Source: an uncultured Chloroflexia bacterium
GTDB taxonomy: Bacteria; Chloroflexota; Anaerolineae; Anaerolineales; Anaerolineaceae
Direction of reading: 5' to 3'
NCBI GenBank assembly: GCA_963806635.1
Contig: CAWDZA010000023.1
Location: 226,876 to 258,875, forward strand
Length of the DNA: 32,000 nucleotides
Position 1 is the stretch's first letter. Every line of letters begins with the position of its first letter. Below, in pieces: positions 1-32,000 of the stretch. The notes beneath the pieces are model-generated. The model was not told where the DNA came from, made no database searches, and saw nothing but the letters and a program-made list of their open reading frames with translations. A program made the position numbers and the translations under genes.

Positions 1-297
1 GTTGATCTTGCCTGTGCAGGTGACCACGTCCATATCCCCCTCGCTGCCGGTCTTCTTACAGGCGAGGTCCTGCAATTCGGTCTTGACCGCCTGGAAGGAA
101 TCGAGTTCCATGGCTGCCTGGGCTTCCCAGTCCTTGCAGGAGAGCGTGGAAAGCGCGTTGGTATCCTTGTTCACCAGGGCGTTCAGATAGGATTGCACCG
201 CCACGGCTGATTCATCCCCGTTTGACTTGGCTGCGCATGCGGAAAGTAAAGTAATTGAGAGAAGACTGAGGGAAAATATGACCAATAAGTGCTTCAC
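1..297 (-). CDS. Putative lipoprotein, C-terminus beyond window edge
   Basis: Minus-strand GTG-start reading VKHLLVIFSLSLLSITLLSACAAKSNGDESAVAVQSYLNALVNKD...: signal peptide plus lipobox LLSAC; open to the window edge. Confidence 0.7.
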   Translation of the reverse strand, partial: MKHLLVIFSLSLLSITLLSACAAKSNGDESAVAVQSYLNALVNKDTNALSTLSCKDWEAQAAMELDSFQAVKTELQDLACKKTGSEGDMDVVTCTGKIN

Positions 298-520
298 CGG
301 TACCTCCAATAAGCCACAACACTCGATTCTTGCGAACAAAATTATATCACCCGGAAGTTTTCGTTAAGTGAAGTGAGTGTCATCAGCAATAAATTAACAT
401 TCTGTTTTAATGTTGTCCTACATTATACAAATATCATACAACAAGCGAGAATATACAATATATGGGAGACAATTATCGTTTAATCTATACGAATAGCTGT
501 CAGAAAAAATCTTTCCTTTA

Positions 521-720
521 TGCAATATTTGCATTCAGGCGGTAATGCAGAATTTGCCTCATTGGGTAAGTGCAAAATTTGCTATTTCGCGAAGTGGAGA
601 TTTTTGCATTCAGGCGGGAAGGCAGATTTTACCCTCCGGATTCCTGCGGGCAGGATTTGCCCTCCTTAAGGATGCAGAATATGCACGTGTTAAGAGTGCA
701 GAAGTTGCACGAGATTCTAA
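521..720. repeat. Tandem direct-repeat array (iteron/centromere-like), 8 units, ~25 bp period
   Basis: Core starts at 521, 546, 571, 596, 621, 649, 673, 697. Cores: TGCAATATTTGCAT, TGCAGAATTTGCCT, TGCAAAATTTGCTA, GGAGATTTTTGCAT, GGCAGATTTTACCC, GGCAGGATTTGCCC, TGCAGAATATGCAC, TGCAGAAGTTGCAC. Confidence 0.88.
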
Positions 721-726
721 TCACTA

Positions 727-1158
727 CTAATTAACGACTTTTTCTACTGGAAGACTCCTGGATCTTTTTTTATTCCTTTTCTGATCGTCGGTATGTAAAT
801 CAGGGATTACCAGATTCCAATCATAACGCGGGCTGCGAGAAGGAGTTTTGAGCGGACCAAGATCAAGACTGCCAGCGTTGAAAGATTCCAGAAAACGAAT
901 CAAAGCCAATGTGACCAGCTGACTGGCCGGAATTGACAATCGAGTGGAAAGATCGGATATTTGATTGCGAATGTGCGGGGGCAGGTCATACGTCGCGCGC
1001 CGCTCCCGCCGGTCTGCGATCTTTTGTCGTTCCCGGGCTTTTTTCTCGCGCTCGCGCCTTGGCATCTGTGCGTCCACCTGGCGCTGCTCCATCTCCTTCA
1101 ACAATGCCGAAACTTCCGGATCTATTAAATCCCTGCGGGGAAGGTTGCTTTTAGGCAT
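727..1158 (-). CDS. Small basic protein with ribbon-helix-helix-like C-terminal segment, candidate centromere-binding partner of ParA
   Basis: N-terminal basic/charged tail, then TYDLPPHIRNQISDLSTRLSIPASQLVTLALIRFLE (RHH-like beta-helix-helix). Start overlaps the parA stop by 8 nt. Confidence 0.6.
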   Translation of the reverse strand: MPKSNLPRRDLIDPEVSALLKEMEQRQVDAQMPRREREKKARERQKIADRRERRATYDLPPHIRNQISDLSTRLSIPASQLVTLALIRFLESFNAGSLDLGPLKTPSRSPRYDWNLVIPDLHTDDQKRNKKRSRSLPVEKVVN

Positions 1159-1942
1159 CCAGCACCTCCATAAATTTGGTTAGTATCTGACGGTACCCAC
1201 CGATCCGTCTGCGGTCCTCTGGCAAGCCTTTCATGGCCAGGCAGGTGGGCGCGTATTCCCAGAGCGTCCTGCCGTACGCCGGCGCTTCGCGGACACGAGT
1301 ATCCTGCGGGATGGGCGGCCACAGGTGTCCACCAAAGGTTTGGATCAAACTCTGGAACTGCAGGTAGGTCTCGCGGGTGGTACGGTCAAAAAATGTGGGT
1401 AGAATGCAGTAACCTTCCAGGGAATGACCCCGACGCGAGAACTCACCCATACTGCGGATCACCTCCTGCAACCCATCCACAGAAAGCGAATCCATACGGG
1501 TGGGGATGACCACCCAGTTGCTGGAAAGCAACCCACTTGCATGCAGGGAATCCAGCGAGGGTGCCATATCCAGGAGGACGACATCATACCCGCCCCCTGT
1601 GATCGCCTCCAGGAACCGAACACTGCCTGAGGGGGATTTTGCAAACTCGTTCTGCACGGCCTCGGTGTGCTTATCGCCGGGAAGCACATCCAGATTCTCA
1701 CGGGCGCCAACCACAAGCGAGGGCAGATCCCTGTTTTCACAGATCAGACCGAACAGCCCCGGCGACTTTGGCAGACCCAGGGAGAGGGCCACATGTCCCT
1801 GGGAATCCATGTCCACCAACAGAACCCGCCGGCCAGCCAGCGCCAGACCGTGGGCAAGCGTAACAGCAGTGGTGGTTTTTCCAACCCCACCTTTCTGGTT
1901 TGCAAACGATACAATCTTCACAAATTCCTCATCTGACACCAC
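1151..1942 (-). CDS. parA: ParA-family partition ATPase (ParA-1)
   Basis: Deviant Walker A SFANQKGGVGKTTTAVTLAHGLA; VLLVDMDSQGH; YDVVLLDMAPSLDSL. Confidence 0.93.
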   Translation of the reverse strand: MVSDEEFVKIVSFANQKGGVGKTTTAVTLAHGLALAGRRVLLVDMDSQGHVALSLGLPKSPGLFGLICENRDLPSLVVGARENLDVLPGDKHTEAVQNEFAKSPSGSVRFLEAITGGGYDVVLLDMAPSLDSLHASGLLSSNWVVIPTRMDSLSVDGLQEVIRSMGEFSRRGHSLEGYCILPTFFDRTTRETYLQFQSLIQTFGGHLWPPIPQDTRVREAPAYGRTLWEYAPTCLAMKGLPEDRRRIGGYRQILTKFMEVLDA

Positions 1943-2158
1943 CTTAATTTTGATCGTAATTCCAAAAATAAGGGTCGCCCCTAGAAATTATAGCTGAAAA
2001 TGAAAGAAATATTCAATAAATCGCTTTGGCGACCCTGCAATACTTTCAGCGTCACCCCATAAACCCCTCATTGGCACGAATAATGCGTTATTGTAAGTAA
2101 AGGCGTGAAAATGTACGCTTCAGAGAAATAATTCCAGGATATTTGAAAAAAGATGGGA

Positions 2159-2180
2159 AAGTGTAACCGCGGTTACACTT
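2159..2180. promoter_or_regulatory. 22-bp perfect palindrome AAGTGTAACCGCGGTTACACTT, candidate partition/regulatory protein site
   Basis: Exact self-complementary 22-mer abutting the parB stop codon; its inner 14 bp recurs at 6569-6582. Confidence 0.6.
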
Positions 2181-3325
2181 CAGGATTTTTTAATCCGGGC
2201 TTTGATCAGGCGGGAAAGCTCATCCAGGCGCGTGAGGGTTTCCTGTGCCTGGCCGAGAAAAACGACCTCATCAGCCAACAGGTCAAGAGCCTGGGATTGA
2301 TCCACGGGGTCAAGCCGATTTATTGAACGGATGAATTTCAGCAGGCTGCGGCTGGCCTCGCGCCCGGGATCGCGGGGAGAGGCGGGCGGTTTGCCGGTGG
2401 ATGGAACTGGCTGTTCAGGCGAACCGGAAACCACAGAGATCTCATCGGAGGTAAGCTGGCTCTGAATGCTCACCTGGATCAGGCGCTCCCATTGACGCTC
2501 CGGGGCGGAAAGGATCTCGCGCAGAACGCGCTCCGAAAGACGGTACCGGTCGGTGAGATCAAGCAGGGGGCTGGGAAGCTGCAGAATATTCAGAAGCTGC
2601 ACCATACGCGGGCGGGTGAGCTGCATGACCGGGGTGATCTTCTCCCACAATCCGGTGGGCATGCGCTGGGAGCGCACCCTGCGGAAATATTCGTATTCGT
2701 CCTGGACGGTTTCCTCGGCGGGCATTCCCATCTCGGAAAGGATCAGCGCGGAGATCTCGCAGGCCTGCTCGACTGCCGAAGGCGGCTCGGCGTGGCGGTT
2801 TTCCAGCACCTGACGCTGGCGGGTGGGATTATCCACCACCTCAACCCGCAGAAGGGGCTCCGCGGCGGAGTGGTTCTTTACTCTTTTTAAACAGGCCGCC
2901 CAGAAGCGTCTTTCACCGGTCTCGATCTGGAAAATATAGTTCCCGTTCGGACCTTCCTTCCAGGCGCCGGTGATCGGTTTGATCTGCCCATGCTCATCGA
3001 AGGATTCGCCCATGGCAACCAGGCGTTCGACCTCGGCTTTGATCGCCGGGTCGCTGCGCGCCATATCCAGCCAGGCAGCGGCCGCCCGGTAACAGTCAAT
3101 TTTTCCTGAAAAGAAGTCCACGCGGAGGGAGGGTGGTAAAAGGCGGCGGGGTTGAAAGCGATCGGGCAGCATTTGGCTGGGAGCCAGGCGCTCGATACGC
3201 TCAACAGCAGCGATGGGGCTAAGCGCAGGGGCCAGCGGCGCTGTACCAGTGCCGGGAATGGGACTCGCGGCCTCCTGAGAGAGATCGTCGAAGGCGTTGA
3301 AACGCTTCTTATTCTGGGGGGACAT
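2180..3325 (-). CDS. parB: ParB-family protein (ParB/Srx nuclease-like domain)
   Basis: Contains QIETGERRFWAACLKRV (ParB GERR motif) and a central helical/HTH-like region; follows parA with a 26-nt gap. Confidence 0.85.
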   Translation of the reverse strand: MSPQNKKRFNAFDDLSQEAASPIPGTGTAPLAPALSPIAAVERIERLAPSQMLPDRFQPRRLLPPSLRVDFFSGKIDCYRAAAAWLDMARSDPAIKAEVERLVAMGESFDEHGQIKPITGAWKEGPNGNYIFQIETGERRFWAACLKRVKNHSAAEPLLRVEVVDNPTRQRQVLENRHAEPPSAVEQACEISALILSEMGMPAEETVQDEYEYFRRVRSQRMPTGLWEKITPVMQLTRPRMVQLLNILQLPSPLLDLTDRYRLSERVLREILSAPERQWERLIQVSIQSQLTSDEISVVSGSPEQPVPSTGKPPASPRDPGREASRSLLKFIRSINRLDPVDQSQALDLLADEVVFLGQAQETLTRLDELSRLIKARIKKS

Positions 3326-3351
3326 GCCTGGCTCCTTTCCGGTCGGGGGAG

Positions 3352-4194
3352 TTAAACCCCACTGCCGGTCCTTTCCAACACGGTGTCCACCAATGCGGCA
3401 TACTCCTGGGTGGCGCGCGAACTGGACCAGATCTGCTCCGGGCTTTTGTGCCGGGGTGGACGGAAGCTGAAAACATCCATGTGGCTGGAGTGAGCGTAGG
3501 CGAGATCGGATGCTTTATGGATGGGTGCCAGAACCTGACCCGGAAAGCGGGTACGCAGCTCAGCCAGGATTTCCTGGGCTTCCGAGCGCTGTTCCTCGCA
3601 AAGCGTGGGCAGGTAACCAAATGTCTTTAGGTCGGGTCGGAAATGAACACGAACCTGGTCGATGGTACGCTGCAGCTCCATCAGCCCGGAGACACCCAGG
3701 TAGCTGGTCTCCACAGGGATGAGGACAAGATCTGCCGCCACCAGAGCATTCACCAGCAGGTGCCCGGTGGTGGGCGGCGTATCAATGATGATATAGGCAA
3801 ACTCTTTTGCAGCCGGGGCGAGCGCGCGGGAGAGGCGGGTTTCATTCGCCATCAGGGTGGGCAACAGGTGAGCCGCCTCCACCATCGCCGGGTGCGAGCT
3901 GGGGATCACATACAAATTGGGGTGGTACTGGCTGCGCTGAGTCATTCGCAGCGCGGAGGGAGGCGGGCTTTCCAACAACAGGCTGGAAAGATTGCCGCCG
4001 CCCGGGGTGGGTTTTATACCGAAGGCCGTGGCCAGCAGCGCATGTCCCTGAGGGTCCATATCCACCAGCAGCACCTTGCCAGCCGCCCCCGACCTCCCGG
4101 AAAGTTTCAGGGATAACCCGGCAGCAAGATTCACGGCGGTGGTGGTTTTTCCCACCCCGCCTTTTTCGTTGGCGATCGTGATCGTTACTGCCAT
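3352..4194 (-). CDS. parA: ParA-family partition ATPase (ParA-2)
   Basis: MAVTITIANEKGGVGKTTTAVNLAAGLS; VLLVDMDPQGHALLATAFG; YIIIDTPPTTGHLLVNAL. Confidence 0.94.
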   Translation of the reverse strand: MAVTITIANEKGGVGKTTTAVNLAAGLSLKLSGRSGAAGKVLLVDMDPQGHALLATAFGIKPTPGGGNLSSLLLESPPPSALRMTQRSQYHPNLYVIPSSHPAMVEAAHLLPTLMANETRLSRALAPAAKEFAYIIIDTPPTTGHLLVNALVAADLVLIPVETSYLGVSGLMELQRTIDQVRVHFRPDLKTFGYLPTLCEEQRSEAQEILAELRTRFPGQVLAPIHKASDLAYAHSSHMDVFSFRPPRHKSPEQIWSSSRATQEYAALVDTVLERTGSGV

Positions 4195-4300
4195 GAGCCC
4201 TCTATATGCCTGCAGTTAAGGAAAATATACACAACTTGAATAATCATACATAAATTTCACCCCTTAGTCAATATTAGCATAACTGGGCCAAATTCAGGAA

Positions 4301-4376
4301 TAATTGCCGTAAATTTTAGAGAATATGCAATAATTACCGTAAATCCCTTGAAATTAACCGGAATTCGTGCAATAAT
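4301..4376. repeat. Direct repeats TAATTRCCGTAAAT (30 bp apart) in the divergent parA-2/AAA+ intergenic region
   Basis: TAATTGCCGTAAAT at 4301-4314 and TAATTACCGTAAAT at 4331-4344; GCAATAAT also at 4328-4335 and 4369-4376. Confidence 0.6.
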
Positions 4377-4403
4377 AGTTCAAATGTATCAGGAGGAATA
4401 GCA

Positions 4404-5228
4404 ATGTTATCTTCCATGGGCGATGAGGATTGGCGATATGCGCGTCTTGAGCGGTTGGGTTTGAAGGAAGACCCTTTCAAACTTTCGGCGGATCCGCGCT
4501 ACCTTTATCTTGGTCCGGAGCACCTCGCAGTCTACCGGCAGGCTCAGGGCGTGATCTCACGCCGGCGCGGCCTGGCGCTGATCACCGGGGATATGGGCAT
4601 GGGCAAGAGTTCGCTTGCCCGGCGTCTTTATGACGTCTATAACCCTGATGAAAACGTTAAGGTTTATTACAACCACACCGCGGCATTTAAATCGGCGATG
4701 GATGCCGCCACCCAGATATCCCAGGCGCTCGGTATCCCCCCTCAGCGCAGCTTCCAGCGCCAGATGGAAAGCCTGGAGCAAAAAATGGCCTCGGCTTACA
4801 CCGCCAAGCAAAACGTGATCATTTTACTGGACGATGCCCAGATGATGAAGCCCGAAGCCCTGGAAGTGATCCACCGGATCTACAACTTTGATTATGACGT
4901 CAAGGTTGTGCAGATCCTGGCATTCGGACAGAGCGAAATGTCGAACCTGTTCGAGACCAACAAGGCGGTGAACGCGCGCGTTTTTGTGCGCCTGGTGCTG
5001 CCACCCCTCACCCTTTCCAGCGCGTTGCAGATGGTGATGTTCCGGTTGAACGTAGCCGGGCGTAATGAGAGCATGATCGACGACGATGCCTTTGAGCTGC
5101 TCTACGAGAAGTCTCAGGGGGTTCCGCGCGAGATCACCAAATTCTGCGCCTATGCCACCGACCTCCTTCTGCAAAGCGACGCCACCACCATTGACCGAAA
5201 CATAGTTCGGGAGGCGATCAGCGCATGA
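4404..5228 (+). CDS. ExeA/GspA/TniB-like AAA+ ATPase
   Basis: LKEDPFKLSADPRYLYLGPEHLAVYRQAQGVISRRRGLALITGDMGMGKSSLARRL (Walker A), VIILLDDAQMM (Walker B); AGGAGG ribosome-binding site. Confidence 0.85.
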   Translation: MLSSMGDEDWRYARLERLGLKEDPFKLSADPRYLYLGPEHLAVYRQAQGVISRRRGLALITGDMGMGKSSLARRLYDVYNPDENVKVYYNHTAAFKSAMDAATQISQALGIPPQRSFQRQMESLEQKMASAYTAKQNVIILLDDAQMMKPEALEVIHRIYNFDYDVKVVQILAFGQSEMSNLFETNKAVNARVFVRLVLPPLTLSSALQMVMFRLNVAGRNESMIDDDAFELLYEKSQGVPREITKFCAYATDLLLQSDATTIDRNIVREAISA

Positions 5229-5551
5229 CCACCCCAACCCCCCCCAGAGCCGCCTGGGTTCAGCTCTATGAAGCCAGGCGGGTTACAAGCGAGCCTGTTA
5301 CCCGTACCGCCGGGCGACCACCGGCATCCGTTCCCCGCCGCAAAGTGGGACTTACCCTCTCCCAGGGAGAGATCACCGAAATTGACGAATGGCAGCAGCG
5401 CTTTGCCGTCCTGCTGAAGCGCAAAGTCTCCGATGGCGAGACCGTTGGCATCCTGGTGCGCATCTGTACCGCCCGACTGAACCGCGTGGGCGAAGCAGAA
5501 AGCACCGGCGGTCTGTCAGCTTTTGTTGAAAAACTGATCGAGGCCGAGTAA
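5225..5551 (+). CDS. Small hypothetical protein, possibly RHH/DNA-binding, translationally coupled to the AAA+ ATPase
   Basis: ATGA overlap with upstream stop; RKVGLTLSQGEITEIDEWQQRFAVLLKRKVSDGETVGILVRICTARL is compatible with a short DNA-binding fold. Confidence 0.55.
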   Translation: MTTPTPPRAAWVQLYEARRVTSEPVTRTAGRPPASVPRRKVGLTLSQGEITEIDEWQQRFAVLLKRKVSDGETVGILVRICTARLNRVGEAESTGGLSAFVEKLIEAE

Positions 5552-5594
5552 TTGTTTCTTCCATAAAACACCCACATTAACGGAAGAAACAATT
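5550..5594. repeat. 13-bp perfect inverted repeat AATTGTTTCTTCC / GGAAGAAACAATT with 19-nt loop
   Basis: Arms 5550-5562 and 5582-5594, starting within the stop codon of the preceding ORF. Confidence 0.75.
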
Positions 5595-5704
5595 GAAAAT
5601 AAAAACCTTAACAAATCTTAAGATGGACGCCAGGTAGTAAAGGGGAGTAATCCCATCAAGAAAGAGCAAGCAGAAAAAGGATTTTAAGGCGAGAGAAACC
5701 AGTC

Positions 5705-6572
5705 ATGACCGATGCCGGCCGGCCAACCCAAACACACCCGAATCAGCGCGACGCCTGGCAGATCGTGCTTGGTCAGCTTCAGGCAGAGATGGCTCGCACC
5801 ATGTTCGAGACCTGGGTACAGCCCCTGCGTGTGGTCAATTTCCAGGATGGCGTTTTTACCCTGGGGGCGTTCAATCCCTTTGCCCGCGACTGGGTGCTCA
5901 ATCGGCTTAAAAAGCCGAATCACCCAACTTCTAGGCGCGGTCTATGCGGAGCCGGTGGAACTGCAGGTGGTGGTGATAAATGAGTTCTATCGCCCAGAGC
6001 AGACCCTGAGCTCAAGTACCCCGCCGACGAAAAACAAAGAAGGCGCAGAAAACCGGGTGGAAGTTTCGGAACCTGAGGAAAAGATCCAGATTCCGAACAA
6101 CCGCAAGATGATGCTGCAACGGGCATATGGGTCCCGGCGCGCCAAACTCATCGAACCGGAACGCGGCATGTTCGTAACGCTTTACTCCTTTTATAGCTGG
6201 CTGCCCCTGCTCGGTCATTCAGCTTATGCCACCATTCTGGCCGCCCGCTCACTTTGTTACTGGAACCCGATGACCGGTGAGCTGCGCAACGTGATCGAAA
6301 CCGATATGGCCGAGCTGGCCAGCCGCGCCGCGGTGAGCGTCCGCACGGTCAAAGATGTTCTTTCAAACGACCTGGTGCGGCTATACTTTCTGCGCTACAG
6401 AGTGCGCCGGATCATCACCCCCAACGGAGTACGAACCGCGGGCATTTCCTTGCAGGTACGCATGGACGATCCGCTCACCCCCCAGGACCAGGAGCTGAGC
6501 GGGTTGACCGAAACCGAACCCTGGTGTTCCCCCGATTTTGAGACGGACGAGGAACTGGACCGCGATCTGTAA
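5705..6572 (+). CDS. DnaA domain I-like plus winged-helix replication-initiator-like protein, interrupted by an apparent frameshift near 5917-5925
   Basis: Frame 1: WQIVLGQLQAEMARTMFETWVQPLRVVNFQDGVFTLGAFNPFARDWVLNRLKK (DnaA N-terminal-like). It continues in frame +1 as RITQLLGAVYAEPVELQVVVINEFYRPEQ...ELASRAAVSVRTVKDVLSNDLVRLYFLRY (HTH). The junction lies at AAAAA. Confidence 0.6.
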
Positions 6573-6582
6573 CCGCGGTTAC
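6569..6582. promoter_or_regulatory. 14-bp palindrome GTAACCGCGGTTAC overlapping the initiator stop codon
   Basis: Exact copy of the inner 14 bp of the palindrome at 2159-2180. Confidence 0.6.
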
Positions 6583-6779
6583 GGATTTCCGGCAGGGCAG
6601 GATGTTTTCTTCTTCAATTATATTAATGCGCATAGGTATATTGTCTTTTCTGTGTCTATTCAGTTAATACGTTTCGTGCTTTGACGACGGTTTCACGAAT
6701 GAACAGAGGATCCACTCTTGGTTTAGGGTTTTAGAAAGAGAGTTTTCGTACGGAATAATTTTGCAGGAAACGGGAGGGT

Positions 6780-7679
6780 TTATGGGTGGGAAGTACCGGA
6801 GATATGCACCTTAATTGAAAGAGTCTGCTCAGGGCGGGGGGAGTAAATGGCCAGGGAGTACCAGATGGTTCGTGCGATACTCTTGAAATCCGCATCACCG
6901 GCCACGCGCACGGTCATGCGGTAATCGCCAAGGTGGGGTATGTACTTCCAGCCCAGCTCCACCAGGTGCACCTCCTGGGAGTGATCGAGGGCATGCAGGG
7001 GAGGGATGTTATCGTTGGCCACCGCTTCCAGGGTCATTCCATATTGTGCCTGGTTGCCCGCGCGGCCAATCTCCTCAACCGTGGCCTGGATAAAATAATT
7101 CTTTTCCTCGTCCACGATGAAGACGACATAGTTGTCCGAAATGATCTTACCCTCCTGCAAGATCGTGCGCAGTGCGTTTTCAATGGCAGGCAGGGCTTCC
7201 TTCATGGGGCCGGCAGAAGCCCTTGACCACTGCTCGGGTACCAGCAGGGATCCGGTGGGGGTGCGCCCTTTCACTTCTTCATATCGCACCCAGGCGCTGG
7301 TTGCAGGATCAAGGATCTTGCGGAAGCGCGCCTTGAGCAAAGGTAAAATTTCATCGGTCGACGACTTGACCTCGAAGAAGCCGCCTTCGGCGCTGATCAC
7401 CATCCAGGGGGAGCGTTCGCCGATCTTATAGGCGTTGAATGAACCCGCCGATGTCTGGTGGATCCCGCTGGCCAGCCGGATGAGCGCGCCGGTATCCAAC
7501 AGAGCCCGATACTCGCAGAACAGGTGAAGCGCCATGGAGTTATCCCCCAGGCATTCCACCTCCACGCACTGCCAGAGCGAATCGCCCGCGCGGGCAGCCA
7601 CAGCCTGGAGGATATCGCCGACATCGAAATCCAGCGCCTGACCATCGGGTGTATCGTCGTGGAGGGTGACAGTGATCAT
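6780..7679 (-). CDS. Hypothetical protein, 299 aa
   Basis: Long intact ORF; no family recognised with confidence. Confidence 0.6.
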   Translation of the reverse strand: MITVTLHDDTPDGQALDFDVGDILQAVAARAGDSLWQCVEVECLGDNSMALHLFCEYRALLDTGALIRLASGIHQTSAGSFNAYKIGERSPWMVISAEGGFFEVKSSTDEILPLLKARFRKILDPATSAWVRYEEVKGRTPTGSLLVPEQWSRASAGPMKEALPAIENALRTILQEGKIISDNYVVFIVDEEKNYFIQATVEEIGRAGNQAQYGMTLEAVANDNIPPLHALDHSQEVHLVELGWKYIPHLGDYRMTVRVAGDADFKSIARTIWYSLAIYSPRPEQTLSIKVHISGTSHP

Positions 7680-7781
7680 AAATTTGCGCCAAGTGTATCT
7701 GGTGCAGATATTTTATATCAAATCCCGCACCCCAAAACAAGATGCCAGTTATCGCGAAGAAATGAGCTGACGATTTTGAAT

Positions 7782-8617
7782 TTAATTCCCCGGAGGAATG
7801 ACCGGGTCATAACCCATCCCGGCCAGCAAATCGGCCATGTGCTGCGCCCCGATCTCGGACGGATGTTCGCCATCCTCCAGGATGAAACCCTTCAGGCGCG
7901 GATCCTCGTCGTGGTTGATCCCATTCATCGTATCCAGACGGCTCAGGAACGGGAATATTGTAAGGCTCGGCGGCCAGGCGGGTGGCAGTCGGATATGTTC
8001 TCCCAGCATTTGGTGCATTCATCAAAAACACCGTTCTCTTTCCAGGGCTGGACGAGCGGGTTGTAGAGATCGACCGCGCGGAGAATGGTGGGCTGCCCCC
8101 CGCGTAGTTTGATGATCTCCTCCCAGATCCCACTCAGATCAGCGGTCCACTCTTGAAAATCCTCGGGCCCGCAGTTCACCGGAGGGCGGGAATCAAAGCA
8201 TTTATCCATATCCAGCGGATGATCAAAATTAATCGAGTCCCGGGGATTTAAAAACACCACAACCATTTCAGCGTCTTTTAAAATGGCGGGAAGTTTTTCC
8301 AGATTCATTCTGGGGGATGTTCCTGTCCGCAATGCGTCCAAGACTTCGCCTGCCGTCAACGACCCGATCGCGTAATCCACATATTCGACTTTTACGCCCG
8401 TGTCTCGTTCGATTCGCTCTGCAAGAGGTTCTCCCACCCCCCAAAGACTGGAATCGCTGATGATAACCAATTGCCAGACCGCACCGGGTCCGCGGGGGAG
8501 TTGCGCGGGCTGCGGCGAAGGTGTGGGAGGGGGGAGGGGAGTGGCAGGTGAAGCACAAGCGCCGAGGAAAATTACCGAAAAGATCGCGAAGACCGAAACC
8601 GAATTTTTTAGGCTCAT
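7782..8617 (-). pseudogene. SGNH/GDSL-hydrolase-like lipoprotein, frameshifted in the C-terminal third
   Basis: MSLKNSVSVFAIFSVIFLGACA lipobox; LVIISDSSLWG near the N-terminus; C-terminal INHDEDPRLKGFILEDGEHPSEIGAQHMADLLAGMGYDP lies in a different frame, with TRLAAEPYNIPV in a third. Confidence 0.6.
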
Positions 8618-8775
8618 TCTGCCTCCTTGTCCCAGACCGGTAGGAAACAAAAAGCGGTGGCGACCCCAATAATTTTGTACCACCCCGGCGGAAGATTTAC
8701 AATCCTTTAATCTTTTGGGTCTAAATCTATTAGGGTGGTAGAATGCCGTTGAAAATCAAGTGTATGGAGAAAACG

Positions 8776-9705
8776 ATGAGAACAAAATATCTTCCTTTGA
8801 TTCTTTGCGCGGCGACCCTGGTTCTTTCCGCCTGTTCTCAGCCAACCACCGCGGTGCAAACTGCTGAACCTTCGGCACCCACAGCAGCGCCTCTCCCTCA
8901 GGCCACCCTCACCGCTGCCTTCCAGCCAGTGACCGAGGAGGCCGTGCTGAATGGCACATACACAATCCAGGACGGCAAGCAAACGGTGCAACTCTCTAAT
9001 GGCAAGTATGAATCCGGGAAGGGATCTGATTATGTGATGGCAACCGTGGTTCCCCCTGTTGCCTTCGGCGATCTGAATGGGGATGGGGTTTCCGATGCCG
9101 TGGCTGTGCTGGCTGAAAATTACGGCGGAAGCGGCACATTCCTGACCCTGGTGCCTGTGCTGGCGGCCTCGGAGGGGGCAAGCCCTCAAAAGGGGGTCAG
9201 CCTGGGCGACCGCGTGCAGGTGCAATCGGTTTCGATCTCAGGAGGCACAGTGAGCGTTTCCCTCCTGGCACAGGGACCCAACGACCCAATGTGCTGCCCC
9301 AGCCAGGCGCAGACCCGGACGTACGAATACCTGCAGGGAACAGGAATGGTCTTAATGAGCGTCACCTCGCAGACGGCAAACGGGCTGACCCGCACGATCA
9401 TCATCAATACACCGGCTGCGGGCAGCGATGTGACCAGCCCCATGCCCTTGAGCGGCAGCGTGACTATCGCGCCTTTCGAAAACAATCTGGTGGTGAAGCT
9501 CTATGATGCTGGTGGAACGCAGATTTCCGCTTCCCCGCTTCCGGTGACTGCCGCCGAGATGGGCGGACCCGGAACCTTCAGCACGAGCGTGGATCTGGCC
9601 GCGGCTTCAGTCCCGGCGGGAATGGTTCGCGTGGAGGTGGTGGATACCAGCCCGGCGGATGGCTCCATCCTGGCGCTCGCGGCGGTGTACGTGAACTTCA
9701 AGTAA
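8776..9705 (+). CDS. Lipoprotein with C-terminal Gmad2-like immunoglobulin-like domain
   Basis: MRTKYLPLILCAATLVLSAC lipobox; C-terminal SPMPLSGSVTIAPFENNLVVKLYDAGG...VRVEVVDTSPADGS. Confidence 0.7.
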   Translation: MRTKYLPLILCAATLVLSACSQPTTAVQTAEPSAPTAAPLPQATLTAAFQPVTEEAVLNGTYTIQDGKQTVQLSNGKYESGKGSDYVMATVVPPVAFGDLNGDGVSDAVAVLAENYGGSGTFLTLVPVLAASEGASPQKGVSLGDRVQVQSVSISGGTVSVSLLAQGPNDPMCCPSQAQTRTYEYLQGTGMVLMSVTSQTANGLTRTIIINTPAAGSDVTSPMPLSGSVTIAPFENNLVVKLYDAGGTQISASPLPVTAAEMGGPGTFSTSVDLAAASVPAGMVRVEVVDTSPADGSILALAAVYVNFK

Positions 9706-9720
9706 GTTGAAGAGCAATCC

Positions 9721-9745
9721 AAAGGACTTCGAATCGAAGTCCTTT
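9721..9745 (+). terminator. Candidate hairpin terminator AAAGGACTTCGAATCGAAGTCCTTT
   Basis: Perfect 12-bp arms just after the lipoprotein stop codon; only a weak T-tract. Confidence 0.5.
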
Positions 9746-9959
9746 GTTAGCGAATGTAATATAATAAATAATTTAAATATTAAAATATATTTAAATATTG
9801 GAATATTTAATAAACACATTTTTTGAGCGTTACCCTACGCTCGCCTAACGGTTTTGAAAGGTGGGTTGTAACCAACCCCGAAGGTCTATACAATGAAAGA
9901 ACGCCCTCTGTGTGGGCGGATAGCCATTTTCTTTTTTGTTGATTAAGAAGGAGGCAATC

Positions 9960-10659
9960 ATGTTATCAAGATACCGTTGGACCATTTTTACCGCTGCTCT
10001 GATCCTGGCAATGCTCTTCTCAGTGTTCCCCCTGGGAGCGGTAAAGGCCGAAGGGGAGGATCCGGCGCCGACCGATACCCCGGTCACGGAAACGCAGCCC
10101 GCCGCAACTGAAGACGCAACAGCTGCAGAAGAGGTGCTCGCCTGCGAGTGAAACCGCCTCCGCCATCGGAAGAAACTTCACCTACCGTGGAAGAGGTAAT
10201 CGCCCAGGTTCCAGATGGGGTGACGGTAGTGCCATTGGATTCCTATCGGCCAGCCGCTAACCATGGCGGAGAAAGCAACCGCCGAATCCTATGTTACCGG
10301 CGACCCAGTGTATTGCCCCAGAACGTTTTGTTTGGAGATCCTCAATGCGAACATTACGATTACCATCGACGAAGCCATTAACTAGATCAATGACAGCTGA
10401 TTTTGGAACAGTTTATGTGGAAGTAGATTACTCAGACTCGAACCCAGCTCCCATAATCATCGACGGCTTACTCGTACGGACAAGATTTTCCGCAACGATT
10501 TTCATTAATCGGCGGGGTCGATATTTCCACCGGAGAGATCGTAGGCAGGACGAAATTAACACGGCAGATCAGTCGTCAGTAACGTCCCAATTTTTAACTA
10601 TTGAAAATTTCTCAGTTACTTTGCCTGGATACTGTACATGCCTAATCTCGCTGAAGTAG
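9960..10659 (+). pseudogene. Degraded secreted surface/adhesin-like protein remnant
   Basis: Signal-peptide start MLSRYRWTIFTAALILAMLFSVFPLGAVKA, then an early stop. Successive frames carry AEKATAESYVTGDPVYCPRTFCLEILNANITITIDEAIN and FGTVYVEVDYSDSNPAPIIIDGLLV. Confidence 0.5.
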
Positions 10660-10747
10660 CCGGAGATTGCCATCGGCCGCATTTTCAGCAGAAACAATCG
10701 GTGCTGACCATGGAACCGATTAAGTAAGGGGAAAGAACCATCAAATC

Positions 10748-10779
10748 AACCCCGAAGGATACCGTTCGGGGTTTTTTTT
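10748..10779 (+). terminator. Rho-independent terminator
   Basis: AACCCCGAA ggatacc(g) TTCGGGGTT followed by a T-run. Confidence 0.75.
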
Positions 10780-10800
10780 CTATGGTGAAGTCGTTCGGCT

Positions 10801-11638
10801 TCAATCCGGCTTCTGGGCATCCTTGCCGGCGCCCAGCGCCTGGCTGCGTTCGTAGGCAGCCCACACCGCGCGCGAGATGGCGGTGCGGAAGCCGGCTTTT
10901 TCCAGGTAATAGAGCGCCTCGGCCGAGGTGCCGCCCGGGGAGGTGACCTCGTTGCGCAGGCTGGCGGCGTGCTGCTTGCGCCCGGAATAGTAATCCACCG
11001 AGCCGCGCAGGGTTTGCGTCACCAGCTGCTCGGCGATGCGGCGCGGGAAGCCCAGGTGCACGCCTGCGTCGATCATGGCTTCCATGAAGAGGAAAACGTA
11101 CGCCGGCCCGGTGCCGGATAGGGCGGTGGCCATATCCAGGTAGTTCTCGTCCTCCACGAAGATCTCTTCGCCGAGTGCGCGCAGGATGCTGCGCTGCCAG
11201 CTCGCGCTGCGATTCGGTGACCTCAGGCGCGGCGGTCCACACCGCGATGCCCTCGCCGATCTGGGCGGGGGTGTTGGGCATGGCGCGGATCACGGCGCGG
11301 TGGTGCAAGCCCGCCTGCAGGGCGGCCACCTTGGCGCCGGCGATGATCGAGATCACCAGGGCGCCTTGGCAGGGATGATCCCGTGCAGGTCCTTCATCAC
11401 CGCGGCCAGGCGCTGAGGCTTGACCGAGAGAATGACCACATCTGCCTTGCGCGCGGCCTCGGCGTTTTCGGCAAAGTGAATATGGTAGCGCTGCTTCAGC
11501 TCATCACCGCGCGCCGAGCGCGGCCCGGCGGCAGTCACGCCCGGCGGGTGTGGTGAGCTCCTTGCGGAGCAGCCCGGCGATGATGGCTTCACCCATCACG
11601 CCGGGACCGATGATGGCAAAACGGGTTTTTTCGGTCAT
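10801..11638 (-). CDS. proC: Pyrroline-5-carboxylate reductase, interrupted by at least three apparent frameshifts
   Basis: MTEKTRFAIIGPGVMGEAIIAGLLRKE; ADVVILSVKPQ; VIRAMPNTPAQIGEGIAVW; YLDMATALSGTGPAYVFLFMEAMIDAGVHLG; VTSPGGTSAEALYYLE, distributed over several frames. Confidence 0.8.
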
Positions 11639-11795
11639 GTTGATACCCTCAATTTAAGATTGCGGAATTATAGTGGAAAAGTTCTCTTCCAAAAGGGCAC
11701 TTTCAGGTCAAAGGATAAACAGGATAAATGGATATTAGGATATATATTTATTATCCTTACTTCCTTCCACGTTGTTTAAACAATTTTTTATAAGC

Positions 11796-13337
11796 TTACC
11801 CGATCCTACGGATCTTCTTATAGAACGGCTGCAGCTGTTTGTACATTTTCAGGTATATCTCTTTGTAAAGCTGGTCATAAACCCGGTGGTTCTGAGAGTT
11901 GGGTTCGAATATGTCCCCGGTGTGGGTCATAACCTCGACTGCAGTCTTGAAATCGGGATGGAGCTTTGCCCCAACGGCAGCATCTATGGCTGCACCCAGC
12001 CCGCTGGCTTCATACACATGCGGACGCGCAGTGGGCAGCCCGAAGATATCGGCGGTGAGTTGCATGGCAGCCCGGGATTGGCTGCCCCCGCCGGCCACGC
12101 GCAGCTCTTTGATCTTCACCTTGCTGCGTTTTTCGGTGCGCTCGGCGCCCTCGCGCAGGGCGTAGGCCAGGCCTTCCAGGATGGCGCGGTAGATATGGGC
12201 GCGGGTGTGCACATCCCCAAAACCGATGATGGCGCCGCGTGCTTCGGGGCCGGGGCTGCGCAAGCCGGGCGACCAGTAGGGCTGCAGCACCAACCCCTGC
12301 GAGCCGGGCGGGACGGATTCCACCAGCTCATCAAATAGCGCCTCGGGCTCCACGCCTTTTTCCGAAGCCAGGCGTTCCTCGCGCAGGCCGAATTCCTGCT
12401 TGAACCAGCTCACCATCCAGTAGCCGCGGTAGATCTGGATCTCGAAGCTGTAAAGCCCGGGCACGGCGGCGGGGTAGGGGGGGATGAGCGGGATGACCTC
12501 GATGTATTTATCGTGGGTGGTGTTGATGGTGGCGGTGGTGCCATAGGAAAGGCAGGCGATGGAAGGATCGAGCGAGCCGGCACCGATCACCTCGCAGGCT
12601 TTATCGGCAGCGGCGGCGATGAGGGGCAACCCGGCTGGAATGCCGGTTTGCGCGGCAGCCTCGGGAGTGATGCGCCCCAGCTCCTGCCCCTGGGGAATGA
12701 GCTCAACAAGCAGGGCAGGGTCGAGCGGGATGGCCTGCCATTTCCAATCGGAGGAGGAAGCCCAGCGCTGGGTTTTATAGTCGAAGGGCACGTAGCCCAC
12801 CTGGCTGCCGACCGAATCCACGAAGCGCCCGGTGAGCAGGTGGGTGAGGTAGCCGGAGAGGAAAACATAGTGCCGGGTGGCTTTCCAGATCTCTGGCTCA
12901 TGGGTGGAGAGCCAGTTGGCCTCGGCTTCGGCCTGCAGGTAGGCCACCGTCTCGCTGGCACCGGCCAGCTTGAAGGCCGCGCCCCACAACCCGCCCACCG
13001 GGGGCAGCCCCTCGGTGCGGCGCTGATCCAGCCAGACGATGGCCGGGCGCAGGGGTTTGCCATCCGCATCCAGGTTGAGGACGGTGGAGCGCTGGGTTGT
13101 GAGGGAAACCGCGGCGATGGAGGAGGCATCCACCCCCTTTTGCTTGAACAGGCCTTTACAAGCGGCGCAGAGCGCGTTCCAGAAGACGGCCGGGTCCTGC
13201 TCGGCCAACCCCGGCGCGGTGGAGTAGTAGGGCTCGATGGGTACGCGCTCTTTTGCCAGCAGGTTGCCGCGCGGGTCGAAGAGCAGGGCGCGCGCGGACT
13301 GGGTGCCGTGGTCGATGGCGAGCAGGTTTTCGGGCAT
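11796..13337 (-). CDS. FGGY-family carbohydrate kinase (xylulokinase/glycerol kinase-like)
   Basis: [75 protein letters not shown]. Confidence 0.85.
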
Positions 13338-13460
13338 GGTGGTTCCTCCGAAACAGGATGGATATATTATGCGCCGGAATGGGGTTTTTGCCAAAGGGGA
13401 AAGGTTAGAATCGAAACGAAAAAACGAATCCGGGGGAAAAATCATGCTTGAGCTATTACA

Positions 13461-13673
13461 TTGGACGAGTTTTTCTTTGCCCTGATCTTCACCAGCACCC
13501 CGGCATCCAAAACTGTTCCGGTGGCGATCGCAGAATTCGTCGGACGCTACGCAGTGAATATCACCGGCATGATGGCGGGCGGGTTCCTGGCTGCGCTTCC
13601 GCCCATCATTTTGGCGCTAGTCTTCCAGCGCTTTATTGTCCGCGGATTAACTGCCGGGGCGGTGAAGGGGTAA
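13461..13673 (+). pseudogene. Truncated C-terminal fragment of an ABC sugar-transporter permease (MalG/UgpE-like)
   Basis: [69 protein letters not shown] matches the family C-terminus; no N-terminal part on this strand. Confidence 0.7.
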
Positions 13674-13708
13674 AGTGGACGATGTGGCTATATCAAAACA
13701 CCAGCCCC

Positions 13709-15514
13709 CTACTCATACTTCCTCCGCTTCTCCTGAAGCTTTTTCTCCAACTCCGCTTTGCCCGGCACCCGGGCTTTTTTTGTATTCATAATCCCCCAGT
13801 GTTTACTGCTTTGCTCCGCGCTCATATCCAACCCCAGCGTGCCGCCCGGGTTGAGGATGCCGCGCGGGTCGAAGTGATCTTTGAGCGCGCGGATCACGCC
13901 CATGGATTCCGCGCCGATCTGTTCCTCCAGCCAGGGAGAGGTCTGCTTGCCGATGCCATGGTGGTGGCTCATGGCCGCGCCGGTCTTTTGGATGGCTTCC
14001 AGAACGCTGTACTGAAGTTCCAGGTATTCGCTGATATCGCTCATGCGCGCAATGAAAATGAAATATAGATTGGCGCCCTGCGGGTAGGCGTGCGAAAGAT
14101 GGGTCATGCACACCGTCTGCGGTCGGGCTTTGATCACCGCGCGGACGCCGGCATGAACCTCCATCAATTTGGACCAGGGCACGGCGCACTCGAGCGTGTC
14201 GATCAGGATGCCGAAATCAGAAAGGTCCTCGCGCAGGAAGGGATCGGTAAAACGCGATTTCTCCCAGGATTGCACCACCCGGAAGGGGGTGAGGGGGAAC
14301 GCCTTTTTCCGACGGCAGAGCGCATTGACCCGGTTTGCAACCAGCCGGGCGTGATCCTCCTGACCGCCGCTGGTGCCAAGCAGCAGACAGCGCTGCATGG
14401 GCTTAAACCCGAGGGCGCGCAGGAGAGAATCGGCCGGGGTGCCGTGGATATGGTAGGTGCGCATGGCCACGTCAGTCTCCTCGGGATCCGAAAGGCGAAA
14501 GACGGAGGGAAAGCCGGATTCCGATTGCATCACCTCGCGGTAGGTTCCCAGGGCATCCTCCCAGGAACGGAAGAGCCAGGCGTAGCGCCGGGTGGTCTGG
14601 GGCGTGTGGCGGAAGACCCGCAGGGTGACTGAGGTGACCACGCCAAAAGTGCCCTCCGAGCCGGCCAGGATCTGGCGCATATCCGGTCCGGTGGCGGAGC
14701 GGGGGTAATCAGGGCTGCGGATCACCCCACCGGGATAAACCATCTCGAGGGAGTAGAGGATATCCTCGATCTTGCCGTAATAGGTGGAGTTCTGCCCGGC
14801 GCCGCGGGTGACCACCCAGCCGCCCACGCTGGAGTGCTCAAAGGACTGCGGGAAATGCCCGCAGGTATAGGCGCGCGAGGCGGAGAGGGTCTCGGGGGCG
14901 CGGTTGAGGATATCTTCCAATTCAGGTCCCCAGATGCCCGGCTCCACGGTGATGGTCTGGTCGGTCTCGTTGAAGGACAGCACCCGGCGCATGTGGGTGC
15001 TCAGGTCCAGGCAGATGCCGCCCTTCACTGCTTCCATCCCACGGGTGACGGTGGAACCGCCACCGTATACATACAGAGGAATGCGGTGATCGTTGCAGTA
15101 GTTTACGATCTCCACCACGTCATCTTTACCACGCGGGGCGAGGACGGCTTCGGGCAGATTTTCCACGATACCCTGGCGCAGGCGCAGGGCATCCACCTGG
15201 CCCGCGCCGTAGGAAGCCTTCACCCGGCTGAAGGTATCCAGGCGGATATTCTCCTCCCCGACGATCGCCGTGAGTGCCTCCAGGTGTGCACGGGAAAGCT
15301 TAGATGGGATCTCGGTCGGGAGCGGGTCCATGCACAGGTTCGGGGACTGGAAATCCGCGTCGGTCATACCGAAGGTTTCCTTGATGAAGGCGTAAAGGCC
15401 ACTGCCCGGATGCTTGAAGCCGGCGGGGTCACCGTATTTAAAGAGGCTGCGGCGTGAACCGGGCGGGGCGACGGTCTCGCACCAGGGGGGGGTGAAGGAG
15501 GGTTTTTGGGTCAT
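13709..15514 (-). CDS. FAD-binding oxidase (alkyldihydroxyacetonephosphate synthase/glycolate oxidase-like)
   Basis: PEAVLAPRGKDDVVEIVNYCNDHRIPLYVYGGGSTVTRG; AGSEGTFGVVTSVTLRV; AAMSHHHGIGKQ; FDPRGILNPGG. Confidence 0.85.
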   Translation of the reverse strand: MTQKPSFTPPWCETVAPPGSRRSLFKYGDPAGFKHPGSGLYAFIKETFGMTDADFQSPNLCMDPLPTEIPSKLSRAHLEALTAIVGEENIRLDTFSRVKASYGAGQVDALRLRQGIVENLPEAVLAPRGKDDVVEIVNYCNDHRIPLYVYGGGSTVTRGMEAVKGGICLDLSTHMRRVLSFNETDQTITVEPGIWGPELEDILNRAPETLSASRAYTCGHFPQSFEHSSVGGWVVTRGAGQNSTYYGKIEDILYSLEMVYPGGVIRSPDYPRSATGPDMRQILAGSEGTFGVVTSVTLRVFRHTPQTTRRYAWLFRSWEDALGTYREVMQSESGFPSVFRLSDPEETDVAMRTYHIHGTPADSLLRALGFKPMQRCLLLGTSGGQEDHARLVANRVNALCRRKKAFPLTPFRVVQSWEKSRFTDPFLREDLSDFGILIDTLECAVPWSKLMEVHAGVRAVIKARPQTVCMTHLSHAYPQGANLYFIFIARMSDISEYLELQYSVLEAIQKTGAAMSHHHGIGKQTSPWLEEQIGAESMGVIRALKDHFDPRGILNPGGTLGLDMSAEQSSKHWGIMNTKKARVPGKAELEKKLQEKRRKYE

Positions 15515-15807
15515 GTCTGCCTCTCAGGAGAAGGGATAGTTTCAGATTCGAAAAGCTCAGTAAATAGGTCTTTGCATTCCGGGTTTAGGCTGAGGATCAG
15601 GTCGATCTTATCCTTCCGCGAGCCGCCTTTGATCTGCTTTTCGCGAGCTATGGCGGAAGCAATATCATCACCAAATTCATAATACACCAGCCGGGTGAGG
15701 TTGTACCGGCGGGTAAATCCGGGGTGGTTACCGGACTGCATAAAAAGGTGGCATGGTTTGAAGATCTCATTGATTTCTTCTGGGATTGCTTCGTCGGGCT
15801 GTCGCAA
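15511..15807 (-). pseudogene. 5'-degenerate GIY-YIG endonuclease-like fragment
   Basis: GNHPGFTRRYNLTRLVYYEFGDDIASAIAREKQIKGGSRKDKIDLILSLNPECKDLF resembles the second half of a small GIY-YIG protein; the N-terminal GIY-YIG part is missing. Confidence 0.55.
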
Positions 15808-15830
15808 AAACCCCTCCTCGCAATGACGGG
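15782..15830. repeat. Dispersed-repeat-like segment GCCCGTCATTGCGAGGAGGGGTTTTTGCGACAGCCCGACGAAGCAATCCC (minus strand)
   Basis: Resembles the 'GTCATTGCGAGG...GAAGCAATC' dispersed repeat type seen in many bacterial genomes. Confidence 0.5.
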
Positions 15831-17413
15831 CTATCCCGGTTCCGGAGAATAATATTTCTTCCAGGTTGTGCGGTAATCAGAAAGCTCGCGCTGCCAGGTG
15901 GCATCATCCCACCCGAGTTCGGGTTGGACGATGGTCCGCACACGATCCATCACGCCTGCAGCGCCATCTGGCAGGAGCATCCCCAGCCGAACACGGCGCA
16001 GCAGCAGATCGGAAAGGTGCTGCACGCCCTCCTCGCGGGCAGCCCAGCGCAGCTCGGCCCAGATGTTCTGCAACGGCTGGATATTTTCCAGCTCGCCCTC
16101 CCTTGCCGCAGCAAGCATCTTCGTCGGTTTCCAGTCCATGCCTGCCGCCCAGGTAAAGCGCAGACGCACGGTCAAGGGATTCCAGAGCGCCGAAATCCAC
16201 CTTATCGAAAATTCGCCGCTTCGGAACCGATGGGTTGCGTCCCATTTGGGTAAGCGCTGCCTCCACCGCCTGGCGGGCCATGATGCGGAAGATGGTGTAC
16301 TTTCCCCCAGTGATGGTTATCAGACCCTGCTCCTGGTAGAGTGCGTGCCGGCGCGAAACCTTTGAAGGCAAGTCGCTGGCGCCATTCTGAAGCGTGGGAC
16401 GCACCCCGGAAAAAGTGGACAGGATATCCTCTTTCGTGAGCGCCTGGGAGGGAAAAAGGAAATTGGCTGCCTCCAGCAGATAGGCAATCTCCTCCGGGGT
16501 GGCAAAGGGCTCCGCGTAACCATCCTCCAGCGCTTTGGGGTGATCCAGGTCGGTTGTGCCCACCAGGGTTGTCCCTTCGAAGGGCACCACGAACAATGAA
16601 CGCTTATCTTTGGGGTGCAGCAGGGTGACCGCCTCGCGCGCGGGGAAGCGCTCGCGCGAGAAAACCAGGTGCGAGCCGCGCAGCTTGCGGATGTGCGCCT
16701 CACCGCCTACCTGCGCGCGCAGCTCATCCGACCACGGACCGCAGGCGTTGATGACCACTTTCGCCTGGACCTCGGTGGTTCTGCCATCCGCGGAACGAAG
16801 TACCGCACCGCATACGGTCCCATCGGCGCGGCGCAGCAGCGATTCTGCGCGGGTGTAATTGAGCGCTGCCCCTCCCTCGCTGCAGGCTTCGCGCAATACC
16901 CGGATAAGCACCCGGGAATCATCCATGCCGGCATCGTAATAGAGCATCCCGCCCGTCAGCCCCGCCATATTCAGCCCGGGAAATTCTGCCTGCAGCCGGG
17001 CGGCATCCACCGTCCGATGGTCCCACTTGGGAGCGAGAAGATCATAAATGACGACGCCCTGGCGGAAGGCGGAAAGGGTGAGTGGATAGGATTCGTACGC
17101 AGGCAGGTAATACCCGATCTTCTTTACCAATCCAGGAGCTTCCTTCAGCATCCACTCGCGCTCGCGGACGGATTCGCGCGTGACCGAGTACTGCTTGTTG
17201 GCCAGGTAACGGAACCCGCCGTGGATCATCTTGGAGGATTTGCTGGAGGTTCCAAAGCTGAAATCATTGGCCTCCACCAGCACGGGACTTCAAGCCTGCC
17301 TGGACTGCCTGGCGCAGCACCCCTGCACCGGTGATCCCACCGCCGATCACCAGCACATCCCAGGGCTCGGAGAGACGCTGCCAGGTATCCAACCGCCACC
17401 GTTTATTCCACAT
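15831..17413 (-). CDS. glpD: Glycerol-3-phosphate dehydrogenase (FAD, GlpD-like), interrupted by two apparent frameshifts
   Basis: MWNKRWRLDTWQRLSEPWDVLVIGGGITGAGVLRQAVQAGLKS then, in another frame, VLVEANDFSFGTSSKSSKMIHGGFRYL; C-terminal ENIQPLQNIWAELRWAAREEGVQHLSDLLLRRVRLG in a third reading. Confidence 0.85.
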
Positions 17414-17464
17414 AGAACCTCCGTAGTACGAACGAATCACAATGAAATGCGTGGGGATTTGCCA

Positions 17465-18175
17465 TCAATCGATTTTTCCGTTTGTTCGTTCCTGAATTTG
17501 CTGCCAAAAAAACAGGCTTTCCCCCATGATCCTGGAAGTCAGGTTCTGAGCGGCAACCGCATCGCCCTCGCGCGCGCAGGCGAGCAAGCCCGAATAGAAA
17601 CCCAGCGAGCTGGTGCGGGTTTCCGGGATGGAGAAATAAAACTTGCCCATCTCGACGTAGAGATCCTGAAAACCGTTGAGGATGAGGGTGAAAACCGGAT
17701 TGTCCGAGCAGATGGTGAGCTGGTGGTGCACCTGCCAGTCGAAGGCAGAAAATTCCTCGGGGGAGCTCTTCGCGCCCGGGGCAGATTCCAGCAGGGAGAT
17801 AATGCATCGGGGGGCCCGCTCGATGGCCAGGCGCGTATACGCCGGGGCGAGCAACACCCGAACCGAGAGCAGGTCGGGAACAAAATTAGCGGGCAGATTC
17901 TGCCTGCGGCGGGCGATGGCAGCCAGCACGGCCAGGTTGCCCTCCTGCCAGTAATTGCGAACCCGGGTGGGTTTTCCCTGGCGGATCTCGATCCAGCCAT
18001 CCCGCGCCAGGCGCTGCAGCGCTTCGCGCAGGGTGGGGCGGGTGACACCAAGCCGCAGGGCCAGCTCGCGTTCTGCGGGCAGCGTGGATTCCACCGGGAA
18101 GGTGCCATCCAGAAAACCGGAAACCAGGCGGGTTTCGGTGAGCTCGGCGGGTTTTTCGGGAACAGACCAGTTCAA
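17465..18175 (-). CDS. GntR/FadR-family transcriptional regulator
   Basis: GTFPVESTLPAERELALRLGVTRPTLREALQRLARDGWIEIRQGKPTRV. Confidence 0.85.
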   Translation of the reverse strand: MNWSVPEKPAELTETRLVSGFLDGTFPVESTLPAERELALRLGVTRPTLREALQRLARDGWIEIRQGKPTRVRNYWQEGNLAVLAAIARRRQNLPANFVPDLLSVRVLLAPAYTRLAIERAPRCIISLLESAPGAKSSPEEFSAFDWQVHHQLTICSDNPVFTLILNGFQDLYVEMGKFYFSIPETRTSSLGFYSGLLACAREGDAVAAQNLTSRIMGESLFFWQQIQERTNGKID

Positions 18176-18274
18176 GCGAGGCTCCTGGTCAGAAAAAATT
18201 TAGAGGTAAGTGGTCTGACCAGTAATAGTATAGAGAATTTTCTATGAAAATGCAACAGGGAATTTAGGGATTTC

Positions 18275-18574
18275 TCAGCAGCAATCGCCCTGGCCGCCAC
18301 CGCAACCGCAGGTGGCTTCATCCATCTTTTTACCCCGCAGGGCAGCCTGGATCATGGCGGAGGCGCAGCCAACCCCGGCATCCACATAGATGGCTCTCAC
18401 CGGGCAGTTCAGCATGCAGGCGCCGCACTCCATGCAAGCAAGTGGGTTGGCAAGAATGGCTACTTTTTCCCCGCGGGCGAAGACGGCATGCGGGCAGACG
18501 ATGCTGCACAGGTCGCAGTTTATGCAGAGATCAGAATCATATTGCAGGGTGGTTTCGGTGTAGGAATTGAACAT
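18275..18574 (-). CDS. hgcB: HgcB, 2[4Fe-4S] ferredoxin of the mercury-methylation pair
   Basis: CINCDLCSIVCPHAVF; ANPLACMECGACMLNCPVRAIYVDAGVGCAS; C-terminal GDCC; starts 1 nt after the hgcA stop codon. Confidence 0.92.
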   Translation of the reverse strand: MFNSYTETTLQYDSDLCINCDLCSIVCPHAVFARGEKVAILANPLACMECGACMLNCPVRAIYVDAGVGCASAMIQAALRGKKMDEATCGCGGGQGDCC

Positions 18575-18575
18575 C

Positions 18576-26923: not shown

Positions 26924-27901
26924 ATGGTCACACGGATGGAAGAATTGCTTGAAGTTCTACGCGTCCCCCCCGGCAAAAAGGTTGATCTGCGCAAGGATTA
27001 TGATCCCAGCTTTACCGGAAAGTGGATGGGGAAGGAGGAAGCCGAGGAAACCCTGGCAGAGGGCGTGCAGTTGCTTGCCCAGGAACAGGATAAGCTCTAC
27101 GCGCAGGATAACTACGCCGTGCTGATGATCCTGCAGGCCATGGACGCCGCAGGCAAGGATGGCACCATCAAGCACGTTATGTCTGGTGTGAATCCCCAGG
27201 GCGTGGATGTGCACAGTTATAAAGCGCCCGCCGGAGATGAATTGGATCATGATTTCATGTGGCGGCACTTTCGCGACCTGCCCCGCCGCGGGCATGTCGG
27301 CATTTTCAACAGGTCATATTATGAAGAGGTGCTTGTCGTCCGCGTACACCCCGAATACCTGCAGGGGCAAAAACTTCCTCCGCGCCTGAAGACAAAGAAC
27401 ATCTGGAAACAGCGTTTTGAGCAGATCAATTATTTCGAGAAATACCTGGTGGAGAACGGTATCGTTGTGTTAAAAATGTTCCTCCACGTTTCCAAAGAGG
27501 AGCAAGGCAGGCGATTTCAGGACCGTGCTACCCAGCCGGAGAAGAACTGGAAATTTTCTGCGGCAGATATGAAGGAACGCGACCGCTGGGAAGATTACAT
27601 GGATGCTTATGAGGATGTGTTCAACCACACCAGCACCGAATGGGCGCCCTGGTATATCGTCCCCGCCGATAACAAATGGTTCACCCGCCTTGCAGTGGCG
27701 GCCGTGCTTTACCACACCATGAAGAACCTCGATCTCGCCTACCCTGTGGTGAGCCCCGAGCAGAAGAAAGCCCTGGAACTGGCCAGCTTTGAACTGGAGA
27801 AGCAGGGGATCATCGCCGATCCCGTTGAAAAAGAACAAAAAAAGGAAAAGAAAGATCCTTATTCCCCAAAGAAAAAGAAAAAAGGAAAAAAGAAGAAGTA
27901 A
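26924..27901 (+). CDS. Polyphosphate kinase 2 family (PPK2) protein with lysine-rich tail
   Basis: YAVLMILQAMDAAGKDGTIKHVMSGVNPQG; FNRSYYEEVLVVRVHPE; ERDRWEDYMDAYEDVFNHTSTEWAPWYIVPADNKWFTRLAVA; tail KKKKKGKKKK. Confidence 0.93.
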   Translation: MVTRMEELLEVLRVPPGKKVDLRKDYDPSFTGKWMGKEEAEETLAEGVQLLAQEQDKLYAQDNYAVLMILQAMDAAGKDGTIKHVMSGVNPQGVDVHSYKAPAGDELDHDFMWRHFRDLPRRGHVGIFNRSYYEEVLVVRVHPEYLQGQKLPPRLKTKNIWKQRFEQINYFEKYLVENGIVVLKMFLHVSKEEQGRRFQDRATQPEKNWKFSAADMKERDRWEDYMDAYEDVFNHTSTEWAPWYIVPADNKWFTRLAVAAVLYHTMKNLDLAYPVVSPEQKKALELASFELEKQGIIADPVEKEQKKEKKDPYSPKKKKKGKKKK

Positions 27902-27941
27902 TGGCTTTGCTCATCCAACCTCAGCGACTCATTCGGTATAA

Positions 27942-28631
27942 ATGACTGAAAAGCAGGGCGCGCAAAATTTGAACGCGCCGATATCCCGGCGAAAATTCTT
28001 ACTCGCCTCTGGAGCGGCTGCCGGAATAACGCTGATTGCGGCAGGCTGCTCCTCTGCATCCCGGCGCACGGATGGGCAAATCCACTGGGTTAATCAAACA
28101 TACGGAGAGGAAAATAAGATGGCAGAAAAGGTGTTGGTAGCGTATGCAAGCCGGACGGGATCCACGGCGGGGGTTGCGGATGCCATTGCCCGGACCCTGG
28201 CGGCCAAAGGCAGCCAGGTGGAAGTGAAACAAATGACGGAGGTAACTGACCTTGGCCAGTATCGCGCCGTGGTGGCGGGCAGCGCGATCCGCGGGCAGAA
28301 ATGGCTTCCGGAGGCCATGGACTTCCTGGAGGCCAACAAGCTTGAACTGGTCCGAAAACCCTTTGCCGACTTTATGGTTTGCATAACCCTGGCGATGAAA
28401 AATGGGGAGAGCTATCGGGAGGGCGTGAAGGATTGGATGGCTCCCGTGCGAAGAACCGTAAAACCGTTCAGTGAGGGGTATTTCGCCGGCGCGCTGGATC
28501 TTTCCAAATTATCCGGCATGGATAAGGTGAAAATGGGACTAGCCGCGAGCCTGGGTGTTTTTCCCAAAGGCGATCACCGGGATTGGAAAGCCATCGAAAC
28601 CTGGGCGGAGGGCATCGCCGGGTCGTTATAA
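27942..28631 (+). CDS. Flavodoxin-domain protein with Tat signal and lipobox
   Basis: ISRRKFLLASGAAAGITLIAAGCSSA; VLVAYASRTGSTAGVADAIARTLAAKGSQVEV; GSAIRGQKW. Confidence 0.8.
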   Translation: MTEKQGAQNLNAPISRRKFLLASGAAAGITLIAAGCSSASRRTDGQIHWVNQTYGEENKMAEKVLVAYASRTGSTAGVADAIARTLAAKGSQVEVKQMTEVTDLGQYRAVVAGSAIRGQKWLPEAMDFLEANKLELVRKPFADFMVCITLAMKNGESYREGVKDWMAPVRRTVKPFSEGYFAGALDLSKLSGMDKVKMGLAASLGVFPKGDHRDWKAIETWAEGIAGSL

Positions 28632-28832
28632 CCCGATATGCCGTAGACCAAATCCCCTGAAAAATGGTGTCATATAACAATAGTTATCGAAAGCAATAAT
28701 CCGGAGGATGTTGGATAGCCTTACCAAATTGAAAGGACGATTGCCTTTTCCCGCATGTACAATTGATGTATGCTATTATGCAGGAAAATATCTCAATTTA
28801 TTATGATTTTTTGGGCATAAGAGGATAGTAAT

Positions 28833-29783
28833 ATGGCCGACATGAAAATTTTCTTCGCGACGGATCTGCATGGTTCGGATGCTGCTTTCCGGAAATTCCT
28901 CAATGCTGCACAGGTATATAAACCCGACGTGATGATCCTTGGCGGAGATATGACCGGGCGGCAGGTGGTCCCTTTCATAAAGTTTGCCAATGGCAAGGCC
29001 GCCTTCACCTGGCAGGGCAAAGATATCACCGCCGAGCCGGATGAGATTCCCAACTATGCCCGCCAGATCCGCTCCGCCGGAGCCTATCCCTTTTTCACCA
29101 CGCCCGACCAATTTACTCAGCTAAAAAGCAACCCCAATGATTTAAAGAGAACTTACCGCGAGACGATATGCTACTCGGTTCTCGAATGGATCGAGATGGC
29201 GGATGACCGCCTGGGGAAAGCCGGGATCGAGTGCTATTTCCTACCCGGCAACGATGATGACCTGCTGGTGGATGAAACCTTCTATAAAGCCCAGTGGGTG
29301 AAGAACCCCGAGGGCAAGGTGGTGATCCTGCGCGGCGAATACGAAATGATCTCCACCGGTTTCACCAACCTGAACCCCTGGCGCTCCTTCCGCGAGCTTA
29401 ACGAGGATCAACTGCTGGAAAAACTGGAGGGCATGGCCGGCAGACTTAACCTACCTTCACGGGCCATCTTCAATTTCCACTGCCCGCCTTATAAGACTGA
29501 TCTGGATTATGGAATCCTGCTGGATTCCAACCTTAACCCGATCGGCGGGGAGGGCAATGAGCAGGGTGGTCCGCTGGGCAGTAAGGCAGTCCGGCAGATC
29601 ATAGAAACCTATCAGCCTCTGCTCAGCCTGCACGGGCATGTACCCGAAAGCAGCGGGATCATTAAAATGAACAAGACGGTCTGCGTCAACCCCGGCAGCG
29701 AGGCCGAAGAAGGCGCCTTACACGCCGCGCTGGTCGTGGTGGATAGCCAGCGGGTGAAAGGCCACATGCTCACAAATTCCTGA
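28833..29783 (+). CDS. Metallophosphoesterase
   Basis: KIFFATDLHGSDAAFRKFLNAA...PDVMILGGDMTG; LPGNDDD; LSLHGHVPES. Confidence 0.85.
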   Translation: MADMKIFFATDLHGSDAAFRKFLNAAQVYKPDVMILGGDMTGRQVVPFIKFANGKAAFTWQGKDITAEPDEIPNYARQIRSAGAYPFFTTPDQFTQLKSNPNDLKRTYRETICYSVLEWIEMADDRLGKAGIECYFLPGNDDDLLVDETFYKAQWVKNPEGKVVILRGEYEMISTGFTNLNPWRSFRELNEDQLLEKLEGMAGRLNLPSRAIFNFHCPPYKTDLDYGILLDSNLNPIGGEGNEQGGPLGSKAVRQIIETYQPLLSLHGHVPESSGIIKMNKTVCVNPGSEAEEGALHAALVVVDSQRVKGHMLTNS

Positions 29784-29820
29784 GGTATTGAATTAGCAGA
29801 TTCTTCGCAAACGAGAGACA

Positions 29821-29850
29821 AAAAAAACCAGCGGTATGCCGCTGGTTTTT
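29821..29850. terminator. Bidirectional rho-independent terminator
   Basis: AAAAAACCAGCGG tatg CCGCTGGTTTTTT between convergent genes. Confidence 0.88.
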
Positions 29851-29867
29851 TATTGGGGTGGTACAAG

Positions 29868-30257
29868 TTACTTTTTCTGTACTTCGGTTCCGAAGGCTCT
29901 GCGGGTACTGGGGAGCATCACGTAGAGCAGGATCAGGCCATTCAAAATGAATGAGGCGCTGACATCGTTAAAAACTGCGGGAGTGCTTGCCAATGAGAAA
30001 ACTTCGAAGATCAGATTGATGGTGGTGATCGCTGCCAGGAAGAGCCAGGCCTGGGGATTTACAGCCCACAACATCTGAACCAGCCAGATATAGATATAGG
30101 CAAGCAGACCCCACATAAAGGCGTTCCAGATATTGGCGCCAAAGGGCGAGAAGAGGCCCAATGATTTCAGGGCGAAGTATAGCGAAATCGCGGCCATTAC
30201 GCCAGCCAGGATGGCCAGCACGGTTACAACAAACGGGCGTTTCTTAGTTTCAGTCAT
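29868..30257 (-). CDS. Small multi-pass membrane protein
   Basis: 129 aa with several hydrophobic segments (VTVLAILAGVMAAISLYFAL; NAFMWGLLAYIYIWLVQMLWAV). Confidence 0.65.
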   Translation of the reverse strand: MTETKKRPFVVTVLAILAGVMAAISLYFALKSLGLFSPFGANIWNAFMWGLLAYIYIWLVQMLWAVNPQAWLFLAAITTINLIFEVFSLASTPAVFNDVSASFILNGLILLYVMLPSTRRAFGTEVQKK

Positions 30258-30365
30258 TCATTCCTCCGATTAAATTTTGGATATCTTATTATAAAACACC
30301 CTGATTGAAAATAGTTCCGCCAATATTTAGAGGGTTATAATCCTGTTTATTCAAAAGGCGGAGCC

Positions 30366-30785
30366 ATGTCCTTCACATCCTATAAAACATATCATCTGGT
30401 AAAAAGCGAAGATCTCAACCACCACGGCACCCTCTACGCGGGGCGGACGGCGGAATGGTTCGTAGAATCCGGGTTCGTGTCCGCAGCCAGCCTGACCAAA
30501 CCGGAAAATATCGTCTGCCTGAAAATCCACGGCATGCTCTTCAGCCACCCCGTCCATAAGGGTGACCTGATCAGCTTCGAAAGCAGCATTGTGTATGCGG
30601 GAACAGCTTCTTTGATTGCCCATATCGTTTCGTGTGTCAAGGAGACAGTCGTCGTGGAAGGATTCATCACTTTCATTCATGTCGATCTGCAGGGCAAGAC
30701 CATCCCCCACGGCGTCAAAGTAACTCCAACTACCCCTGAAGAAACAGCTCTATACGACAAGGCAAAAGCCCTACCCAAATCTTGA
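30366..30785 (+). CDS. Hotdog-fold acyl-CoA thioesterase
   Basis: SEDLNHHGTLYAGRTAEWFVESGFVSAASL; GDLISFESSIVYAGTASLIAHI. Confidence 0.8.
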   Translation: MSFTSYKTYHLVKSEDLNHHGTLYAGRTAEWFVESGFVSAASLTKPENIVCLKIHGMLFSHPVHKGDLISFESSIVYAGTASLIAHIVSCVKETVVVEGFITFIHVDLQGKTIPHGVKVTPTTPEETALYDKAKALPKS

Positions 30786-30834
30786 GAATATATAATGAAA
30801 TTACACCGCCCGGAAATTCTCCGGGCGGTTTTTT

Positions 30835-31263
30835 CTACATATCGTGTGACATGATCATCAGGTTGCCCCGCCGGAACCATCCGGCAGCTTCCCAAAAACC
30901 CAAGCCGGTTTCGTTGTCGGTATAGACGAAGATATGGCAGCGGGTGATCCCTTCAGCCACCAGTGCATTGAGACAGCGATCCACCAGCCCCCGGCCGATC
31001 CCCATATGGCGGGCATCCGGCGCAACCGCCAGATGCTGCAGGTATCCCCTGCGCCCGTCGTGACCGCCAAGGATAGCGCCCACCAGTTTGGCATTGATGC
31101 GGGCTTTGAAGCTGAACCCGGGATTGCGTTTTAAGTATTTTCCGATCGCTTCTGGAGAATCCGCGGCGCTCAAGCCGATCCCGGGCATCCCGTCCCACAG
31201 CGCACACACTTCCGGGTAGTCCGCCATGATGATGGGTGAATATTCGACTTTGGACTCAGTCAT
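30835..31263 (-). CDS. GNAT-family N-acetyltransferase
   Basis: GYLQHLAVAPDARHMGIGRGLVDRCLNAL; IFVYTDNETGLGFWEAAGW. Confidence 0.88.
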   Translation of the reverse strand: MTESKVEYSPIIMADYPEVCALWDGMPGIGLSAADSPEAIGKYLKRNPGFSFKARINAKLVGAILGGHDGRRGYLQHLAVAPDARHMGIGRGLVDRCLNALVAEGITRCHIFVYTDNETGLGFWEAAGWFRRGNLMIMSHDM

Positions 31264-31285
31264 TCCGGTTTTCCTCTCCCGAATT

Positions 31286-32000
31286 CTACACCCCCACCAG
31301 GCGGGCAAGCAGGTTGGGTCTGGGGGTGAGGGCGCCATGCGGGCAAACCTCCACACAGCACATGCAACCAATGCACTTTGAAAGGTTGAATGTGGCGGTG
31401 TCTTGAATTGTGATCACATCCGCAGGGCAGGATTCGGCGCAGGTGCCGCAGGCGGTGCACTTTGTGGGGTCGATCTGTGGCTGCAGCTTGATCTTTTCCT
31501 GTATGGGGGCTGTAAACCAGGAGGGCATATCCAGGAACCAGCGTGCTTTGGGAAGGTCGAGCCTTCCAAGCTGCAGGATAGTGCGGTCCCCGGCAAGGTG
31601 AATAAGCTCCGGGTGATGATTCCCCAGTCCGCGTTCTTCCGCTTGCGCCAGGTGAACCACACCCCCTGTGGAGAATCCCATTGCCCCAGCCAGAACGCTA
31701 TCCAGCGCAACCGCATCGGTAGAAGCTGCCAGCAGGTTGTAAGCATGCGGGGTGCCACTGGTACCCGGCCCATTACCCTCCATGCCGAGGATGCCATCCA
31801 TGATGTTGAGCTGTGGTTTCACCAGCCCTAAAATATCCACCAGCGCCCGGCTGAATTCAGTCACCCCCGGTGCGCGGACGTGGATCTCGCGCTTGCGCCC
31901 GCCTGGCAGCACGCCAAGCAGGTTCTTGACCGCGCCGGTGTAGCGGGTGAGGGTATGGGTCTTCATTTTCGGCAGATTGATGACCAGGTCGGCATCCAGC
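31286..32000 (-). CDS. DUF362-type iron-sulfur protein with 2[4Fe-4S] ferredoxin domain, N-terminus beyond window
   Basis: LDADLVINLPKMKTHTLTRYTGAVKN; IDPTKCTACGTCAESCPADVITI; CIGCMCCVEVCPHGAL. Confidence 0.85.
   Translation of the reverse strand, partial: LDADLVINLPKMKTHTLTRYTGAVKNLLGVLPGGRKREIHVRAPGVTEFSRALVDILGLVKPQLNIMDGILGMEGNGPGTSGTPHAYNLLAASTDAVALDSVLAGAMGFSTGGVVHLAQAEERGLGNHHPELIHLAGDRTILQLGRLDLPKARWFLDMPSWFTAPIQEKIKLQPQIDPTKCTACGTCAESCPADVITIQDTATFNLSKCIGCMCCVEVCPHGALTPRPNLLARLVGV

Follow-up and report, generated by a model that had tools for sequence, protein, structure and literature searches.

An eight-unit array of ~25-bp repeats in the window (the whole 32,000-nucleotide stretch of DNA that was analyzed) is, as judged from sequence comparisons, a real and conserved candidate protein-docking cassette of a replication/partition hub carried by secondary replicons (megaplasmids) of the Anaerolineaceae. 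It lies downstream of the genes for a small ParA (ParA1) and a small RHH-like protein (p143), in a module of ~6.5 kb that is conserved in many Anaerolineaceae and has five or more distinct cis motifs, along with three to four candidate sequence-specific proteins (Table 1). The rest of the window consists of metabolic genes.

TABLE 1 Genes and motifs of the module, in window coordinates
Feature	Position	Strand	Remarks
M5 motif ATTCGTATAGATTA	481..494	-	Just past distal array end; second, inverted copy at ~6626-6636 (+)
M1 array	515..715	-	Eight cores: 521-533, 546-558, 571-583, 596-608, 621-633, 649-661, 673-685, 697-709
AT-rich leader	710..745	-	Between RHH gene and unit 1; TAAGTNGTT-type repeats; partly inside ORF 3' end here
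p143, RHH-like, 143 aa	727..1158	-	Ribbon RRATYDLP; no Pfam match of its own above threshold
ParA1 (263 aa)	1151..1942	-	Small Walker-type ParA, without N-terminal DNA-binding extension
ParA1 promoter, M2 operator motif	1969..2059	-	AGGGGCGACCCT, perfect copy 1971-1982; degenerate copies 2026-2037, 2048-2059
ParA1 promoter elements	-10 TATAAT 1992-1987; -35 TTGAAT 2016-2011	-	
M3 palindrome TGTAACCGCGGTTACA, 16 bp	2162..2177 and 6568-6583	.	2 matches versus 0.02 expected
ParB-like protein	2180-3325	-	Second partition operon, 2180..4194; Pfam and NCBIfam
ParA2	3352-4194	-	Second partition operon, 2180..4194; Pfam and NCBIfam
ExeA-like AAA_22 ATPase (AAA22)	4404-5228	+	First gene of putative replication operon, 4404..6572
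p108, 108 aa	5225-5551	+	Overlaps AAA_22 gene end; ribbon RKVGLTLS
p286, DnaA domain I + HTH	5706-6572	+	Frameshifted by extra A at ~5908-5912

Architecture and conservation of the array

An earlier note on this DNA had described eight units of ~25 bp with cores starting at 521, 546, 571, 596, 621, 649, 673, and 697, and all of them were recovered exactly there. By window coordinates the successive spacings are 25, 25, 25, 25, 28, 24, and 24; read in the sense of the RHH gene (minus strand), they are 24, 24, 28, 25, 25, 25, and 25. TRF analysis of the window reported repeats at 520-630 (period 25, 4.4 copies) and 666-711 (period 24, 1.9 copies), and a repeat-family search returned ATGCAGAATTTGC in five copies, as near-identical 13-mers. 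The 12-mer TGCAGAATTTGC (with at most two mismatches) matched 13 times in the 32-kb window, six times inside 521-708; shuffled controls gave a mean of 3.9 matches, and 0 of 100 shuffles reached 13. A 25-nt weight matrix was then built iteratively from 563 units of homologous loci (gene-sense consensus, CCAGAATGCAAATTTTGCACTCAGG). With this matrix the eight window units scored between 13.7 and 26.5 bits, and the best match elsewhere in the window scored 13.2.

Inspection of the units revealed that the core is a 13-bp dyad, TGCA-N5-TGCA. The dyad had been called weak, but this description has to be dropped, as the palindrome is perfect in units 521, 673, and 697; in most of the distal units it is incomplete. 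There is a second conserved element, C(A/T)GGCC(A/T)G, to which the shared linker TTCAGGCGG belongs. This palindrome lies, in distal units, 12.5 bp from the center of the TGCA dyad. Information is spread over the whole 25 bp of the unit (dyad plus CWGGCCWG), and all units have the same orientation.

The array had been placed a few nucleotides from the stop of the RHH-like gene. It is indeed close by, and the gap from the end of the gene-proximal core (709) to the p143 stop codon (727-729) is 17 nt. The gap is this short in the window because the 143-aa ORF reads through a conserved AT-rich leader; in ~60 homologous loci, the array starts 30 to 50 nt past the p143 stop codon. The leader columns are near-invariant in an alignment of 56 loci, and the leader is a short stretch, of 45 nt, with a mean GC content of 28% versus a locus mean of 53.5%. 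At 727-765 of the window, the ORF runs ~12 codons into this conserved DNA. The resulting C-terminal tail (...SLPVEKVVN) of the window p143 is probably nonfunctional as protein sequence, because most p143 homologues are shorter (129 to 137 aa). We also observed (T/G)CG(T/C)ATAG motifs as an inverted pair at the two outer edges of the 6-kb module; they may serve as a boundary, in recombination, or as a further binding site.

Searches returned 859 homologues of p143, and those with a source name were all from Anaerolineae. A scan with one genome per species yielded 80 homologous loci. The earlier note had counted a lack of conserved repeats in such loci toward refutation of its proposal, but conserved they are: the 25-nt matrix detected an array of 6 to 11 units, downstream of the same small RHH-like gene, in ~60 of the 80 Anaerolineae loci. 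Matrix matches numbered 1052 in the 92.7 kb near arrays versus 180 in 478 kb elsewhere. The architecture was fixed: among 59 arrays, the first two spacings were 24 (56/59 each), the third was 28 (48/59), and all later ones were 25. The modal unit number in these arrays was 9; the 8 units of the window follow this pattern. In homologous arrays, the perfect TGCA-N5-TGCA is typically found in the first two units. The 56-locus alignment revealed positional homology over the whole array, unit-specific linkers included, such that linkers vary between the units of one array yet are conserved by position between species. This position-by-position conservation persists where the RHH protein is only 50 to 77% identical to that of the window, and ten independent samples of the window's own species carried an identical 8-unit array. 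To judge by this fixed spacing, the positional homology, and the identity among the ten samples, the array is a structured cis element under selection rather than a repeat of variable number.

Genes and regulatory motifs around the array

Pfam analysis of ParA1 revealed an AAA_31 domain (E value, 6e-33) and a CbiA match, and the motif KGGVGKT is present near the N terminus. The closest solved relative is the 1wcv chain, annotated as "segregation protein" (E value, 3.8e-32), which we take to be Thermus Soj. The ParA1 and p143 genes overlap by 8 nt and are translationally coupled. Pfam RHH_3 matched 12 of the 27 members of the p143 family (best E value, 4e-7), the window protein itself reaching only 0.063. 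The AF2 monomer model of p143 (pLDDT, 77.6) has a helix-helix arrangement at residues 61 to 95, as expected of two RHH helices. A Foldseek search of this model against the PDB gave nothing below an E value of 2; MatP and VapB appeared as noise-level matches only and were rejected as fold relatives. A profile search of PDB sequences with p143 found nothing. No terminator was predicted between the RHH stop codon and the array.

The copy of AGGGGCGACCCT nearest the ParA1 gene is perfect in the window, and in nearly all homologous loci three to five copies of this motif bracket the -35 and -10 elements. The array motif TGCA-N5-TGCA was not found in the ParA1/RHH promoter across homologous loci, AGGGGCGACCCT being a different motif. 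A weak array-like core in the window's promoter (TGCAATACTTTCA, at 2036) is unconserved and was rejected.

The two copies of TGTAACCGCGGTTACA sit at the stop codons of the ParB-like gene and of the DnaA-domain-I gene (p286). Across loci, this palindrome was confined to those with the ParB-like gene, some of which have three to six copies, and it was absent from Leptolinea-type loci. We regard it as a probable new parS-type site for the ParB-like protein. TGTAACCGCGGTTACA also scores as a bidirectional terminator-like hairpin.

In the putative replication operon, p108 looks from its primary structure like a second RHH-like protein, and it has neither Pfam nor NCBIfam matches. The pair of AAA_22 and a small protein is kept in every arrangement examined, a sister clade included. 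Inspection of the p286 gene revealed one extra A in an A5 run (GGCTTAAAAAGCC) that splits the gene between two frames; when one A was removed, the result was a 288-aa protein that aligned end to end with its homologues. The frameshift is either a sequencing error or the mark of a recent pseudogene. The C-terminal HTH-like domain of p286-type DnaA_N proteins is highly conserved, and the AF2 model of this domain of p286, made from the single sequence, was unusable (pLDDT, 33). The divergent promoter between ParA2 and AAA22 has a conserved motif of its own across loci, AATTAGCGTAATT-like and present in ~3 copies upstream of the -35 element, which is probably the operator of the AAA22-p108-p286 operon. 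No array-like sites were conserved across loci in the AAA22/p108/p286 promoter. Among the window's candidates in the AAA22/ParA2 divergent promoter, the GCAATAATTGCC look-alikes are unconserved and GTGCAATAAT is an extended -10 element, and they were rejected. The window has in this promoter, at 4299-4344, two 16-bp direct repeats, AATAATT(G/A)CCGTAAAT, located 30 bp apart, of which the AATTAGCGTAATT-like motif is the form conserved across loci.

Natural variants and replicon context

Leptolinea-type loci lack ParA2, the ParB-like gene, and TGTAACCGCGGTTACA but keep ParA1, p143, the array, and AAA22-p108-p286. As the array is kept without the ParB-like gene, the ParB-like protein is excluded as the array reader. 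In the metagenome contig L104, M5, an array of eight good units, and the leader adjoin TGTAACCGCGGTTACA and the ParB-like gene; the contig has ParA2, the ParB-like gene, AAA22, p108, and p286 and has no ParA1-p143. Bellilinea-type loci (L125, L127, and L129) keep ParA1, p143 with an identical ribbon, the promoter motif, ParA2, the ParB-like gene, AAA22, p108, and the DnaA_N protein, and neither array nor leader was found in them within 10 kb on either side. Directly past the RHH stop codon they carry three CGTATAG-type (M5) repeats with a 13-bp spacing. In array-less loci the AT-rich leader is gone together with the array. The array and ParA1-p143 are separable in both directions, which counts against an obligatory pairing of centromere and partner.

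In the sister clade, the RHH ribbon is YHTTYDIP instead of QRATYDLP, and GGGTCTACCC replaces GGGGCGACCC in the ParA promoter and is also found at other promoters. The central bases of the promoter motif change from GCGA in the main clade to TCTA along with the ribbon, and L078 has a third ribbon/motif pair. Since the p143 and p108 ribbons both differ between the main and sister clades, covariation alone cannot assign the reader of the promoter motif. No TGCA array was found within 10 kb in the sister clade, where an inverted pair of GGGTCTACCC lies directly past the RHH stop codon; in Leptolinea-type loci, the pair of the promoter motif comes after the array. Because the operator pair trails the array in Leptolinea-type loci and the RHH stop codon in the sister clade, leader and array give the impression of an inserted cassette that separates the RHH gene from the site ancestrally downstream of it. 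A further rule, that the array occurs only where a P22_AR_N gene is absent, held for five arrangement types but failed in L132 and L133, which have both.

One homologous locus is on a complete plasmid, the 212,187-bp replicon of Leptolinea sp. HRD-7 (AP024711.1), and the module was also found in the genome of Ornatilinea apprima P3M-1; no further plasmid with these genes was found in PLSDB. The array motif forms a single cluster on the HRD-7 plasmid, namely, the array, at 191,332-191,582. Cumulative G-C reaches its global minimum at 191,076 and peaks at 79,039, which divides the plasmid into arms of ~100 and 112 kb, and the array lies 250 bp from the minimum. Three of four further contigs (L132, which is O. 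apprima, L133, and L135) have local skew V-points less than 1 kb from the array; L134, the closest long relative of the window, showed no skew switch at the array. The DnaA box TTATCCACA (up to one mismatch) was not enriched, at 0.17/kb near arrays versus 0.22/kb elsewhere. The gene for the DnaA_N and HTH protein is 5 kb from the array in window-type loci and ~5.4 kb from it on the HRD-7 plasmid, and in Leptolinea-type loci the AAA22 start is 1.2 to 2.5 kb away.

Four distant loci from three lineages (L118, L119, and L120/L121) encode long forms of the DnaA_N and HTH protein, of 644 to 677 aa, with homology in the C-terminal domain (BLASTP E value, 8e-8). Each long-form gene contains a tandem repeat: 22 bp in 8.7 copies at 9731-9922 of L118, 24 bp in 5.5 copies at 4578-4706 of L119, and 22 bp in 5.8 copies at 11282-11410 of L120 and 2508-2636 of L121. 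The repeats begin right past the end of the HTH domain (...DEPL) and differ in sequence between lineages. Two of the three periods, at 22 bp, cannot be divided by 3, which places the periodicity at the DNA level. By analogy, these in-gene repeats look like origins embedded in the initiator gene. Comparison of the L118, L119, and L120 repeats with the array matrix gave no convincing sequence likeness. In L120/L121, a ParA-RHH operon lies directly upstream of the long-form gene, with 12-bp GGTAGCC/TATAGG repeats in between. In these lineages, long repeats accompany the initiator-like gene and short repeats come after the RHH gene.

Candidate roles of the array and comparison with known systems

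The GC skew of the HRD-7 plasmid and the tandem repeats inside distant DnaA-domain-I homologues strengthen the reading of the array, with its AT-rich leader, as an iteron-type array at or right beside a replication origin. The conservation of the array, its separability from ParA1-RHH, the unlike motif of the ParA1 promoter, the local skew V-points of L132, L133, and L135, and an anatomy of one-way units informative over all 25 bp next to a leader of 28% GC also speak for it. We hold this to be somewhat likelier than a centromere, its chances falling a little short of even. Initiator-like machinery (the DnaA-domain-I and HTH protein, the ExeA-like AAA+ ATPase, and the 108-aa protein) would assemble on the repeats, the adjacent conserved leader would melt, and DnaA domain I would recruit the host helicase, while the ParA1/RHH pair would use the AGGGGCGACCCT sites as an operator and probably also as its own centromere. 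Both the protein that would bind the array and the firing of replication by the array are what we infer. A more specific proposal, advanced tentatively, is that array and leader are the origin of an undescribed Chloroflexota megaplasmid replication system, whose initiator would combine DnaA domain I with a private HTH and would have as partners an ExeA-like AAA+ ATPase and one small RHH-like protein; the cassette would be mobile, being inside the initiator gene in the long forms, behind the partition operon in this clade, and lost or replaced in Bellilinea-type loci. An origin sits less easily with the Bellilinea-type loci, where the DnaA_N protein keeps an unchanged HTH although no array lies within 10 kb on either side, and with the window itself, where the array is 5 kb from p286 and immediately beside the RHH gene, as a centromere classically would be. 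Nor does the AAA22/p108/p286 promoter contain array-like sites; DnaA boxes are unenriched, the 25-bp spacing is a non-integral number of helical turns, and the long-form gene repeats are unlike the array in sequence. L134 has no skew switch at its array, and GC skew cannot tell an origin from a centromere that adjoins one. The earlier note had offered a centromere or iterons and favored a ParA-1/RHH centromere. Its broader idea, a cis-acting protein-binding array of a replicon-maintenance locus, draws strong support from the comparison of ~60 species and from a complete plasmid, but the favored centromere, in which p143 dimers of dimers would bind each TGCA-N5-TGCA core and ParA1 would move the resulting higher-order complex, meets four difficulties and is on balance unlikely. 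The type Ib proteins normally read the same repeat in centromere and operator, and here the promoter motif is unrelated to the array and is the one to covary with the RHH ribbon in sister clades; in the Bellilinea clade, ParA1-RHH persists with its ribbon unaltered, and neither array nor leader lies within 10 kb on either side; downstream of ParA-RHH, the sister clade and L120/L121 have short repeats of the GGGTAG type instead of a TGCA array; and the array of L104 is intact without ParA1-RHH. What speaks for a centromere is the placement of the array 30 to 50 nt past the RHH stop codon in ~60 species and two different gene arrangements, a number of repeats (eight to ten) that suits a partition complex, and the uniqueness of the array on the HRD-7 plasmid. 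The p143 ribbon QRATYDLP and the CopG ribbon KRLTITLS have the base-contacting R2 and T4 in common, and the core has the exact geometry of the CopG RHH site, 13 bp spanning two TGCA (PMC3413123). The promoter motif, moreover, could belong to p108 instead, whose ribbon is also different in the sister clade.

That the array docks or titrates p108 (with AAA_22) or a host protein, in an accessory role (copy-number control, incompatibility, pairing, or condensation) that initiation and partition could both do without, appears improbable. Bellilinea-type replicons do dispense with the array although their module has all of its protein genes, among the ribbons of the module RKVGLTLS of p108 comes nearest to the KRLTITLS of CopG, which reads TGCA dyads, and the alternation of TGCA-N5-TGCA and CWGGCCWG palindromes 12.5 bp apart allows two binders. 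Titration or handcuffing, however, needs a second set of motifs, and the HRD-7 plasmid was found to have none outside the array; loci without the array show no change in the p108 ribbon, the motif of the AAA22 promoter is a further one, of the AATTAGCGTAATT type, and such a role alone leaves the strict architecture across many species unexplained. The conservation pattern effectively refutes a chance or neutral tandem duplication, and likewise an RNA-level element (3' UTR hairpins). The gene-proximal cores could form 5-bp hairpins, and transcripts would meet no predicted terminator between the RHH stop codon and the array, but positions are conserved in spite of 50 to 77% RHH identity, the copy number is constant in ten samples, distal units lose the dyad without compensatory changes, and no Rfam family matched. 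The main objection to every model is the loss of the array in Bellilinea-type loci with unchanged DNA-reading residues, an objection that dissolves if the array is elsewhere on those replicons.

The array is not a categorically new kind of element, and it was compared with several known ones. Lambda, P1, and F have iteron origins, ori-lambda lying inside gene O. Like ori-lambda and P1/F-type origins, the array has same-orientation repeats of ~20 to 25 bp in 5 to 10 copies, an AT-rich neighbor, and a skew minimum; its eight units with a 24/25-bp period fall within the usual description of iterons as at least four same-orientation repeats of ~17 to 25 bp. The module, like that of ori-lambda, includes an initiator-like gene, and distant homologues of this gene carry in-gene repeats, as does lambda O. 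Unlike these origins, the module encodes no Rep_3, RepA, RepC, or lambda-O-type initiator, the candidate being the protein with DnaA domain I and HTH and its ExeA-like AAA+ partner. The array also differs in lying 5 kb from the candidate initiator and abutting a partition operon, in combining a 24- to 25-bp period with an internal dyad, and in showing no enrichment of DnaA boxes. A cognate initiator would be expected to have its gene adjacent and iteron-like sites in its promoter, and the array locus has neither arrangement.

Among partition loci, the RHH proteins of pB171 par2 and pSM19035 delta/omega read the same short repeat (4 to 7 bp) in centromere and operator, and ParG likewise reads one such repeat in both (PMC3413123). 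The array locus resembles type Ib loci (TP228 parFGH, pB171 par2, and pSM19035 delta/omega) in its small Walker ParA, followed by a coupled small RHH-like protein, and in a repeat array that flanks the operon. It departs from them in that its operator and array motifs are unrelated, its units are 25 bp long, and its array is lost or kept independently of the operon. Of the traits of type Ib, the small ParA is found here, and neither a shared operator and centromere motif nor obligatory co-occurrence is. F sopC consists of tandem repeats, each with an inverted repeat, downstream of a parA-parB-type operon; its units are 43 bp long, vary little among themselves, and are the target of an HTH ParB. 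The array shares with sopC tandem units with an internal dyad downstream of a partition operon, but its linkers vary between the units of an array and are position-conserved between species. [quoted passage not shown] The array cores at 521, 673, and 697 match it as 13-bp elements with two TGCA; the CopG site, however, is a single operator that overlaps a promoter, whereas the array has 8 to 10 units outside any promoter.

A literature search found no experimental work on the replication and segregation of Chloroflexota replicons. Identification of the array reader would establish a new iteron/initiator family or else a centromere of type Ib-like character that is uncoupled from its operator. 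The locus could further yield an origin and a stability cassette as parts for genetic tools, of which the phylum has hardly any at present.

Two observations concern 19-bp repeats. The 19-mer TGTGACAAATTGCCCTCAG, confirmed as a tandem repeat in IncF plasmids, is presumably the RepE iteron of the F plasmid; a likeness of this 19-mer to the array matrix was rejected as not significant (a fraction of 0.18 of shuffles). In the sister-clade locus L086, a 19-bp repeat in 3.7 copies (AGCGCTGCCGCTGTAGATC) was observed at 5278-5363, between the AAA_22/small-protein pair and an AAA_25 gene, with a primase-like gene next to the latter. These are possibly the origin repeats of that replicon.

What the first reader, a model, noticed from the sequence alone, without database searches (positions are those of the whole stretch)
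2159..6582. GTAACCGCGGTTAC palindromes bracket the parB-parA2-AAA-initiator block
A perfect 22-bp palindrome AAGTGTAACCGCGGTTACACTT abuts the parB stop codon (2180). Its inner 14 bp recur exactly at 6569-6582, over the stop codon of the divergent initiator-like gene. Two exact copies at the two outer ends of a divergent block are unlikely by chance. They differ from canonical parS (TGTTTCACGTGAAACA) and may be a lineage-specific parS or operator.
Basis: partly seen in the sequence, partly recalled or inferred. Interest (0 to 1): 0.75.

Follow-up and report, generated by a model that had tools for sequence, protein, structure and literature searches.

The report
Anaerolineae-specific parS centromere palindromes
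The two identical palindromes are most likely the DNA docking (centromere, parS) sites of an unusual ParB segregation protein found throughout the Anaerolineaceae, so this is a new sequence version of a well-known system, not a new kind of system.

Summary
GTAACCGCGGTTAC occurs exactly twice in 32 kb. One copy (2163-2176) lies inside a perfect 22-bp palindrome abutting the parB-like stop codon. The other (6569-6582) lies over the stop codon of a DnaA_N-domain gene.

Comparison shows a conserved cis-element. In 80 Anaerolineaceae species, GTWACC-NN-GGTWAC occurs 200 times within 6 kb of the parB stop, and only 4 times in 514 kb beyond that, which is about chance. A site lies within 300 bp after the stop in 68 of 74 loci. 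The full element is about 24 bp: AAAnnGTAACCRYGGTTACnnTTT.

The reverse test agrees. Of 48 metagenome stretches carrying the 18-mer, 34 carry block genes.

The palindrome travels with ParA-ParB. A 36%-identical ParB that lacks the AAA/DnaA_N/RHH neighbours has TGTGTAACCCGGGTTACACA 4 nt after its stop. A plasmid-borne subfamily with a different HTH helix has TTTGCCACGTGGCAAA instead, at the same position.

The protein keeps ParB boxes I-III and the HTH but falls below curated family thresholds.

Bracketing of the block is specific to the window's clade (6 of 67 loci). Binding remains untested.

The block sits at an origin-like GC-skew switch.

Verdict: lineage-specific parS, a new member of a known kind.

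The parts
2159..2180 (.). parS-like site 1. Perfect 22-bp palindrome AAGTGTAACCGCGGTTACACTT (core 2163-2176) that abuts the parB-like stop codon.
   Evidence: An orthologous site lies within 300 bp after the parB stop in 68 of 74 species loci. It also scores as a weak bidirectional terminator-like hairpin.
6568..6582 (.). parS-like site 2. TGTAACCGCGGTTAC, with the exact 14-mer core overlapping the TAA stop of the DnaA_N gene. Its flanks match the extended consensus less well.
   Evidence: I17. A site at this position occurs only in the window's clade and a few others: 6 of 67 loci (L086-L089, L104, L141), plus L188.
2180..3325 (-). Divergent ParB-family gene (381 aa). It has box I PDRFQPRR, box II ETGERRFWAA, box III VLENRH and the HTH LTRPRMVQLLNILQLP. 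It is the proposed reader of the palindromes.
   Evidence: TIGR00180 E=3.2e-7 and ParB_N E=0.008, both below curated cut-offs. HTH_ParB gives weak hits in 13 of 20 family members. hhalign against solved ParBs is colinear over 186 columns, E=1.4e-3. The motifs are invariant in alignment A1.
3352..4194 (-). ParA2, a Walker-type partition ATPase (280 aa), directly upstream of parB in the same operon.
   Evidence: AAA_31 E=1.8e-38 and ParA_partition E=1.7e-25. It is adjacent to ParB in all 80 species loci.
4195..4403 (.). Divergent promoter region between parA2 and the AAA_22 gene. It has promoter-like sites on both strands and the conserved 10-mer ATATTAGCAT (about 4272-4281). It carries no GTAACC site in this clade.
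   Evidence: The Bellilinea-like clade does have a site in this region, at -2054.
4404..5228 (+). AAA_22 ATPase (274 aa), ExeA/MuB-like. It is a conserved partner of the block.
   Evidence: AAA_22 E=4.5e-17, TIGR03015 E=1.3e-32 (below cut-off), phrog_296 'DNA transposition protein' E=4.7e-16. Present in 72 of 80 loci.
5225..5551 (+). Conserved 108-aa protein that matches no known family.
   Evidence: Present in 69 of 80 loci.
5705..6572 (+). It is frameshifted in the window by an extra A at 5905-5909.
   Evidence: Intact at 288 aa in L001 and L002. The indel was located.
727..1942 (-). Second partition operon next to the block: ParA1 (1151-1942) plus a 143-aa putative DNA-binding protein (727-1158). 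It has its own repeats and does not need the palindromes.
   Evidence: weak hit to a transcriptional regulator. GGCGACCCT repeats lie at its promoter, at 1971-1979 and 2028-2036, and occur as arrays of 4-5 in other species.
520..710 (.). Array of about 8 copies of a 13-nt ATGCAGAATTTGC-like repeat at about 25-bp spacing. It lies downstream of the ParA1 operon, next to an AT-rich stretch. It could be a type-Ib centromere or origin iterons.
   Evidence: D1, D4. Similar TGCAAATTT arrays sit at the same position in L112, L117, L124, L158, L161 and L164.

Best explanation
The two palindromes are parS-type centromere sites, the specific loading sites of the divergent ParB-family protein encoded at 2180-3325. 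A ParB dimer would read the two GTAACC half-sites through its helix-turn-helix. The half-sites form a 14-bp core, GTAACC-RY-GGTTAC, which A/T tracts extend to about 24 bp.

By analogy with characterised ParB CTPases, whose box I-III motifs this protein retains, site-bound ParB would close as a CTP-dependent clamp and spread over the neighbouring few kilobases. The resulting partition complex would be moved by the adjacent ParA2 ATPase.

In the window's lineage the two sites lie 4.4 kb apart at the outer ends of the divergent parA2-parB / AAA-p108-DnaA_N block. ParB spreading from both would therefore cover the block and its divergent promoter. That arrangement is clade-specific. The conserved rule is one site right after the parB stop plus one to six more within about 6 kb.

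Shown here: the sequence, its conservation, its position, its rarity elsewhere, and its co-occurrence with ParA-ParB. Inferred: binding by ParB, CTP-dependent spreading, and segregation.
For: 1. Exactness. There are two exact copies and no near-copies elsewhere in 32 kb; none of 100 shuffles matched this.

2. Gene to motif. In 80 species loci (1.33 Mb), GTAACCNNGGTTAC with at most 1 mismatch occurs 189 times. The median for 179 composition-matched control palindromes is 2, and the maximum is 14. There are 98 hits in the first kilobase after the parB stop. Allowing W at position 3, there are 200 sites within 6 kb either side and 4 in 514 kb beyond, which is about the chance expectation. A site lies within 300 bp after the stop in 68 of 74 loci, at a median distance of 31 bp.

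3. Unbiased scan. AAGTGTAACC is the most widely shared 10-mer of the locus: 60 of 80 loci in the core against 5 in the flanks. It outranks k-mers from conserved coding sequence.

4. Motif to gene. The 18-mer GTGTAACCGCGGTTACAC occurs in 48 metagenome stretches. Of these, 31 hold the ParB-like gene and 34 hold block genes. About 5 more are short contigs with the family's AAA/TTT flanks. In viral contigs the 14-mer occurs only as singletons.

5. The palindrome travels with ParA-ParB.
- L220 has a ParB 36% identical to the window's, with ParA-ParB only and no AAA_22, DnaA_N, p108 or RHH. It carries TGTGTAACCCGGGTTACACA four times, one copy 4 nt after the parB stop.
- The ZRK35 plasmid subfamily (27-29% identity overall, 39% in the best segment) has a different HTH helix. 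It carries TTTGCCACGTGGCAAA three or four times just after parB, plus one copy on the far side of the divergent unit. This is conserved in a 76%-identical relative.

6. The protein is ParB-like. Boxes I-III and the HTH segment are invariant in the family. It aligns colinearly with solved ParBs. It always follows a ParA gene.

7. Intragenic copies lie in variable protein regions. The peptide changes (RYRGY, CNRGY, CNHGY) while the DNA motif is kept.

8. The neighbouring ParA1 operon has its own repeats.
Against: - There is no binding data.
- The ParB-like protein fails the curated Pfam and NCBIfam thresholds. A profile search against PDB sequences found nothing, and hhalign probability is only 18%.
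- No structure model could be obtained; ten calls failed.
- L220's HTH helix differs from the main family's at several positions yet goes with the same GTAACC half-site. A simple helix-to-motif code is therefore not established.
- Rarity was measured only within 10 kb of parB and in metagenome fragments, not in a closed genome.
- Site 1 also resembles a bidirectional terminator hairpin, so part of the conserved A/T flanks could serve termination.
Confidence: 0.8

Rival explanations
1. The palindromes are binding sites (an operator, or origin-recognition sites) of another block protein, namely the DnaA_N-domain protein, the 108-aa protein or the 143-aa RHH-like protein, and not of ParB.
For: - Site 2 overlaps the DnaA_N gene's stop codon.
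- These genes co-occur with the motif in most of the 80 loci.
- The block lies at an origin-like GC-skew switch.
- In the ZRK35 subfamily both the motif and the 'initiator' gene differ.
Against: - L220 keeps GTAACC-type palindromes 4 nt after parB although it has no DnaA_N, p108, AAA_22 or RHH genes.
- ZRK35-type loci keep the same site architecture without DnaA_N, p108 or RHH.
- The position peak is at the parB 3' end (95 of 204 sites), not at promoters or at the DnaA_N gene (6 sites).
- The ParA1-RHH operon has its own GGCGACCCT repeats.
- Single dispersed palindromes are unlike iteron origins.
Confidence: 0.07
2. The palindromes are only bidirectional intrinsic transcription terminators at the ends of convergent or adjacent operons.
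For: - Site 1 is flagged as terminator-like on both strands.
- It folds as a 9-10-bp hairpin with a 4-nt loop: -15.6 kcal/mol for the 61-nt context, z=-4.3.
- The consensus has A-tract and T-tract flanks.
- Most sites lie at gene 3' ends.
Against: - Terminators conserve structure, not sequence. Here the 12 core bases are essentially invariant across species whose ParB is only 51-88% identical, and the core recurs in a 36%-identical subfamily.
- The U-tract after site 1 starts about 7 nt after the stem, and site 2 has no U-tract.
- About 30 sites lie inside coding regions, and some lie in promoter regions.
- Dedicated terminators would not be confined to one locus. A secondary terminator role for site 1 remains possible.
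Confidence: 0.05
3. The two copies are terminal inverted repeats or recombination sites that delimit a mobile or invertible cassette carrying the par/initiator block.
For: A 15-nt perfect inverted-repeat pair brackets a 4.4-kb gene block (I17). Relatives of the module occur on a plasmid and on a conjugative-element-like contig.
Against: - Each site is itself a palindrome, so it has no orientation.
- The block contains no transposase or recombinase.
- The block is syntenic in 80 species, while the copy number (0-7) and positions of the sites vary.
- Bracketing occurs in only 6 of 67 loci.
Confidence: 0.02
4. The repeat is a chance or compositional coincidence, or a generic dispersed palindrome (REP-like, or a restriction-site artefact such as SacII CCGCGG).
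For: The motif contains a CCGCGG core. Isolated copies occur in unrelated viral and metagenome contigs.
Against: Shuffles, control palindromes, the position profile and the reverse association with the ParB block all exclude it.
Confidence: 0.01

Closest known systems
Chromosomal ParABS (Spo0J/ParB with parS TGTTNCACGTGAAACA)
   Same: - A palindromic site of similar size, with outer TGT...ACA, placed at or next to the parB 3' end.
- A few copies clustered around parAB.
- ParB carries box I (QPR), box II (GERRxxAA), box III (EN) and an R..V..L.LL.LP-type HTH.
- A ParA gene lies directly upstream.
- The locus sits at an origin-like GC-skew switch.
   Different: - The core sequence differs: there are no matches to canonical parS at 3 mismatches or fewer in the window.
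- The element extends to about 24 bp through A/T tracts.
- The protein is 381 aa, with a long N-terminal extension and a 34-residue insertion after box I.
- It falls below curated ParB thresholds, and its profile recovers only 531 cluster representatives of 1.84 billion, so it does not reach canonical ParBs.
- The conserved partners AAA_22, p108 and the DnaA_N protein are not part of canonical loci.
Replicon-specific ParB/parS pairs of plasmids and secondary chromosomes (P1 ParB-parS, F SopB-sopC, Vibrio cholerae ParB2-parS2, Burkholderia cenocepacia replicon-specific parS); from established knowledge
   Same: Each ParB lineage has its own palindrome, placed just downstream of parB. Here three related subfamilies have GTAACC-RY-GGTTAC, GTAACC-CG-GGTTAC and TTTGCCACGTGGCAAA. 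One subfamily sits on a 179.7-kb circular plasmid.
   Different: The main family is vertically conserved in at least 381 Anaerolineaceae species, next to housekeeping-type genes, on contigs of up to 478 kb. Its replicon type is unknown. There was no sequence-level match in the plasmid collection other than the ZRK35 plasmid.
KorB-OB of IncP plasmid RK2 (a ParB-family CTPase that doubles as a long-range repressor); from established knowledge
   Same: A ParB-family protein with palindromic sites spread over several positions of a replication/partition region, some in promoters and some at a distance. This is a possible model for sites that flank a divergent operon pair.
   Different: No KorA-like partner was identified. 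In the window neither site overlaps a promoter-like element. A regulatory role is purely conjectural here.
Noc-NBS (a ParB paralogue with altered specificity, site ATTTCCCGGGAAAT); from established knowledge, with PDB hits
   Same: It shows that a few changes in the ParB HTH can retarget the protein to a different 14-16-bp palindrome.
   Different: Noc sites are scattered over the chromosome and Noc has no ParA partner. Here the sites are confined to the par locus and a ParA gene is always adjacent.

Membership tests
ParB/Spo0J (ParB-CTPase) superfamily | Score at or above the curated family thresholds (Pfam ParB_N / HTH_ParB, NCBIfam TIGR00180). | tested here: not met
   ParB_N scores 16.6 bits against a cut-off of 26.3. 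TIGR00180 scores 30.3 bits (E=3.2e-7) against a cut-off of 58.45. HTH_ParB scores 14 bits against 22.6.
ParB/Spo0J (ParB-CTPase) superfamily | N-terminal domain motifs: box I (xPxQPR), box II arginine patch (GERRxRAA), box III (ENxxR/E). | tested here: met
   PDRFQPRR, ETGERRFWAA and VLENRHAE are invariant in 20 family members. They align to the corresponding motifs of B. subtilis, M. xanthus and T. thermophilus ParB. Box III has A where the canonical sequence has R.
ParB/Spo0J (ParB-CTPase) superfamily | A helix-turn-helix DNA-binding domain directly after the N-terminal domain. | tested here: inconclusive
   HTH_ParB gives weak hits in 13 of 20 members, at residues 234-295. hhalign places LTRPRMVQLLNILQLP on GKSRPHIANHLRLLTLP, but at E=1.4e-3 and probability 18%. 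No structure model could be obtained.
ParB/Spo0J (ParB-CTPase) superfamily | Encoded directly downstream of a Walker-type ParA ATPase. | tested here: met
   ParA2 ends 27 nt before parB in the window. ParA2 and ParB are found in all 80 of the 80 loci.
ParB/Spo0J (ParB-CTPase) superfamily | CTP binding and hydrolysis, clamp closure at parS, and C-terminal dimerisation. | not testable with these tools
   This needs biochemistry.
parS centromere site | A short palindrome located in or next to the parAB operon. | tested here: met
   The window's site abuts the parB stop. A site lies within 300 bp after the stop in 68 of 74 loci, at a median of 31 bp.
parS centromere site | Few copies, clustered, and rare elsewhere in the replicon. 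| tested here: inconclusive
   Loci carry 0-7 sites, typically 2-4. There are 200 sites within 6 kb either side and 4 (about chance) in 514 kb beyond. No closed genome was available for a true genome-wide count.
parS centromere site | Specific to, and co-varying with, its cognate ParB. | tested here: met
   Three ParB subfamilies carry three palindromes at the same position. L220 keeps the palindrome with ParA-ParB alone. The reverse search gave 34 of 48 stretches in the block.
parS centromere site | Matches the canonical parS consensus TGTTNCACGTGAAACA. | tested here: not met
   There are 0 matches at 3 mismatches or fewer in the window. By inspection, only the outer TGT/ACA and one C per half-site are shared.
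parS centromere site | Bound by ParB in vitro or in vivo, and confers ParAB-dependent stability. | not testable with these tools
   This requires EMSA, ChIP-seq or plasmid-stability assays.
Rho-independent terminator | A GC-rich hairpin immediately followed by a U-tract. | tested here: inconclusive
   Site 1 passes the lax scan on both strands, with only 3 GC pairs, and its U-run starts about 7 nt after the stem. Site 2 has no U-tract.
Transposon or cassette terminal inverted repeats | A transposase or recombinase between the repeats, and fixed ends in relatives. | tested here: not met
   The block contains no such gene. Site number and position vary between species.

The most novel reading that the evidence does not exclude
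The par block marks the replication origin and centromere of a conserved Anaerolineaceae replicon. That replicon is either the chromosome's own origin region, with no dnaA gene or DnaA-box cluster nearby, or a family-wide secondary replicon (chromid) of roughly 0.15-0.5 Mb.

On this reading the DnaA_N-domain protein and the ExeA/MuB-like AAA+ ATPase act as a non-canonical initiator and loader pair. The 25-bp-spaced TGCAnAAnTTGCA array with its AT-rich stretch (window about 300-720) is the origin. The GTAACCRYGGTTAC sites are the origin-flanking parS sites.

Supporting hints:
- A switch of GC skew from negative to positive across the block in 52 species, independent of gene strand.
- No contig carrying the block is longer than 478 kb, across about 240 protein clusters and 80 species.
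- A sister module sits on a 180-kb circular plasmid.
Probability: 0.3. Interest if true: 0.75.

Novelty: new member of a known kind. Interest (0 to 1): 0.5.

Why it matters
The result gives a concrete, testable centromere sequence, about 24 bp with core GTAACC-RY-GGTTAC. It goes with a ParB clade so divergent that standard family models miss it, yet the clade is conserved in at least 381 species of an abundant and poorly studied bacterial family.

Together with two sister subfamilies that have related or different palindromes, it offers a natural series for studying how ParB specificity changes.

It also provides a marker for locating the partition locus, and possibly the replication origin or a hidden secondary replicon, in Anaerolineaceae MAGs. 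No literature hit for the motif or for Anaerolineae parS was found.

Tried and rejected
- **Canonical parS and DnaA boxes.** Canonical parS has 0 hits in the window. DnaA boxes are at chance level, 6 against 4.8 expected, with no cluster.
- **Rfam.** Nothing reached gathering thresholds.
- **Viral contigs.** The 14-mer occurs in 71 stretches, all as singletons. Only one weak ParB relative was found there, so this is not a phage element.
- **Plasmid collection.** tblastn found only the distant ZRK35 plasmid.
- **PDB profile search.** The ParB family gave no meaningful hit.
- **Structure prediction.** It failed ten times, so no fold search was possible.
- **Closed genome.** A third protein search, meant to find a closed Anaerolineaceae genome carrying the block, returned only MAG contigs no longer than 478 kb. 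The question of chromosome versus chromid stays open.
- **Literature.** Searches for the motif, for Chloroflexi/Anaerolineae parS, for ZRK35 and for Anaerolineae chromids gave nothing relevant.
- **Wasted script calls.** One printed nothing and one timed out.
- **Rejected readings.** Chance repeat, REP-like element, transposon ends, pure terminator, and operator of the DnaA_N, RHH or p108 proteins. See the rival explanations.

Full report
**Observation**

The window contains AAGTGTAACCGCGGTTACACTT at 2159-2180. It is a perfect 22-bp palindrome whose last base is the first base of the minus-strand stop codon of ORF 2180-3325. The inner 14-mer GTAACCGCGGTTAC (2163-2176) recurs exactly at 6569-6582, where the TAA stop of ORF 5712-6572 lies inside it. 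The copies share 15 nt. No other copy exists at 2 mismatches or fewer, and none of 100 shuffles gave as many hits.

**Gene content**

Searches identify the following, from left to right:
- 727-1158(-): a 143-aa protein with no family match.
- 1151-1942(-): ParA1.
- 2180-3325(-): a 381-aa ParB-like protein. TIGR00180 gives E=3.2e-7 and ParB_N gives E=0.008, both below curated cut-offs.
- 3352-4194(-): ParA2.
- A divergent promoter region.
- 4404-5228(+): an AAA_22 ATPase of ExeA/MuB type (phrog_296, E=4.7e-16).
- 5225-5551(+): a 108-aa protein with no family match.
- 5705-6572(+): a DnaA_N-domain protein.

The last gene is split in the window by an extra A in the run at 5905-5909. It is intact (288 aa) in near-identical contigs. 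Several other single-base indels separate the window from L001, so the frameshift is probably a homopolymer assembly error. The rest of the window encodes ordinary metabolic genes.

**The ParB-like protein**

Twenty homologues (57-86% identity to the window protein) keep these segments invariant: PDRFQPRR (box I), ETGERRFWAA (box II), VLENRH (box III) and LTRPRMVQLLNILQLP. Weak HTH_ParB hits occur in 13 of 20 members and weak ParB_N hits in 11 of 20.

I checked a recalled B. subtilis Spo0J sequence against PDB entry 6SDK; it matched exactly over residues 21-218. I then built a small alignment from it plus tool-printed M. xanthus and T. thermophilus ParB sequences. hhalign aligns the family colinearly over 186 columns, covering boxes I-III and the HTH. 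The E-value is 1.4e-3 but the probability is only 18%.

The family profile recovers only 531 cluster representatives of 1.84 billion. This is therefore a small, very divergent ParB clade.

**Gene-to-motif test**

Homologues are abundant in Anaerolineaceae. A scan of one genome per species found 381 species with a relative; the best 80 loci were kept.
- GTAACCNNGGTTAC with at most 1 mismatch occurs 189 times in 1.33 Mb. The median for 179 composition-matched control palindromes is 2 and the maximum is 14. There are 98 hits in the first kilobase after the parB stop.
- Allowing A or T at position 3, there are 204 sites. Of these, 200 lie within 6 kb either side of the stop and 4 lie in the 514 kb beyond. 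My estimate of the chance expectation there is about 4.
- A site lies within 300 bp after the stop in 68 of 74 eligible loci, at a median of 31 bp, and within 20 bp in 32 loci.
- Loci carry 0-7 sites, typically 2-4. The extended consensus is AAA-nn-GTAACC-RY-GGTTAC-nn-TTT.
- An unbiased 10-mer scan ranks AAGTGTAACC first, present in 60 of 80 loci in the core against 5 in the flanks.

**Motif-to-gene test**

The 18-mer GTGTAACCGCGGTTACAC occurs in 48 metagenome stretches. Of these, 31 encode the ParB-like protein and 34 encode block genes. About five more are short contigs with the family's AAA/TTT flanks. Nine look unrelated: they have other extended palindromes and low GC. In viral contigs the 14-mer occurs only as singletons.

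**Which protein reads the site?**

Sites map as follows:
- 95 to the parB 3' end
- 22 after the 143-aa gene
- 15 before ParA1
- 6 to the DnaA_N 3' end
- about 30 inside par genes

The intragenic copies sit in variable protein segments. The peptide changes (RYRGY, CNRGY, CNHGY) while the DNA motif is kept.

Two sister subfamilies are decisive.
- On the circular 179.7-kb plasmid of Chloroflexota strain ZRK35, the unit AAA_22-like <-|-> ParA -> ParB has TTTGCCACGTGGCAAA three times, plus one variant, just after parB. One further copy lies beyond the AAA gene. Its ParB is 27-29% identical overall and 39% in the best segment. There is no DnaA_N, p108 or RHH gene. A 76%-identical relative keeps the same motif and the same positions. 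Its HTH segment, ISQYQYYRFRKLLELP, differs from the main family's.
- L220 has a ParB 36% identical to the window's, in a conjugative-element-like context with ParA-ParB only. It has TGTGTAACCCGGGTTACACA four times: one copy 4 nt after the parB stop and one upstream of parA.

ParB is the only sequence-specific DNA-binding candidate common to all three.

The neighbouring ParA1 operon has its own GGCGACCCT repeats.

**What is not conserved**

The site at the DnaA_N stop, and hence the 'bracketing' of the block, occurs in only 6 of 67 loci. Other clades bracket the ParA1 operon instead. Some place a site in the divergent promoter (-2054) or inside parA2 or parB. In the window neither site overlaps a promoter-like element, so a classical operator role is unsupported.

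Site 1 does resemble a weak bidirectional terminator, and a secondary role is possible. However, sequence-level invariance, intragenic copies and locus restriction all argue against terminators as the explanation.

**Mechanism proposed**

Dimeric ParB binds the two GTAACC half-sites through its HTH. By analogy with characterised ParB CTPases, it closes as a clamp and spreads. ParA2 then moves the complex. Every step after sequence conservation and association is inferred.

**Context noticed**

Across 52 species the flank beyond the DnaA_N side has negative GC skew (mean -0.021). The flank downstream of parB has positive skew (mean +0.018). The paired test gives p=3e-5. The side effect persists after controlling for ORF strand (t=7.2). 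This is the polarity expected at a replication origin.

Downstream of the ParA1 operon, an array of about 8 copies of a 13-nt repeat at about 25-bp spacing (window 520-710) lies next to an AT-rich stretch. Similar arrays recur in other species. No contig with the block exceeds 478 kb. Whether the replicon is the chromosome or a chromid could not be decided.

**Comparison and novelty**

This works like a ParABS centromere. By sequence motifs and context the protein belongs to the ParB superfamily, but it fails curated thresholds. The site does not match canonical parS. Replicon-specific and lineage-specific parS variants are a known phenomenon, so I rate this a new member of a known kind.

It has added value as a family-wide marker and as part of a three-member specificity series. 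No prior description was found.

Interest is 0.5. Confidence that these are the cognate ParB sites is 0.8.

Noticed in passing
window 5905-5909 (gene 5705-6572): The DnaA_N-domain gene is frameshifted by one extra A in an A-run relative to L001 and L002, where it is intact at 288 aa. Several other single-base indels against L001 occur between 7686 and 10325. This suggests homopolymer errors from a long-read assembly, not a real pseudogene.
   Followed up: yes
window 520-710 (AT-rich stretch about 360-520 alongside): There are about 8 copies of a 13-nt ATGCAGAATTTGC-like repeat at about 25-bp spacing, just downstream of the ParA1/143-aa operon. Similar TGCAAATTT arrays lie at the same relative position in L112, L117, L124, L158, L161 and L164. 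The array could be a type-Ib centromere or origin iterons.
   Followed up: partly
window 1971-1982 and 2028-2036: An inverted pair, AGGGTCGCC and GGCGACCCT, flanks the promoter-like -35/-10 of ParA1. The 10-mer AGGGGCGACC is present in 59 of 80 species loci, and arrays of 4-5 copies lie upstream of ParA1 in many of them. It is probably the operator or centromere of the second (ParA1 plus 143-aa protein) partition system.
   Followed up: partly
L086-L165, flanks of the block (window: block at 727-6582): GC skew switches from negative (DnaA_N side) to positive (downstream of parB) in 52 species. The paired Wilcoxon test gives p=3e-5, and the side effect has t=7.2 after controlling for ORF strand. 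The polarity is origin-like. No DnaA-box cluster is present in the window.
   Followed up: partly
window about 4272-4281: The conserved non-coding 10-mer ATATTAGCAT abuts the promoter-like -35 of parA2 in the divergent intergenic region. It is present in 39 of 80 species loci and never in their flanks. It could be a promoter element or an operator for an unknown factor.
   Followed up: no
L091-L160, ParA1 residue about 174, and ParA2 at about query residue 216 (tblastn mapping): Intragenic GT(A/T)ACC(RY)GGTTAC copies are embedded in a variable segment just before the conserved GYxILPT motif. They are encoded as RYRGY, CNRGY or CNHGY, so the DNA motif is kept while the peptide varies.
   Followed up: partly
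L166 (CP069395.1, plasmid plas-ZRK) 7987, 11023, 11103, 11215, 11323; L216 8155, 11176, 11318, 11372: A sister ParB subfamily sits on a 179.7-kb circular Chloroflexota plasmid, and its relatives sit on 134-231-kb contigs. It uses a different palindrome, TTTGCCACGTGGCAAA, with the same placement. A 739-744-aa protein with no family match replaces the p108/DnaA_N genes.
   Followed up: yes
L220 6919, 9171, 10440, 14827: A third ParB subfamily occurs on a contig that looks like a conjugative element (Replic_Relax, TrwB/DUF87-like, M23 peptidase). It carries TGTGTAACCCGGGTTACACA four times, with the same half-site as the window but a CG centre.
   Followed up: yes
window 5550-5594: An 18-nt inverted repeat (AATTGTTTCTTCCATAAA / TTAACGGAAGAAACAATT, 89% complementary, 9-nt spacer) starts at the stop codon of the 108-aa gene and lies upstream of the DnaA_N gene. 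It could be a terminator or a regulatory hairpin.
   Followed up: no
L217 20682, 20885, 21054, 21146: There are four copies of gagcaGGGGCTTCAGCCCCgcgt hairpin repeats at irregular spacing (203, 169 and 92 bp) at the end of a locus from a related MAG. This is a REP-like or other repeated element unrelated to the par block.
   Followed up: no
window 6690-6705: An isolated half of the canonical parS (GGTTTCACGAATG contains GTTTCACG) lies in the AT-rich convergent intergenic region after site 2. There is no matching second half, so it is probably chance.
   Followed up: no
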